64,000 nt of DNA, taken from contig JBFWJC010000001.1 in NCBI GenBank assembly GCA_050253415.1, positions 1,192,679 to 1,256,678 of the forward strand. The letters are read 5' to 3'. The DNA is from Pedobacter sp. (lineage in GTDB: Bacteria > Desulfobacterota > Desulfuromonadia > Desulfuromonadales > Syntrophotaleaceae). Both the position numbers and the translations under genes were made by a program. The notes below the pieces were generated by a model. The model had not been told where the DNA came from. It ran no database searches and saw only the letters and a list, made by a program, of their open reading frames with translations. Each line of letters opens with the position of its first letter. Position 1 is the first letter of the stretch. Positions 1 through 64,000 of the stretch are shown one piece after another.

Positions 1-24
1 AGGTTGGCCTGGCGGGAGGCCCTC

Positions 25-984
25 CTAATAAACCGGTTTAAAATCGAACTGGTGTTGAGCCCTGATAAAGCGTACTGTGCGGCTCTTGGAACGCATGACG
101 ATGGAGTGGGTCTCGGCTCCGCCGGACATGTAACGTACGCCGTGAAGCAACTCGCCGTTGGTAACGCCGGTCGCAGCAAAGACCACATCACCCTGAGCCA
201 TTTCTTCAGCGCTATAAATTTTATCAAAATCGTCGATACCCATGGTTCGGGCGCGGGCTTTTTCCTCCCGGTTCATAAAGACCAGGCGTCCCTGCATATC
301 GCCACCCATGCACTTCAAAGCTGCTGCTGCCAGCACACCTTCGGGGGCCCCGCCGATTCCCATCATCATGTCGACGCCGCTGCCAAGGACGGTGGCGGCG
401 ATGGCGGGAGCAACATCGCCATCCGAAATCAGGTGGATGCGGGCTCCGGCCTTACGCACTTCGTTGATGATCTTTTCGTGGCGCGGACGGTCGAGAATGA
501 CAACGGTCAGGTCCTCGACATAACAATTTTTAGCCTGCGCTACCCGTTTAAGGTTTTCCTCGGGAGTGGCATTAAGATCGATGCAACCGTGGGCTGCAGG
601 CCCGACGGCGATTTTCTCCATATACATGTCGGGGGCATGCAGAAAACCACCTTTGGGTGCCAGGGCGATGGTGGTTATGGCTCCGGTTTTGCCCTTGGCG
701 CAAATATTGGTGCCTTCCAGCGGATCAACCGCGATGTCGACTTCATACGCACCGGTGCACGCGCTACCGACTTTTTCGCCTATATAGAGCATGGGGGCTT
801 CGTCCATCTCACCCTCGCCAATTACAACCGTGCCGCAAAACTCGACGGAATCGAGGGTGCGACGCATGGCGTCGGTGGCAGCTTCGTCGGCGGCATCCTT
901 GTTGCCTTTGCCCACCCAGCGGCCACAGGCCAGGGCAGCGGCCTCGGTGACTCGAACCAGATCCATGGCTAAATTACGTTCCAT
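25..984 (-). CDS. glpX: Class II fructose-1,6-bisphosphatase
   Basis: Motifs RVTEAAA, VVIGEGEMDEAPML, DIAVDPLEGT, DGDV, GGAPEGV, FAATGVT. Start placed at MERNLAMD (ATG 984) behind an AAGGAGG RBS. Confidence 0.95.
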   Translation of the reverse strand: MERNLAMDLVRVTEAAALACGRWVGKGNKDAADEAATDAMRRTLDSVEFCGTVVIGEGEMDEAPMLYIGEKVGSACTGAYEVDIAVDPLEGTNICAKGKTGAITTIALAPKGGFLHAPDMYMEKIAVGPAAHGCIDLNATPEENLKRVAQAKNCYVEDLTVVILDRPRHEKIINEVRKAGARIHLISDGDVAPAIAATVLGSGVDMMMGIGGAPEGVLAAAALKCMGGDMQGRLVFMNREEKARARTMGIDDFDKIYSAEEMAQGDVVFAATGVTNGELLHGVRYMSGGAETHSIVMRSKSRTVRFIRAQHQFDFKPVY

Positions 985-1188
985 TCCAGAAAACCTCCTT
1001 GCGGTAAAGACTGCCGTTTGCAGCGGCGCCATCATGACAGAAAATGTTGGTAAAAACAAGTTTTCGGACATACTTTGTGGGTCCATGGTGTTTTTTACCG
1101 TTCATCCAAGCTTGACCTTCTGAGGTCACCGGCGCGATGATAGCAGCCATCCATACACACTTTGGTATGCAAGAGTGAAGGAATTGCG

Positions 1189-1902
1189 ATGAAAAAAATA
1201 GTTATCTGGGCTCATCGCGGCGCTTCTGGAGAAGCTCCGGAAAATACCTTGTCGGCTTTTCGCCTTGCGGAGCGGGCCGGTGCCGACGGTCTTGAACTTG
1301 ATGTGCGTCTGACTGCCGACCGGGTGCCCATGGTTCTGCACGATGATACCCTCGATCGTACTACCGATGTGCAGGGGATGCTGACAGCCTACTCCCGGAA
1401 AGAGTTGCTGAATGTTGATGCCGGTAGCTGGTTTGCACCGCAATTTGCCGGTGAAGGTGTTCCTGCCCTTGAACAGGTTTTGCAGTGGGCGGACGAGCGG
1501 CTGTATATAAATATAGAGATAAAGGAGTATGCTGCAGGCATGGCGGTGAGAGAGCTCCTGCATCACTTTCCCCGTTGCCGCGTGCTTATTTCCTCCTTTG
1601 ACCATGGGTTGCTCCAGGCGATGCGAGCAAACGCCCCGGAGATACCTGTCGGCTTTTTGAGCGAAACTCGCTGGTGGCACCGACAGCTATGCGCTGCTGC
1701 CTCCTGTGGTGCCAATAGTTTTCACCCCCGTCAGGACCTGGTTACCCCCGAGCAAATAGCGCAATGCCATGCTGTGGGATTAAAGGTGTATCCCTGGGTG
1801 GTGGATGATACAGGGCGTTTCGAAGCCTTGCTGAGGATGGGTGTTGACGGCGTATTCACTAATTACCCCGCACGTCTGCGTCGGTGCCAGGACAATGTCT
1901 GA
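1189..1902 (+). CDS. Glycerophosphodiester phosphodiesterase (UgpQ/GlpQ family)
   Basis: AHRGASGEAPENT, ELDV, HDDTLDRTT, NIEIK, GVDGVFTNYP motifs. Confidence 0.92.
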   Translation: MKKIVIWAHRGASGEAPENTLSAFRLAERAGADGLELDVRLTADRVPMVLHDDTLDRTTDVQGMLTAYSRKELLNVDAGSWFAPQFAGEGVPALEQVLQWADERLYINIEIKEYAAGMAVRELLHHFPRCRVLISSFDHGLLQAMRANAPEIPVGFLSETRWWHRQLCAAASCGANSFHPRQDLVTPEQIAQCHAVGLKVYPWVVDDTGRFEALLRMGVDGVFTNYPARLRRCQDNV

Positions 1903-2160
1903 TGCCGGGGGGCTTGCCTGGGTAGCTTATTCTGCTACTGTTTATACTCTTTGGTGTCCCTTTCCAAGGGGGCCTACCGATTTGTGCTTGTCGTGAGGTG
2001 ATAGGAAGACCAGACCTGCTCTATGGGTAGTTGCCAACCATAGACGTCCTGCAAGTCAACAGGATCGATGCACCTAGGTTGTTTTTGACGGTTTGTCTGT
2101 AGCTTCTTGTTCCCAGAATCGACCGTTTTTTCAAGAGTAAACAGGTTTGAGGTGGCAAAC

Positions 2161-2805
2161 ATGTCCGTATTCGATAAGGGTATCCACTCCCTGGTCTTTG
2201 ATCTGGACGGCACTCTGTATACCTGCCAGGAACTTGGAGCGCAAATAGAAGAGGCGGCCATTTGTCTGGTGGCCAATAGTCGCGGCCTTTCCATGGAGCA
2301 GGGCCGCCAGGTCTTGCAGGATGCTCGTAGTCTTTTGGCGGAGGTCCCTGGTGATCTGCCCCCTTTGAGTAGGACATGTCAGGAACTTGGTCTGGATTTG
2401 CGCGATTTTATTCGAGCGCTGGAGGAAAAAGTTTATCCTGAACGCTTCCTGAAACCTGACCCGACCCTGGCGGCATTGCTGCGGTTTCTGCAAGAGCGCT
2501 ATGATCTGTATATTTATACCAATAATGGATTCTTTCTTACGGAACGGATTTTGGCGCTACTGGGTGTGGCTGATTGTTTTCGCCATATATACTCCCTTGA
2601 ATTCGCCTGGCGCCCCAAACCTGATGCCGAAGCATTGCAATTGCTGTTGGCTGATATAGGCGGTTTGCCGGAAAGTTTTTTATTTATCGGTGATCGCTAT
2701 CATGTCGATTTGCGCGAACCGGAGAAACTTGGTGTTTCTGTGTTTCCCGTGCATACGGCTGTCGACCTGTTAAGGTTGCCGTCATTGCTTGGAATTACGT
2801 CCTGA
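2161..2805 (+). CDS. HAD-superfamily hydrolase
   Basis: Motif I FDLDGTLY, motif II YTN, KP, motif [19 protein letters not shown] before ATG 2161. Confidence 0.88.
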
Positions 2806-2888
2806 CGGGTATCTCCAGCATGTTTGTCAGTGGTAAACTTGGTATTGTAAAATGTAGGTATTCACCTAAAACCAAGCGGAGGTATGCA

Positions 2889-3116
2889 ATGAAACAACAG
2901 ATCTTGGAAATCCTTGATAAAATCCGCCCGTCTCTGCAGGCCGATGGTGGTGATGTGGAGTTGGTCGATGTCAGCGAAGACGGTGTCGTAAAAGTTCGAC
3001 TCAAAGGCGCCTGCAGTTCCTGCCCCATGTCCACCATGACTCTCAAAATGGGGATTGAGAGAACCCTGAAGGCGCAAGTGCCGGGAATCAAGGAAGTCAT
3101 ACGCGTAGAAGATTGA
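2889..3116 (+). CDS. NifU C-terminal/NfuA-like Fe-S carrier protein
   Basis: [15 protein letters not shown] and [18 protein letters not shown] (CxxC). GGAGG RBS. Confidence 0.92.
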
Positions 3117-3192
3117 ACCCCTCTTTGATCCGACGGAGTGGTTGGTCTTTATGATGATCTGGTAACTATTCATAGATAGTGAGGCAGACAGG

Positions 3193-3669
3193 ATGATGGA
3201 TACGCTTGAAGGGCAGCATGCTGCTGATTTTAATCTGGAAGGATCGGATAAACAACGCCACGCGTTAACCGATTATGCGGGCAGGACCGTGGTACTTTAT
3301 TTTTATCCCAAGGATAACACTCCCGGTTGCAGCAAGGAGGCGTGTTCCTTTCGCGATCTTCATACAGAGTACCAGCAGCAGGATGTCGTCTTGCTGGGCG
3401 TCAGCAAAGACAGCCTTGCGTCCCATGACCGATTTATCGAAAAGTTTGGTCTGCCCTTTGTTCTGTTGTCTGACCCTGACACCCAGATGATGAAGGCGTA
3501 TTCCGCTTTTGGAGAAAAGACCATGTACGGCAAAAAGGTCATGGGGACCATTCGTTCGACGGTGGTCATCGGCCCGGACGGTACGATTGTGAAGCATTGG
3601 CCGAAGGTCAAAAAGGCCGAAACCCATCCGCTTGAAGTTCTGGAATTTTTACGCAGCCGGCAAGCCTGA
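3193..3669 (+). CDS. bcp: Peroxiredoxin Q / bacterioferritin comigratory protein
   Basis: VVLYFYPKDNTPGCSKEACSFRD signature. Confidence 0.92.
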   Translation: MMDTLEGQHAADFNLEGSDKQRHALTDYAGRTVVLYFYPKDNTPGCSKEACSFRDLHTEYQQQDVVLLGVSKDSLASHDRFIEKFGLPFVLLSDPDTQMMKAYSAFGEKTMYGKKVMGTIRSTVVIGPDGTIVKHWPKVKKAETHPLEVLEFLRSRQA

Positions 3670-3706
3670 CAGACCGTGACTATGAGACCGTTTACAGATA
3701 ATTGAA

Positions 3707-3794
3707 TTTGTCGCGGGGAACACCGGGACTGCAGGGAGAGACTTTTTTGAAAAATCGGTTCCCTCCGCGCGCTCTGTGCTCTCGGTGGTGAAAT
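3707..3794. repeat. Imperfect palindromic element built from three 9-mers per arm
   Basis: Left arm cgcggggaa-caccgggac-tgcagggag. Right arm (reverse complement) caccgagag-cacagagcg-cgcggaggg. A related single arm lies at 52891-52923. Confidence 0.6.
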
Positions 3795-3828
3795 ATCTTT
3801 GCTTTGATATTGTATGATTGTGGTTCAG

Positions 3829-3869
3829 AAAAAGCCCGGAGCAGGCATGAAGCTGCTCCGGGCTTTTTT
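3829..3869. terminator. Bidirectional intrinsic terminator between bcp and the FadL-family gene
   Basis: AAAAAGCCCGGAGCAG-gcatgaag-CTGCTCCGGGCTTTTTT: perfect stem with A and T tails, between convergent genes. Confidence 0.9.
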
Positions 3870-3890
3870 ATAGAGGTGGAACTTTGCGTT

Positions 3891-5153
3891 TTAAAACATA
3901 CAGGTCAGGCTGATGCCTATCAGGTGCAGGTAGTTTTCGTACTGCCCGTTGGCGGTGCTGCCGTACAGGTTGGTTGTTTTATCGCGATTTTCCTGCAGCT
4001 GGAAGCCGTAAGCCAGGGCCAGTTTGATGTTGTTAACGGACAGTTCGGCGCCGGCTGTGAAAAGGTGGGTGTCGGAGTCGGGGATTGCCGGTTCGAAGGT
4101 GTTGTCGGGGATGGGGTTCTGGCCGTAGAGATATCCGGCCATCACCGCCAGTTGCTTGTTGATATGGTATTTGGTGCCGATATTGTAGGCCCAGGTATCA
4201 TGCCAATTGCGCGGTGCCACGGTCACTGTCTCCCCTCCAACCGGCTCGTCCAGACTGATTTTCAGATATTGAAAAGATGACCAGTCCTCCCAACGCAGCC
4301 CCGCCTCGACCACCCATGCGGGAGAGATATGGTAGGCCAGACCGGCAGTGACCTGCTGGGGCAGGGTGATGGATGCCTGACCACCTGTGTTCTGGAAAAG
4401 GAAGGCCAGCGGCGCAGCGGTGTCGGGGATGTCGAACTGGGCGCGTCCGTCGATATCCACCTTGATTTCGCTGCGGTAGCCAGCGCCGAAGGATAAGGAG
4501 TCGGTCAGCTTGACCAGCAGGCCAACGTTGAATCCTACCCCTTCACTGTCACCGGCAAACTCCTGACCGATTTCCCCAAAGGGGCCCCCGTCAATTTTGT
4601 TTTTGAGCTTGGCATCCAGCAGCAGAATGTCCAACCCGGCCCCAATGGAAATGCGCGGCGAGACCCGATAGGCAAGGGTCGGATTAATATTAAAGGTGGT
4701 AATGCGGGACTTGGTGGCGATAAAACGGCCCTCCCAGTCGCTATCCCAGATGGTTCCCAAACCAAAAGGATTGTAGACTGCCAGTCCGGCGCTGAAGCGA
4801 TTATCGAATTGGTGGGTAAGGTAAAAGGTGCTGGGGAAGTACGCCGTATCGGCGTTGTCCCATGTCTCTCCAGAGATACTCGTGAAATCGCGAGAAGGCA
4901 ATACGGCGGTGGTGCCGATTTCAATCTGAGTGCCCGGCAGTTCGGTAAGTAGAGCCGGGTTGAAAAAGACAGCCGACGGGCCATCGGCATGGGCAGTGAC
5001 GGCATTGGCCTGGCCAAGCGCGTCCGCACCCTGGGTAAAGATACCAAAGCCAGAGGCGAAACCGGGCTGTATGCTTCCAATCATAAGACACGCCACAAGT
5101 ACCAGAATGTGGAAAGATCTCTTAAACATGATATTCATATAAATTGCCGCCAT
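3891..5153 (-). CDS. OmpP1/FadL/TodX family outer-membrane transporter for hydrophobic molecules
   Basis: Signal peptide followed by ASGFGIFTQGADALGQANA, FFNPA, YNPFGL, NINPTLAYR, PAIPDSD and a C-terminal Phe. The start could be a few codons downstream. Confidence 0.9.
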   Translation of the reverse strand: MAAIYMNIMFKRSFHILVLVACLMIGSIQPGFASGFGIFTQGADALGQANAVTAHADGPSAVFFNPALLTELPGTQIEIGTTAVLPSRDFTSISGETWDNADTAYFPSTFYLTHQFDNRFSAGLAVYNPFGLGTIWDSDWEGRFIATKSRITTFNINPTLAYRVSPRISIGAGLDILLLDAKLKNKIDGGPFGEIGQEFAGDSEGVGFNVGLLVKLTDSLSFGAGYRSEIKVDIDGRAQFDIPDTAAPLAFLFQNTGGQASITLPQQVTAGLAYHISPAWVVEAGLRWEDWSSFQYLKISLDEPVGGETVTVAPRNWHDTWAYNIGTKYHINKQLAVMAGYLYGQNPIPDNTFEPAIPDSDTHLFTAGAELSVNNIKLALAYGFQLQENRDKTTNLYGSTANGQYENYLHLIGISLTCMF

Positions 5154-5307
5154 CGTTAAAAATAGATAATAATAAGCATTTGGAGATGATCTTAAGATTG
5201 AAGTATGGCAATCTCCAAAGTCAAGAAACTATAGCGATGATCAACGCTCCATGTTGATTAATTTTTGTTTACACGAAAAGCTTTTGCGCTTCTTTGATGG
5301 AGTTATA

Positions 5308-6120
5308 ATGGGAATCAGCTCTTCTTATCTGATGGAAAATGACCAGGAAGCAAAGCGTCTCGATCTCAAAACCGATCAAGCTCGTCTGGAACAACAGGCC
5401 AGGTGGGCAGGGATTGGACCTGGAATGCGTGTAGCAGATGTTGGTTGCGGTAGCGGCAAGACCAGTTTTTTTCTGCATCAGCTTGTGCAAGCCGGAGGAG
5501 AGGTTCTGGGAATTGATGCTTCGACCGAGCGAATTGACCATGCACGCAACACGTATAAGGCAGATGGATTGAGTTTTACCCGTCGTGACTTTTATGCATC
5601 CATGGCAGATCTGGGGCAGTTCGATTTTATCTGGGTGCGTTTTGTTCTGGAATATCATCGACGCGATGCTGCGAAGATCGTGGAAAATCTGATGCAAATT
5701 CTAAAGCCTGGAGGAATCCTGTGTCTGATCGACCTGGATCATAACTGCCTTAATCACTATGGTATGCCCCCCCGGCTTGAAAAGGCTCTGTCGGAAATCA
5801 TGGATCTGCTGGAAGCCAAAGCCAATTTCGACCCCTTTATGGGGCGAAAACTTTACAGCTTCCTTTATGACCTTGGCTGTGAAGAGATCGATGTGCAGCT
5901 TGCCGCCCATCATCTTATAGCCGGCAAGCTTAATGATGTGGATGCCTATAACTGGCTGAGCAAAGTGGATGTCGCCGTCCAGAACAGTGGGTATGGCTTT
6001 CCGGAATATGGGGGGGAATATCTGGAATTTCGGGAAGAGTTTAAACGGTTTTTTGAAGATCCGCGGCGTTTTACCTATACCCCGTTAATTGCTTGCCGCG
6101 GTATTAAACCACGATGTTGA
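5308..6120 (+). CDS. Class I SAM-dependent methyltransferase
   Basis: VADVGCGSG (motif I), LGIDAS, FDFIWVRFVLEY, LKPGG. Start chosen at ATG 5308 after GGAG; the ORF is open from 5251. Confidence 0.88.
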   Translation: MGISSSYLMENDQEAKRLDLKTDQARLEQQARWAGIGPGMRVADVGCGSGKTSFFLHQLVQAGGEVLGIDASTERIDHARNTYKADGLSFTRRDFYASMADLGQFDFIWVRFVLEYHRRDAAKIVENLMQILKPGGILCLIDLDHNCLNHYGMPPRLEKALSEIMDLLEAKANFDPFMGRKLYSFLYDLGCEEIDVQLAAHHLIAGKLNDVDAYNWLSKVDVAVQNSGYGFPEYGGEYLEFREEFKRFFEDPRRFTYTPLIACRGIKPRC

Positions 6121-6177
6121 TTCTGCTCCCTCCTCCATAGGGCATGCCTTGTGGGGCGGGGGGGAACCACTTTAACC

Positions 6178-8493
6178 TCAGATGGTCAGGCCGGCCTCTG
6201 CGGTAGTACGGTGTACATGGGAGCTTATAAAGTGGGCTAACGCTCTGAGATGCTTTTGATCAAGATTCGTAAAGGCGATGCCGAAACCGGCCGGGAATAT
6301 AGTTTTTTTTGGTAAACATTGATGGTTAACCCACACGACCCGACCGCTGACTTCCATGGGGGTGGCACAATCATCGGGCAAATTGAACAGAAGCTTTAGC
6401 GTGTTCCCCTCTCGGATGGCAAGATCCGATGCGGCAAATATGCCGCGAACGCTGATGTCGGCCGAAGTGGCCTTCCAGCTTTTTCCTTGATAGTCGATGG
6501 TTACCTCCGTGGAACATGGAATTCGGACACTTGCACGCGAAGAGTGAACCTCTGATCGTTCCATGACTTCCAATTCGCAGACATGATCCCGTTCAAAATA
6601 ATTTAGAAACGCATTCACAATATCTGTGTCCAGGTGTTTTCCTTGTTCTTTGCGGAGTTCCTTGATCGCAACCTCGATGGGCATGGGGTCGCGGTAATGG
6701 CGTTTTGAGGTTATGGCCTCGAAGAAGTCAGCGACGGCTATAATCTTGGCTCCCAGGGGGATATCTTGGGCGGTCAGCCCCTTTGGATAGCCGCTGCCAT
6801 CAATTTTTTCATGATGCGCGCCAGCGATAGCTGGCACTTCCTTGTAAATCCCCTCAAAGTGAATGCCCTCTAGTATCGTTCGGGTCTGTTCCGCATGGGT
6901 TTTAACCATGGCGTATTCCATGGCCGACAGACGTCCCGGTTTTTTCAGGATAGCGTCGGGAACAGCGATCTTGCCGTAATCGTGCAACAGAGAGGCGACG
7001 CGGATTTTTTCACACTCATCATCGGAAAGGGCTAATTCTTGGCAAATTCCCGAGGTAAATTGGGTAACCCTTTCAGAGTGGCCGGCTGTCAGAGGGTCAC
7101 GGGCATCAATGGTCGCTGCAAGGGCATGCAGTGTCGAATTGAACTGTTGTTTGCGACTTTGAAGTAATTGGGCGTTCCGGATGCTGATGCCGATGATTGG
7201 GGCAATGCCACAAAGAAGGGTAAGGTCGCTTTTAAGCAAGGGGCGTTTGGTTGTAACGTTATCTACAGCCAAGATACCAATGGCTTCGTAGTCGTAGACA
7301 ATGGGGCAGCAAAGAAAGGATTTGACGCCCATTTTTTTTGCAAACTCAAGGCTTCGAGGTGAAAGGTCTTCTTGTATATCGTTGATATTGTTAATCAGGA
7401 TGGGTCTTTTCTCCCTGAAGGAGACAACAAACGCACCTTTTGAGTCGGGATTGTCCAAATGAAAAAGGGTGTTTTTCAGCAGGCCTTCCATCTTTTTTGA
7501 ATAACCATACCCACCTTCAAAAGACAGATAGGTTTTCTCCGGGTTGGCCAATAAAACGAAACCCCTGTCAAAGTCGAGGCTCTTTTGAAAGTTTTCTATA
7601 AGACTTTGAAGGATGTCGTTTATGGTGATTTCTTTACTGATGCTTTGAGAAATAGCATTGGTTAGCAATGCGTTATTATAGTTGTTTTCAATCTGGTCAA
7701 GAAGCGTTCCGGAAGAAAGTCTCAGCGATTCCATGCTGGTCCAGGCGGTTTTCTTTTCCTTTTTTTCCAGAACGATCCAGGAAATAAGGAAAGCGAGGAG
7801 CCCACCATAGGCGAAGAGGTGGAGGTGCTCAAATGTTTTTGAAAAGAACTGTGCCAGGAAAAAAGCGCCGCTGAAGATCAGGGAAGTACTTCTGAATGTT
7901 TTTAATAATACGAACTCGTCCGGATTCCAGGAAATGACGTACCGGCAGCACTGTCCTTGGCGAAAGATACACTCTGTGTGCTCGATCTCCGGGAATTTAT
8001 GGCGAAACAGGTAGGAGATCGCCTCAAAAAAACCGATGCGATTTTGGCACTGGAATTCACGCTCCTGTACACCGGGATACGGTGTGACGATAATTTCTAT
8101 TTTGTGCTTATCAAGTCGTCGCGACTCGTATTTTGCTGAACGCGTAAAATTGGAGGCCGCCTTGCCTATCCATTCATATACCCTGTGAGGCCCCAAAAAA
8201 CCCAACACGTATTGATGTATGACGGTATTGGCTTCAGGAGATGCGGCATAGCGTCCCGCTTCTCTGGCAATGTTTTTATTATCTGTCAGTTCGCCAATTT
8301 TGTCGAAAAAGGCATTGACCTGTTCTTGGGTAAACCAGTGCCACTGATCTGCAACTTCGTACGATTGCATGTTGGCATGCGATAAAAGTTCAGAGATGTT
8401 GATTTTTGGATAATGGTTTTTAAGGAGACGCAGATAGGGATCGATGATTCGGCTATTATATAGATGTTTTTTCGAAAGGTCTTCAGACTTCAT
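6178..8493 (-). CDS. Membrane-anchored HD-GYP c-di-GMP phosphodiesterase (V4R-like sensor, 2 TM, GAF, HD-GYP, PilZ), paralogue 1
   Basis: TAGHSERV, LLHDYGK, HHEKIDGSGYPKGL, VADFFEA. GAF segment SFLCCPI..IGILAVDN. PilZ motifs RASVR and DISVRG. Two hydrophobic helices around residues 205-242. Confidence 0.88.
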   Translation of the reverse strand: MKSEDLSKKHLYNSRIIDPYLRLLKNHYPKINISELLSHANMQSYEVADQWHWFTQEQVNAFFDKIGELTDNKNIAREAGRYAASPEANTVIHQYVLGFLGPHRVYEWIGKAASNFTRSAKYESRRLDKHKIEIIVTPYPGVQEREFQCQNRIGFFEAISYLFRHKFPEIEHTECIFRQGQCCRYVISWNPDEFVLLKTFRSTSLIFSGAFFLAQFFSKTFEHLHLFAYGGLLAFLISWIVLEKKEKKTAWTSMESLRLSSGTLLDQIENNYNNALLTNAISQSISKEITINDILQSLIENFQKSLDFDRGFVLLANPEKTYLSFEGGYGYSKKMEGLLKNTLFHLDNPDSKGAFVVSFREKRPILINNINDIQEDLSPRSLEFAKKMGVKSFLCCPIVYDYEAIGILAVDNVTTKRPLLKSDLTLLCGIAPIIGISIRNAQLLQSRKQQFNSTLHALAATIDARDPLTAGHSERVTQFTSGICQELALSDDECEKIRVASLLHDYGKIAVPDAILKKPGRLSAMEYAMVKTHAEQTRTILEGIHFEGIYKEVPAIAGAHHEKIDGSGYPKGLTAQDIPLGAKIIAVADFFEAITSKRHYRDPMPIEVAIKELRKEQGKHLDTDIVNAFLNYFERDHVCELEVMERSEVHSSRASVRIPCSTEVTIDYQGKSWKATSADISVRGIFAASDLAIREGNTLKLLFNLPDDCATPMEVSGRVVWVNHQCLPKKTIFPAGFGIAFTNLDQKHLRALAHFISSHVHRTTAEAGLTI

Positions 8494-8528
8494 TTGTAAC
8501 TCTTCGAATGGGGTTTGTTCATCTACGA

Positions 8529-10562
8529 TTATTGCCGATTAAACCGGGTTGTGGATCTCATCTGCCGTAGACCTTGGTCCGAATGTTTGGTTTTAAAAAT
8601 CCAAAGACAATAAAGCTTTTCATAAAATAGTTGATTATCATCAGCATATTTGACGGGAAAAATCAGTTTTGGAATGTTGCCGTGAGGACTTTTCCCGGCT
8701 ATCAAAGTGATAGCACAATTGAGAGTTTTAATTGGAGTATTCTCGTCGAGTACGAAAACTTTCAGACTGTTTGTTAGTTCAGAAAGGTTTATAGCAAGGT
8801 CTGATATGTTAAGTATCAAAATTGCCTTTAACTGTCCATTCATTTTCAGTGAAAAGATTTCGCGCTCTTTTTTAATGTTAATTCTTTTATATTCAGAGCC
8901 GAGATTATCCTGTTCCAAAGACTCTGACTCCAAATCCAGCGCACTGATTAGTAATCCGCCAGATAGGCTTTCATAGTAAGCTGCAAAGTCAAGCATATCC
9001 TCCTTGGATGCTTTCTTTAATTCCCAAGGCCCCGTCAGGTCCCAATCGCAAGTTTCAGTTATGTCCTGGTGGTAATAAGCAAAAGTATCAATTGAGCAAC
9101 TTTTGGGATCGTTGAGTTCTTCAGTTACGCCGCCAAAGACACGTTTTGGAAAACGATTTTCGGGGCGGAAATAACAAATTACATAATCCATATGCATGGA
9201 ATAAATGCTGTGTGAATCGTTGATAAAACTTCCTATTTGGTTAAGTACGGCTATGCCCGCCTTGCGGCCTTTGGTTCCTTTGGCGGCATGATGGTGTATC
9301 ATCCACGCTTTTTCATAAAAACGTAGTGTTGAAATATGACCAAGAATAGCACCTTTGTCTCTATAGATGAAATGGCGGGCAATGTTGGGGTTTTCAGTGT
9401 AAAGGGTTTGATAGACCTGCTTTGCCCTTTCTTTGTTCTCTTGCAGGTGCTTGTATTTCTGTGGGTATATAAATCCCGATTCAAAAAAGAAATGCCAAAG
9501 CTCGTCCATGTCTACGGTGTCACAAATGTATGCATTAGGGTCACAGGCATTTTGTAACAGCCCCAGAAGTTGCACGTGTTCGTTGACGGGCATGTCGAGA
9601 AAAACAATTCCGCACCGGCAGTTTTCTTTGTTGTCTTCCTCGAAAGTGGTCCGATGAATAATCTGGCCGTCAAAGGTCAATTGGAAGTTGTTGGTAAAGC
9701 GAAGTTTGACGTTTTTAAGGAACATGCCAGGCAGCAGTACCGGGTTGCTGCGATCCTCCTCGACCGATAAACCTGAGCCGGAGATATTGACAACCTTTAG
9801 ATTTACAAGCTTTTTGGTCAGAGGATGCGAGAACACAATGCTGGGAAGAGGTAATAGCTCCTGTCGAGTGCTCCGCGACTTTTTCGCCCTGAAGCGTTTG
9901 GTATTGTCCGTAGTCGGGCAGAGAACGAACTCCCTGTTTTGTTTGGCGATGCTTTCACGAACGATTTTGCATTCTCCGCAAAAGATTGTCTGGTGACCGT
10001 CCTGGAAAAGTATGTTGACGGGAAGTTCTGAATTTAACCACTGGTAGGATTGGGGTGGTTCCAGTGCAATTTGTACGCAAAAGGACAAGGCGTTGAAGTC
10101 GGTCAGCTTACCTTGAAAAAGCGCACTGTTTTGTATCAGGGATACGCGGATGTCCGGACACCGATAGCGTTCTAATTTTCGGAGTCCGATTCTCGTGCAG
10201 GATTCCGGTAAATCGACCCTGATCCCCATGCCATTGTATTCAACGTGTGTGGCGGAAACTAGAAGTGAATCTCGTCCCATCGGTACGATAATGTTCTGAA
10301 GTTCAAACGATGAAAGGTTTGAAGGAATAGCGTCAGGGTCTTGCCATACGCAGTCCAGTTCCTTGCCGGAGCAGGGTAAAGGTGAGGCGTTGAGGGCAAT
10401 CGTACGATCAAAATGCTTATGTCGGAAATTGACGATTATATGCTTGTTTTGAAAGTTTAAATAATTTAGCCGATTGATAAGGATATCTCTGGCTATTTGT
10501 TTTTGCTGCTCCGTTTGGACAGGGGAGACAGCTAACTCAGAGCCGTTAATCATAGCTTCCAC
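8529..10562 (-). CDS. Tandem-PilZ domain protein with a C-terminal putative GNAT-like domain
   Basis: RKLER..DFNALS and RSTR..NISGSG are PilZ-like motif pairs. The C-terminal ~330 aa (GHISTLRFY..WMIHHHAA..YVICYFRPEN) has an acyltransferase-like pattern. The ORF is clear; the GNAT call is inference. Confidence 0.65.
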   Translation of the reverse strand: MEAMINGSELAVSPVQTEQQKQIARDILINRLNYLNFQNKHIIVNFRHKHFDRTIALNASPLPCSGKELDCVWQDPDAIPSNLSSFELQNIIVPMGRDSLLVSATHVEYNGMGIRVDLPESCTRIGLRKLERYRCPDIRVSLIQNSALFQGKLTDFNALSFCVQIALEPPQSYQWLNSELPVNILFQDGHQTIFCGECKIVRESIAKQNREFVLCPTTDNTKRFRAKKSRSTRQELLPLPSIVFSHPLTKKLVNLKVVNISGSGLSVEEDRSNPVLLPGMFLKNVKLRFTNNFQLTFDGQIIHRTTFEEDNKENCRCGIVFLDMPVNEHVQLLGLLQNACDPNAYICDTVDMDELWHFFFESGFIYPQKYKHLQENKERAKQVYQTLYTENPNIARHFIYRDKGAILGHISTLRFYEKAWMIHHHAAKGTKGRKAGIAVLNQIGSFINDSHSIYSMHMDYVICYFRPENRFPKRVFGGVTEELNDPKSCSIDTFAYYHQDITETCDWDLTGPWELKKASKEDMLDFAAYYESLSGGLLISALDLESESLEQDNLGSEYKRINIKKEREIFSLKMNGQLKAILILNISDLAINLSELTNSLKVFVLDENTPIKTLNCAITLIAGKSPHGNIPKLIFPVKYADDNQLFYEKLYCLWIFKTKHSDQGLRQMRSTTRFNRQ

Positions 10563-10604
10563 ATTACACCTGCAGTTTCAGTTGTTGCAAATCATTAAAG
10601 ATGT

Positions 10605-12887
10605 TCAGGCATGGACCCGATCAGGAAAGCTGCGGGTAAAGTTCTGTACTGCATCGCTGGCTTGCCGATGGAGGCCAACGAACTCAACGCCGAATCCGGA
10701 AGGGAAGGCAAGTTTGCGGGGCAAGGACGGGTGGTTTACCCAGGCGACTCGCCCTCCCGCTTCTATGATATTGCTGGGGCTGTTGGGGAGAAAAAAGGAG
10801 AGTTTTATCGGGGTACCTTCGCTGATTGCGGTATTGCTTGCGACAAAAATGCCCCCGGCACTTATGTCTGTACTTGTCCCGAAAATTGAGTGGCCCTGGT
10901 TTTCAAAAACGACCGGTGTACGGCAAGGTACGCGCACGATTTCGCGTTTTATCGCAGGCGCCTGACGCAACATGCGTTCGTAATCTTCGGGATATGTCTT
11001 TTTGAAATAACTTAAAAAGGCTTTTACGATTTTTCCGTCAAAGTGGGAGAAAGCTTCCTGTTTCAACACCTTGTAGGCGATATTCAGGGGCATGGGTTCC
11101 CGGTAGTGGCGTTGAGCCGTAATGGCTTCAAAAAAGTCCGCAACGGCAATGATTTTTGAACCGATAGGGATTTCTGCGTCTGTCAGCCCCTTTGGATAAC
11201 CACTGCCGTCGATTTTTTCATGGTGCGCTCCGGCAACGACCGGAACGCGTTTGTAGATACCTTCAAAGTTGATCTGTTTCAGGATGCTATGACTTTGTTG
11301 AGCGTGGGTTTTGACAATATCGTATTCTTCAACCGTCAACCTGCCGGCTTTTTTGAGGATGGCGTCGGGGACAGCAATCTTTCCATAGTCGTGCAAAAGC
11401 GCAGCGACTCGGACCATCTCACAATAATCTTCGGACAAGTTCAGTTCCCTGCAGATACCCAGAGAATATTCCGTAACTTTTTCGGAATGGCCGGCTGTCA
11501 GGGGATCTCTCGCGTCGATGGTGGCTGCCAAAACATGCAAGGTGGAGTTAAACTGACGCTTGCGCGATGCCAGCAACTGCGCGTTGCGGATGCTCACCCC
11601 GATAACGCTGGCAAGACCGCTGAGTAAGTTCAGATCGCTTTGCGTCAGCGGGCGATGCGTATGGGTATGATCGACAGTCAGCACGCCAAGCGCCTTGCCA
11701 TCACACAGGATCGGACAGCAAATGACCGCACGGCAACCTGTTTTTCGTAGAAAATTAAGGCTGTAGTCAGGCAGGTTTCCCTGTGGTTCATCGATATCGT
11801 TGATGAGAAAAGGTTTCATTTCCCGGAAAACAATGGTGAAGATGTCTTCCGTTGGGCGTGTGCTCAGGGGGAACAGGGTGTTTTTAAGAAGTAGTTTTAC
11901 GCGGGGAGGAAGCCCAAAACCGACACGAAAATTCAGTCGGGTTTTGTCCGCATCCGCGAGCAGAATCAGGCCTCTGTCAAAATCAAGACGTTTTTCAAAT
12001 GTTTGCGAGACACTTTGAAGAATATCTTCGATCGTCGTTTTGCTGCTGATAGCCTGCGAAATCTCATTGGTAAGCAAGGCATTGTTGTAGTTTCTGCTTA
12101 TTTGATCAACCATCTCTTCGGAAGCGTTGCGCATGTGCAAAAGGCTTTTGGAGAGATGTTTTTTTTGAAGATGATCGGTAATCATCGATATCCCGAAAAA
12201 AAATCCTGCAGACACCGGTAGTGTCGCCTGTAAGGCAATCTGCGGGTCAAAAAAACAGGTGATCGCTGGCGCAGTCAGGGCAGCAACGCCCGATAACTTA
12301 CGGACTTTTTGAAAGGTTTGACAGAGGGATGGTTTCCAGTTGATCAGGTAGAGGCAGTATTCATGCTGACGGTTGACACATTCAGGATGGTCAATGCGTG
12401 GTATCTCCAGGTCGAAGACGGTCACAATCGCTTCGAATATCCCTTTGCGAAATTGACATTGGCCAGAATTTTCCGTGATACCTGGAAGCGTTTTGACTTT
12501 TATTTCTATTTGGCTCGGACCGAGTTGTCTGCATTCAATGGTGCAGGAATGCACAAGGTTGGCCATGGTTTGTTTCAGGTTTTTAAATGCATTGGCGGGG
12601 GATGCAAAACCTAGGATGTATTGGCGGATGAGCCCATTAGTTTCAGGAGCGGCGGCAAAACGTCCTGCCTCTCGCGCAATTTGGGGGTCGCCAGTTTCCT
12701 TCGTGATGTTTTCGTAAAAAGAATCAAATTTTTGTTGCGTGAACCAGTAGTGGGGATCCGCTACTTCGTGGGGCTGGATGTTTGATTTTTTTAATAAAGA
12801 GTCGATCTTGATATGATCATACTTCTGGCGGAGAAGTTTGAGGTAAATATTGAATATTTTGCTGTTGTATAGAGGCTCGCCGCTCAT
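10605..12887 (-). CDS. Membrane-anchored HD-GYP c-di-GMP phosphodiesterase (V4R-like sensor, 2 TM, GAF, HD-GYP, PilZ), paralogue 2
   Basis: Same architecture as 6178-8493: TAGHSEKV, LLHDYGK, HHEKIDGSGYPKGL; PilZ motifs REIVR and DISAGG. Confidence 0.88.
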   Translation of the reverse strand: MSGEPLYNSKIFNIYLKLLRQKYDHIKIDSLLKKSNIQPHEVADPHYWFTQQKFDSFYENITKETGDPQIAREAGRFAAAPETNGLIRQYILGFASPANAFKNLKQTMANLVHSCTIECRQLGPSQIEIKVKTLPGITENSGQCQFRKGIFEAIVTVFDLEIPRIDHPECVNRQHEYCLYLINWKPSLCQTFQKVRKLSGVAALTAPAITCFFDPQIALQATLPVSAGFFFGISMITDHLQKKHLSKSLLHMRNASEEMVDQISRNYNNALLTNEISQAISSKTTIEDILQSVSQTFEKRLDFDRGLILLADADKTRLNFRVGFGLPPRVKLLLKNTLFPLSTRPTEDIFTIVFREMKPFLINDIDEPQGNLPDYSLNFLRKTGCRAVICCPILCDGKALGVLTVDHTHTHRPLTQSDLNLLSGLASVIGVSIRNAQLLASRKRQFNSTLHVLAATIDARDPLTAGHSEKVTEYSLGICRELNLSEDYCEMVRVAALLHDYGKIAVPDAILKKAGRLTVEEYDIVKTHAQQSHSILKQINFEGIYKRVPVVAGAHHEKIDGSGYPKGLTDAEIPIGSKIIAVADFFEAITAQRHYREPMPLNIAYKVLKQEAFSHFDGKIVKAFLSYFKKTYPEDYERMLRQAPAIKREIVRVPCRTPVVFENQGHSIFGTSTDISAGGIFVASNTAISEGTPIKLSFFLPNSPSNIIEAGGRVAWVNHPSLPRKLAFPSGFGVEFVGLHRQASDAVQNFTRSFPDRVHA

Positions 12888-13387
12888 ATGACCTTAGCCC
12901 TTACCTTAGCCTTTATAGTGCTTTGAGTCTTGAAGAAAAATGTTGGTAATCGAATTCGGTATTTAAGACAGGTAAATTTTGTGCCAGAGTTTCTGTTTCC
13001 AAAACAGGCCGGAATAGAAATCTTTCACTTATCATACACTTCGCTGCGATTTTTGCAATTTATTCATTGTTGGTCAAGGCAATATATTGCTGATGTAAAA
13101 AGTTGGGGCCTGAATGGTTAGATGGTTCCATATAGGCATGCCCAATCTTTGTGGTGCGAGATTGGATGGGTGGGGTAACGGTCTGGATGTGTGTTGTTAA
13201 AAGAGTTCCGCCATAAACTCTTTTTGGCAAACTCAAATGAACATATTCCGGAGTACGGTACGATGGTTGGGAAACGCTTGATTGTACGGATTGCTACTAG
13301 TACAAATGGGAAAATGGCTTTGGTGTTGTCTGGTCTAACCACCCAGTACAGCAGTCAAGGTAGACGAAAAGTGGAAAATAAAATTGA

Positions 13388-14698
13388 CTATTCCGGACAG
13401 TTGTCGGGTTTACGTCGATTTTCAAATTCCTGCATACGTTTTTCGTAGCCTCTTTCAGATGAGTAATAAAAACGTTGCCCGCGCAAAGACTCGGGAAGGT
13501 AGTCCTGAGCGACCCAAGCCTCCGGATAGTCGTGTGGATAACGGTATCCGTCCCCGTAGCCGATATCTTTCATCAGGCGGGTCGGTGCGTTGCGCAGGTG
13601 GGCAGGTACAGGCAGAGCCCCGCTTTGACGTACTGTCGCCAAGGCCCGGTCGATGGCGAGGTAGGCCGCATTGCTTTTGGGGGCGCATGCCAGGTAGGTA
13701 GCCGCTTGAGCAAGCGGGATCCGGCCTTCGGGCATGCCGATGAAATGCACTGCCTGTTGCGTCGCAACTGCCAGTTGCAGTCCGCGGGGGTCTGCATTGC
13801 CGACATCCTCCGCAGCAAAAATAACCATACGTCGAGCGATGAATAGGGGATCTTCTCCCGCTTCTATCATGCGGGCCAGCCAATACAGGGCTGCGTCAGG
13901 GTCGGATCCCCGGAGGCTTTTTATGAAGGCTGAAATGACGTTGTAATGTTCTTCGGCGCCTTTGTCGTAGCGCACTCCTCGCTGTTGCAACGCATCTTTG
14001 ATTGCCTGCAAATTGATGACAGATTGTCCTTTACTTAAATCGGCCGCCACTTCCAAGGCGTTCAAGGCAATGCGGGCATCGCCCTGGGCTTGTTCTGCGA
14101 GAAAGGCCAGGGCCTCCCTGTCTGTTTCGGGGAAAGTTCCGGACAAGCCACGGGTATCGGTCAGGGCTCGCTCCAGCAAATGTTCAATGTCAGGCGTTTC
14201 CAATGGGTGCAGTACAAATACGCGTGAGCGGGACAGCAAGGCAGAGTTTACTTCAAACGAAGGGTTTTCGGTGGTGGCACCGATAAGGGTGATATCACCT
14301 TTTTCCACATAGGGTAGGAATGCGTCCTGCTGGGCCTTGTTGAAGCGGTGTATTTCATCCACGAAGAGCAGAGTCTTGCGATCGTGGTAAGCACGTTCTT
14401 CTCGAGCTTTCTGAACGATTTCCCGGATTTCCTTGATGCCCTGAAGTACGGCCGAAAAGAACACGAAGCGGCTTCGGGTGGCCCCTGCTATGACCTGGGC
14501 CAGGGTGGTCTTGCCCGTTCCCGGCGGGCCCCAAAAAATAACAGAAGAGAGGCGGTCGGTTTCAATCAGGCGGCGCAACACCTTGTCTTTGCCAATCAGG
14601 TGCTGCTGTCCGACCATTTCTTCCAGGGTTCTGGGACGCATACGTTCAGCCATGGGAGCCTGCGCATTTACATGCATGTCGTTTTCAAAAAGATCCAC
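13388..14698 (-). CDS. rarA: Replication-associated recombination protein A (MgsA)
   Basis: PMAERMRP, Walker A GPPGTGKT, DEIHRFNKAQQD, GATTENPSF, SAFIKSLRGSDPDAA. GTG start at 14698 after AAGGA is inferred. Confidence 0.93.
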   Translation of the reverse strand: MDLFENDMHVNAQAPMAERMRPRTLEEMVGQQHLIGKDKVLRRLIETDRLSSVIFWGPPGTGKTTLAQVIAGATRSRFVFFSAVLQGIKEIREIVQKAREERAYHDRKTLLFVDEIHRFNKAQQDAFLPYVEKGDITLIGATTENPSFEVNSALLSRSRVFVLHPLETPDIEHLLERALTDTRGLSGTFPETDREALAFLAEQAQGDARIALNALEVAADLSKGQSVINLQAIKDALQQRGVRYDKGAEEHYNVISAFIKSLRGSDPDAALYWLARMIEAGEDPLFIARRMVIFAAEDVGNADPRGLQLAVATQQAVHFIGMPEGRIPLAQAATYLACAPKSNAAYLAIDRALATVRQSGALPVPAHLRNAPTRLMKDIGYGDGYRYPHDYPEAWVAQDYLPESLRGQRFYYSSERGYEKRMQEFENRRKPDNCPE

Positions 14699-14916
14699 CT
14701 GTTTTGATCCTTGCTGCGAAAAAGAAATTTTGACTGCCTGTCTTTTCGGATGAATAGCAGGCTGAAGTATTTTCGTCATGCGGGAAACTCGAATGTAGCA
14801 TACATGTGATATCCCCCACAACTGTCAAAGAAGGGCTAAGTTCTTGAAAGTGATGGACTTTGCTCGAAGGGCTATGTTAGTTTTGCTCCTGGCTATCCAG
14901 GTGGAGAATGTGTGAC

Positions 14917-15774
14917 ATGAAAAAAATCGGTATATACGCGAAATGCAATCATCCTGACGCTGTTATGGTGGCGCGCGATGTTGTTTGCTGGTTACGTGAT
15001 CGCGGGCTGGAAGTTTTTCTGGAGAAAAGCCTTGCCCAGAATATAGGGGGGCAGGATGCGGGGTATGACCGCAGCCTCATTCCGGCCATGGTTGATCTTA
15101 TTATCGTGTTGGGCGGTGACGGTACGCTTATTTCGGTGGCTCGTCAGGTGTGCGGGCGTGATATTCCCATTCTCGGGGTTAACCTTGGCAGTCTCGGTTT
15201 TTTGACCGAGGTGACGCGCGGAGAATTGTACCTTTCGCTGGAAAAGGTTCTCCGGGGGGAGTTCACGCTTTCCGAGCGCATGATGCTGGAAGCCGTGGTC
15301 TGGCGGGAAGGCGTGGAAGCAGGAAGATTTTGTGTTCTCAACGATGTCGTGATTAACAAAGGGGCCATTGCTCGTATCATCGACATGGAAGTATCTGTTG
15401 ATGCCGCATATTTAACAACTTTCAAGGCCGACGGCTTGATAATTGCAACGCCAACCGGATCGACGGCTTATAATCTTTCCGCAGGGGGGCCGATCATTTC
15501 GCCAGGTTTGCATTGCCTGGTTGTTACACCGATCTGTCCTCACATGTTGGCAAATCGTCCCTTGATCGTTTCGGACACGGTATGTATTCGTATTGAGGTC
15601 AAATTCCGTGATCAGGATGTGCTGCTGACGGCAGACGGGCAGGTCGGGATGGCGCTGGAGGCCGGGGATGTGGTCGAAATTCGCAAGGCCCAGCGATGTA
15701 CCCGGCTGATAAAAAGCCTGTCCAAGGAATATTTTGAAGTGCTGCGTACCAAGTTGGGCTGGGGGGAACGTTGA
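14917..15774 (+). CDS. nadK: NAD kinase
   Basis: GGDGT, GVNLGSLGFL, LND, DGLIIATPTGSTAYNLSAGGP. Lies upstream of recN, the usual arrangement. Confidence 0.95.
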   Translation: MKKIGIYAKCNHPDAVMVARDVVCWLRDRGLEVFLEKSLAQNIGGQDAGYDRSLIPAMVDLIIVLGGDGTLISVARQVCGRDIPILGVNLGSLGFLTEVTRGELYLSLEKVLRGEFTLSERMMLEAVVWREGVEAGRFCVLNDVVINKGAIARIIDMEVSVDAAYLTTFKADGLIIATPTGSTAYNLSAGGPIISPGLHCLVVTPICPHMLANRPLIVSDTVCIRIEVKFRDQDVLLTADGQVGMALEAGDVVEIRKAQRCTRLIKSLSKEYFEVLRTKLGWGER

Positions 15775-15823
15775 ACCCGGATCCTCGGTACGTCTGCCGG
15801 GGTTGCTCAATCAAGGGGGAGCT

Positions 15824-17506
15824 ATGCTGACGGATCTCCATATCAGGCATTTCGCGATCATTGACCGACTGCATGTGTCATTCTGTCGCGGATTTAATGT
15901 GCTGACCGGTGAAACAGGAGCCGGTAAGTCGATCATTGTCGATGCTGTTGCACTTATTCTGGGTGGTCGGGCTAATCCTGACCTGGTAAGAACCGGAGAG
16001 GATGAAGCCGTCGTGGAGGCGGTATTCGATCTTTCCGATAAACCCCTGTTGCGCCGTGAATTGGATGAGGCTGGTTTCGGGGACGAAGACGAACTGTTGG
16101 TTAAGCGGGTGGTTAATCGCACCGGCCGCAACAAGATTTTTATCAACGGGTCCCTCGCCAAGTTGTCTCAATTGCAACCTTTGACCACCCGGTTGATGAA
16201 TATCTACGGCCAGCATGAGCACCAGAGTCTGCAGCGTGTCGAACATCATCTGGCCATGTTGGATCGTTTTGCGGGACTGACGGCTGATGTCGAAGACTAT
16301 TGCCAGTTGTTTTCCCACGTTCGTGAACAGGATGCGCGTCTTCAGGCTTTGGAAGAGGCTGAACAGCAGCGCCATGAACGCCTTGAGCAATTGAAGTTTC
16401 AGCAGGTGGAGCTGGCCTCCGCCGAGCTCAAGGAGACGGAGGAGGACGACCTTCAAGCGGAACGGCGCCTGATTCAGAATTCCGAGCGGCTGGTGCGGGT
16501 AGCCGAACGCGGCTACGAAGCTTTTTATGCTGCTGAAGGGGCAATCAGCGAGCAGCTTGATACGATTGCCGGCGAACTGGAGAAGCTCCGTGATGTCGAC
16601 CCGTTTTTGGTGGAGCCCGCCGAGGAAATCCGCAGTGCCTTGTACGTGGTTGAGGATGTTGCCTTCAAACTTCGGGAGTATGCAAGCCGCGTGTCTTTCG
16701 ATCCGGCCCGGCAGGCCGAGGTTGAAAAACGCCTTGACCTTATTGCAAGCCTCAAACGCAAATACGGCATGAGCGTTGGCGATCTGATCGCCCATGCCAA
16801 GGCCATCACCGATCAGATCGAAGATTTAACTCATGCCGATGCCCGGCGCGAAAGTTTGAAACAAAAACTGGTTGTCGATCGGGAGTCTCTTCTTGCCAAG
16901 GCCCAGGAACTTTCTGCTCGCCGTTGTGAAGCGGCCGAACAGTTGCGCTCCGCCGTGGAGGTAGAATTGGCTGATTTGGCCATGCAGCGTGCTTCATTTG
17001 AAATGCGTCTGTTTCCGCTTGACGATCCTGGTCCTCTGGGGCTTGAACGCGGCGAGTTCTACCTTGCGCCCAACGCGGGGGAGGCCCCCAAACCTTTGGC
17101 ATGGATTGCCTCTGGCGGCGAATTGTCGCGTATCATGCTGGCCTTGCGGCGAGCTGCGCCCGGGGGGGATGAAATTTCGACCCTGATTTTCGACGAAGTC
17201 GACGCGGGGGTCGGGGGGGTTGCCGCAAGCGCCATCGGGGCTAAGCTTCGGGATATTGCCGACCAGGCTCAGGTGCTCTGTGTTACTCATCTGCCGCAAG
17301 TCGCCGCCTGCGCCGATCATCACTACCGGATTCAGAAACAGGAAAAAGATGGAAGGACCTTTACCGAGCTGGTTTCGTTGCAGGGTGAACAGCGGGTAGA
17401 GGAAATGGCGCGAATGTTAGGCGGAGCCCAAGTGACCGAACGCACTTTGGAGCATGCGCGAGAAATCATCGGTCAGTCCATGTCGGGGCAACAAGGGGAG
17501 GGTTGA
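15824..17506 (+). CDS. recN: DNA repair protein RecN
   Basis: LTGETGAGKS, GQHEHQ, ASGGELSRIML, IFDEVDAG, CVTHLPQVA. Confidence 0.96.
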   Translation: MLTDLHIRHFAIIDRLHVSFCRGFNVLTGETGAGKSIIVDAVALILGGRANPDLVRTGEDEAVVEAVFDLSDKPLLRRELDEAGFGDEDELLVKRVVNRTGRNKIFINGSLAKLSQLQPLTTRLMNIYGQHEHQSLQRVEHHLAMLDRFAGLTADVEDYCQLFSHVREQDARLQALEEAEQQRHERLEQLKFQQVELASAELKETEEDDLQAERRLIQNSERLVRVAERGYEAFYAAEGAISEQLDTIAGELEKLRDVDPFLVEPAEEIRSALYVVEDVAFKLREYASRVSFDPARQAEVEKRLDLIASLKRKYGMSVGDLIAHAKAITDQIEDLTHADARRESLKQKLVVDRESLLAKAQELSARRCEAAEQLRSAVEVELADLAMQRASFEMRLFPLDDPGPLGLERGEFYLAPNAGEAPKPLAWIASGGELSRIMLALRRAAPGGDEISTLIFDEVDAGVGGVAASAIGAKLRDIADQAQVLCVTHLPQVAACADHHYRIQKQEKDGRTFTELVSLQGEQRVEEMARMLGGAQVTERTLEHAREIIGQSMSGQQGEG

Positions 17507-17511
17507 ATTTT

Positions 17512-17961
17512 ATGATCCGGAAAGCGCGTATTCCAGATGTCAAAGTTGTTCACAAGTTGCTGCTCAGTTATGCACAAGAGGGGCTCATGTTGTCGCGTTC
17601 CCTTGCCGACATGTATGAGTGCCTGCGCGATTTTTATATCCTTGAGCAAGACGACGAAGTGATTGGCGCGGTTGCGCTGCATATCTGTTGGGAAGATCTG
17701 GCGGAAATCAGGTCTTTGGCCGTCTCGCAAGCGCACGAGCGTCGAGGGGTGGGCCGCCAGCTCGTACAGGCATGCCTTGACGAAGCCCGCACACTCGGGT
17801 TGAAACAGGTTTTTGCGCTGACTTATCAGCCTGGTTTTTTTGAAAAGATGGGGTTCGATTATATCGAGAAATCCGAACTTCCTCAAAAAATCTGGAGTGA
17901 CTGTCTGAAGTGCCCGAAATTTCCTGATTGTGATGAAATCGCTATGAGCATCCGGCTCTGA
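17512..17961 (+). CDS. Short ArgA-type N-acetyltransferase (GNAT)
   Basis: WEDLAEIRSLAV, RGVGRQLV, VFALTY..FF.KMGF, LPQKIWSDCLKCPKFPDCDE. argJ lies nearby. Confidence 0.82.
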   Translation: MIRKARIPDVKVVHKLLLSYAQEGLMLSRSLADMYECLRDFYILEQDDEVIGAVALHICWEDLAEIRSLAVSQAHERRGVGRQLVQACLDEARTLGLKQVFALTYQPGFFEKMGFDYIEKSELPQKIWSDCLKCPKFPDCDEIAMSIRL

Positions 17962-18140
17962 CAGGGGGGGGCGGCGGGTAGTAATTCCGGGGCGTTCCGG
18001 GGTGCTTTGCATTTTGATTGAGCAGTTGGGACAAGCGTTTGCGGTCAAAGGAAGATGTTTTTAATCCTTGACAGGTCCTGACCTTTTCCATTAATAACTT
18101 TTAGCTACTGTTTGTTCCTGCCGTTACCAAGGAGGTTTTT

Positions 18141-19010
18141 TTGCCTGCCGAGAAGTATTCCATTATCATCATACCCGAGGGTCACCGTCGCACACACCGG
18201 CTCCAAATTAGCCGGAAGTGGGCGCGGTTGCTGGTGGCAGTGCTGGTAACGGCTGTGCTGGTAGTCGGTGGTCTTGTATATCGTTGTGTTCGCATTGACC
18301 TGGATCGTGCCGAGTTGCAGCGTTTGCGAACCGAAAGACGTGGTTATCAGCAAGAACTGCGGCTGGTTTCCGGACAGCTTCAGGCTTTAAGGAAAGATAT
18401 GGTGGTGCTGGCCAACAACGATACAAAGGTCCGGTTGATGACCAAGTTGACCAAGCCCGTGGACAATGTACCTGTAGGGGTGGGGGGGCCGATTGAGACA
18501 ACCCCTGATAAGGAGTTGTCCGGAGTGCAACGACAGATTGACGATATTCGCCAAGCTATCGATTTGCGCCGGGAAAGTCTTGAGGAGCTGCAGGGAGCAC
18601 TTAACGATCAACGATCGCTATTTGCTGCCAGGCCCACTGGCAAGCCTGCCAAGGGGTGGGTCACTTCCGGGTTTGGCGTGCGCAAGTCGCCTTTCTCCTC
18701 CGGCAGCAAGATGCATTATGGTCTGGATATAGCCGCTCGTACCGGGACTCCTGTTTTGGCGCCGGCTGACGGGGTTGTAAAACGTGTTCGTACGGCCTCC
18801 GATTACGGTAAAATGGTTGTTATCGATCATGGTTACGGGTATCAGACGCTCTATGCCCATAATTCCAAGGTATTCGTCAAAGTTGGACAACGGGTGAAGC
18901 GTGGAGACACGATATCAGCTATTGGCAATACCGGGCGTTCGACCGGCCCTCATCTGCATTACGAAGTTCATCTGAACGGTGTTCCTATCAATCCTCGGAA
19001 GTTTCTCTGA
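18141..19010 (+). CDS. M23 family metallopeptidase with N-terminal TM and coiled coil
   Basis: HYGLDIAA, TLYAH, GRSTGPHLHYEV. TTG start after AAGGAGG. Confidence 0.92.
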   Translation: MPAEKYSIIIIPEGHRRTHRLQISRKWARLLVAVLVTAVLVVGGLVYRCVRIDLDRAELQRLRTERRGYQQELRLVSGQLQALRKDMVVLANNDTKVRLMTKLTKPVDNVPVGVGGPIETTPDKELSGVQRQIDDIRQAIDLRRESLEELQGALNDQRSLFAARPTGKPAKGWVTSGFGVRKSPFSSGSKMHYGLDIAARTGTPVLAPADGVVKRVRTASDYGKMVVIDHGYGYQTLYAHNSKVFVKVGQRVKRGDTISAIGNTGRSTGPHLHYEVHLNGVPINPRKFL

Positions 19011-19032
19011 TATATTATCGATCTGTATTAAT

Positions 19033-19058
19033 GGCCTCGGCATGACCGGGGCTTTTTT
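19033..19058 (+). terminator. Probable intrinsic terminator after the M23 gene
   Basis: GCCTCGG-catga-CCGGGGC followed by TTTTTT. Confidence 0.6.
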
Positions 19059-19207
19059 GCGCACGGTCCATCCTGTGTCGCCCATTCCCGTTGAGCTAAC
19101 AGGTTGCTTTGTGCTACACTTTCGCCCGGATCGGGCAGGTTCTCGTTTTCGTCCATAGCGACATATCCTCCCGGTCGGATGCTGGCCACACTAACGGAGA
19201 TTTCTTA

Positions 19208-21898
19208 ATGGTTGGAAATATACTGACAAAAGTATTCGGTAGCAAAAACGAACGCGACCTCAAGCGTATGCGGCCATTGGTGGAGCAGATCGGCAGCCTT
19301 GAACCAGGGTTGACGAGTCTTTCCGATGAGGCATTAGCTGCCAAGACAGTCGAATTCCGGCAACGTCTTGCTCAGGGGGAATCTCTCGACTCGTTATTGC
19401 CTGAGGCTTTTGCTGTTGTTCGCGAGGCGGGCAAGCGGGTGTTGGGCATGCGCCATTTTGATGTGCAGCTTATTGGCGGCATGGTTCTGCATCAGGGTAA
19501 GATCGCTGAAATGAAAACCGGTGAAGGTAAGACTCTGGTGGCGACCTTGGCCTCTTACCTGAATGCTCTGCCTGGCAAAGGCGTACATGTTATTACCGTC
19601 AACGATTACCTTGCCAGTCGTGACGCTGAATGGATGGGCCGTATTCACCGATTTCTCGGATTGAGTGTCGGGTGCATCGTCCATGGGCTTAACGATCAGC
19701 AACGTAAAGAGGCTTATAACTGCGATATCACCTACGGTACGAACAACGAGTTCGGGTTTGATTATCTGCGCGACAACATGAAGTTTTCCCTGGAAGACTA
19801 CGCACAGAGACCGTTGCATTTTGCCATTGTCGATGAGGTGGATTCCATTCTCATTGACGAGGCACGTACGCCGCTGATTATCTCCGGGCCGAGTGAAGCT
19901 TCCAGCGAACTCTATTATTCGGTAAATCGCATCATTCCCATGCTGCAAAAAGGGGAGTTGATCGAAAGTCGGGATGGCCGTGTGGGGCAGACCGTAAGGG
20001 AATATACCGGGGATTTTACCGTCGACGAAAAGGCCAAGAGCGCAACTCTTACCGAAGAGGGTGTGGCCAAGGTGGAGCGTCTGCTGGGAGTGGAAAATCT
20101 GTATGATCCCGGCAATATCGAGATATTGCATCATGTCAACCAGGCATTGAAGGCGCATGCCTTGTTCAAGCGGGATGTTGATTATGTCGTCAAGGACGGC
20201 GAGGTGATGATCGTCGATGAATTTACCGGCCGCCTGATGCCCGGGCGGCGGTGGAGCGACGGGTTGCACCAGGCTGTGGAAGCTAAGGAGGGGGTCAAGA
20301 TCGAGAGTGAAAACCAGACCCTGGCCACTATTACCTTCCAGAACTATTTCCGCATGTACGACAAACTGGCTGGCATGACCGGTACCGCTGACACCGAGGC
20401 GGCGGAATTTAACGAGATCTATAAGCTCGATGTCATGGTTATCCCCACCAATCGACCCTTGGCGCGCGTGGATATGGGAGATGTTATTTACAAGACCACC
20501 CGAGAGAAGTTTCAGGCGGTGGTCGAAGATATCATCCAGTGCCATGCTAAGGGGCAACCGGTTCTGGTCGGCACCATCTCCATTGAGAATTCCGAGGTGT
20601 TGTCGGAGATGTTGCGCAAGCGCGGCGTTTCCCATAATGTCCTTAACGCCAAGCATCACGAGCGGGAAGCCGAGATTGTTTCGCAGGCAGGTCGCAAGGG
20701 TGCTGTGACTATCGCCACCAATATGGCCGGTCGTGGTACCGATATCATCCTTGGCGGTAATCCTGAGCTGCTGGCGCAGCGTGAGAGTGCCAGTGCGGAC
20801 GATCCCGAAGCAGCCTATGCCCAAGCTTTGGCCAAGTATCGGGATATCTGTGCGAAGGAAAAACAGGAAGTCCTGGCGACCGGGGGATTGTATATCCTGG
20901 GGACCGAGCGTCACGAAAGCCGTCGCATTGATAATCAGCTGCGCGGGCGTGCCGGACGGCAGGGGGATCCTGGTCTCAGCCATTTTTATCTCAGTCTTGA
21001 AGATGACCTGTTGCGTATTTTCGGCTCGCACAGGGTTGCCTACATCATGGATCGTTTGAAGATCCCCGAAGGCGAACCCATTGAGCACCGCTTTATTTCC
21101 AAAGCCATCGAAAATGCACAGAAAAAGGTTGAGGGGCATAACTTCGATATTCGTAAGCATCTTATTGAATACGATGACGTTATGAACACGCAACGAAACG
21201 TTATCTATTCCCAGCGGCGCGAAGTTTTGGCGGGGGAACAGCTGCCGGAGACCTATGCGGCCATTATGGAAGAGATGGTCGAGGATATCGTTGCGACCTT
21301 CTGCCCTGAAAAAACCAACCCGGAAGATTGGAACTGGACAAGTCTGAACGAAGACTTTTATGTCCAATTCAATATGACTCCGCTGCCTCTGGAGGTGCCG
21401 GAGCGCGACTTGACGCCGGCGGTGTTGACGGCACATCTTAAGGAGCAGGTCCGCAAACGTTTTGAAGAGCGTGAAGCCGAGTTTACGCCCCCGGTCATGT
21501 CTCACTTGATGAAAGTGCTTTTGTTGCAGACTATCGATGCTCAGTGGAAAGATCACCTGCTGTCTATCGATCACCTCAAGGAAGGCATCGGCTTGCGCGG
21601 CTACGCCCAGAAAAATCCCAAAGAGGAGTACAAGCGGGAAGCTTACGAATTGTTCCTGCAGGTCATGGGACGAATCCGGCAGGAAGTGATACAAAAGCTG
21701 TTTCGCATCCAGTTGGCTAAGGAGCAGGATGTGGAGCGCATGGAAAGTCGTCAACGCAGGCACCAGATGGTGTTTAACCGTGCCGGTGGCGAAGATGTAG
21801 CGGCCAAACCAACAGTTCGCCAGGACAAAAAAGTCGGTCGTAATGATCTTTGTCCTTGTGGAAGCGGTTTGAAATATAAGAAATGTTGCGGCCAGTAA
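19208..21898 (+). CDS. secA: Preprotein translocase ATPase SecA
   Basis: [40 protein letters not shown], and SEC-C motif [19 protein letters not shown]. Confidence 0.98.
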
Positions 21899-21949
21899 TG
21901 GTGTCGGCGCAATTTGTAACCCTTCGCTGAGATACAGAAGGAGTGCGTA

Positions 21950-23134
21950 ATGACAAAAGTCAAGGGGTTCACTTTTGCAGCCCGGTCGGCAGGTATCCGT
22001 AAATCCGGGCGGCTCGACCTCGGCTTGATTTTCTCTACAACACCCGCCAGGTGCGCCGGGGTGTTTACGACCAATAAAGTCCAGGCGGCACCGATTCTGG
22101 TTACCGCACCACGGTTCGCCGGCGGTTTATGCCAAGCGATACTGGTGAATAGCGGGAATGCCAATGCCTGTACCGGCGAAACCGGTTTGCGTGATGCTGA
22201 GCATTGCAGCCGCCTGTTGGCCGATAGTCTTGGTATTGACGAAACGCTGGTGGCTGTTTCCTCCACCGGGGTCATCGGTCAACCGCTGCCTATGCCGCTG
22301 CTGGTAGAGGCCATTCCGAAATTACCCGCGGGGTTGTCTGCTGATGCAGTGTCCGATGTCGCCACGGCGATCATGACCACCGATTCTTATTCCAAGCTGT
22401 CCAGTCGGGAGGGCAGCGCGGGACAAAAGCCCTATACCCTTCTCGGTGTCGCCAAGGGCGCGGGGATGATTCATCCCAACATGGCGACCATGCTTGCCTT
22501 CGTGGTGACCGATGCCTGTGTTGAACAGGAGTTTTTGCAGCAGGCGTTGCGCCAGGCGGTAGCGGGTTCTTTTAATATCATCACGGTGGATCGCGATACC
22601 TCGACCAACGATATGGTGCTGGTTCTGGCCAACGGTGAGGCTCAGACCCCGGAAATTGTCGCGGATACCCCCGCTGGACAGGAGTTTGTCTCCCTTTTGC
22701 AAGAGATCCTGCTGGATCTGGCCAAAATGATCGTGCGCGATGGTGAGGGGGCCACAAAGCTGGTACACGTGCAGGTAAGCGGCGCTGCGGATGCTGCCGG
22801 TGCCCGACAGGTGGCGTATAGTGTTGCGACCTCGAATCTGGTGAAAACCGCATTCTTTGGTGAAGATGCCAACTGGGGGCGTATTATTGCCGCTGTCGGC
22901 TATTCCGGAGCCCAGGTTGATCCTGCCTGTATTGATATCTTTTTTGACGATGTACCCGTGGTTCAGGGAGGTCTCGGCACGGGGCCCGAGCGTGAGGCTG
23001 AAGCAACGGCGGTACTTAAACAGGCCGAATTTTCCGTGAAGATTAACCTTGGCCTTGGTGAAGCGCGGGCGGAATATTACACTTCCGATCTGACCTATGA
23101 ATACATCAAGATCAACGCCGATTATCGGACCTGA
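21950..23134 (+). CDS. argJ: Bifunctional glutamate N-acetyltransferase / ornithine acetyltransferase
   Basis: NSGNANACTG, STGVIG, KGAGMIHPNMATML, DTSTND, DGEGATK, INADYRT. Confidence 0.97.
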   Translation: MTKVKGFTFAARSAGIRKSGRLDLGLIFSTTPARCAGVFTTNKVQAAPILVTAPRFAGGLCQAILVNSGNANACTGETGLRDAEHCSRLLADSLGIDETLVAVSSTGVIGQPLPMPLLVEAIPKLPAGLSADAVSDVATAIMTTDSYSKLSSREGSAGQKPYTLLGVAKGAGMIHPNMATMLAFVVTDACVEQEFLQQALRQAVAGSFNIITVDRDTSTNDMVLVLANGEAQTPEIVADTPAGQEFVSLLQEILLDLAKMIVRDGEGATKLVHVQVSGAADAAGARQVAYSVATSNLVKTAFFGEDANWGRIIAAVGYSGAQVDPACIDIFFDDVPVVQGGLGTGPEREAEATAVLKQAEFSVKINLGLGEARAEYYTSDLTYEYIKINADYRT

Positions 23135-23173
23135 TAAGCGTGGTCTAGGTTCTATTGATTTTTGATTCTGTCC

Positions 23174-23219
23174 GGGCCACCTCGGGGCGGTACAGTCCGT
23201 CCCGAGGTGGCCCTTTTTT
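23174..23219 (+). terminator. Intrinsic terminator after argJ
   Basis: GGGCCACCTCGGGGCGG-tacagt-CCGTCCCGAGGTGGCCC followed by TTTTTT. Confidence 0.88.
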
Positions 23220-23274
23220 GACCTGGAATACTCGTGAAGATTGTTTGCGAGTCATCCGGGCGAAAGGTACCTGT

Positions 23275-23940
23275 ATGGAATCCCCTGCCCGATTTATCGA
23301 CCATACTTTACTCAAGGCGGATGCGACTTCCGCCCAAATTCAGCAGCTTTGCCGCGACGCCTTGCATTGGGGGTTTGCTTCGGTCTGTATTCCGCCTCGT
23401 TTTGTTCCACTTGCTGCCGCATCTTTGCAGGGGACCGAGGTGGCGGTCGGCACGGTGGTGGGTTTTCCCCTTGGTTACGATGTCACCGCTACCAAATGTG
23501 CTGCGACGGCACAGGCGATTGCTGCAGGGGCGAGCGAAATCGATATGGTTATGCCCTTGGGTGCGGCGGTCGAGGGCCGTCTGGATGTCGTACGGGAGGA
23601 TGTATGCAGGGTTCTGGAGTCCACTTGCGGTCATACCCTTAAGGTCATTATCGAATGTTGCTATCTGGACAATGCGCTGAAGGTGCAGTTGGTTGAACTG
23701 CTGGCCGATGTAGGTGTCGCCTATGTGAAAACATCTACAGGTTTTGCCAAGACAGGTGCAACACCTGAGGACATCCGACTTTTACACCAGGCGGCACAAG
23801 GCCGGATAAAAGTCAAAGCAGCCGGCGGCATCCGCGATTGGGAGTCATGTCGTGGCATGCTGGAGGCAGGAGCACACCGCGTCGGTACCAGCAATGGGGT
23901 GCAGATCATGCACCAATGGCAAGGGGAGCAGGAACGATGA
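23275..23940 (+). CDS. deoC: Deoxyribose-phosphate aldolase
   Basis: IDHTLLK, VGFPLG, EIDMV, KVIIE, VKTSTGF, KAAGGIR, RVGTS. Confidence 0.95.
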   Translation: MESPARFIDHTLLKADATSAQIQQLCRDALHWGFASVCIPPRFVPLAAASLQGTEVAVGTVVGFPLGYDVTATKCAATAQAIAAGASEIDMVMPLGAAVEGRLDVVREDVCRVLESTCGHTLKVIIECCYLDNALKVQLVELLADVGVAYVKTSTGFAKTGATPEDIRLLHQAAQGRIKVKAAGGIRDWESCRGMLEAGAHRVGTSNGVQIMHQWQGEQER

Positions 23941-25115
23941 CTTCAACAATTTGGCAGCGGGTGGTGTTGATAACTCTGGACGGCGTTGGCGTCGGTGGTC
24001 AACCGGATGCCGCAAGTTACGGAGATCAAGCTGCAAGCACTTTACCGCATGTAGCCGAATATTGCGGTGGTTTACGTTTGCCGAACCTTGCTCGATTGGG
24101 CCTTGGCAGAATCGTTCCCATAGCCGGTGTTGCGGCAGTTCCTGAACCATGCGGTGTTTTCGGGCGCATGCTTGAGCGTTCCGAGGGGAAAGACACTACT
24201 ACCGGGCACTGGGAGTTGGCGGGGTTGGAGCAGGGGAAGCCTTTTGCAACATATCCTCAAGGATTTCCCGAAGAGGTGATAGATGCCTTCGCCGCGCTTG
24301 CCGGGGTACGCCCTCTGGGCAATATTGCGGTCAGCGGTACCGAGGTTTTAAGGCTTCTCGGGGAAGAACATCTGCGCTGTGGGCGGCCCATTGTTTATAC
24401 CAGCGTTGATTCGGTTTTTCAGATTGCCGCCCACGAAGATGTGTTGCCGCGCGAGCGATTGTATGCTCTGTGTGAGGGTATGCGACGGGTGCTTGATACG
24501 TATCGTGTCGGGCGGGTTATCGCGCGACCTTTTGTCGGCACAAATGCCGATAACTTTGAACGAACCGCAGGTCGACGCGATTTTTCCATGCCACCTCAGG
24601 GCGACACCCTACTGGATACTTTCCAGCAGGCTGGTATGACTGTGGTAGGTGTCGGCAAAATAGGCGATATATTTGCCGGCAAGGGAGTCAGTCGATCGAT
24701 AAAAAGTACCTGCAACAACGATGGCATGGCTAAAACTCGCCAAGCTCTGGCAGCGCTTGATCGTGGCATGGTATTTACCAACCTGGTTGATTTCGACATG
24801 CTGTACGGGCATCGGTTGGATGCTCGTGGATTTGGACGAGCGCTGGAAGAGTTCGATGTCTGGCTGGAAGGATTTATGGCGGAGTTGAAGGTTGGTGACC
24901 TTCTGGTCATCACCGCGGATCATGGTTGTGATCCAACCACGGAAGGCACCGACCATACCCGCGAGAGTGTGCCGGTACTGGTGTGGCACCCCGGTCTTGT
25001 ACAGGGTCGAAACATTGGTGTTCGCAGCAGTTTTGGCGATGTTGCGGCAACGATTGCCCAGCTTTTTGGGCTGGTGTGCGTTAGTGGTACGAGTTTTGCC
25101 GATCAGTTAGCCTGA
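23937..25115 (+). CDS. deoB: Phosphopentomutase
   Basis: LDGVGVG, GKDTTTGHWE, YTSVDSVFQIAAHE, GRVIARPF, NLVDFDMLYGHR, TADHGCDP, DHTRE. ATGA overlap with deoC. Confidence 0.95.
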   Translation: MTSTIWQRVVLITLDGVGVGGQPDAASYGDQAASTLPHVAEYCGGLRLPNLARLGLGRIVPIAGVAAVPEPCGVFGRMLERSEGKDTTTGHWELAGLEQGKPFATYPQGFPEEVIDAFAALAGVRPLGNIAVSGTEVLRLLGEEHLRCGRPIVYTSVDSVFQIAAHEDVLPRERLYALCEGMRRVLDTYRVGRVIARPFVGTNADNFERTAGRRDFSMPPQGDTLLDTFQQAGMTVVGVGKIGDIFAGKGVSRSIKSTCNNDGMAKTRQALAALDRGMVFTNLVDFDMLYGHRLDARGFGRALEEFDVWLEGFMAELKVGDLLVITADHGCDPTTEGTDHTRESVPVLVWHPGLVQGRNIGVRSSFGDVAATIAQLFGLVCVSGTSFADQLA

Positions 25116-25906
25116 GACAGCGGAGGACGTTCTCGCCGTGACGGAATAGGCAAGTGGACCACCGTGTCATCAGAGGGCTTGGTTGACAAGGTTGTTTGCC
25201 AGCCATTGCGTGCCTTGTGATCGGAAAGTTCTTCCATGAAGCAACTCTCAATATAGCGTTCGAGCAGATGACTGCTATGTGGCTGCAGTTCTATAAACTC
25301 GATACCGACCCCCTGTTGATAGTTGTTCTTGGGTTCCGGGTGAACGCAATAAAGCACCTGCCCGGTGAGTTCCAGTTCCTGTTTCATGCCCAGCAAAGGC
25401 AACACGATGCGAAATTTTTCCCTGTGATCCAGTCGGAACCCTGTTTTCATGAACAGCCCGCGGGAACTGAGGCTTAAGATTTCACCCAGATGACATTTGT
25501 TGCTGCGGCAGATCATCCCTGGGAGATTCAGGTCGAGGCGCATGTTTTGGCGCGGATGTTTTTCCAGGTGTTTCTGGATGGCGGAGAACAGTGCAAAAAT
25601 ATCCAACGGTACATCCAGTCGTTCATGGGGCAGGTCAACAACATGCTCTTGTTCTGAGGTTTGCAGTACGATGAGAGAAGACCCCTTGTCGAGACTCTGC
25701 GAAACAGTTTTGACTATTTCGCTATCTTCTCCAGCAGTCAGCCAGTCAGCGTTAATAATGAGAAGGTCGGGACTTGTGTCCCGGATTAGCCTGACCATGC
25801 GGTCCTGGCAGTGAGCCGCCAGTACCCGATAGCCCCAATGTTTAAGAGTGGTATCGAGGGTGGTCAGGATGCTTTCTCTGTGTTCTCCGAGGAGCAGGCG
25901 TTTCAT
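25103..25906 (-). CDS. Pseudo-receiver domain plus PilZ domain protein
   Basis: Receiver-like N-terminus (LKHWGYRV..PDLLIIN) lacks the acidic pair and the phospho-Asp. PilZ-like RQNMR..SLSSRG..GVGIEF. Confidence 0.7.
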   Translation of the reverse strand: MKRLLLGEHRESILTTLDTTLKHWGYRVLAAHCQDRMVRLIRDTSPDLLIINADWLTAGEDSEIVKTVSQSLDKGSSLIVLQTSEQEHVVDLPHERLDVPLDIFALFSAIQKHLEKHPRQNMRLDLNLPGMICRSNKCHLGEILSLSSRGLFMKTGFRLDHREKFRIVLPLLGMKQELELTGQVLYCVHPEPKNNYQQGVGIEFIELQPHSSHLLERYIESCFMEELSDHKARNGWQTTLSTKPSDDTVVHLPIPSRRERPPLSQAN

Positions 25907-26061
25907 GTGGGGGTTCCGTAAAAAGGGTCATACGAGGAATAAAACGATATTGCGAAATGTTACATTTTGTCTACGGGTATATGTCAAGGATAGGTTTGGG
26001 TCAAGGGAAATCTTGTTGAATAGTATGAACAGTGACGTGTCTAATGAATGGGAGGGTTGTG

Positions 26062-26451
26062 GTGAAGGGTTTATTTTTGGTTTTGCTTCTCGTGCTTTTT
26101 TTGGGTCAGAATGTGTATGCAGGCCAGCCTGAGGTTCACCTTGCGGAAATCATAGTAACCACGGGCATACAGGATCGCATGCCTGTTGATGCCGTCCAGT
26201 CCTATGCGGCATCTGTTGAATCGCTTTACTGTTATTGCCGAATAATCGGTTTTAGCGCGGAAACCACAGTGTGGCATGTGTGGTATCACAACGATCGCGA
26301 GGTGGCCAGAATTTCTCTGCCGGTGCGCTCGTCGAATTGGAGAACCTGGTCGAAAAAGACCATCCCTGCAGCAGGGCGTGGTGCCTGGCGCGTGGATGTT
26401 TTGGGAGATGATGGGGGCGTTCTGGGTTCGCTAGGGTTTAGTTTGCTGTAA
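26062..26451 (+). CDS. Secreted DUF2914-like protein
   Basis: Signal peptide; HVWYH..R..WRTWSKK..G.WRVDV pattern. Confidence 0.75.
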   Translation: MKGLFLVLLLVLFLGQNVYAGQPEVHLAEIIVTTGIQDRMPVDAVQSYAASVESLYCYCRIIGFSAETTVWHVWYHNDREVARISLPVRSSNWRTWSKKTIPAAGRGAWRVDVLGDDGGVLGSLGFSLL

Positions 26452-26511
26452 AGGCAGGCAGCCAAGAATCGGGAAGAAGCTTCGTGCCTCTTCCCGACCA
26501 ATATCTGTTCA

Positions 26512-26955
26512 CTATTTTTTGGTTTTTCCTTTAGCCTTCTGTGCACGGGCTTTGGCTAGGTTTTCACCGAGACCACGGTCGATGGCCATCTGGCGGCGGC
26601 TTTCTGAATAGGCACGCGCTGCCAGGGGTTGGGTGCGGGGGATGTCAAATTGTTTGCGATATTCAGACGCTGTCATGCCATGAGAGGTCTTCAGGTGGCG
26701 AGCGAGGGTTTTCATTGGTTTGCCACAAATCATGCAGACAACTTTATCTTTGCCAAACGCTTTTTTGCGGGTAACAACGGGGGCTTGAGATGTTTCTTCT
26801 TCTTCTGAAACCGTTTCAACCACGGTCCCGCTTTCAATGGCGACCAAGGCCTGGTGTAAATCGTTGAGTTCAGCTATGAGCTCTTCTTTCGTCATTGGGG
26901 TAGTCGACGCGTGGGATGCAACGATTTCGGCTGCCATTTCTAGTAAATTTGCCAT
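26512..26955 (-). CDS. mucR: Ros/MucR family transcriptional regulator
   Basis: AAEIVASH N-terminal region; C2H2-like finger CMICGKPMKTLARHLKTSH; EYRKQF..PLAARAYSESR. AAGGAGG RBS. Confidence 0.9.
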   Translation of the reverse strand: MANLLEMAAEIVASHASTTPMTKEELIAELNDLHQALVAIESGTVVETVSEEEETSQAPVVTRKKAFGKDKVVCMICGKPMKTLARHLKTSHGMTASEYRKQFDIPRTQPLAARAYSESRRQMAIDRGLGENLAKARAQKAKGKTKK

Positions 26956-27756
26956 AGAGGTTTCCTCCTTAAGGATAAATTGAATTTCTTTTTGAAAGTA
27001 CTTCTTACTAATACAATATATTCTTTTAAAATCAAGTAAAAAGGATGATTTTAAATTTATTTGTCTAGATGGCAACAAGAGAGAGGTTGTTTTAGCCTGG
27101 GAATATCATTTTCAGGTTGTCTGTACTATTGGGTAGTGTCAACGAAAAGACAATTCGTTGGTTAATTGTTTAGCGTGAAAAGACTGTGCTACCTATCAAA
27201 ATGTAAGTATTTTCCTCGTTTGTTACATAGCATGTTTTGGGTAGGTGCGTAGGCCTGAATGTTTTGGAATAAAATTTTATGACTCAGGCTTAGGGTAGTG
27301 TTGCCCGACCATTGATATCGAGATCTCTCTTCGAGTTTTACCGCGTAGTGATTGCTGACACTTGTTTTGGCGTGGAAGAAGTACGCAATTTGCAATCGCA
27401 GAATCATGGTTTTAACCCTCGAAAAAATCGTTGTTCGTAATGTTCAAGAAGTTTAGTCGTGACAGTGGATTGTAGTTGGTGGCATGCAAGTGCTGAGGAA
27501 ATAAGTACGGTTCGTCGCATCCTGATGTGCAGTTCACCCCTTTTCGTTCAGGCCATCGCTTAACTTGGGGAAAATGGATAATCCCGAAAGGCATTAATTC
27601 TTTCATTTTTATAGATTCGGCAGTTGATGACGTTGGAGGGGGTGCCAAAAAGTCCTCCCAATGGGATAGGGTTGGTGAGGTGAATTCAGGGACTTACTGG
27701 TTCATATCAATGCCCTTGGAAGTGGTATAACCTATTGAAATTTCCAGTCAAAAAGC

Positions 27757-27785
27757 TTGACACTGCCTAGTCGCTATGCTAGCTT
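27757..27785 (+). promoter_or_regulatory. Putative sigma70 promoter for the romR-like gene
   Basis: TTGACA, 17-bp spacer, TAGCTT with an extended TGn. Confidence 0.6.
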
Positions 27786-28017
27786 TTAGGCGTTTTATGT
27801 TGTGATTGTTAGGGACCTCGTGTGGCAGTTTGATATGTAGCTGTTACAAAAGACCAGTTGTGTCTATCGCCGCGTAAGGTGTCGAGGTGTAGAAGTGCCA
27901 GGCAGGTTGTTCTTTTTTCGATCTGATTCGGTGCGGCTGTGCAAATCCAAATCGATGGCCCGGTGTTTTTTGTTGGCAAGGGCCATTGCGCATTCTGTAT
28001 GTTACAGGGAGGCTTGA

Positions 28018-29682
28018 ATGAGCAAGAAGCTGTTGCTGGCCGATGATAGTATTACCATCCAAAAGGTGGTTGGAATCATCTTCGCAAATGAAGATTGCAG
28101 CCTTGCAGTCGTTGGAGATGGCGATTCCGCTTTGGCTGCTATCCGTTCTGAGCGGCCTGACCTGATTATGGCTGATGTTCTCATGCCAGGGAAAAATGGC
28201 TATGAACTATGTGCCGCAGTGAAACAGGATCCCGCCTTGCGGGACGTGCCTGTCTTGTTGCTTACCGGGACTTTCGAACCGTTTGATGAAGCTCGTGCCC
28301 GTGCTGCAGGCGTCGATGACTGGATTGTGAAACCTTTTGAGTCGCAAGCCCTGCTTGACAAAGTGGCAGAACTTCTGGCCAAAGTTCCCGCGCCTGCTGT
28401 TGCCGATCTCCCTCTCCCTGAACTTGAAGACGATTTTGACGTCGTTGAAGACTTTATGGAGCAGGTGGGGACGGATGCCGATATGTGGCAAGAACTTCCT
28501 GAAACTTCCTTGGGGGTATCTGCTGCTGAAACTGTTCCCGGCGATCAGCCTTCCTTGCCTGAATCAACTACCGATGATTTTGATGAGCCGTTTTTTGCCG
28601 AGATGGCAAGTGGTCCTGAAGCTGTCATTCCTTCAGCGGCTGAAGAACTCGCCGATCGTTTTGATTCCTTTGAGTCGTCCATGCCAGACCCGATATCGGA
28701 AGTTGCTTCCGGGTGTCTTGTCGATGAAGAGGATATACCGCTTGCCGTGGCTCCCGGGGCTGAGGACGCTGTCGACAGTTCAGAAAGTAATCTTTGGCTG
28801 GATGAAACGGATGCGGACGAGGTTCTGTTTCTCGACGAGGATGATATTCTGGACGAAGATCTTCTCGCGGAAGATCTTGCAGCTGAACGGACCGCCGATT
28901 TGTCTTTTGAGTCGGGTGCTGATGTGTTCAGTTCCGAGGCGGATAGCGTGACGCCTCTGCCCTGCTCGGATTCAGATGCCACCACGGACGTACAAGAATC
29001 TTTTGAGCCGGTTGCTGAGCCGGTTGCTGAGCCGGTTGCTGAGCCGGTTGCTGAGCCGGTTGCTGAGCCGGTCGCTGAGCCGGTTGATGAGCCGGTCGCT
29101 GAGCCGGTTGATGAGCCGGTTGTTGAGCCGGTTGTTGAGCCGGTTGTTGAGCCGGTTGTTGAGCCGGTTGTTGAGCCGGTTGTTGAGCCGGTTGTTGAGC
29201 CGGTCGCTGAACCGGTCGCTGAACCGGTCGCTGAACCGGTAAATCGGGATGGTCTTGGTTTCTTCCAGAATCCTGGGCTCGTGGCCAAAATAGCTGCACC
29301 CCCTAAACGGGATGGGCTTGGATTCTTCCAGAGTGCAGGGCTTGTCGCTCGATTGGCCCAGCCAGCCGTGGTTCCTGTCGAGGTAGAAGAACCCGCTCCA
29401 GCTATTGAACTGGAAGAGGAGGTTTTTGCGGCGCCTGAGATTCCTGTAGCTGAGGTACCTGTGGCTGAAGTTTCTTCTGGCATCACCTCACCCGAAGAAG
29501 TGGAGAAACGGGTTGAGGGGCTTTCGGAGGACGACTTGAACCGCATTGTCGAAAAGGTAGCTGCTTCGGTTGTTGAACGTCTAGCCGGCACGATTCTGGA
29601 GCGTATCGCCTGGGAGGTTGTGCCCGATCTGGCGGAAAGTATCATTCGGGAAGAAATCCGGCACATAACTGCAAAATCCTGA
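28018..29682 (+). CDS. romR: RomR-like response regulator (receiver, long acidic/Pro-rich linker, RomR-C helix)
   Basis: Receiver LLADDSITIQKVV..IMAD..LLTG..KPF; C-terminal ILERIAWEVVPDLAESIIREEI. Directly upstream of valS, matching my recollection of the Myxococcus arrangement. Confidence 0.75.
   Translation: MSKKLLLADDSITIQKVVGIIFANEDCSLAVVGDGDSALAAIRSERPDLIMADVLMPGKNGYELCAAVKQDPALRDVPVLLLTGTFEPFDEARARAAGVDDWIVKPFESQALLDKVAELLAKVPAPAVADLPLPELEDDFDVVEDFMEQVGTDADMWQELPETSLGVSAAETVPGDQPSLPESTTDDFDEPFFAEMASGPEAVIPSAAEELADRFDSFESSMPDPISEVASGCLVDEEDIPLAVAPGAEDAVDSSESNLWLDETDADEVLFLDEDDILDEDLLAEDLAAERTADLSFESGADVFSSEADSVTPLPCSDSDATTDVQESFEPVAEPVAEPVAEPVAEPVAEPVAEPVDEPVAEPVDEPVVEPVVEPVVEPVVEPVVEPVVEPVVEPVAEPVAEPVAEPVNRDGLGFFQNPGLVAKIAAPPKRDGLGFFQSAGLVARLAQPAVVPVEVEEPAPAIELEEEVFAAPEIPVAEVPVAEVSSGITSPEEVEKRVEGLSEDDLNRIVEKVAASVVERLAGTILERIAWEVVPDLAESIIREEIRHITAKS
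29005..29244 (+). repeat. In-frame 12-bp tandem repeat, 20 copies encoding EPV(A/D/V/N)
   Basis: Unit GARCCGGTYGHT, counted from both the sequence and the translation. Confidence 0.95.
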
Positions 29683-29845
29683 TAATCGACGATGCTGGGT
29701 TTCTGCTGTGCCGACCAGGAACGGTAGGTACCTTGGATCGGGGTGCAATACAGAAGATGCCCGATGTGACACGATATCAGCTTGTGTTCCGATCCGTTGG
29801 AGGGTGCCGGCTTTGCGATAAACCTGCTCGTTGCAGGCTGAATAG

Positions 29846-29874
29846 TTGACGTACCGAACGGGGATTGCTAAAAT
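29846..29874 (+). promoter_or_regulatory. Putative sigma70 promoter for valS
   Basis: TTGACG, 17-bp spacer, TAAAAT with an extended TGn. Confidence 0.65.
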
Positions 29875-29889
29875 CCCCGTTTGTTTTTT
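29856..29889 (+). terminator. Terminator-like hairpin downstream of romR, overlapping the valS promoter
   Basis: GAACGGGGATT-gctaa-AATCCCCGTTT followed by GTTTTTT. Confidence 0.65.
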
Positions 29890-29946
29890 GTCGGTGTGTG
29901 ATTGGCACCCCGGCCATGCATGCATTGCTTAAAGGATGGACTGCCC

Positions 29947-32604
29947 ATGGAACCGAAACTCCCCAAAGGTTACGAGCCTCATGATGTAGAGGCCAAATGG
30001 TATAAATTCTGGACCGATAACGGTTTGTTTCATGCCGATGAGGCTTCCGTGAAACCTCCGTTTTCCATCGTTATTCCCCCCCCAAATGTTACCGGCGTTC
30101 TGCACATGGGGCATGCTCTCAATAATACCCTGCAGGATATTCTGGTCCGTTGGAAAAGTATGGAAGGTTGCGAGGTGTTATGGCAACCCGGGACCGATCA
30201 TGCCGGCATTGCCACGCAAAACGTGGTGGAAAAACAACTGGCTGCCGAAGGCAGTAGTCGTCACGACCTCGGTCGTGACGGTTTTGTCGATCGGGTTTGG
30301 CAGTGGCGCACCGAGTCCGGCGGGCAGATCATTAACCAGTTGAAACGTCTTGGATCCTCCTGCGATTGGGAGCGTGAACGTTTCACCATGGATGAGGGGT
30401 TGTCGCGCGCTGTACGTGAAGTGTTCGTCACTTTATACGAAGAAGGTCTGATCTATCGGGATAATCGCTTGATCAACTGGTGTCCGCGCTGTCATACCGC
30501 ATTGTCGGATCTGGAAGTGGAGCACCAGGACCAGAAGGGCAGTCTTTGGCACCTTCGCTATCCTGTGGTCGGCACCGACCGTTACCTGGTGGTGGCGACG
30601 ACGCGTCCGGAAACCATGTTGGGCGACAGCGCCGTTGCGGTGCATCCTGAGGATGAGCGCTATGCCGATCTGATCGGCAAGTCGATCATGTTGCCGTTGA
30701 TGGAACGGCCGATTCCGATTATTGCCGATGATTATGTCGATAAAGAATTCGGCAGCGGGGCGGTAAAGATAACCCCGGCTCATGATTTTAACGATTTTGA
30801 AATCGGCAAGCGGCATAATCTCGAATTTATCAATATCTTCGATGAATCCGGCGTCGTCAATGTAAACGGAGGGGGCTACCAGGGCCTGGAGCGTTTTGAG
30901 GCACGCAAACAGGTGCTGGCGGATCTGGATGCCGCCGGCTTACTGGAGCGGGTCGATGAGCATCTTAATGCGGTAGGCGAATGCTATCGTTGCAAAACGG
31001 TTATCGAACCATATATGAGTCTGCAATGGTATGTAAATGTGCAGCCTTTGGCCGAGAAAGCTATTGAAGCTGTACAGACCGGACAGACCCGCATTATCCC
31101 TCAACAATGGGAAAAGACCTACTACGAGTGGATGTTTAACATCCGGGATTGGTGTATCAGTCGCCAGATCTGGTGGGGGCACCGGATCCCCGCCTGGTTC
31201 TGCGGTACCTGCAACGAGATCACCGTTTCCCGTGAAGATCCGACCGTTTGCGCCCATTGCGGAGCCACTGAACTCCGTCAGGAAACCGATGTCCTAGACA
31301 CTTGGTTCAGCTCGGCCCTGTGGCCTTTCTCCACGATGGGCTGGCCCGATAAAACAGCAACCCTGGAGAAATTCTATCCGACTTCCTGTCTGGTGACCGG
31401 ATTCGATATCCTGTTTTTCTGGGTGGCGCGCATGATGATGATGGGCATTAAGTTCATGGGCGAAGTACCTTTCAAGGATGTCTACATCCATGCTCTGGTG
31501 CGGGATGCGCAGGGGCAGAAAATGAGTAAGAGTAAGGGAAATGTCATTGATCCCCTCACCGTTATTGATGAGTATGGGACCGATGCTTTCCGTTTTACCC
31601 TCGCGGCGTTTGCCGCTCAGGGGCGTGATGTCAAGCTTTCCGTTGATCGTATTGCAGGGTATCGCAACTTCGTCAACAAACTCTGGAATGCCAGTCGTTT
31701 CGCGCTCATGAACCTCGAAGGTTTTGAACCTGCCACGACCAATCTGGACTGCAGTATGCTGACTCTCGCCGAGAGGTGGATCCTTACACGGTTGGCGGAT
31801 GCAGCCAAAGAAACCAGTCTAGCTCTGGAAGAATACAAATTTAACGAAGCTGCCAGCGTTCTTTACGCGTTTACCTGGCACGAGTTCTGTGACTGGTTTA
31901 TCGAGCTCAGCAAAGATGATCTTTACGGGGAAGACCTAACCCGCAAAACTACGGCTCAGACCGTGCTTTACACTGTGCTGGAGCAGTTGCTGCGTCTGTT
32001 GCATCCTTTCATGCCTTTTATTACAGAAGAAATCTGGCAGGCATTGCCCGGTGCCCGTCCGACCGTATCGATCATGTCCGCTCCTTTTTCCAGCGTGGCG
32101 ACGCTGCCTGTAGATCCGCAGGGTGCGGCACGGATGGAACTGGTTATGGATGTCATCAAAGGGATTCGTAATATCCGGGGGGAAATGAATGTCCCTCCAG
32201 GTAAACGGATTGCCGCGGTTTTGGAATGTAAAACGGAGGATGCTGCCGACGTGCTGGCTGCGGGCGAGGGGTATATCAAGAGCCTTGCGCGGGTTGACTC
32301 TCTTGTCTTTGGTGTGTCTGTCGAACGCCCGGCGCAGGCGGCCACACAGGTTGCAGGGGAGGTCGAGATCCTACTGCCCCTCGCCGGCCTGATCGATCTG
32401 GATGAGGAGCAAAAGCGTCTGGAAAAGGAAATCGCCAAGGTTGAAAAGGATGTTGTTATGTTCAGTAAGAAGCTCTCCAACGAATCCTTTTTGGCCAAGG
32501 CCCCCCCAGAAGTTCTGGAAAAGGATCAACAGAAATTGACCGATGCCCAGGAAAAACTGGCAATCTTGCAGCAGAGCCTGGATAAAATCGTTTCGTTAAA
32601 ATAG
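29947..32604 (+). CDS. valS: Valine--tRNA ligase
   Basis: PPPNVTGVLHMGH, DHAGIATQ, DWCISRQIWWGH, KMSKS and a C-terminal coiled coil. Confidence 0.98.
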   Translation: MEPKLPKGYEPHDVEAKWYKFWTDNGLFHADEASVKPPFSIVIPPPNVTGVLHMGHALNNTLQDILVRWKSMEGCEVLWQPGTDHAGIATQNVVEKQLAAEGSSRHDLGRDGFVDRVWQWRTESGGQIINQLKRLGSSCDWERERFTMDEGLSRAVREVFVTLYEEGLIYRDNRLINWCPRCHTALSDLEVEHQDQKGSLWHLRYPVVGTDRYLVVATTRPETMLGDSAVAVHPEDERYADLIGKSIMLPLMERPIPIIADDYVDKEFGSGAVKITPAHDFNDFEIGKRHNLEFINIFDESGVVNVNGGGYQGLERFEARKQVLADLDAAGLLERVDEHLNAVGECYRCKTVIEPYMSLQWYVNVQPLAEKAIEAVQTGQTRIIPQQWEKTYYEWMFNIRDWCISRQIWWGHRIPAWFCGTCNEITVSREDPTVCAHCGATELRQETDVLDTWFSSALWPFSTMGWPDKTATLEKFYPTSCLVTGFDILFFWVARMMMMGIKFMGEVPFKDVYIHALVRDAQGQKMSKSKGNVIDPLTVIDEYGTDAFRFTLAAFAAQGRDVKLSVDRIAGYRNFVNKLWNASRFALMNLEGFEPATTNLDCSMLTLAERWILTRLADAAKETSLALEEYKFNEAASVLYAFTWHEFCDWFIELSKDDLYGEDLTRKTTAQTVLYTVLEQLLRLLHPFMPFITEEIWQALPGARPTVSIMSAPFSSVATLPVDPQGAARMELVMDVIKGIRNIRGEMNVPPGKRIAAVLECKTEDAADVLAAGEGYIKSLARVDSLVFGVSVERPAQAATQVAGEVEILLPLAGLIDLDEEQKRLEKEIAKVEKDVVMFSKKLSNESFLAKAPPEVLEKDQQKLTDAQEKLAILQQSLDKIVSLK

Positions 32605-32690
32605 CAGGATTAGAAAGCTTACTGCTGTATCAGCCGTTGCAATGTTGGTTTGTATCCAGCGTTACTATTTCGGCTAGACCTGTACTATAC

Positions 32691-32726
32691 AAAGCCCGTC
32701 CAACCCTAAGGTTGGCGGGCTTTTTT
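32691..32726 (+). terminator. Intrinsic terminator after valS
   Basis: AAAGCCCG(t)CCAACC-ctaa-GGTTGGCGGGCTTTTTT. Confidence 0.8.
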
Positions 32727-32854
32727 CATTGATGTGGTTTTTTCCAGGGGGTGAATGTCTTGACAAATATGTCATGTTTCCTAGTCTTAAGTTAAGCTAG
32801 TTAAAATTAATTGGTTGATACTTATGGTATTGAGGACGTTCTGAGTGGTACGCG

Positions 32855-35512
32855 TTGGCAAGAGCCAAAGATGAGGAGACTGCAGCTGTGACATGGCCCT
32901 GGAAACAACTGTTAGGCTTGGGATTGCTGATCCTGATTCTGAATGGCACCCTGCTGCTGTTGAGCTCTAAAGTTTTCCTCGGGAGTTATATCCGTCTGGA
33001 AAATAACCTTGCCCAGGAAACTGTGCAGCGCGGGGTCGGCGTCTATCAGGACGAGTTGGCCTTTCTGGAACGCATAACCAAGGACTGGGCCAACTGGGAT
33101 GACGCATACCGGTTTATGCAGACCCGTGACCCGGGCTTTTCTGACAGCAATCTCGTTGATAGCACTTTTTCCACCCTCAATGTCAACGTTATATTGTTTC
33201 TGGATAAAAACGGGGCGATTGTCGCCGGCAAGGCGTTCGATCTTGCCGGACAGCTCGAGGTACCCGTCTACCGCGGGTTACAGGAGGCGCTGGGCACCGA
33301 AAAGACCTATGAACGGCTGAAAATCGAGAGTCAGGGTGTCAATGGTCTGCTGAGCCTGCCGGAAGGCTTCCTGATGCTGGCCTGCCAGCCTGTGTTAACC
33401 GGTGAAAGACAGGGTCCTCCGCGGGGCACGTTGCTGATGGGGCGGTTCCTGGATGACAGCGAGTTGCACAGACTGAGCGCCAAGGCGAATCTTCCCATGG
33501 AATTCAGCCGCCTTCAATCGGGGCGTGAATGGCCTGCATGGTCCAGGGGAACGGGTGGCGAACCCGAGATTTTGTTGCGCACGGTCAATGCTAGAAGTCT
33601 GCGATCTCGTATTCTGTTGCGCGATATTTTCGGGGCGCCTGCCGTAGTCATGGCGGTCAGTCTGCCGAGGGATCTTTACAATCAGGGGCGCCACGCCATG
33701 CTTTACCTGCATCTCTGGATGCTTCTGGCAAGTGTTTTGGGCGGGCTAGGCGTCTTTATCGTCTGGGGGAGGCTACGGGGATCACAGCAAAAACAGCGTG
33801 ACAGTGAACATCTCTTCCAACATTTATTTCAGTTTTCCGCCGATGCTTTTTTTCTTTGTGACGAAGAGGGGCGGTTTGTGGATGTCAACCATCAGGCATG
33901 TGCAGGACTTGGCTTCTCCCGCCAGGAACTCTTATCTCTAAGTTGGAACGATATTACTATAGCCGCCATTGGTGATCTGATGTCCCGCACCCGACGTTTG
34001 AGCACCGCGCCGCCGAGCCCCATGGAAGCCATGTTCAGGGGAGCCGCTGACCATGCGTTTCCGGGGGATATCAGCGTCAGTCGTCTTGAATTGCAGGGAC
34101 AGAGTTTTTTCTTCGTGCTGGTGAGGGATATCACTGAGCGAAAGATCTCCGATGACCTGTTGCGTGAGCAAAAGGATCGGCTTAATTATCTTGCCTACCA
34201 CGATGTGCTGACCAGTCTGCCCAATCGTCTAAAGGCCATTGAGGTTCTTCAGACCTTTATTGCGCGCGCCAAACATCGGGACTCCATGGTCGGGGTGTTG
34301 CTGTTTGATATCGACCGATTCAAAAATATCAATGAATCTCTTGGGCATGAGACGGGAGACGAAATTTTGATGGAAATAGCAACCCGGATTCAGGGGCTTC
34401 TGCGCGATACGGATGTGGTGGCTCGTTTTGGCGGGGATGAATTCATGGTGTTGCTGGAACATGTGGAAGATGGGGAGGGGATAAAAACGGTTGCGGAAAA
34501 AATCCTCGAAGCGATAGCGCGGCCTCTGCATATCAAGGAACAACAGTTTTATCTCACCGGCAGCATCGGAATCAGTCTTTATCCTAAGCATGGAGAAGAT
34601 GTCCAGTCGATTCTAAAGGCAGCGGACAGCGCTATGTATTTTGCCAAAGATCAGGGACGCAATACGTTTCGGTTTTTCATCCCGATGCTTAAGGTCGATG
34701 TTGAAGCAAGGCTTTATCTCGAAACGGACCTGCGGCAGGCCCTTGAACAAAAACAGTTTGTGTTGTTTTATCAGCCTGAGTTTAATCTCAATACCGGCAA
34801 GGTGGAATGTCTGGAAGCCTTGGTGCGTTGGCAACACCCTAGCCGCGGCGTGGTAGGACCAGGGGAATTTATCCCCCTCGCAGAGGATACGGGACTGATC
34901 GTTCCGATTGGCGAATGGGTTCTGCAGGAGGCTTGCAGACAGGTGATGGCCTGGAGGCAGTTGGGACTTCCTCCGGTGAAGGTGGCCGTTAATATTTCAG
35001 CACGGCAGTTTCGGCAGTCCGGGTTTATTGAAATGGTATATCGTGTTCTAAAGCAAAGTGGCATGCCTGTGGAGTTGCTGGAACTTGAAATTACCGAAAG
35101 CATGGTTATTCAAAGTGCCGAGCACGCTCGGAACATGCTGAAAATGTTGCGACAGACCGGCATTTGTCTGGCCGTCGATGATTTTGGTCTGGGGTATTCT
35201 TCGCTGAGTTATCTTAAGCAATATCCCTTTTCCAAATTGAAAATGGATCGAGAATTTGTCAAAAATGTTGTAACCAATGCCAATGACAAAGCCATTGCTG
35301 CAGCGATTGTCTCCATGGGTACCAGCTTGGGGCTGGAGGTCGTTGCCGAGGGCATTGAAGGGCAGGAGCAGTTGGAGGCCCTTCGCGATTTGGGATGCCC
35401 TGCCGGTCAGGGATTTTACTTGACGGTCCCCCAAGATGCCGAGGAAACCGGACGGTTTCTTGCCTGTACCATGGGAGAGAACTCCCGTGTGGTTAAAGCC
35501 TTCAGGGCATAA
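32855..35512 (+). CDS. CHASE4-PAS-GGDEF-EAL diguanylate cyclase/phosphodiesterase
   Basis: TM, CHASE4 motif DWANWDDAYRF, TM, PAS, RDTD I-site with GGDEF, EAL and DDFGLGYSS. Confidence 0.92.
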   Translation: MARAKDEETAAVTWPWKQLLGLGLLILILNGTLLLLSSKVFLGSYIRLENNLAQETVQRGVGVYQDELAFLERITKDWANWDDAYRFMQTRDPGFSDSNLVDSTFSTLNVNVILFLDKNGAIVAGKAFDLAGQLEVPVYRGLQEALGTEKTYERLKIESQGVNGLLSLPEGFLMLACQPVLTGERQGPPRGTLLMGRFLDDSELHRLSAKANLPMEFSRLQSGREWPAWSRGTGGEPEILLRTVNARSLRSRILLRDIFGAPAVVMAVSLPRDLYNQGRHAMLYLHLWMLLASVLGGLGVFIVWGRLRGSQQKQRDSEHLFQHLFQFSADAFFLCDEEGRFVDVNHQACAGLGFSRQELLSLSWNDITIAAIGDLMSRTRRLSTAPPSPMEAMFRGAADHAFPGDISVSRLELQGQSFFFVLVRDITERKISDDLLREQKDRLNYLAYHDVLTSLPNRLKAIEVLQTFIARAKHRDSMVGVLLFDIDRFKNINESLGHETGDEILMEIATRIQGLLRDTDVVARFGGDEFMVLLEHVEDGEGIKTVAEKILEAIARPLHIKEQQFYLTGSIGISLYPKHGEDVQSILKAADSAMYFAKDQGRNTFRFFIPMLKVDVEARLYLETDLRQALEQKQFVLFYQPEFNLNTGKVECLEALVRWQHPSRGVVGPGEFIPLAEDTGLIVPIGEWVLQEACRQVMAWRQLGLPPVKVAVNISARQFRQSGFIEMVYRVLKQSGMPVELLELEITESMVIQSAEHARNMLKMLRQTGICLAVDDFGLGYSSLSYLKQYPFSKLKMDREFVKNVVTNANDKAIAAAIVSMGTSLGLEVVAEGIEGQEQLEALRDLGCPAGQGFYLTVPQDAEETGRFLACTMGENSRVVKAFRA

Positions 35513-35522
35513 TGTCAGGGCA

Positions 35523-37871
35523 TCAAGGTTCTATTTCAGTGGTTTTGAGCAGCTGAGTAAGGCATGCGCGAATTTCACTGCTTTCTCCCATTTTTAATAT
35601 CCGTTTGCCCATTTTTTCCGCCTCAAGACTGGATATGCGACTCAACATCATTTTCATGCGAGGTATGAACGGTGCCGCCATGGAGAATTCGCGAATCCCC
35701 ATACCGATCAGGGCCAGTAGATTCAGAGGGTCATTAGCCATTTCGCCGCACAGACAAAGCCCCTTGCCCTGTTTCTGCGCAATGCGTGCGACATTATGGA
35801 GGACTTGTAACACTGCCGGGTGCAGAGGGTCGTAATACCGGTTGACCAGGGGATTGTTGCGATCAGCCGCCAGAAGGTATTGAATCAGGTCGTTGGTACC
35901 CAGGGCAAAAAAGTCGACTTCACGGGCCAACCAGTCGGCAAGTTGTACGGCCGCCGGTACTTCGACCATCATCCCCAGGGGGACATCCGCGACAAACGGT
36001 ACTCCTTCCTTCCTTAGATTCTGACAGGCCTCCTCGACGACGGCTTTGCAGGCCCGGATTTCTTCCACTCCCGAAATCATTGGGAACAGCATTTTCACCG
36101 GACCATGGCAGGCGGCCATGAGAATCGCCTCGATTTGAGTCCGGAAGATATCCAGGTTGTCCAGCGAGACGCGTACCGAACGCCATCCCATAAAAGGGTT
36201 TTCTTCATGGGGTGGCCGGAAATATGGGAGCGCCTTGTCCCCACCGATATCGAGGGTGCGGATGGTGACAGGTTTCCCGTCGAAGCCTTTGATCACCCGG
36301 GAATAGAGCTTATACTGCTCCTCACGGCTGGGGAAATCGGGGCGGATCATGTAGGGGAATTCGGTACGGTAAAGCCCGACCCCTTCGGCACCGTTACGCC
36401 GGGCGATTTCGATGTCGCTGACCAGACCGACGTTGGCACGCAGTATGATCTTCACGCCGTCGCTGGTTTGCGCCGGCAGATCGCGAAATTTTTCGATCTG
36501 GTGCATTTGCCGACCGGCATCTTCTTCCAGCCTGCGGTATTCATCCGCTACCTGCGGGTCGGGATTGATGTGCAGCAGTCCCGAGTTGGCATCGAGGATG
36601 ACATGGTCCTCCGGTGCCACATTTTTAAGGGCTCCCCGCACCCCCACAAGCGCCGGTATGCCAAGAGATTTGGCCATAATGACTGCATGGGAATTACGTT
36701 CCCCGGCTTCGGTGACGATGCCGCGAATCTGCTCGTGATCGAGGGCAGCCATGTCCGAAGGCAGGATTTCCCGTGCGATGAGAATCCCCGGGTGTTTCAG
36801 CTGCAGTGGGTGGGGATCCTGCCCCGCCAGATTGGCCATCAGGCGGCGGCCGATGTCGCGCATGTCGGCCGCGCGTTCGCGCAGGTAGGGGTCTTCCATT
36901 TTTTCAAAGGCTTCGACATAGTTGCCGATAACCCTTTCCACGGCATAGCGTGCCCCGTGGCCCTGCTCGATTTCGTCCTGAAGCCGTTTAAGCATGGCGC
37001 GGTCTTCAAGAATCATTAAATGGGTGTGGAAGATGGAGGCGTCGGCTTGAGAGAGTCTTTCCGCCATGCGTTTTTCAAGGTAAATGGTCTGAATGCGGGT
37101 TTGCTCCAAGGCCTCTTCCAGGAGCGATTCTTCCTTCGCCTGATCGAGGACTTCCTCGTCGAGAATGTCGGTAAGACCGTGTTCGGCAGACATGACATGG
37201 GCGGCTCCCGCGACCAGCCCCGGATAGGCAACCACTCCTCGCAGGGCGCTTTCCCTTGTTGTTTCGAGTTTTTGAGCTGATTCGGCAGGGCGTGTTGTTC
37301 CTGCCGCCTGTCGCAGCGCCTCGGCATAGCGGTTGGCTTGCGCCTCCTTGTGCTGGATGGAATCGAGCAGGCGCGCATTGACCACGATCGAGGCCACCTG
37401 AAAGGCAATGGTCGAAAGGGCGCTGATGTCTTCATCGCTGAACTTGCGAGAGGCACGGCTCTGAACAATAAGTGCCCCGATGGGGATATTCCGGTCGAAT
37501 AGCGGAATACCCAGAAAACTATGGAACCTTTCCTCCCCGGTTTCCTTGAAGTAACGATAACGCGGATGGTTCTGCGGTTCCTGCAAGGCCACCACTTTGC
37601 ACTCTTCCACCACCAGGCCGGTCAAGCCTTCGCTCACCTTCATGGTGACTCGGCCGACAGCACGGCGGGACAGACCCTTGGTGGCCCGCAATCGCAGAGT
37701 ATGCCGGTCTTCATCCAGTAGATAAATGGAACAGACGTCCGATATGGTGCGTCGCGCCACCACGGATACGATATTGTGCAGGGTTTCGTGCAGGTCGTGC
37801 GACTTGAGAATAAGCGTGCTGATATCCTCAAGGGTGCGAAGCCCAATGTGGTTTATATTTCTTGATGCCAT
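35523..37871 (-). CDS. ptsP: GAF-containing PEP-protein phosphotransferase (enzyme I-Ntr)
   Basis: N-terminal GAF; NSHAVIMA phospho-His region; GVGLYRTEF, RTLDIGGDK, EENPFMGWR, GTNDLIQY, CGEMA. Confidence 0.92.
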   Translation of the reverse strand: MASRNINHIGLRTLEDISTLILKSHDLHETLHNIVSVVARRTISDVCSIYLLDEDRHTLRLRATKGLSRRAVGRVTMKVSEGLTGLVVEECKVVALQEPQNHPRYRYFKETGEERFHSFLGIPLFDRNIPIGALIVQSRASRKFSDEDISALSTIAFQVASIVVNARLLDSIQHKEAQANRYAEALRQAAGTTRPAESAQKLETTRESALRGVVAYPGLVAGAAHVMSAEHGLTDILDEEVLDQAKEESLLEEALEQTRIQTIYLEKRMAERLSQADASIFHTHLMILEDRAMLKRLQDEIEQGHGARYAVERVIGNYVEAFEKMEDPYLRERAADMRDIGRRLMANLAGQDPHPLQLKHPGILIAREILPSDMAALDHEQIRGIVTEAGERNSHAVIMAKSLGIPALVGVRGALKNVAPEDHVILDANSGLLHINPDPQVADEYRRLEEDAGRQMHQIEKFRDLPAQTSDGVKIILRANVGLVSDIEIARRNGAEGVGLYRTEFPYMIRPDFPSREEQYKLYSRVIKGFDGKPVTIRTLDIGGDKALPYFRPPHEENPFMGWRSVRVSLDNLDIFRTQIEAILMAACHGPVKMLFPMISGVEEIRACKAVVEEACQNLRKEGVPFVADVPLGMMVEVPAAVQLADWLAREVDFFALGTNDLIQYLLAADRNNPLVNRYYDPLHPAVLQVLHNVARIAQKQGKGLCLCGEMANDPLNLLALIGMGIREFSMAAPFIPRMKMMLSRISSLEAEKMGKRILKMGESSEIRACLTQLLKTTEIEP

Positions 37872-37922
37872 GATGTCAGGCCTTTCAAGGTATGTGGCTG
37901 GTATGGGGCCTTGTTTGCAATA

Positions 37923-40190
37923 TTAAGCGTTTTTCCCCGCTGGCGAGGCTGTTGAAAACTGCCGGCGTTGGATGCCATAGCGTTCCATCAGTCGATAGAA
38001 CGTGCGTCGGGGTAAATTAGCGCGCCGCGCAGCGGCGGATACGTTTCCGCTGGCTTCCCGCAGATAACGTTCCAGCAGGTCACGCTCGATCAGTTCCATC
38101 TGGTGTCCCCGTCTGGCCCGATAATCGTTGTTGGCCTCGTTCGGCACAACTGTTTGCCCGCATGATCCCACCATTAAAGGCAGGGACAGGTGTTCCTGTC
38201 GTAATGTCTCTTCCTGGCTTGCTGCGACAGCCCGTTCTATGATCGAGGCCAACTCAGGGATGTTGCCCGGCCAGGAGTAGTGGCGCAAGGTATCCATGGC
38301 CAGAGGGTCGATGCCTGTCACCTTTTTATTGAGCCGGCGACTGGCCCGTCGTAATTGCTGCATTGCCAAATCCGGCAACGCCTCCAAGCGGTTTCTAAGC
38401 GGCGGTAATGTCAGAGTGCAAAAGCTGAGCCGGAAAAACAGGTCGCCATTAAACCAGCCATCCCGGACGCCTTGCTCAAGATCCCGATGGCTGGTAACGA
38501 TGAGGCGTACGTCGATCGGCACCGATGCTTGCAATCCTGCCGGGATGATGGTTCCCTGATCAAGAAACTTCAACAGGGCGCGTTGTGTCTCCGGCCCGGC
38601 ATCGGCAATTTCATCCAACAGCAGGGTGCTGCCATTGGCCAGCTCCAGCATCCCCTGTGACGGTTTGGGACTCTGGTGACAGCCAAACAGTTCGGCTGTC
38701 AACTGGTTATCATCAAGCCCGGTGCAATTGATGGTGGCCATCGGTTGGTTGGCGCGGCGGCTGTGGCGATGAATGGTTCGTGCCAGAGTTTCTTTGCCGG
38801 TGCCGGCTTCGCCGCGTAACAGTAACGTCTTGTCACCGGGAGCCAGCTCCAGAGCAAAATCCCGCAATCGCCGCATCAAGTCGTCTTCTCCGAGGAGGTC
38901 CTCCGCGGAGGTATGTCGTAACAATTGTACAGCGTGCTGCAGGCGTTGCTTTTCGCCCTTAAGACGTTTTATGAAATAGGGCAGGCACATATCCTCTGTG
39001 GCCAGATTGCGACAGACGGCGGTTGCGTGTTCCCGACAGGATGCGTAACCGCAGGCACTGCAATTAAGCTCATCGCGTTGGGCAAATTTGTCCGTGGAAT
39101 GCAGTACCCGGCGGATGTTCTCGCCACTGGGGTGTTCCTGGCGGCGCTGTCGGTTACTGAACGTGCGCACCAACGATACTTTCCCGCCATCTATGAGATG
39201 CCCTCTGTTCGGTCGGGATGTTTCGGTCTGTTGAGCAAATTGCCGTACCAGATAGCCGCGTGCATAGGGTGACAGGCGGCTGGCGGGATCGCAAGGTCCC
39301 AGACAGCCGCCACGGCACAGACGCAGGTCGACAACTGCAGGCTTGATACGGCCCGCAGCCAGATCCCGGAAAATCTCCAGAGCATTGCGGGCGCCTTCCA
39401 CGGAAAGAACCTCGCCGAGATCGCCAGGAAAGTCCGGTATGAAGGCAGCCAAGGTTCCGCCTGTCAGGGGAAACTGTCGGCCCATACTGAGTTCCGGTCC
39501 ATCGAAAGGCGCATCCGGCATACACCCCGTGGTGATACCGGCTTGCTCCAGCAATTCGGCTGCTTCAGCAAAGGTCAGGGCCGCATCGACCGTATCATGT
39601 ATCTGCTCATCGGTGGTTTCAAGCTTGCCTGCAAAGCAGGAACTTATGGTGACAACACGCAGCGGACCGCTGTGGGCACTGCGTATCGCTCGAGCTGTTG
39701 CCACCAGGGGGGAAACCAGGGGTGCCAGGTTGCGTAACAATTGGGGGAAATGACGTTCAATAAGGGCTACAACTGCCGGGCAATGACCAAGAATAATCGG
39801 TGCTTGCGAGGTTGCCGGAGTGTCAGCAGATAATCGGTCAGCCAGCAACTCCACCCCCCAGGCTCCTTCAACAACAAGCTGAAAGCCCAGCTTTCGAAGT
39901 CCTGCGACCAACTGTCCCGGGCGCGTATCGCCGATATAGGCCGGGAAGGAAGGTGCAAGGATAGCCGCCATCGGTTCTTTGTGTTTCAGCAGGCGTCGGC
40001 AACGTTCCTGGGCGCTCGGTGCGCTTCGGGCCTGTTGGGAGCAGATTTGCAGGCAGCGGCCGCAACCTATGCAGCGACCATGGCTCAGGTCGGTGCCTTC
40101 CGCTGTGACGCTAATGGCCTTAACGGGGCAGTGGCGAACGCAGGCATAACAGCTGCGGCAGCGTTGCGCATCGGTTTGGATAGGACCCAT
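37923..40190 (-). CDS. [FeFe]-hydrogenase-like Fe-S sensor fused to a sigma54-type AAA+ domain and Fis HTH
   Basis: Two CxxCxxCxxxC motifs; LAPSF, HCPAVV, SCFAGKLE, LCRGGCLG; CSACGYASC. AAA+ motifs GEAGTGKE, LLLDEI, WPGNIPEL; HTH NVSAAARR. Confidence 0.85.
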   Translation of the reverse strand: MGPIQTDAQRCRSCYACVRHCPVKAISVTAEGTDLSHGRCIGCGRCLQICSQQARSAPSAQERCRRLLKHKEPMAAILAPSFPAYIGDTRPGQLVAGLRKLGFQLVVEGAWGVELLADRLSADTPATSQAPIILGHCPAVVALIERHFPQLLRNLAPLVSPLVATARAIRSAHSGPLRVVTISSCFAGKLETTDEQIHDTVDAALTFAEAAELLEQAGITTGCMPDAPFDGPELSMGRQFPLTGGTLAAFIPDFPGDLGEVLSVEGARNALEIFRDLAAGRIKPAVVDLRLCRGGCLGPCDPASRLSPYARGYLVRQFAQQTETSRPNRGHLIDGGKVSLVRTFSNRQRRQEHPSGENIRRVLHSTDKFAQRDELNCSACGYASCREHATAVCRNLATEDMCLPYFIKRLKGEKQRLQHAVQLLRHTSAEDLLGEDDLMRRLRDFALELAPGDKTLLLRGEAGTGKETLARTIHRHSRRANQPMATINCTGLDDNQLTAELFGCHQSPKPSQGMLELANGSTLLLDEIADAGPETQRALLKFLDQGTIIPAGLQASVPIDVRLIVTSHRDLEQGVRDGWFNGDLFFRLSFCTLTLPPLRNRLEALPDLAMQQLRRASRRLNKKVTGIDPLAMDTLRHYSWPGNIPELASIIERAVAASQEETLRQEHLSLPLMVGSCGQTVVPNEANNDYRARRGHQMELIERDLLERYLREASGNVSAAARRANLPRRTFYRLMERYGIQRRQFSTASPAGKNA

Positions 40191-40328
40191 GGACGATTCC
40201 GGTCGATTCGGCGTGAATTGTGTTCAGGGGAGAGGAGCGCTAAGAATTGTCGAAGTGTGCCACTTCTGCCACAGGTAAGTCAAACGATATTTGCAAAAGC
40301 GGCAACGGGGGAGGCAGAAGAGAATATT

Positions 40329-40500
40329 GGTGATTAGTTATTAGTGATTAGTTGTTGGGTTTTGGTGTGAAGCATGATTGTCACCAGTCACCAGTCACCA
40401 GTCACCAGTCACCAGTCACCAGTCACCAGTCACCAGTCACCAGTCACCAGTCACCAGTCACCAGTCACCAGTCACCAGTCACCAGTGTCACTAGTCACTA
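40329..40500. repeat. Heptamer repeat element A
   Basis: Degenerate GGTGATT/AGTTATT/AGTGATT block, then 15 x GTCACCA (40380-40484), then 2 x GTCACTA. Confidence 0.95.
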
Positions 40501-40501
40501 C

Positions 40502-41494
40502 CTAACGAGGGATGCGATAGCGGCCAACCTCGTCGCTGAAATGACACGCGGCCAAATGACCATTGCCCTGGTCGGTTAGTTCCGGGGACTGCTGGCGGCA
40601 CAACTCTCGGGCATAGGGGCAGCGGGGGTGAAAATGACAGCCGCTGGGAGGATTGAGAGGGGATGGTATTTCGCCGATCAGAGGACGTTTTTGCTTGCGG
40701 GCGTGAGGGTTGGGAATAGGGACCGCATTCAGTAGCGCTTCACTGTAGGGGTGTCGGGGAGTCTTGTAAAGCTGGTCGGCGGGGGTCAGTTCCACAATGC
40801 GCCCGAGGTACATGACAGCGACCCGGTCGCTGATATGTTCAATGATAGACAGGTCGTGGGCAATAAACAGATAGGTAAGTTCGAATTGCTGTTGGATATC
40901 CTGCATAAGGTTGACTACCTGCGCCTGAATGGAAAGATCCAGAGCCGAGACTGGTTCGTCGGCAATAATCAAGCGGGGTTTCACCGCCAAAGCCCGAGCA
41001 ATACCGATGCGCTGGCGTTGTCCTCCGGAGAATTCGTGGGGATAACGGTCCATATGGGCTGCCCCCAAGCCGACGGTTTCCAGCAGACGCACAACCTCCT
41101 GCCGCAATTCCCGACCTTTGGCCAAACCATGAATCTTGAGGGGTTCGCCGACAATGTCGGCCACCTGCATGCGGGGATTGAGGGACGAGTAGGGGTCCTG
41201 GAAGATCATTTGCAGATCCCGGCGGCGCGCGCGCATCTGCCTCGGAGACAAGGCCAGCAGATCCTCCCCCTCGAACAGTACCTCGCCACCATCCGGTTCC
41301 AGCAGCCGCAGGATCGCTTTGCCGGTGGTCGATTTGCCGCAGCCCGATTCGCCGACCAGGCCCAGGGTTTCTCCGGCCCGCAGGCTGAAAGAGACCCCGT
41401 CGACAGCCTTGAGGGCAAGATGCTTGCCGGCCAACGCGCCGGTAGTCACCTGAAAGGTTTTACGCAGGTTTCGCACGTCAAGCAGGTTGGTCAT
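40502..41494 (-). CDS. Oligopeptide/dipeptide ABC transporter ATPase (OppF/DppF-like)
   Basis: [45 protein letters not shown]. Overlaps the oppD-like stop. Confidence 0.92.
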   Translation of the reverse strand: MTNLLDVRNLRKTFQVTTGALAGKHLALKAVDGVSFSLRAGETLGLVGESGCGKSTTGKAILRLLEPDGGEVLFEGEDLLALSPRQMRARRRDLQMIFQDPYSSLNPRMQVADIVGEPLKIHGLAKGRELRQEVVRLLETVGLGAAHMDRYPHEFSGGQRQRIGIARALAVKPRLIIADEPVSALDLSIQAQVVNLMQDIQQQFELTYLFIAHDLSIIEHISDRVAVMYLGRIVELTPADQLYKTPRHPYSEALLNAVPIPNPHARKQKRPLIGEIPSPLNPPSGCHFHPRCPYARELCRQQSPELTDQGNGHLAACHFSDEVGRYRIPR

Positions 41495-42447
41495 GCATCC
41501 CTCCAGCAGCGAACATAATGATCCGGAGTCACTTCCAGCATTGGCGGAAGTTTGCCCATTTCGGGGGCGAAGGGGGCCGGACAGTTGTCCAGAAATGTGC
41601 CCGTAGCGGGTTGGCCCGGTATCGACGCACCATGATTCATGGCCAGACGGTGCTGCTTTTGGCCTATTTTGGGAAGGCAAGCCAGAAGATTGCGGGTGTA
41701 GGGGTGGCGCGGATCGTCAAAGATAGCTGTGACGGGTGCGTATTCCATGATCAGGCCATCGTGCATGATGGCGACCTTGTCGGCTGTTTCGGCCACCACG
41801 CCCAGGTCATGGGTAATCAGCAGGGTTGCCATCTGATGCTGGCATTTAAGATCGTCGAGCAACTGAAGGATCTGGGCCTGAATGGTGACATCCAGGGCGG
41901 TAGTCGGTTCATCTGCAATAAGCAGTTGCGGGCGACAGGCGAGGGCCATGGCGATGATCACCCGTTGCCGCATGCCGCCGGACAGTTGGTGCGGGTATTC
42001 CCGGCAACGCTGTTGCGGTGAGGGGATGCCAACCTGGTCCAACAAGTCGGCTGCTTGTCGCAAGGCTTCTTGACGCTTGAGACCCTGGTGTACCCGTAAA
42101 ACTTCAGCAATCTGCTCCCCGACGCTGAACACCGGATTGAGAGCGGTCATCGGTTCCTGGAAGATCATGGCGATCTTGTTGCCGCGTACCCGACGCATTT
42201 CCGTTTCGGGCAGCAAGCGCAGGTCTTCTCCCCGGAACAGAATCTCACCCTCGACCACCCTCCCGGGGGGCGGCACAAGACGCAGTAAGGACAAGGCCGT
42301 GATCGATTTTCCGCAGCCGGATTCGCCAACCAGCGCCAGCGTTTCCCCTGCGTTCAGAGTGAAGTCGATACCACGCACAGCTTTGGTAAGGCCGGCTTTG
42401 GTGAAAAAATAGGTGCGCAGATTGTGGACTTCGAGCAAGTGGGGCAT
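41491..42447 (-). CDS. Oligopeptide/dipeptide ABC transporter ATPase (OppD/DppD-like)
   Basis: [40 protein letters not shown]. Confidence 0.92.
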
Positions 42448-42530
42448 GGACGCTCCTTTGCGGCTGGTTGCAGTCAGCCAATGTATCCGGAAAGCAAAGC
42501 ATCGTCAAGTAGGGGAGTGATCTCCAGGGG

Positions 42531-42735
42531 CAGCTATAAGCTATAAGCTGTAAGCTGTAAGCTGTAAGCTGGTGACAAGTGACAAGTGACAAGTGACAAG
42601 TGACAAGTGACAAGTGACAAGTGACAAGTGACAAGTGACAAGTGACAAGTGACAAGTGACAAGTGACAAGTGACAAGTGACAAGTGACAAGTGACAAGTG
42701 ACCAACTAATTACTAATCACTAATAACCAATCACC
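42531..42735. repeat. Heptamer repeat element B
   Basis: 2 x AGCTATA, 3 x AGCTGTA, 18 x GTGACAA (42572-42697), then GTGACCA-ACTAATT-ACTAATC-ACTAATA-ACCAATC-ACC. Confidence 0.95.
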
Positions 42736-42811
42736 GCCTAACATTCTTCCCCTGCTTATGCGGGCATGTTAGAATCCGCATCTTGAAACACAATTTACCG
42801 GAGGTTTTTTG

Positions 42812-45088
42812 ATGTCCCTGAACGCACAGCAGGATAGCCGTGTCCTCGGTTACCTGATCGAAGAAACCGGGCTGCAGACAAGCCAGGTTGTCAATACCAT
42901 TGAATTATTGCGCGAGGGCGCTACGGTGCCCTTTATCGCCCGCTATCGTAAGGAACGTACCGGCGAACTGGATGAGGTGCAGATTCGCACCCTGGAAGAG
43001 CGCCTTGCTTATTTCACCGAACTTGAAGAGCGTAAAGCGACGGTCCTGGCTTCCATCGACGAACAGGGTAAACTGACGCCGGAGCTTGCCGCCCGTATCG
43101 GCACGACCCGCCAGAAGAATGAGCTGGAAGACCTGTATCTGCCGTACAAGCCAAAACGTCGCACCCGCGCTATGATCGCCCGTGAGCGGGGGTTGGAGCC
43201 GCTAGCCGGCCTGGTGGCCGCCCAACAGCTTACCAGCGGTACCCCCGAGCAGGCTGCCGCACCGTTTGTCGATCCGCAAGGCGAGGTTCCCGATGCCGCC
43301 GCGGCTTTGCAGGGCGCGGCCGATATTCTGGCCGAGAGACTCAGCGAAGATGCCGATATGCGTGCGGTGGTTCGGCGACTCACCTGGGAGCAGGGACTAT
43401 TTTGCTCCAAAGTGGCTCCCGACTTTGTGGACAAGGTCAGCAAGTTCGAGATGTATTACGATTATCAGGAACTTTTGCGCGAGATCCCATCCCACCGCAT
43501 GCTGGCCATGCGTCGGGGGGAAAAGGAAGAAGTTCTGCGGTTGTCGATCGTCGCTCCGGAGGAGGAATTGCTGCAGCGCCTCAAAAATCGCCTGCTGCAG
43601 GGGGAAAGCATTTTTCAGGCGTTGATTGAAAATATTGCAACGGATGCTTATCGTCGTCTGATCGCGCCCTCCATCGAAGTGGAATTGCGGCTTGAAGCTA
43701 AAAAGCTTGCCGATGAAGCGGCTATCGGCGTGTTTGCCGACAACCTGCGCAACCTGCTTTTGTTGCCGCCGGCCGGCAGCCGCAGGGTTCTGGGGGTCGA
43801 CCCCGGTCTGCGTACCGGCTCCAAGCTGGCTGCCGTGGATGGTACCGGGCGTTATCTGGAAGATACAACTATCTATCCCCATACCGGGAAAAGCCAGGTG
43901 GAGCCCGCCCGTCAGCAGCTTCTTCGCCTGATTCAGACTCATGCCATCGAAATGGTTGCCATCGGTAACGGCACCGCCGGTCGTGAAATGGATCTTTTTG
44001 TACGCGAGACCTTGAGCCAGGCCGGAATTAATCTGCCGGTGGTGATGGTTAACGAGGCCGGCGCCAGTGTCTACTCCGCATCGGATATCGCCAGGGAGGA
44101 GTTCCCCGATCTGGACCTGACGGTGCGCGGCGCCATCTCCATCGCCCGCCGCTTGCAGGATCCCCTCGCGGAGCTGGTTAAAATCGACCCCAAGAGCATC
44201 GGTGTCGGTCAATATCAACACGACGTCAATCAACCCGCTCTCAAAAAAGCCCTCGACGATACCGTGGAAAGCTGCGTTAACTTTGTCGGTGTCGATCTCA
44301 ACACCGCCTCGTGGGCCCTGCTGTCGTACGTTTCAGGGATCGGCGCGTCCCTGGCCAAGGCCATGGTGCGCCACCGGGAAAGCCAGGGTGCTTTCGCATC
44401 GCGCAAGGATTTGTTGCAAACTCCGCGCTTCGGTGCCAAGACCTATGAACAGGCCGCCGGATTTCTGCGCATTCGCGGTGGTTCCAACCCTCTCGACAAT
44501 ACCGCCGTGCATCCCGAGAATTATCCGACGGTGGAAAGCATGGCCGCCGATCTCGACCTGTCCGTAACTGAACTGGCGGCTGCTCCCGACAAAGTTGCCG
44601 GGCTGCGCCTGGAACGCTATGTGACCGAAACGGTGGGCCTGCCGACCTTGCGGGATATCGTCGAGGAATTGAAAAAGCCCGGGCGCGATCCGCGCCGTCA
44701 GTTCGAGACCGTTTCTTTTCGCGATGATATCCGTGAAATCAGTGACTTGAAGGAAGGCATGATCCTGCCCGGGACAGTCACCAATGTTGCCGCCTTTGGC
44801 GCATTTGTCGATATCGGTGTGCATCAGGACGGCCTGGTTCATGTCAGTCATCTGGCGCATAAGTTCGTCAAAGATCCCGGCGAAGTCGTTCGGGTCGGGG
44901 ATGTCGTTAAAGTCAAGGTTCTCACCGTTGATACGGCCCGCAAACGCATCGGCTTGTCCATTAAGGAAGCGCAGCCTGAGCCAACAGCCCAGCGACCGAC
45001 CCAAAGGCCCGAACGGAAACCTAAAAAGGAACCTCTAAAGGATGCCGCTGCCTGGGAAAATGCAGGATTTCGTGTCCGCCGCAAGTGA
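42812..45088 (+). CDS. tex: Tex family RNA-binding transcriptional accessory protein
   Basis: GATVPFIARYRKE, LEDLYLPYKPKRRT, DPGLRTG, EAGASVYSAS, IGVGQYQHDV and an S1 domain (FGAFVDIGVHQDGLVHVS). Confidence 0.95.
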   Translation: MSLNAQQDSRVLGYLIEETGLQTSQVVNTIELLREGATVPFIARYRKERTGELDEVQIRTLEERLAYFTELEERKATVLASIDEQGKLTPELAARIGTTRQKNELEDLYLPYKPKRRTRAMIARERGLEPLAGLVAAQQLTSGTPEQAAAPFVDPQGEVPDAAAALQGAADILAERLSEDADMRAVVRRLTWEQGLFCSKVAPDFVDKVSKFEMYYDYQELLREIPSHRMLAMRRGEKEEVLRLSIVAPEEELLQRLKNRLLQGESIFQALIENIATDAYRRLIAPSIEVELRLEAKKLADEAAIGVFADNLRNLLLLPPAGSRRVLGVDPGLRTGSKLAAVDGTGRYLEDTTIYPHTGKSQVEPARQQLLRLIQTHAIEMVAIGNGTAGREMDLFVRETLSQAGINLPVVMVNEAGASVYSASDIAREEFPDLDLTVRGAISIARRLQDPLAELVKIDPKSIGVGQYQHDVNQPALKKALDDTVESCVNFVGVDLNTASWALLSYVSGIGASLAKAMVRHRESQGAFASRKDLLQTPRFGAKTYEQAAGFLRIRGGSNPLDNTAVHPENYPTVESMAADLDLSVTELAAAPDKVAGLRLERYVTETVGLPTLRDIVEELKKPGRDPRRQFETVSFRDDIREISDLKEGMILPGTVTNVAAFGAFVDIGVHQDGLVHVSHLAHKFVKDPGEVVRVGDVVKVKVLTVDTARKRIGLSIKEAQPEPTAQRPTQRPERKPKKEPLKDAAAWENAGFRVRRK

Positions 45089-45177
45089 GCACTTTGCCAG
45101 CACAAACCGCAAAAGACCCATATCACGCAAAGCCGCGAAGGCGCGAAGAAAATGGTTGAAGACGAAAAACACTCATT

Positions 45178-45363
45178 GAACGCAGATAAAGGCGGATGCA
45201 CGCGGATTAAGTCAAAATCAGAATCAAGTTGATGTGTTTATGCATGACCATGTTTACACTTTCCTTTGCTGCCAATTATCGGATTTTGTAAACAACGCGT
45301 TAATTTCTTACTTCTTAGGTAAATAAAGGTTTTATCCGCGTTTATCCGAAGTTATCTGCGTTC
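45178..45363. repeat. Inverted-repeat element: 33-bp arms (three 10-mers each) around a 120-bp AT-rich spacer
   Basis: Left arm GAA-CGCAGATAAA-GGCGGATGCA-CGCGGATTAA. Right arm (reverse complement) GAA-CGCAGATAAC-TTCGGATAAA-CGCGGATAAA. Confidence 0.8.
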
Positions 45364-45549
45364 GAAAAAAGGTTTTGAGGTGGGGTGTGTTGCAAAGAGA
45401 TAAAGCCGCAGAAGATTTTCTTCACGGTTTTTTGTGCCAAAAGTAGATGTTTGGCTTTACATGTGATGAAGTCTTTGGCGATTACAGTTGCAAGTAGCCA
45501 AGAATGAAAGCGTCACAGGCCAGTTTGATATGCCATAGGGAGATAACGG

Positions 45550-46425
45550 GTGGAAAAACTTGTCGATTTGCATTTGCACAGTCATTGTTCCGACGGACTC
45601 TATGCTCCGGCCGAAGTTATTCGCCGCGCGGCGGAGGCCGGGTTGGCGGCAGCAGCATTGGCTGACCACGACAATGTTGATGGGGTCGATGAAGCCATGC
45701 AGTCAGGGAAGGTTCACGGTATCGAAGTCCTTTCAGCCGTAGAACTTTCGGTGATATGGGAATCTTTCCGCGATATCCATCTGCTTGGCTACGATATCGA
45801 CCACCACCACCCGGTTTTAAAGTCTTCCCTGCAGGAGTTTCGAGATTTTCGAGCCGGTCGCAACGAGCAAATTGTTGAACGCATCAATGAAAAACTCGTG
45901 ACCGAAGCGCGCGCACCCATTACCTTTGCCGAGGTTCAGGCCCATGCGGAAGGGAGTCTCGGGCGACCGCATATCGCCATGGTTCTCATCGAACGCGGCT
46001 ACGTACGCAACCATGATGAAGCCTTTGTCAGATACCTGGTGCCGTGCGACGTGCCCAAGCGTTACTTCCCCATCGACGAAGCCATCGATCTGATCCACCT
46101 GGCCGGCGGTGTGACCTCTCTGGCACATCCACCCTATATCACCGACGACCGGCGGCAATTGCGGCAAATGTTCGATACTTTTTCCGAAATGGGGCTGGAC
46201 GGTATCGAGGCCTACAATAACCGTTGCACCAACGCCGATATCGACTGGTACATATCCGAGGCCAGGCGCCGCGATCTCATCGTTACCGGCGGGTCCGATT
46301 ATCATGGCGTTGAAGGTGCCGATATCGTCATCGGCGGTGGGCGCGGTAATCTGCGCATCCCTTATCGCTGTGTTGAGGACATCCACCGGACTGTGGCTCG
46401 TCGCGCCGGTAAGGGACAACCATGA
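45550..46425 (+). CDS. PHP-domain phosphoesterase (YciV/TrpH-like)
   Basis: DLHLHSHCSDG, ADHD, IHLLGY, GRPHIA, LAHP, GGSDYHG. Confidence 0.9.
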   Translation: MEKLVDLHLHSHCSDGLYAPAEVIRRAAEAGLAAAALADHDNVDGVDEAMQSGKVHGIEVLSAVELSVIWESFRDIHLLGYDIDHHHPVLKSSLQEFRDFRAGRNEQIVERINEKLVTEARAPITFAEVQAHAEGSLGRPHIAMVLIERGYVRNHDEAFVRYLVPCDVPKRYFPIDEAIDLIHLAGGVTSLAHPPYITDDRRQLRQMFDTFSEMGLDGIEAYNNRCTNADIDWYISEARRRDLIVTGGSDYHGVEGADIVIGGGRGNLRIPYRCVEDIHRTVARRAGKGQP

Positions 46426-46973
46426 TGCACCATTTACCACCGGTGTTTATCGATTTTGAGGCTTCCAGCCTGTCGGGGTTTTCCTATCCCATCGAGGTGG
46501 CCTGGGGGACACGTACGGATGATATCCACAGTTGCCTTATCTCTCCTTCCCAGTGTCACGATTGCATCGACTGGGACGAAGATTCCGAGCTGCTGCATGG
46601 CCTCACCAGGCGCCAGCTTCTTGAGCAGGGCCTGCCCATGGGCAAGGTGTGCGATCTGTTGGGCGATGCCTTAAAAGGGCGACAGGTCTTCTCCGATGCC
46701 AACGGGTACGATAACTTCTGGCTGGAAAAATTGTTTCACGCCGCTGGCAGGACGCGGCCATCATTCACGATCCGGCATGTGGACGAATTGTTATGCGAGC
46801 GGCTCGCGCCGCAGCTGGTGCATCGCCGGGAATTGGTAGCGGCCCTTGAGGAACTGCGCCAGATAGCCCGCGATAAAGTACCGCGTCAGCACCGCGCCGG
46901 TTGGGACGTGCGCTTTCTGATCGAGCTATGGGATATGGTTTGCCGGCGTTGGCCGGCAACGGTTGATGATTGA
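46422..46973 (+). CDS. DnaQ-like (DEDDh) 3'-5' exonuclease-fold protein
   Basis: FIDFEAS (ExoI), YPIEVAW, HGLT, YDNFWL (ExoII-like), HRAGWD (ExoIII). ATGA overlap with the PHP gene. Confidence 0.7.
   Translation: MMHHLPPVFIDFEASSLSGFSYPIEVAWGTRTDDIHSCLISPSQCHDCIDWDEDSELLHGLTRRQLLEQGLPMGKVCDLLGDALKGRQVFSDANGYDNFWLEKLFHAAGRTRPSFTIRHVDELLCERLAPQLVHRRELVAALEELRQIARDKVPRQHRAGWDVRFLIELWDMVCRRWPATVDD
46843..46955 (+). repeat. 113-bp direct repeat, copy 1 (3' end of the exonuclease-fold gene)
   Basis: Identical by eye to 48276-48388. Confidence 0.95.
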
Positions 46974-46995
46974 ACATGGCATGCAGACGAACTTT

Positions 46996-47030
46996 GCGGG
47001 CCGGAAGCTGAATGGTAGTTTTCGGCCCGT
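46996..47030 (+). terminator. Hairpin after the exonuclease-fold gene
   Basis: GCGGGCCGGAAGCT-gaatggt-AGTTTTCGGCCCGT; the U-tract is poor. Confidence 0.45.
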
Positions 47031-47419
47031 GGTGTTATGGCTACTTGAAAATATGTTATTACTTACCTGCGTTTCAAAAAATTGACATTCATTTTAAGGT
47101 TAATTTTAAAAGAAATTTTTTAATATATTTATTGGGTAATATGTGATACCTAAGTAATCCAAAAATTACAGATTACAAGAACTTGTTTTTTTTGTTTAAT
47201 ATTTTGATTTATTTTTGATTAATTCAAACTTCCCCGATTTAACAATGAAGCAGGCAAGTTTATTGAGCTCCACTTTTATTTAATTGAGTGGCGTTTTTTG
47301 CTATCTTGCAACTAATCTAATATTATCAGTTGTCGATATCGATAATATCTGCAGAGACAGTATCTTTTTTATTGTTTTGAGTTGATTTTATTTGGGAAAA
47401 TATTTTGGAGGAGATAGTT

Positions 47420-48115
47420 ATGAAAAATGGAATCATTTTATTGTTGTGCTTTTGTTTGACTGCATGTGGTGGACTGAATAGTAAATTAGCAAATAAAACA
47501 AAACAGGTTGAATATTATCGAATTTTTGATATACAAACGGATGTCGAAAGGACCTCGATCATCGATGCCGCAAGTCGGGGTTTGGGTAGAAACGCGGGTG
47601 ACGCGCGGGAGGCAACGCCGATTCCTTCATTTTCAACTCCTCCTGAACAACCTGGTAGATTTAAAGTGGTCAACCAGATGGACACACTTAACGGGTCTGA
47701 GTTCGGACGCTCAATAGGTGCCTTGGCAGCCATTAGCGCTGGCATGGGAGGTGGAAGTTTGGGGCTTAAGTCAGCTCAGTGTGATGGGGCTGTTTGGACT
47801 GCCAACGCCACCAAAAGTGCTGATAGAAATTTCAACCTTAACTTGGTGACCTGTTTATTCGAATACAAAGGTGGATACCATTTGGATATGTACGCCCATC
47901 TTACAAAACAGGAGGGGGGAATGCTGCAGCTAAGCCGGGCGATGGCAAGTGCCCTTGTCGGTACTCCTGAAGAATGGGTTGAAAAAACGTTTCTAGATGT
48001 TGTTCGGCAAATACACAACGACACAAATGCTGAAATAGAGTTTTTGGAGGGGTACCCCAAAATGCAAGGTACGCCCTGGCTGGATAGTGGCGAGACTTTT
48101 ACAGCCAAAAACTAG
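47420..48115 (+). CDS. Hypothetical lipoprotein
   Basis: MKNGIILLLCFCLTAC with lipobox LTA-C. GGAGGAG RBS. Preceded by a very AT-rich non-coding region. Confidence 0.8.
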   Translation: MKNGIILLLCFCLTACGGLNSKLANKTKQVEYYRIFDIQTDVERTSIIDAASRGLGRNAGDAREATPIPSFSTPPEQPGRFKVVNQMDTLNGSEFGRSIGALAAISAGMGGGSLGLKSAQCDGAVWTANATKSADRNFNLNLVTCLFEYKGGYHLDMYAHLTKQEGGMLQLSRAMASALVGTPEEWVEKTFLDVVRQIHNDTNAEIEFLEGYPKMQGTPWLDSGETFTAKN

Positions 48116-48275
48116 TTTTAGAGGATAAAGCCATGGCTGGCCTTTCGTTTTATAAAAAAAAACGAAAAATGTTTGTTCCGTTGGTTGGTTTCATGTTCAA
48201 GCAGTTTGAATAAGAGTCAGGAACCATGCCGGACTTGAGAGCTAACGAGGCTCCCCGAGAAGGAAGTTCTGTCAA

Positions 48276-48388
48276 CCCTTGAGGAACTGCGCCAGATAGC
48301 CCGCGATAAAGTACCGCGTCAGCACCGCGCCGGTTGGGACGTGCGCTTTCTGATCGAGCTATGGGATATGGTTTGCCGGCGTTGGCCG
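48276..48388 (+). repeat. 113-bp direct repeat, copy 2 (orphan 3' gene fragment followed by an in-frame TAG)
   Basis: Identical to 46843-46955; reads LEELRQ...RRWP then TAG. Confidence 0.95.
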
Positions 48389-48500
48389 TAGGAAAATGGT
48401 GCGTAAACGGAGTTGTCGAGCAAATGTTCGCCGGGCGGAATCCTTATCAGGGGTTCCGCCCTGTTTTTTTGAGCTGCGCAGTAGTTGGAAAGGGGAGGTG

Positions 48501-48932
48501 TCAGGGGTGCTTTTTTTCAACGCATTTGGACATGTTGAGGAATGTTTTGATAAGGTCTTTCCAGGTTGCAATGCCTACAAGTTGGCCTTCGGTCGACAGG
48601 ATGGGTAAGCAGGATACGCCGGCTTCAAGTAAGACGTGGACTGCTTCTTCAATATCGGTGTCAACATTTACCGTAACGGGATCTCGGGACATGATCTGGT
48701 GGGCTTTTCGGTTCAGGATGTCAAGGTCCCGTAGCGTTTCCGCTGCCGTATCGAGAAAAGGGCTGGTAGCTTTTAATACGTCGCGGTCAGAGATAATGCC
48801 ACAGAGTTGACCATGGTCGGTTACCAGCAAATGGTGAAATTTAGCACTCGCCATGAGTCCATTGATCAAGTGCAGAGAGTCATCCATTTCAACAGTGACC
48901 ACGCGCTTTGTCATTATCTCGCTGATTTTCAT
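48501..48932 (-). CDS. CBS-pair domain protein
   Basis: ISEIMTKRVVTV..FHHLLV..GIISDRDV and IMSRDPVTV..SCLPI..GIAT. Confidence 0.88.
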   Translation of the reverse strand: MKISEIMTKRVVTVEMDDSLHLINGLMASAKFHHLLVTDHGQLCGIISDRDVLKATSPFLDTAAETLRDLDILNRKAHQIMSRDPVTVNVDTDIEEAVHVLLEAGVSCLPILSTEGQLVGIATWKDLIKTFLNMSKCVEKKHP

Positions 48933-49087
48933 GAATGCACACTCCCAAACCATTTGTAAGTTGTATATACATAGCATGAATGCAGTTTTTGTGGCAATGC
49001 AGCAGGTTCGGTGGGTGCGTACATTTCCAGTATCTTGCTTGAAATCTTGCCTGTTTGCATAAGAGTGTTCAGACAAGTTGGAGATGG

Positions 49088-49786
49088 TCAGTCATCAGTC
49101 GAAATGTTCGCTTCTGTATCAAGTATGACATCCAGGATCTCCAATGCGGTGATACTGGATATGGGGATGCCGTGACCCTTTTTCCATTTTGTTACCGCTT
49201 CTTGTTTGTCGGGGCCGGTAACCACTACTAAAACCTGCCGCGCTTGGCTGAGGGTCTTCGCAGTGAGGCTGACCCTTTCGGATGGTGGTTTGGGGGCTCC
49301 GGTGACGGGGACAACGAGAATTTCTTCCGGATGGTGGTGTCCAGGAAACAGGCTGGCGGTATGCCCGTCTTCACCAAGCCCGAGGATCACCAGATCGAAA
49401 GGCAAGGCATCATCAACCACCGGAGAATAGAGTCGGGCTCCTTCGATCGGCCCCTTCTCGGCAGGAATGATGTGGATCTGCTCCCGGGGGATGTTCACAT
49501 GATCGAGCCAAGCCTTTACGGCCATGGTGCTGTTGCGATCGGAATGTCCGGCAGGCAGGCATCGTTCGTCGCCGAAAAAGATTTCCCATCGGCGCCAGTC
49601 CGCCTCAGCCTTGGCCAGTAACCTGTAGGTTGCTTCAGGGGTGCGCCCACCAGCCAACACCAGCCGAAATATGCCGCGTTGTGCGATGGCCTTGGATGCC
49701 TCTGCCAATATCCGGCTTGCAGCATTTTCAGCCACGGCAGCAGTATCGGGCAACTGGTGCCAGTGAATGGTCTGACCCTTTGCCAT
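49088..49786 (-). CDS. pgl: 6-phosphogluconolactonase
   Basis: LAGGRTP, FGDERC, LGLGEDGHTASLFP, PKPPSERVSLT. Confidence 0.93.
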   Translation of the reverse strand: MAKGQTIHWHQLPDTAAVAENAASRILAEASKAIAQRGIFRLVLAGGRTPEATYRLLAKAEADWRRWEIFFGDERCLPAGHSDRNSTMAVKAWLDHVNIPREQIHIIPAEKGPIEGARLYSPVVDDALPFDLVILGLGEDGHTASLFPGHHHPEEILVVPVTGAPKPPSERVSLTAKTLSQARQVLVVVTGPDKQEAVTKWKKGHGIPISSITALEILDVILDTEANISTDD

Positions 49787-49840
49787 GGAGCTTTTTCTCC
49801 TCAATTTTACCCTATGCTTCTGGTCCACGGCCTGTAGCAT

Positions 49841-49901
49841 CAGCTTACAGCTTACAGCTTACAGCTTACAGCTTACAGCTTACAGCTTACAGCTTACAGC
49901 T
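49841..49901. repeat. Heptamer repeat element C
   Basis: 8 x CAGCTTA plus CAGCT; the reverse complement of the AGCTGTA block found in elements B and D. Confidence 0.95.
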
Positions 49902-51393
49902 GTTTTATCCCACACCCGCACGGTTCCAGGGTATTGCGCCAGAACCGGCACGGGTCATCGAAAAGTTGGTCGGCTTCGGCCGGCCCCCACGAGCCTGACC
50001 GGTAGGGATGCAGGTCTTGCCCGGAGTGGGACCAGGCCTGCATTACCGGGTCGACGATACGCCAGGCCTGTTCCACCTCTTCATAGCTCAAGAACAGGGA
50101 GCGGTCGCCTCGGATGATGTCGAGCAGCAACTCTTCATAGGCGTCGTTGACGATTTCATCGGCTCTCCTAAAACTGGCGTCAAGGGCTGTCTGACGGGTG
50201 GCGAGGGCTTCGCCGGGGGCCTTGACGGTCATCTCCATACGCATGCATTCGTGAGGCTGGATACCGATCAACAGCCAGTTGGAGGCTTCGCAATGCACAT
50301 GGCTGGCGCGGAAGAATTGCTGGGGCGGTTGTTTGAAACAGATGGCCACCAGCGCCTGTTTTTGAGCCATGCGTTTACCGGTGCGCAGCAAAAAGGGTAC
50401 GCCGGCCCAGCGCCAGTTGTCGATATGCAGTTTGAGGGCGGCGAAGGTTTCCGTATGGCTGTCACCAGCTACGCGCGCCTCGTCCCGGTAGCCGATGACG
50501 GCATTGCCGCCTACCGTGCCGGTGTTGTACTGACCGCGCACGGCGACCTCGTCCACCTGGTCGGGGAGGATGGGGCGTATCGATTTGAGGACCTTGAGTT
50601 TTTCGGCGTGCAAAGCCTCGGCGGCCATGGAGACCGGGGATTCCATGGCGACAAAGGTCAGCAGCTGCAGCAGATGGCTCTGGATCATGTCGCTCAGGGC
50701 GCCTGATTTTTCGTAGGTTGCTCCGCGTTCTCCTATGCCTTGCGGTTCGGCATGGATGATCTGAATGTGGTCGATGGTGTTGCGATTCCAGAGCGGCTCC
50801 ATCAACACGTTGCCGAAGCGGAATACCAGGATGTTGCGCACCGTTTCCTTGCCCAGATAATGGTCGATACGAAAGATCTGTTCTTCGCGCAGATGTTCGG
50901 CGAGCTTCTGTTGCAGGGCCACGGCGCTTTGCAGATCGGAGCCAAAGGGTTTTTCGATTACGACCCGCCGCCCGCCCTCGGTTTCATCGAGCAGTTTGGC
51001 CCGATCCAGGTTGGAAATGACATCCGCATATTCGGCTGGGCTCAGGGCCATATAAAACGCCAGATCGACTGGAAAGTCCCTGTTCCTCGACAATTTCCCG
51101 TAAAGCGTTTCGTAAAAGGAGGAATCGCGCAGGTCGCCGCGCACGTAGTCGGTACGTGCGGCAAAACGGGAAAAAACCTCGTCGTTCAATCCGCCGCGAA
51201 CGTTGCCGGCCAGATGGGCGCGGATTTCGGCCAGCCAGGCGTCGCGGTCGGGATGACGGCGGCCGTTGGCCAGGATGCGGGTATCGGGGTGCAGACGGTT
51301 GGCAGCATCGAGGTGATAAAGGGCCGGCAGCAATTTGTTGCGGGCCAGATCGCCGGTCGCGCCGAAAATCACAAAGGTGCAGGGGTCAGTCAT
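49894..51393 (-). CDS. zwf: Glucose-6-phosphate 1-dehydrogenase
   Basis: GATGDLA, IEKPFG, RIDHYLGKETV, DNWRWAGVPFLLRTGK. Confidence 0.96.
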   Translation of the reverse strand: MTDPCTFVIFGATGDLARNKLLPALYHLDAANRLHPDTRILANGRRHPDRDAWLAEIRAHLAGNVRGGLNDEVFSRFAARTDYVRGDLRDSSFYETLYGKLSRNRDFPVDLAFYMALSPAEYADVISNLDRAKLLDETEGGRRVVIEKPFGSDLQSAVALQQKLAEHLREEQIFRIDHYLGKETVRNILVFRFGNVLMEPLWNRNTIDHIQIIHAEPQGIGERGATYEKSGALSDMIQSHLLQLLTFVAMESPVSMAAEALHAEKLKVLKSIRPILPDQVDEVAVRGQYNTGTVGGNAVIGYRDEARVAGDSHTETFAALKLHIDNWRWAGVPFLLRTGKRMAQKQALVAICFKQPPQQFFRASHVHCEASNWLLIGIQPHECMRMEMTVKAPGEALATRQTALDASFRRADEIVNDAYEELLLDIIRGDRSLFLSYEEVEQAWRIVDPVMQAWSHSGQDLHPYRSGSWGPAEADQLFDDPCRFWRNTLEPCGCGIKQL

Positions 51394-52828
51394 GGCGGTC
51401 CTTGTGAGGGGAGTGGAATGTTTCCCAGTCGGTGTGGAAGAAGGTGCCGCGCGGCTGGTCGGTGCGTTCGTAGGTGTGTGCGCCAAAATAGTCGCGCTGG
51501 GCCTGCAGCAGGTTAGCCGGCAGACTGGGGCAGCGATAGCCATCGAAAAAAGCAAGCGCGGATGAAAGCGCGGGCAGGGGGATGCCAAGTTCCACCCCCA
51601 TGATTATGGCTTGGCGCCAGCCATTTTCGGCTTTGCCTAATTGCTCGACAAAGAACGGGGCTAGCAACAGGTTCTCCAGTTGACTGTCGGTTTCGAAGGC
51701 CGCGGCAATATCGTTAAGAAAGATACTGCGGATAATGCAGCCGCCGCGCCAGATAAGAGCAATGCTTTGGTAGTCGAGATGCCAGCCGAAAGCATTGGCC
51801 GCGTCTTTGAGCAGCATGAACCCTTGCGCATAGGAAATGATCTTGGCTGCGTACAGGGCGTCGTGGATGGCCGCTACAGAATCTTTTTCCAGCTTCACCG
51901 GTGATTGTAGCGCGGAGTTGAACTGTGCCGAGGCGCGCATCCGTTCGTCCCGCCGGGACGACAGGGCCCGGGCAAAAACCGCTTCGCTGATGGTGGTCAG
52001 GGGGGTGCCCAATTGCAGCGCTTCGATCCCTGTCCATAGACCTGTACCTTTTTGGCCTGCAGTATCAAGGATACTATCGATCAGAGGCAGGCCGTTGGTT
52101 TCCTTCGCTGCAAGGATGCGACCGGTGATTTCGATGAGATAAGAGTTGAGAGGGCCTTCGTTCCAGCGGCTGAAAAGTTCGGCCAGTTGGTCCGTGTCCA
52201 GTTGCATTCCGAAACGCAGCAGATGGTACGCTTCGCCGATTAGCTGCATGTCGCCATATTCGATGCCGTTGTGCACCATCTTCACGAAGTGTCCTGCGCC
52301 CTGTGGGCCGATCCAGCGGCAGCAGGGTTGATCGTCGACCCGGGCGGCGATCGCCTCGAGTATCGGGCGAATATGGGGCCAGGCCGCTACGTTGCCTCCC
52401 GGCATCAGGGACGGTCCCCGGCGGGCGCCTTCCTCGCCGCCGGAAATGCCGCAGCCCACGAACAGCAGGTTCTGTTCGGCCAAAGCGGTGACGCGACGTT
52501 TGGTATCGTTGGGATGAGAATTGCCGCCGTCGATAATAATATCGCCAGCTTCAAGGCAGGAACGCAACAGTTCGAGGGTGTCGTCAACCGCCTGACCGGC
52601 TTTGACCATCAGCAGCACCATGCGTGGCCGAGGCAGACACGCTACCAGTTCGGATACGGAATGGCATCCGATAATGGTGCTGTTTGCCGCAGCTTCGGCA
52701 AGAAACGCATCGGTTCTGGCAGCGGTTCGGTTGTAGACAGCCACCCGGTAACCGTGGTCCTGGATATTAAGGGCCAGATTCTGTCCCATAACCGCCAGTC
52801 CGATGAGTCCGATATCCGCTTTTTTCAC
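51386..52828 (-). CDS. gnd: 6-phosphogluconate dehydrogenase, decarboxylating
   Basis: IGLAVMG, DGGN, SGGEEGA, KMVHNGIEY, GQKGTG, WRGGCIIRS, QAQRDYFGAHTY. GTG start inferred. Confidence 0.96.
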   Translation of the reverse strand: MKKADIGLIGLAVMGQNLALNIQDHGYRVAVYNRTAARTDAFLAEAAANSTIIGCHSVSELVACLPRPRMVLLMVKAGQAVDDTLELLRSCLEAGDIIIDGGNSHPNDTKRRVTALAEQNLLFVGCGISGGEEGARRGPSLMPGGNVAAWPHIRPILEAIAARVDDQPCCRWIGPQGAGHFVKMVHNGIEYGDMQLIGEAYHLLRFGMQLDTDQLAELFSRWNEGPLNSYLIEITGRILAAKETNGLPLIDSILDTAGQKGTGLWTGIEALQLGTPLTTISEAVFARALSSRRDERMRASAQFNSALQSPVKLEKDSVAAIHDALYAAKIISYAQGFMLLKDAANAFGWHLDYQSIALIWRGGCIIRSIFLNDIAAAFETDSQLENLLLAPFFVEQLGKAENGWRQAIIMGVELGIPLPALSSALAFFDGYRCPSLPANLLQAQRDYFGAHTYERTDQPRGTFFHTDWETFHSPHKDRHD

Positions 52829-52890
52829 GTTGAATGACCTTCGGGTGAAAGATTTCAAGAATTATGCAATCGGACAATATCCTGAAATAA

Positions 52891-52923
52891 ATTTACCGCG
52901 GAGAACGCCGAGTTCGCAGAGAG
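52891..52923. repeat. Single arm of the three-9-mer element
   Basis: tttac-cgcggagaa-cgccgagtt-cgcagagag, the same pattern as 3707-3794. Confidence 0.6.
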
Positions 52924-53082
52924 TAGTCAATCGTTGAATGATTGTTATGACATTTCATTATCATATTTGATACATGCTGGCAAAGATTCACTGCCTTCAC
53001 CTTGGGGGCAATGTTGGTTTATGCAAAAAACAGGACCGGCAGCAAGATGATGCTCGTGCTAACGCAAACCTGTCTGCCATGT

Positions 53083-55656
53083 TCAGAACCAGTCGTGCAT
53101 GTCAAAATTGAATCTGGATTCTGTGTCGAGGAAATCCTGAATTTTTTCGGGTACCATCGGTTTGGCAAAATAGTAGCCTTGCATCACATTGCAGCCATGC
53201 GACATGAGAAAAGATAACTGTTGCTGGTTTTCCACACCCTCGGCGATGAGTTTCAGTCCAAGGCTTTGGGCCATGGCAATGGTTGCCCTGGCGATAGCCT
53301 TGTCGCCTTCATCGGTGTCGATGTCCCGAACGAATTCCTGGGCGATTTTGATGCGGTCGATGGGGAGCTTTTTAAGGTAGCTGAGCGAGGAATAACCGGT
53401 GCCGAAGTCATCGATGGAAAATTGAATACCCAGCAGTTTCAGTTCTCTGAGTGCTTCTATCGCCACATCCATGTTTTCCAGAAACACGCTTTCGGTAAGT
53501 TCCAATTCCAGAAGCTGAGGTTGCAGACCCGTTTCTTGTAACGTCTTTTTGATGCGTTGCACAAGGTCGGGCTGGTGAAACTGTTTGGCTGAGAGATTGA
53601 CGGCTATGCGCAGGGGGGGCTGACGGGTCTCCTGCCAGAGGACCGCCTGGCTGCAGGCGGTACGCAGGATCCATTCTCCCAAGGGGCGAATCAGCCCTGT
53701 TTCCTCGGCCAGGGGAATAAACTGTGCGGGCGAAATAAGCCCATCATCAAGACTCTGCCACCGCACCAAGGCTTCCATTCCCGTAACCTTCCCGAGACCG
53801 AGATCGATCTGTGGCTGGTAGACAAGAAACATTTCCCCTTGTTGAAGGGCCCTGCGCAGGTTGATTTCCATACGGTGTCGTTTGTCTGTTTGTTGCGCCA
53901 GTTGGGAGGAAAAAAAGTGATAGTCGTTGCGACCTTTCTTTTTAGCTTCGTACATGGCGGTATCGGCTTGCTTGAGCAGTGTTTCCGGGTCCTGTCCGTC
54001 TTGTGGATAAAGGGCAATGCCGATGCTGGCAGTTGTAATGATTTCGGTATCGCCGATAACGAAGGGTTTTTCGTTTAGTAACCGGAGAATTTTAGTCGTG
54101 ACGATGGTGGTATTCTGAACCTCGTCCAAATCGGTCAGCAGCAGGATGAATTCGTCCCCTCCCCAGCGGGCCAGTGTATCGCAACTGCGAATGGCGTTTC
54201 GCAATCTGTTGGATACTTCCTGAATGAGCCGGTCGCCTTTTGCATGGCCCAGGGTGTCGTTGATATTCTTGAAATTATCCAGGTCAAGCAGCAGAACTGC
54301 CACGAATTTATTCAAACGCCTGGCATGCCCGAGGGCCAGATCCATATGGTCTTTGAGAAGGGTCCTGTTCGGCAGTCCCGTCAAACTATCGAAATACGCC
54401 AAAAGCTTGATCTGTGCCTCGGTTTTCTTTTTATCTGTAATATCGATAGCTGAGGCCATGATGGACAATGGCTTGCCATCCTGGTTTTTTACCACTTGAG
54501 CCTGCAGTTCTATATCGAAACCGGTACCGTCCTTTTTCTTGCCCCTTGATTCGCCATGCCAGACATTCCGTACTTTAAGAGCCTCCAGAATCATCGTGGC
54601 CTTATGGGGGTCCTCCTGGAGATCGATAATGCTTGCACCGAGTAGTTCTGGTTCGGCATCGTAGTTCCACAAATTCAGAGCCGCCTTGTTGGCGTAGTTT
54701 AAATACCCCTGCACATCCGCCATGATCATGGGGGTCAGTGACGCGTCAATGGCCCATTTGGCCAGAAGAAACTGTTGTTGGGTGTTTTTCATGGCCGTGA
54801 CATCGCGGGAGATGGCCAGAACCTCTGTGGGGTCTCCATGACTGTTCCGGGTCGCGATGTTGGCGGTTATCAGAAAACAGCGCTCTTTGCCCTGAGCGTC
54901 GAGCATCAGGTTTTCACTGCTGTGCACATGTCCGTCTTGAAAGGCTTTGACTGCATGGCAGAACGGTTCGCATGGGGTGGGACTGCGATGCAGGGCTGTG
55001 TAGCATTTTTTTCCTACCAAATCATTTCCGAACATTTTTTTTGCTATATCGTTGGCCCAGGTAATGTTCAACTCCGGGTCCACCATGTGGATCGGGTCGC
55101 CGATGCTCTGCAGCATGGCATTGAGTGTTCCTTCTCTCTGACTCAAGGCCTGCAGGGTCTTTCGGTAGCGGATGACAAGCCAGCTCAGGGCGCAGGAAAG
55201 ACCGATGAAGATGCCGGTAATGGTCAGGATTATCGCAGCATGCTGATTATATTCTGAGGAATTGGGCATTTGGTTGCCAGTTGCGGCGGCAGAAGGAAGT
55301 TGTTGTCGAGCGACGTGAAATGCTCGCAAGGTATTGTCGCTAGAGGTCAAACCGAAACCAGAGGGAGTTCCTTCGTGTTTTGGAAAGGAGGAATATCCAA
55401 TCCGGAAGGATTCGTTGATCACCATATGGGGGTAATGGTGGAAAAGGTTTTCCCTGCGCGTATTCGCAGCGGGAACCGCCATCCTGGGAACTGAGCCGCT
55501 GCCGATTTTTAGACTGTCGGTCCATGCGTCGTAACGGAGTAAGGGCTGCGTGTATTTCGCTACGCAGGGGGGCGCGCACACCAGTCCCCACGCCAACATT
55601 GCAAGGCTGGTTATGCGAAGAAGTTGCCATGGATGGGAAAATGTTTTTTTGATCAT
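53083..55656 (-). CDS. Membrane-anchored PAS-PAS-GGDEF-EAL protein
   Basis: N-terminal signal/TM, a second TM, two PAS-like domains, RSCD I-site with GGDEF, EAL and DDFGTGYSSL. Confidence 0.92.
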   Translation of the reverse strand: MIKKTFSHPWQLLRITSLAMLAWGLVCAPPCVAKYTQPLLRYDAWTDSLKIGSGSVPRMAVPAANTRRENLFHHYPHMVINESFRIGYSSFPKHEGTPSGFGLTSSDNTLRAFHVARQQLPSAAATGNQMPNSSEYNQHAAIILTITGIFIGLSCALSWLVIRYRKTLQALSQREGTLNAMLQSIGDPIHMVDPELNITWANDIAKKMFGNDLVGKKCYTALHRSPTPCEPFCHAVKAFQDGHVHSSENLMLDAQGKERCFLITANIATRNSHGDPTEVLAISRDVTAMKNTQQQFLLAKWAIDASLTPMIMADVQGYLNYANKAALNLWNYDAEPELLGASIIDLQEDPHKATMILEALKVRNVWHGESRGKKKDGTGFDIELQAQVVKNQDGKPLSIMASAIDITDKKKTEAQIKLLAYFDSLTGLPNRTLLKDHMDLALGHARRLNKFVAVLLLDLDNFKNINDTLGHAKGDRLIQEVSNRLRNAIRSCDTLARWGGDEFILLLTDLDEVQNTTIVTTKILRLLNEKPFVIGDTEIITTASIGIALYPQDGQDPETLLKQADTAMYEAKKKGRNDYHFFSSQLAQQTDKRHRMEINLRRALQQGEMFLVYQPQIDLGLGKVTGMEALVRWQSLDDGLISPAQFIPLAEETGLIRPLGEWILRTACSQAVLWQETRQPPLRIAVNLSAKQFHQPDLVQRIKKTLQETGLQPQLLELELTESVFLENMDVAIEALRELKLLGIQFSIDDFGTGYSSLSYLKKLPIDRIKIAQEFVRDIDTDEGDKAIARATIAMAQSLGLKLIAEGVENQQQLSFLMSHGCNVMQGYYFAKPMVPEKIQDFLDTESRFNFDMHDWF

Positions 55657-55990
55657 TATTTTATGCTAGTTCACATTTGTTAATATGCAACAGTCTTTCC
55701 ATCGTTGATTCAATCTTTTGTGACAGGACTTTTCTGGACTCATTCGATGGACTGAATTGCATGCATGGTGCATTCATTTATTGTGGAAAAACTACAAAGC
55801 GTAGTGCTCATCTTTCCGAGGCATGTGCCGTGCTTTGCGCCACACGCGCAACAGTGAGAGACTGCTCTGGTTTTTCCGGATAGGGTCCGGATGAGGCTGC
55901 CGAAATTCGGAGTATAATTCTGGAACAGGGTGAAACAGCGGTAAAAGGGGTGCGCGTGATATCTGAGCTACATGGAAAATGGGAGGTATG

Positions 55991-57007
55991 ATGAACAAAA
56001 GACGGGTAGCGCTGCTGCTCCTGGTCCTATTGATTTCAGTAGGTCTGGGCGCATGGTTGCTACGCAAATCCTCGGGCCATGGTGGTGCGTTGGTGCTTTA
56101 CGGCAATGTCGATATCCGCAAGGTAGATCTTGCGTTTCGGGTCAGTGGCCGGGTTGCTGATGTACTCTTCGAAGAGGGCGACCTTGTAAAGCCTGGGCAG
56201 GTGGTGGCTTACCTTGATGATACCCCTTATCGCGACGAAGTAAGTCTTGCGGCGGCACGCCAAAGCCAGGCTGCGGCACAGTGGGAGAAGATGAAAGCCG
56301 GCAGTCGCCCACAAGAAATTGCCCAGGCTGAAGCGTTGGTTGCGGAACGGCAGGCTACCCTGCATAACTTGCAGTTGGAATACCGCCGCAGTAAAAATCT
56401 GGTTGGCAGCGGTGCAATTTCGAAGCAGGCATTTGATAATGCCACGGCTCGCTTGCAGGAAGGCCAGGCAAGATTGGCCACCGCGCAACAGGGGCTGCGT
56501 CTGGCCCGCGATGGTTTCCGCGCCGAAGATGTCGCAGCCGCCCACGCAAATTTTGAAGCCGCTGAGGCGAGTTTGGCCAGTGCGCGTACACGTTTGGCCG
56601 ATACCGAAATAAAGGCGCCTGCAGCAGGGACTATCCTCACCCGGGTGGAGGAGCCAGGGGCTATCGTGCAGGCCGGTCAGACCGTGGCGATCCTGTCTCT
56701 GGTCGACCCCGTGTGGGTCAGGGCTTATGTGGAAGAGCCGGATCTCGGCCGCATCCGGCCGGGCATGACCGCCGAAGTTTTCACCGACACCGATCCGGGC
56801 AAACCTTACCGCGGACATGTCGGGTTCATCTCGCCGGAAGCGGAATTCACCCCTAAGGCAGTACAGACGGAAGAGTTGCGTACCCGCCTGGTTTTTCAGC
56901 TGCGGATTATCGTGGATAATCCGGACCAGAGGTTGCGGCAGGGCATGCCGGTTACCGTTCGCCTAAGGGAAACGGAGCCCCAACCAGTGAAGCCGGGTGA
57001 CGCGTGA
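55991..57007 (+). CDS. HlyD family membrane fusion protein (YbhG-like)
   Basis: LYGNVDIRKVDLAFRVSGR, GFISPEAEFTPK, LRQGMPVTV. Confidence 0.9.
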   Translation: MNKRRVALLLLVLLISVGLGAWLLRKSSGHGGALVLYGNVDIRKVDLAFRVSGRVADVLFEEGDLVKPGQVVAYLDDTPYRDEVSLAAARQSQAAAQWEKMKAGSRPQEIAQAEALVAERQATLHNLQLEYRRSKNLVGSGAISKQAFDNATARLQEGQARLATAQQGLRLARDGFRAEDVAAAHANFEAAEASLASARTRLADTEIKAPAAGTILTRVEEPGAIVQAGQTVAILSLVDPVWVRAYVEEPDLGRIRPGMTAEVFTDTDPGKPYRGHVGFISPEAEFTPKAVQTEELRTRLVFQLRIIVDNPDQRLRQGMPVTVRLRETEPQPVKPGDA

Positions 57008-58740
57008 TAACCGAAGCGGTAACGCTCCGGAAATTGCAGTATCGATTTGCCAAGGATCAGCCTGCGGCCGTCGATGAGGTGTCGGCAGTGATCCGCACCG
57101 GCCGCATCACCGGCCTGGTGGGACCGGATGGCGCCGGGAAAACTACCTTGCTGCGCCTGATGGCAGGGCTGTTGTTGCCGACTTCCGGAACGATCCGGGT
57201 GTTCGATCAGGATACATGCGGTGCCGGGGATAAATTGTCGCGGTTGTTGGGTTACATGCCCCAGAGGTTTGGCCTGTATGAGGACCTGACCGTACGGCAA
57301 AATCTGCGGTTGTATGCCGATCTGCAGGGGGTTGTCGGTGAGGAACGGACAACTGCTTTCAGCCGCTTGTTGGCGTTTACCGCACTCGCCCCCTTTCAGG
57401 AACGCCTGGCCGGACGTCTGTCCGGTGGTATGAAACAGAAACTGGGGCTTGCTTGCGCTCTGCTGCGCAAACCCCGCCTGTTGTTGCTGGATGAGCCGAG
57501 TGTAGGGGTCGATCCGGTCAGCCGCCGTGAGTTGTGGCGCATGGTTCAGGAATTGGTCGATGAAACCACGGCGGTGGTGTGGTCCACCGCTTACCTGGAT
57601 GAAGCGGAAAAGTGCCACGACATCCTGTTGCTCAACGAGGGGCGGCTGCTGCACGCCGGAGCGCCGGCATCTCTAACCGACGCGATGGCGGGGCGCTGTT
57701 TCCAACTCATGGATATCACCGGCAGCCGTCGCCAGGTGCTGGCTGCAGCGCTGAGGCGGGATGACGTGCAGGACGGTATCATCCAGGGACGCAGCGTTCG
57801 CCTGATAACAGCCAAAGGGGAAACGAAAAGCGGCCTCAATGATTTTGCCGGCGCTGCGGGGGGACGTCTGCAAGAGGTTGCTCCACGTTTCGAGGATGCG
57901 TTTGTGGATATCCTCGGCGGTGGTCCGGGTGGCGATTCTGCGCTTGCCGCCGTTATGGCACCGGTCGCGGAAGATATCCATATTGCTGTCGAGGCCGACG
58001 GACTGACCAAAAAATTCGGTGAATTTACGGCTGCCCGGAATGTTTCATTTGCCATCAACAGAGGGCAAATTTTTGGTCTTCTGGGTCCCAACGGCGCGGG
58101 CAAATCAACCATTTTCAAGATGATGTGCGGCCTGCTGCGCCCCACAGCGGGGCAGGGTCGGGTGGTTGGATTTGATCTGCAGAAGGCATCCGGTCAGGCG
58201 CGGTCCCGACTGGGATATATGGCGCAGAAATTTTCCCTGTATGGCGATCTGTCCGCCCGCCAGAATCTTGATTTTTTCTCCGGCATCTACGGCCTGACGG
58301 GCGTTCGACAACGTCGCACCGTGGAACGCATGATCGGTACCTTCAACCTCGAACCGTTTCTGGCAACTTCCGCGCGGGAATTACCACTGGGTTTCAAACA
58401 ACGACTGGCCCTGGCCTGCGCGGTCATGCACGAGCCTGCGGTATTGTTTCTCGATGAACCGACTTCCGGGGTCGACCCCCTGACCCGCAGGGAGTTCTGG
58501 ACCCATATCAACGGTCTGGTGGAGCGTGGCGTTACGATTCTGGTGACGACCCATTTTATGGACGAGGCGGAATATTGTGATCGTATCGCCCTTATTTACA
58601 AGGGGCAGCTTATCTCTACGGCGCCACCCGATGGACTGAAGCAAGAGGCCAGTTCGGAGAAGTTGCCCGATCCAACCCTTGAGGATGCCTTTATCACACT
58701 GATAGAGCGCTGGGATGCTCGTGAGGGGGAGGAATCATGA
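57004..58740 (+). CDS. Dual-domain ABC ATPase (YbhF-like)
   Basis: GPDGAGKT and LSGGMKQK; second domain GPNGAGKS, LPLGFKQR, LDEPTSGVDP. Confidence 0.92.
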   Translation: MITEAVTLRKLQYRFAKDQPAAVDEVSAVIRTGRITGLVGPDGAGKTTLLRLMAGLLLPTSGTIRVFDQDTCGAGDKLSRLLGYMPQRFGLYEDLTVRQNLRLYADLQGVVGEERTTAFSRLLAFTALAPFQERLAGRLSGGMKQKLGLACALLRKPRLLLLDEPSVGVDPVSRRELWRMVQELVDETTAVVWSTAYLDEAEKCHDILLLNEGRLLHAGAPASLTDAMAGRCFQLMDITGSRRQVLAAALRRDDVQDGIIQGRSVRLITAKGETKSGLNDFAGAAGGRLQEVAPRFEDAFVDILGGGPGGDSALAAVMAPVAEDIHIAVEADGLTKKFGEFTAARNVSFAINRGQIFGLLGPNGAGKSTIFKMMCGLLRPTAGQGRVVGFDLQKASGQARSRLGYMAQKFSLYGDLSARQNLDFFSGIYGLTGVRQRRTVERMIGTFNLEPFLATSARELPLGFKQRLALACAVMHEPAVLFLDEPTSGVDPLTRREFWTHINGLVERGVTILVTTHFMDEAEYCDRIALIYKGQLISTAPPDGLKQEASSEKLPDPTLEDAFITLIERWDAREGEES

Positions 58741-59858
58741 ACGCCCCCCTGCGGCGAATCAAAGCTCTGATTATCAAGGAATTCACCCAGGTGCTGCGGG
58801 ATCCGAGCAGCTTGCTTATTGCTTTTGTGCTGCCTTTGATTTTGCTGTTTCTGTTTGGTTTCGGTGTGTCGCTGGATGCCCGTCGAATCCATATCGGTGT
58901 AGCGGTGCAGGATATGGGGACTCCGGCCCGTGGACTGACATCGGCGTTTTTGGCCAGTCCCTACTTCGAAACGCAGGTGGGCAAGGACCCCCGCCCCTTT
59001 GAACAGCAACTGCTGGCCGGCCATGTTCGGGGCATGGTGGTGATCCCTCAGGACTTCAGCCGGCGTCTGGCCGGGGGCGGTGAAGCCGCGGTGCAGGTCA
59101 TAGCGGATGGCAGCGAGACCAATACCGCCAACTATGTGCAGAATTATGCCCAGGGCGTGGTGTCGGTATGGGGACAGCAGCAGAGGGAAAAAGAGGGGGG
59201 CGATGACAGTTTCGAGCCGCAACTGGTCTCGCGCATATGGTTCAATCCCGAATTGGAAAGTCGCAACTCCCTGATTCCGGGGGCGGTGGCGATCATCATG
59301 GCCATTATCGGTACCCTGCTGACGGCCCTGGTGGTATCCCGCGAGTGGGAGCGTGGTACCATGGAGGCTCTTATGGCTACTCCCGTAGGCATGGTCGAAC
59401 TGTTGGCCGGCAAGCTGGTACCCTATTTTATCCTTGGCCTGCTGGCGATGCTGGGCAGCGTGACCATCGCCGTCTGGCTGTTCCATGTCCCGTATCGCGG
59501 TTCCGTGGTAGCCCTGCTGCTGACCTCCAGCGCCTTTTTGCTGGCCGCCCTGGGCCAGGGGTTGCTTATATCCACTCTCGCCAAAAATCAGTTTATCGCG
59601 GCGCAGGCCGCCTTGATCACCGGTTTTTTGCCGGCCTTTCTGCTTTCCGGTTTTGTGTTTGAAATCGCGTCCATGCCTTTGCCGATCCGTATTTTGACCC
59701 GCATTGTACCGGCCCGTTATCTGGTGACCAATCTCCAGACCTTGTTTCTGGTTGGGGATGTATGGGGATTGCTCTGGACCAACACCATGATTCTGTTGCT
59801 GCTGGCCGGTATTCTCTTTCTGCTGACGGCAAAAAAGACCGTCAAGCGCCTGAGGTAG
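58737..59858 (+). CDS. ABC-2 type permease (YbhS-like)
   Basis: KEFTQVLRDPSS, WFNPELESR, REWERGTMEAL and multiple TMs. Confidence 0.9.
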   Translation: MNAPLRRIKALIIKEFTQVLRDPSSLLIAFVLPLILLFLFGFGVSLDARRIHIGVAVQDMGTPARGLTSAFLASPYFETQVGKDPRPFEQQLLAGHVRGMVVIPQDFSRRLAGGGEAAVQVIADGSETNTANYVQNYAQGVVSVWGQQQREKEGGDDSFEPQLVSRIWFNPELESRNSLIPGAVAIIMAIIGTLLTALVVSREWERGTMEALMATPVGMVELLAGKLVPYFILGLLAMLGSVTIAVWLFHVPYRGSVVALLLTSSAFLLAALGQGLLISTLAKNQFIAAQAALITGFLPAFLLSGFVFEIASMPLPIRILTRIVPARYLVTNLQTLFLVGDVWGLLWTNTMILLLLAGILFLLTAKKTVKRLR

Positions 59859-59864
59859 ATACGC

Positions 59865-60968
59865 GTGTTTGGTCGCATCCGTACCCTGATGATCAAGGAA
59901 TTGCTCGCCATTCTGCGGGATAAGAAGAGCCGCTTTATTCTCATTATCCCGCCGCTGGTGCAGCTGTTCGTATTTTCCTTCGCTGCCACCCAGGAGGCCC
60001 GCAACCTGAGTCTGGCGGTCCTCAACCAGGATCGTGGCCATGCTGCCCTGCATCTGCAGGAACGTTTCGTTGCGGCACGTACCTTCAGTCGGGTCATTTA
60101 TCTACACCATCCGGCCGAGGTGGTCACGGTTATCGAGAACCAGCAGGCCATAGCGGTGTTATGGATTCCGGTTGATTTTTCCGCCGATCTGGCAAGCGGT
60201 CGCAGGGCGCAGGCCAGTTTTATCCTCGATGGTCGTAAAACCAATGCCGCCCAGATCGTACAGGGCTATGCAACCCGCATTATGAACGCTTTTGTGGCTG
60301 GTGAGTCAGGGGATAAAAAGGGTGCGAGGGTCCGTCTTGAGGTCCGCAACTGGTTTAACCCCAATCTCGAATTCAAGTGGTTCACCGTGCCGAGCCTGGT
60401 TTGCATTCTCACTACCCTCATCGGACTGCTGGTGACAGGGCTTTCTGTGGCGCGGGAACGGGAAATGGGCACTTTCGATCAACTGATGGTATCGCCTTTG
60501 CATGCCCTGGAGATACTTGCCGGCAAGGCGGTGCCCGCCTTGCTGGTCGCAGTCCTCGAAGGAACCCTCATCGTGCTGGCGGCAGTTCTGGTGTTGGGGG
60601 TGCCGCTCAACGGCTCGTTATTGTTGCTGTATGCCGGGATGACGGTTTTTCTGGCGGCTATCATCGGCGTCGGATTGTTTATTTCATCTCTTTCCATTAC
60701 CCAGCAACAGGCGGTGCTGGGAGCCTTCATGTTCATGGTGCCGGCCGTGATCCTGTCCGGATTCGCCAGTCCCATCGAAAACATGCCGGACTGGCTGCAG
60801 TCCGTCACTTTGGGAAACCCGCTGCGCTATTTCATGACCATCGTTCGGGGAGTGTTCCTGAAGGATATTTCGCCCGCCATGGTCTGGGACCAGACCTGGC
60901 CCATGGCAATCATCGCCGCGTGTACCCTGTCGGCAGCGACCTGGCTGTTTAAAAAAAGGATGGAATAG
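59865..60968 (+). CDS. ABC-2 type permease (YbhR-like)
   Basis: KELLAILRD, WFNPNL, AREREMGTFDQL, SGFASPIENMP. Confidence 0.9.
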   Translation: MFGRIRTLMIKELLAILRDKKSRFILIIPPLVQLFVFSFAATQEARNLSLAVLNQDRGHAALHLQERFVAARTFSRVIYLHHPAEVVTVIENQQAIAVLWIPVDFSADLASGRRAQASFILDGRKTNAAQIVQGYATRIMNAFVAGESGDKKGARVRLEVRNWFNPNLEFKWFTVPSLVCILTTLIGLLVTGLSVAREREMGTFDQLMVSPLHALEILAGKAVPALLVAVLEGTLIVLAAVLVLGVPLNGSLLLLYAGMTVFLAAIIGVGLFISSLSITQQQAVLGAFMFMVPAVILSGFASPIENMPDWLQSVTLGNPLRYFMTIVRGVFLKDISPAMVWDQTWPMAIIAACTLSAATWLFKKRME

Positions 60969-60979
60969 AGGGGCAGGTT

Positions 60980-61110
60980 CAAGCTGTAAGTTGTAAGCTG
61001 TAAGCTGTAAGCTGGGAGCTGGGAGCTGGGAGCTGGGAGCAAGTGACAAGTGACCAACTAATTGCTAATCACCAATAACTAGTCACTAGTCACTGATTGC
61101 CACTAATCAC
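60980..61110. repeat. Heptamer repeat element D
   Basis: 4 x AGYTGTA, 4 x AGCTGGG, GTGACAA-GTGACCA-ACTAATT-GCTAATC-ACCAATA-ACTAGTC-ACTAGTC. Fills the gap between convergent genes. Confidence 0.93.
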
Positions 61111-62759
61111 TGTTCAGCAAGATACTTTGCCCGCAACGCCTTCTTGTCGGTCTTGCCGACGCTGGTTTTGTCGATGGCCTCGACGAATCGGATGCGGGTC
61201 AGCAGGGCATATTTGGAGAGGATGCCTTTGTCGACAAAGTCGCGCAGGTAGGCAAGCAGCTTCTTTTCCGAAACATCCTTGCCCGGTTCCGGTTTGAGAA
61301 CCGTCAGTGCCAGGGGCAGTTCGCCCCATTTGGCGTCCGCCCGGCCGATGACGGCCGTTTCCTGTACTGCCGGGTGATGGCACAGAACATCCTCTAGTTC
61401 CAGAGATGACACCCATTCTCCTCCGACTTTGATGATGTCCTTGGTGCGGTCGCTGATTTTCAGATAGCCGCGACTGTCCCGGCTGGCCACGTCGCCGGTA
61501 TGCAGATATCCGCCCCGCCACAAGTTTTCTGAATTTTTATGATCCTTCAGGTAGCTCTGGGTCAGCCACGGCGCCCGCACCACGATTTCTCCAACGCTGC
61601 GGCCGTCGTTCGGTACCTGCTGCATCTGTTCATCGACCAATTGTACATCGACCAGTGGCAGAGGTCTGCCGGTTTTGCAGCGGATGTCGATCTGTTCTTC
61701 GCGGCTGAGATTTTTCATGTCCGGTGACAGGTGCGCCAGCGTCAAAATCGGACAGGTTTCCGACATGCCGTACCCGGTAAAAATATCGATGCCACGTTGC
61801 AATGCAGCCAGGCACAGGGCACGTGGCAGGGCCGAGCCGCCGATAATGACCTTCCACTGGGATAGATCGACCCTTTCGGCCAGAGGATGGCTTAGCAGCA
61901 TGTGCAGGATGGTCGGCACGCAATGGGAGAAGGTAACCCCTTCACTGTCAATGAGTTTGAGCAGCGCTTCGGGCGTGTAGCGGCCGGGATAGACCTGTTT
62001 GACCCCCAACGCTGTCGCTACGTAAGGCAATCCCCAGGCATGCACATGAAACATCGGTGTCAGCGGCATGTACACATCGCCCTGATGCAGGTTGCCGTGC
62101 CCGGCGGTACCCAGGGCAGCCATGGCGGTCAGGGTGTGCAACACCAGCTGTCGGTGGCTGAAACTGACGCCTTTGGGCATCCCGGTGGTGCCGGTGGTAA
62201 AGAAGGTCGTGGCGCGGGTATTCTCATCAAAGTCGGGGAAATCGCAAAGTGGCGGGCAGGCTCGCAGCATGCTTTCGTATTCGGCGACAAATTCGATGCC
62301 GGTGGCAGGGGCGGCGTCATCCTCGTTGATAAGAACGAATTTCTTAACCGTATCAATGCGGCCCTTGATCGGTTCCAGCAATGGCAGGAAGTCGCTGTGC
62401 ACCAGCAGTGCATCGTCTTCGGCATGCTCGATGGTGTAGAGCATCTGCTCGGGTGACAGGCGTACGTTGATGGTATGCAGCACGGCCCCGAGCATCGGCA
62501 CGGCGAAAAAGCATTCGAGGTAGCGGTGGCTGTCGTAATCCATAACCGCCACCGTATCGCCGGCCTTGACGCCCAATGCTTTGAGCGCATTGGCCAAACG
62601 GGCGATGCGTTCTTGCAGTTCGGGGTAGGAGAGTTGCAGGCGGTCGCGGTAGACGATGCTGTTGCCGGAGTTCGCCGCAGCCGAATGGTTCAGCAGGTGC
62701 TTGATCAGCAGGGGGGAACTGTAGGCTGAATCAGTGCGATCGATCAGGTGGTCGTGCAT
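61107..62759 (-). CDS. Medium/long-chain fatty-acid--CoA ligase (AlkK/DmdB-like)
   Basis: FTTGTTGMPKGV, PMFHVHAWG, GYGMSET, YLHTGD, DRTKDIIKVGGEW, KTSVGK. Confidence 0.9.
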   Translation of the reverse strand: MHDHLIDRTDSAYSSPLLIKHLLNHSAAANSGNSIVYRDRLQLSYPELQERIARLANALKALGVKAGDTVAVMDYDSHRYLECFFAVPMLGAVLHTINVRLSPEQMLYTIEHAEDDALLVHSDFLPLLEPIKGRIDTVKKFVLINEDDAAPATGIEFVAEYESMLRACPPLCDFPDFDENTRATTFFTTGTTGMPKGVSFSHRQLVLHTLTAMAALGTAGHGNLHQGDVYMPLTPMFHVHAWGLPYVATALGVKQVYPGRYTPEALLKLIDSEGVTFSHCVPTILHMLLSHPLAERVDLSQWKVIIGGSALPRALCLAALQRGIDIFTGYGMSETCPILTLAHLSPDMKNLSREEQIDIRCKTGRPLPLVDVQLVDEQMQQVPNDGRSVGEIVVRAPWLTQSYLKDHKNSENLWRGGYLHTGDVASRDSRGYLKISDRTKDIIKVGGEWVSSLELEDVLCHHPAVQETAVIGRADAKWGELPLALTVLKPEPGKDVSEKKLLAYLRDFVDKGILSKYALLTRIRFVEAIDKTSVGKTDKKALRAKYLAEQ

Positions 62760-62818
62760 GGCAGATTCACCTTTTGCTGAAGGATTGATACGAGTACGGC
62801 AGATGTTTTCGGTATCTT

Positions 62819-63469
62819 TCAGACGAGACGCCCGTCCTCCATATGGATAATGGTACTGTTCAGCCGTTTCGGTTGGTCCGGGGAGTGGGTAGCCTGGATG
62901 ATGGTCATGCCCTGTTCGACCAAGGTCGGCATCAACTGATCAAAGGCTTCAATACTGGCGCGGTCCATGTTGGAGGTCGGTTCATCCAGTAACAGTAAAC
63001 GAGGTTGTAGTACCAGGGCCCTGGCTATAGCTACCCGCTGTTGTTCTCCGCCGGAAAGTTCGCGGGCGTTGCGCCGACCGAAGCCTGAAAGTCCTACCAG
63101 CTCAAGGGTTGCGTGTGTCAGGCGATGTTGCTCCTTGCTGTCGATACCCCGGATCTTGAGACCGTAAGCCACATTATGTCGCACCGAGCGGTTAAGCAGA
63201 TAGGGCGACTGATGCACCAGAGTTATATGCTGGCGCAGGAGTTGTAAATTTTTCTTTTTCCACAAGACCTGTTCGCCATCAAGCAAAAGATGCCCATAGG
63301 TCGGTTTGAGCAATAAGGAGGCGATTTGCAGCAGGGTGCTTTTACCGCAACCGTTGGACCCGATCAGCGAATAAAGATGCTGTGGTAGAAAGTCAAGCTC
63401 ATTGATCTGCAAAGCCAAATGGCTGTTGTAACGCATTTCGATGGAACGCAGCGATAGGATAGGCTTCAC
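62819..63469 (-). CDS. tupC: Tungstate ABC transporter ATPase (TupC-like)
   Basis: GSNGCGKS, LSGGEQQR, LLDEPT. Directly downstream of a TupB-like permease. Confidence 0.75.
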   Translation of the reverse strand: MKPILSLRSIEMRYNSHLALQINELDFLPQHLYSLIGSNGCGKSTLLQIASLLLKPTYGHLLLDGEQVLWKKKNLQLLRQHITLVHQSPYLLNRSVRHNVAYGLKIRGIDSKEQHRLTHATLELVGLSGFGRRNARELSGGEQQRVAIARALVLQPRLLLLDEPTSNMDRASIEAFDQLMPTLVEQGMTIIQATHSPDQPKRLNSTIIHMEDGRLV

Positions 63470-63472
63470 GGC

Positions 63473-64000
63473 TTACCTCTGTTGCAAAAAGTTCAAAAAC
63501 ATATTGATCAGCAGGGCGACCGACATCAGGAAAATGCCGAGGGCCAGGCCAAAGGCGAATTCCCCCTTGCTGGTTTCCAGAGCGATGGCGGTGGTCATGG
63601 TGCGGGTCACCCCTCGGATATTGCCCCCCAGCATCATGGCGACACCGACTTCGGCAATAATCCGCCCGAATCCTGCAATGATGGCAGCGACGACACCGAA
63701 GCGGATCTCCTGCAACAGCAGAACAGCACCGCGGGTGGTGCTGGCACCAAGGGTCAGGGCGGTCGGCATGATGCGGCTGTCCGAGGCGCTTAGCGCGCCG
63801 AGGGTGTAGTTGGCGATGATCGGTGTGGCGAGGATAATCTGGCCGATGATCATGGCAGACGGTGTAAACAGCAAACCGAATTGCCCCAAAGGGCCCATGC
63901 GGCTCAAAAAACCGTACACCACCAGGCCGACTACCACCGTCGGCAGGGCCATGAGGGTGTTGAGCAGGGTGATCACCACCCGTCGCCCGGGGAAACGTCC
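63473..64000 (-). CDS. tupB: Tungstate ABC transporter permease (TupB-like), 5' end outside the window
   Basis: LNTLMALPTVVVGL..LSRMGPLG..LLFTP, GFGRIIAEVG..GGNIRGVTRTMTTAIALETSKGEF. Confidence 0.82.
   Translation of the reverse strand, partial: GRFPGRRVVITLLNTLMALPTVVVGLVVYGFLSRMGPLGQFGLLFTPSAMIIGQIILATPIIANYTLGALSASDSRIMPTALTLGASTTRGAVLLLQEIRFGVVAAIIAGFGRIIAEVGVAMMLGGNIRGVTRTMTTAIALETSKGEFAFGLALGIFLMSVALLINMFLNFLQQR

Follow-up and report, generated by a model that had tools for sequence, protein, structure and literature searches.

Five genes lie between bcp and rarA in the window, by which the whole analysed stretch of 64,000 nt is meant (contig JBFWJC010000001.1 of GCA_050253415.1, positions 1,192,679 to 1,256,678, forward strand). 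These are a FadL gene, a class I SAM methyltransferase (MT) gene that is transcribed away from FadL and towards HD-GYP paralogue 2, and a minus-strand trio in the order HD-GYP, PilZX, HD-GYP, PilZX denoting here the 677-aa product of the middle gene. The ORFs were found where the original prediction had placed this block, and both gaps of its tight trio, 42 and 35 bp, follow from their coordinates:

3193-3669: bcp, flank of the locus
3891-5153, minus strand: FadL/TodX-family outer-membrane channel (Pfam Toluene_X)
5308-6120, plus strand: dedicated class I SAM methyltransferase, MT (ORF opens at 5251; probable Met start at 5308)
6178-8493, minus strand: HD-GYP paralogue 2, 771 aa (predicted H-NOX-like sensor, membrane hairpin, GAF, HD-GYP, PilZ)
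6226-6537, minus strand: C-terminal PilZ of paralogue 2 (Pfam PilZ 1e-12; RxxxR and DxSxxG)
6622-7119, minus strand: HD-GYP catalytic domain of paralogue 2 (Pfam HD_5 1.9e-42; motifs HD, HHE and GYP intact)
7909-8466, minus strand: predicted haem-less H-NOX-fold sensor domain of paralogue 2, about aa 10-195 (alignment with paralogue 1)
8529-10562, minus strand: PilZX, 677 aa (start GTG at 10562 or ATG at 10553)
8532-9530, minus strand: predicted tandem GNAT fold of PilZX, aa 345-677 (Foldseek and VIA-align)
9531-9896, minus strand: PilZ-2 of PilZX, aa 223-344 (Pfam PilZ; fold match to PilZ-c-di-GMP complexes)
9909-10505, minus strand: PilZN-like barrel (aa 20-126) and PilZ-1 (aa 128-218) of PilZX, a YcgR/VCA0042-like pair
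10605-12887, minus strand: HD-GYP paralogue 1, 760 aa (domain architecture as in paralogue 2)
10635-10949, minus strand: C-terminal PilZ of paralogue 1 (Pfam PilZ 1.9e-11; RxxxR, DxSxxG)
11028-11534, minus strand: HD-GYP catalytic domain of paralogue 1 (Pfam HD_5 1.2e-40; motifs read)
12318-12875, minus strand: predicted haem-less H-NOX-fold sensor domain of paralogue 1, aa 5-190 (C144, H167, C170, C178)
13388-14821: rarA/MgsA, flank on the other side

The two HD-GYP proteins are indeed twin paralogues, with 50% identity over their full length and GAF, HD_5 and PilZ matches in Pfam for both. As judged from sequence and structural modelling, the sensor proteins comprise an N-terminal haem-less H-NOX fold, a two-helix membrane hairpin (present in 15 of 17 sensors), a GAF domain and a catalytically intact HD-GYP domain, to which, in the present lineage, a canonical C-terminal PilZ domain is added. 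The H-NOX fold was demonstrated on the model of paralogue 1 (pLDDT 82.5), and the domain of paralogue 2 was placed by alignment to it. The paralogue 1 domain matches H-NOX proteins with Z 16.3 and 16.1 over 176-178 residues and TM 0.74-0.79, and its H-x2-C-x7-C zinc motif aligns with that of Shewanella H-NOX. Neither YxSxR nor the conserved proximal His was found in this domain, so that it probably binds no haem and senses neither NO nor O2, and the Pfam HNOB model scores it below match level. VirS, V4R, PoxR/DmpR and the palmitate-bearing Bet3 have related folds (Z 8-13); among the relatives of the sensor fold, H-NOX, VirS, V4R/DmpR and Bet3 bind hydrophobic ligands. Paralogue 2 is the orthologue of the single sensor gene in most other loci, with tblastn identity above that of paralogue 1; the latter, which is found upstream of PilZX only in close relatives (L001-L003), is a lineage-specific additional copy.

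PilZX had been described as a tandem-PilZ, GNAT-like protein. Pfam and NCBIfam profile searches are blind to this arrangement, with Pfam reporting one PilZ only (residues 242-336, 26 bits, cut-off 22.5) and no family in the tandem GNAT part of any of the 28 members, but the AlphaFold model and fold searches back both halves of the description, and the motifs R128xxxR132 and D259xSxxG264 back the tandem PilZ. In the model, a PilZN-PilZ-PilZ module of c-di-GMP-receptor type is followed by, and fused to, an acyltransferase fold of tandem GNAT type. Residues 19-218 match VCA0042 with Z 10.3-10.4 (VIA-align), PilZ-1 carrying R128xxxR132 and D155x[S/N]xxS160, and PilZ-2 matches PilZ-c-di-GMP complexes with Z 12.1-12.8 (VIA-align), its D259xS261xxG264 being invariant and an upstream R230xxR233 replacing RxxxR. 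Since PilZ-2 has RxxR for RxxxR and PilZ-1 has S for the final G, c-di-GMP binding by PilZX is not assured.

The top fold match of the GNAT part is 9emp (VIA-align Z 13.3, 264 residues aligned), a histidine acetyltransferase with N-myristoyl-histidine and CoA in its crystal structure, while VipF (Foldseek 6e-10; VIA-align Z 12.0), N-myristoyltransferases (NMT; Z 10.2-10.4, VIA-align) and PatZ and S. lividans PAT (Z 10.2-10.3, VIA-align) also match. The predicted likeness to the signal synthases LuxI and FeeM extends to the GNAT fold, whereas the best matches listed are tandem-GNAT N-acyltransferases (histidine acetyltransferase, VipF, NMT), with LuxI and FeeM absent among the matches listed. 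The first lobe contains HHHAA (423-427) followed by R433-K-A-G436-I-A438, an acyl-CoA motif that is partly conserved, G436 being kept and R433 not. Moreover, as predicted, the middle gene is AT-richer than its surroundings (GC 0.435, and 0.399 in its GNAT half, versus 0.53 in the window) and sits in the lowest-GC 2-kb stretch of the window. Its homologue is also AT-richer than the remainder of its own locus in 24 of 26 loci; low GC is a trait of the PilZX gene family and not of the present locus.

MT matches only generic class I models in Pfam (Methyltransf_11/25/31), in addition to weak PCMT and CheR matches. Among solved chains, its only whole-length matches are 3mgg and juvenile-hormone acid O-methyltransferases, the latter being the only characterised solved enzymes matched over the full length (E 5e-14); these methyl-esterify the carboxyl group of a lipophilic acid. 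The FadL protein has a Toluene_X match of 236 bits (6e-70), scores 121 bits against the NCBIfam FadL equivalog, under the cut-off of 585, and, in its translation, starts with a signal peptide and ends in Phe.

Gene order was surveyed in 26 other PilZX loci and gene content, as strong matches, in 401 genomes of the phylum Desulfobacterota, one sample serving for all three genes. The sensor domain adjoins PilZX in 19/26 loci and an MT orthologue (48-62% identity) lies nearby in 15/26, whereas a FadL orthologue adjoins the module in 7/26 and is absent from 19/26, accompanying PilZX, sensor and MT in the class of the window and in one other family. Locus L049 has sensor, MT, PilZX and FadL in this order on one strand throughout. 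Of the recurrent linkage foreseen in the original prediction, the sensor and MT parts stand, whereas the FadL part holds to a limited extent, FadL being only a lineage-limited accessory of the module. The output joined to the sensor beside PilZX is HD-GYP in 14 loci, PAS-HD-GYP in 1, a hybrid histidine kinase in 3 and broken in 1, so that the expected occurrence of the same sensor domain on other outputs was also seen. The sensor thus keeps its PilZX partner while its output domain changes, which ties PilZX and MT to the sensing end. At the genome level, PilZX has a strong match in 38/401 genomes, the sensor in 40 (33 in common with PilZX) and MT in 28 (27 in common), and all three are present in 27 genomes from 12 families. 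MT is missing from 11/38 PilZX genomes and the sensor from 5/38. Some of the genomes missing partners are incomplete assemblies; G180, G210 and G236 are well assembled. PilZX, the sensor domain and one MT family travel together whatever the output of the sensor.

That the five genes are unrelated neighbours, PilZX being one more c-di-GMP effector placed by chance between two phosphodiesterases, is extremely improbable. PilZX stands without any partner in 6/26 loci (L044-46, beside ftsQAZ, L048, L055 and L057), and promoter and terminator scans gave matches at chance level only, as this explanation would have it. However, 12 families keep the gene order although their proteins are 30-45% identical, the genes occur in the same genomes even when they lie apart (family f36), just 1/363 genomes without a strong PilZX match has MT, and family f50 has a divergent version of the PilZX-sensor-MT trio in which the PilZX signature YFRPENxFP (464-472) is also present. 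Linkage in gene order and content in at least 12 families is the co-conservation on which the original prediction had depended.

This gene set is widespread in anaerobic sediment bacteria and probably makes or reads a fatty small molecule. Our preferred reading, to which we give a tentative probability of about 45%, is that the locus represents a signalling and enzyme module, conserved in Desulfobacterota, that works with a lipophilic compound. The H-NOX-like pocket, lying at the membrane's inner face, would read a hydrophobic small molecule and so set HD-GYP activity and, with it, the c-di-GMP level. PilZX, switched by c-di-GMP via its PilZ domains, would acylate a small acceptor (e.g., an amino acid or amine) from acyl-CoA or acyl-ACP, and MT could cap the product, e.g., as a methyl ester; together, the two enzymes would thus produce or alter the very ligand that the sensor reads, closing a feedback loop. 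FadL could serve as the outer-membrane passage of the lipophilic compound, and the PilZ tails of both HD-GYPs may add substrate-level feedback on c-di-GMP hydrolysis. We infer the chemistry of a self-made acyl or methyl-ester signal from folds and neighbours, and the PilZ-based feedback and the analogy with PhcB are likewise suggested.

This signal reading is favoured by the conservation of the module, the tandem-GNAT and H-NOX fold matches, the membrane hairpin, the MT match to juvenile-hormone acid O-methyltransferases, and B12-radical-SAM genes, which lie beside the module in 5 loci. Against it stand the loci lacking FadL, whose channels are usually import routes, the PilZX genomes without MT or sensor, the non-canonical PilZ-1 and PilZ-2 motifs and the partly conserved acyl-CoA motif; moreover, where the output is a kinase, nothing in the locus itself closes the c-di-GMP loop. 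Of the circuit originally predicted, the co-conservation of parts and the kinship of the receptor fold to hydrophobic-ligand binders hold, whereas FadL is a mere accessory and the GNAT synthase role is not borne out. Literature searches found no paper describing the PilZX-sensor-MT module.

Mycobacterial cAMP-regulated lysine acetylases, of like architecture, and possibly PixB of Myxococcus xanthus as well, point to protein substrates. The main rival, which we consider unlikely, is that PilZX is a c-di-GMP-gated protein acyl- or acetyltransferase, as proposed for PixB, that, with MT, covalently modifies a protein, with no diffusible signal; the most economical target would be the neighbouring receptor, in its conserved sensing part, in a CheR/CheB-like adaptation as on chemoreceptors. 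If both enzymes acted on the sensor, its linkage irrespective of output would be equally explained, and the protein acetyltransferases VipF, PatZ and S. lividans PAT are among the fold matches, although the highest-scoring ones are small-molecule or N-terminal acyltransferases. The PCMT and CheR matches of MT would also fit, but reflect generic class I core similarity, and the FadL and B12-radical-SAM neighbours are left unexplained. PixB (MXAN_2604) is a PilZ-PilZ-GNAT acetyltransferase of the same domain order that binds c-di-GMP in vitro, requires its transferase domain for function, is likened by its authors to a cAMP-dependent acetyltransferase and is reported to be conserved only in close Cystobacterineae (PMC8316039). 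The likeness, by description, is one of architecture, with two PilZ domains before an acyltransferase-fold domain; however, PixB has a single Pfam-recognisable GNAT rather than a tandem one that no Pfam model finds, both its PilZ domains have RxxxR without the Ser of the second motif, and PilZX, unlike PixB, has an extra PilZN-like barrel and ties to an H-NOX-like sensor and a methyltransferase.

It is more improbable still that the module senses and handles hydrophobic material of outside origin, such as a fatty acid, hydrocarbon or aromatic, with neither a self-made signal nor a quorum function, the compound entering through FadL/TodX, being read by the H-NOX/V4R-like sensor and being converted or detoxified by PilZX and MT. 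FadL/TodX channels import hydrophobic compounds, the Pfam family here is Toluene_X, PoxR and DmpR, both phenol sensors, have a fold related to that of the sensor (Z 8.4-8.6), and the metagenomes sharing half or more of the sampled words come from landfill (this one may be the source sample), sediment (two), aquatic and shale-gas settings. Nevertheless, FadL is seldom present, two PilZ domains on the enzyme are unexplained by a catabolic or detoxifying role, and no catabolic genes recur in the module neighbourhoods surveyed.

For the signal reading, the precedents named in the original prediction are the DSF system RpfF/RpfC/RpfG of Xanthomonas, in which an HD-GYP protein (RpfG) reads out a lipophilic acyl-derived signal, and PhcB/PhcS of Ralstonia, in which the SAM methyltransferase PhcB makes a 3-OH fatty-acid methyl ester signal. 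Unlike the DSF system, the present locus has neither an RpfF-type crotonase nor a REC-HD-GYP, and sensing would fall to an H-NOX-like domain on one chain with the output. In Shewanella, Legionella and Vibrio, c-di-GMP enzymes are under the control of H-NOX sensors. With these and the solved H-NOX structures 4u99, 6mx5 and 3tf0, the present sensor has in common the whole fold (Z 16, about 177 residues), the H-x2-C-x7-C motif and an output on c-di-GMP turnover, but, rather than standing alone as a partner protein, it forms one polypeptide with a membrane hairpin, GAF and HD-GYP. HfsK of Caulobacter crescentus acts on holdfast polysaccharide and, to our knowledge, lacks PilZ domains. It is a c-di-GMP-binding N-acetyltransferase-family effector in holdfast cohesion (PMC5362036), like PilZX an acyltransferase-fold enzyme, itself under direct c-di-GMP control, and, unlike PilZX, it has neither sensor nor methyltransferase partners. 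N-acyl alanine methyl esters, described from the alphaproteobacterium Roseovarius tolerans, are reported to take no part in AHL signalling (PMC11580390, PMC4582587), and their connection with the module would be pure analogy.

The locus consists of five genes between bcp and rarA, and ORF and Pfam analysis finds them exactly as the original prediction had described them:

3193-3669, bcp (AhpC-TSA), flank of the five-gene set
3891-5153, minus strand, channel of the FadL/TodX family (Toluene_X, 6e-70)
5251-6120 (open reading frame, likely start at Met 5308), class I SAM methyltransferase (MT), divergent from the FadL gene
6178-8493, minus strand, HD-GYP paralogue 2
8529-10562, minus strand, PilZX, the 677-aa PilZ and tandem-GNAT protein
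10605-12887, minus strand, HD-GYP paralogue 1
13388-14821, rarA/MgsA, other flank of the set

The start of the MT is placed at Met 5308 because its conserved N-terminus favours that residue, and the gaps within the minus-strand trio are indeed 42 and 35 bp. The channel belongs to the OMPP1/FadL/TodX family in the broad sense (236 bits, cut-off 29.7) and does not reach the threshold of the FadL equivalog NF007988 of NCBIfam (121 bits, cut-off 585). No other part of the window is as AT-rich as PilZX, and the AT-richness noticed at first sight is real, with a GC content of 0.435 (0.399 in the 3' half) against 0.53 for the window. In 24 of 26 other loci the PilZX homologue likewise exceeds its surroundings in AT content; low GC is therefore a trait of the family, and recent horizontal transfer is rejected as its cause. 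Promoter-like sites (14, with 12.2 expected) and terminator-like sites (11, with 11.9 expected) occur at the level of shuffled DNA, and the Rfam scan returned no riboswitch at E ≤ 1, its two rows being at chance level. A sub-threshold match to a CRISPR direct repeat at 3038-3061 on the minus strand (26.6 bits, gathering score 37, E 0.48) is probably a product of chance.

In PilZX, Pfam recognizes a single PilZ domain (PF07238, residues 242-336, 26.0 bits, cut-off 22.5), which is matched by 24 of the 28 aligned members of the family; NCBIfam holds no family for the protein, and neither database assigns one to residues 345-677. In an AlphaFold model built from the 28-member alignment (pLDDT 80.6, pTM 0.68), residues 19-218 superpose on the two-domain c-di-GMP receptor of the YcgR/VCA0042 type (Z 10.3-10.4), residues 227-344 superpose on the c-di-GMP-bound PilZ structures of Alg44, MrkH, and P. 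aeruginosa PilZ (Z 12.1-12.8), and a GNAT fold is found twice within residues 338-662 by both Foldseek and VIA-align. The tandem-PilZ and GNAT-like make-up first proposed for this protein is therefore seen in its predicted fold, although Pfam detects one PilZ only. The best VIA-align match to the tandem GNAT is 9emp (Z 13.3 over residues 338-660, 264 residues aligned), a histidine acetyltransferase whose crystal structure includes N-myristoyl-histidine and CoA; VipF (Z 12.0; Foldseek E 6e-10), MAB_4324 (Z 11.6), and N-myristoyltransferases (Z 10.2-10.4) match as well, and Foldseek adds GlmA/glucosamine N-acetyltransferase and the clavulanate tandem GNAT. None of the 28 members matches Acetyltransf_* or any other acyltransferase model of Pfam at E ≤ 1, and the Atlas leads for the GNAT half, Acetyltransf_1 and Acetyltransf_9, are weak (scores 0.84-0.85). 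Pfam families of the LuxI/FeeM type are likewise missing from the 28 members at E ≤ 1, and LuxI and FeeM do not appear among the Foldseek and VIA-align matches listed, while a distant relation to them may persist. Stand-alone forms of the GNAT half are rejected as probable fragments, the search for them having returned 43 short proteins, all unnamed and most on contigs of 1-3 kb.

The first PilZ domain carries RxxxR (R128 in 27 and R132 in all 28 members) and a second motif, D155x[S/N]xxS160. In the second PilZ domain, R230xxR233 stands where RxxxR is expected, one residue short, and the D/NxSxxG motif is present, its D/N259, S261, and G264 being invariant or nearly so. The first GNAT lobe has an invariant HHHAA strand followed by R433-K-A-G436-I-A438, which may be the counterpart of Q/RxxGxG/A, the acyl-CoA pyrophosphate motif of GNATs after strand 4; G436 is conserved in at least 90% of the members and R433 is not conserved.

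PilZX, the MT, and the sensor, i.e., the H-NOX-like N-terminal domain of the HD-GYP proteins, were searched for in one and the same sample of 401 Desulfobacterota genomes, with "strong" cut-offs set after inspection of the gaps in E-value; counts are given without P-values because relatives are not independent. PilZX was found in 45 genomes at E ≤ 1e-20 and was strong (≤ 1e-80) in 38, the seven weaker ones all belonging to family f50. The sensor domain occurs in 62 genomes at ≤ 1e-10 and in 40 at ≤ 1e-50, 33 of these 40 being within the 38 strong-PilZX genomes, and the MT occurs in 36 at ≤ 1e-40 and in 28 at ≤ 1e-100, 27 of which fall within the same 38. PilZX, sensor, and MT are found together in 27 genomes from 12 families, and their co-conservation is real. 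No sensor match was obtained in five PilZX genomes, of which two reach 86% completeness and two carry PilZX on contigs of 4 kb, and no MT in 11, at least three of them being well assembled (G180, G210, and G236). In G188, the single genome in which the MT occurs without PilZX, the MT gene immediately follows that of a diguanylate cyclase of 5TM-LYT-PAS-GGDEF architecture (L062, G188:C13, 5727-8727).

The surroundings of PilZX were compared by tblastn and Pfam in 26 loci beyond the window, from 24 genomes; 20 of them are 20-kb stretches around PilZX matches of the genome search and six come from a peptide-pattern search, three of the latter being close relatives (82-93% identity). Linkage of PilZX proved recurrent, as had been anticipated, with a sensor-domain protein adjoining it in 19 loci and an MT orthologue inside the locus in 15. 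The MT is more conserved across loci than PilZX itself (48-62% against 28-44% identity). The FadL channel, included at first as the conduit of the system, has an orthologue (45-57% identical) in only seven of the 26 loci, namely the three close relatives, three further genomes from the class of the window, and one from a different family, and is missing from the rest. L038 and L041 preserve the convergent/divergent gene order of the window at about 40% identity, L039 mirrors it, and in L049 the sensor, MT, PilZX, and FadL genes all lie on one strand.

The adjoining sensor is joined to HD-GYP, with or without a PilZ tail, in 14 loci, to PAS-HD-GYP in one, and to a PAS-HisKA-HATPase-REC hybrid kinase in three, and it is broken in one, so that the same sensor domain does recur on other outputs. 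The trio of PilZX, sensor, and MT is indifferent to the output domain of the sensor, which associates PilZX and the MT with the sensing end of the receptor and not with c-di-GMP hydrolysis as such. The broken sensor gene lies beside an intact PilZX in L047 (G394:C1, at about 7500-8950), with three TGA, two TAG, and one TAA inside the match, and the MT of the module was not found in this single-contig genome. Six of the 26 loci contain no sensor, MT, or FadL; three of them belong to family f36, whose genomes have the sensor and MT elsewhere, about 14 kb apart in G312 and G360:

L044, L045, and L046, around 5300-12400, PilZX immediately after ftsQ-ftsA-ftsZ

Genes for B12-binding radical-SAM enzymes lie beside the module in five loci, and three of them are mutually orthologous (35-64% identity):

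L047, 4655-6109, B12-radical-SAM gene
L050, 7123-8526, B12-radical-SAM gene
L055, 7335-8972, B12-radical-SAM gene
L058, 10070-11677, B12-radical-SAM gene
L060, 7304-8650, B12-radical-SAM gene

As a fixed fifth part of the module this gene is rejected for the window's genome, which holds only homologues of 27-32% identity, located elsewhere. After the MT in L004 come genes for an EAL-CBS-GGDEF protein and for a small GNAT of one domain (8190-10792), and a radical-SAM/SPASM gene lies upstream of PilZX.

Family f50 has a divergent version of the whole gene set, side by side, in two loci:

L058 (G045:C1:314000-333000), 6206-14623, f50 gene set
L060 (G241:C4), 3336-12075, f50 gene set

Here the MT (E 1e-42 to 1e-51) is accompanied by a hybrid histidine kinase that is H-NOX-like and about 1020 aa long, a (B12-)radical-SAM enzyme, and a multi-PilZ protein of 950-967 aa. 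The C-terminal part of the latter is homologous to residues 244-608 of PilZX, with 21% identity over the second PilZ domain and the GNAT lobes (E 8e-25), and keeps the signature YFR-x-EN-x-FP.

The two HD-GYP proteins of the window are 50% identical end to end, and both contain GAF, HD-GYP, and C-terminal PilZ domains. With HD_5 scores of 145 and 140 bits, intact HD, HHE, and GYP motifs, and LLHDYGK and GAHHEKIDGSGYP in each, both qualify by sequence as HD-GYP c-di-GMP phosphodiesterases; this motif set is discussed in the accessible part of bioRxiv 10.1101/2021.11.05.467447. Their PilZ tails (44.6 and 48.7 bits) have the canonical RxxxR, and DxSxxG reads DISVRG and DISAGG.

About 190 residues at the N-terminus of each had been left unassigned, and an alignment of 17 N-termini of this kind, taken from the window and the other loci, has 21 invariant positions, including C144, H167, C170, and C178. 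The modelled sensor domain (pLDDT 82.5) has a complete H-NOX fold, with Z 16.3 to Nostoc H-NOX (176 aligned, rmsd 3.0), Z 16.1 to Shewanella H-NOX (178 aligned, rmsd 2.8), and Foldseek TM scores to H-NOX structures of 0.74-0.79, target-normalised. Weaker fold matches include the ligand-binding domain of the AraC regulator VirS (Z 13.2), BcsD, a V4R protein (Z 9.1), TRAPP Bet3 (Z 8.8), and the phenol sensors PoxR and DmpR (Z 8.4-8.6). The sensor profile matches Shewanella H-NOX 4u9b weakly overall (E 0.12), yet H-x2-C-x7-C is aligned residue for residue; this motif, near the C-terminus of the sensor domain, is invariant in 17 of 17 sequences, and in H-NOX proteins it is the zinc site. The curated models recover little of this: HNOB (PF07700) matches one of the 17 sensors, at 14.1 bits against a cut-off of 25.5, and Arabinose_bd and V4R match 11 and four, respectively, all weakly (best E 4.1e-05 and 0.0046). 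For the window paralogue, the matches obtained stay below the gathering scores, that to Arabinose_bd at 21.1 bits under a cut-off of 27.6.

The haem determinants of H-NOX proteins are a proximal haem-ligating His and a YxSxR motif for the propionates. The only conserved His columns in the 17 sensors are position 47 (15/17) and H167 (17/17), and YxSxR is absent from 16, its single match being at a non-homologous place. Lacking the haem ligands, the N-terminal domain of the HD-GYP proteins is rejected as a haem or NO sensor. Two hydrophobic segments of 19 residues follow the sensor domain in 15 of the 17 sequences, and the two HD-GYP copies of the window have one each above the threshold used. 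The model would thus picture a cytoplasmic, haem-less H-NOX-like pocket, anchored at the inner membrane face by a helical hairpin and feeding the GAF and HD-GYP domains.

Several leads, which are not tests, lean towards a small-molecule product of the module: the link to FadL, the B12-radical-SAM neighbours in five loci, the top match of the predicted tandem GNAT, an N-acyltransferase of amino acids solved with a myristoylated product, and the MT, whose only whole-length matches to characterised solved enzymes are juvenile-hormone acid O-methyltransferases (E 5e-14), enzymes that esterify a lipophilic acid. Such a hydrophobic ligand would be read by the H-NOX-like pocket, HD-GYP would then lower c-di-GMP and close the loop, and FadL could be the outer-membrane passage for the compound in the window's lineage. 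The main rival is protein modification, in which the receptor itself could just as well be the target of PilZX and the MT. PixB of M. xanthus speaks for it, since this protein has two PilZ domains ahead of a GNAT domain, an arrangement like that of PilZX when compared by domain order alone, binds c-di-GMP, and is likened to cAMP-regulated acetyltransferases by its authors in the accessible part of PMC8316039. As a third reading, the module might sense and convert an imported hydrophobic compound.

With roughly one chance in four, the locus may encode a complete new signalling system of anaerobic Desulfobacterota, for cell-cell communication or membrane state, in which a tandem-GNAT synthase gated by c-di-GMP and a methyltransferase acting on carboxyl groups would make a lipophilic molecule of the N-acyl/methyl-ester type, a haem-less H-NOX receptor would perceive it, c-di-GMP hydrolysis or phosphorelay would be the readout, and FadL the conduit. 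Of the original prediction of an acyl-derived signalling system, the co-conservation of PilZX, sensor, and MT stands, whereas its acyl-signal chemistry is something that we infer.

In its accessible part, an HD-GYP survey (bioRxiv 10.1101/2021.11.05.467447) mentions PilZ solely for an inactive HD-GYP fused to PilZN-PilZ and does not mention H-NOX-type sensors. No published description of the module was found in the literature searched, which lies outside the subscription journals; the parts come from known superfamilies (PilZ, GNAT, H-NOX fold, HD-GYP, and FadL), their combination is undescribed in that literature, and two of the three defining domains are without a curated model. To our knowledge, c-di-GMP effectors with an enzymatic activity of their own are rare, and PixB is the only PilZ-GNAT protein studied. 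The PilZ-GNAT enzyme class now gains a fixed genomic context, i.e., a dedicated MT and a receptor domain, with a lipid channel in some cases, which narrows the search for substrate and ligand. The module also delimits a large branch of H-NOX-fold domains that lack haem and are joined to HD-GYP or kinase outputs. This branch extends what H-NOX-type domains may sense and, if the signalling reading is true, would include a receptor for a lipid-like signal, the first with an H-NOX fold.

The PilZX family is common among bacteria of sediments that reduce sulfate or metals. Beyond its presence in 45 of the 401 genomes, it comprises 930 matches at 90% clustering among 8000 candidates scored and 982 clusters at 50% identity with E ≤ 0.001 (325 with E ≤ 1e-30), and almost all homologues are of about 680 aa and unnamed or annotated as "PilZ domain-containing". 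Unusual homologues are P0128 and P0139 (1209 and 1220 aa) and P0208 (865 aa), some with an N-terminal fusion to NERD and a Ser/Thr-type protein kinase and one in which a GAF domain follows residue 523 of the PilZX part, perhaps through an error of assembly or gene calling. DNA nearly identical to window positions 5200-13000 (at least half of the sampled words) occurs in metagenome runs from landfill, sediment (two studies), aquatic, and shale-gas samples; no RNA run is among the runs listed, and the landfill run is possibly the source sample.
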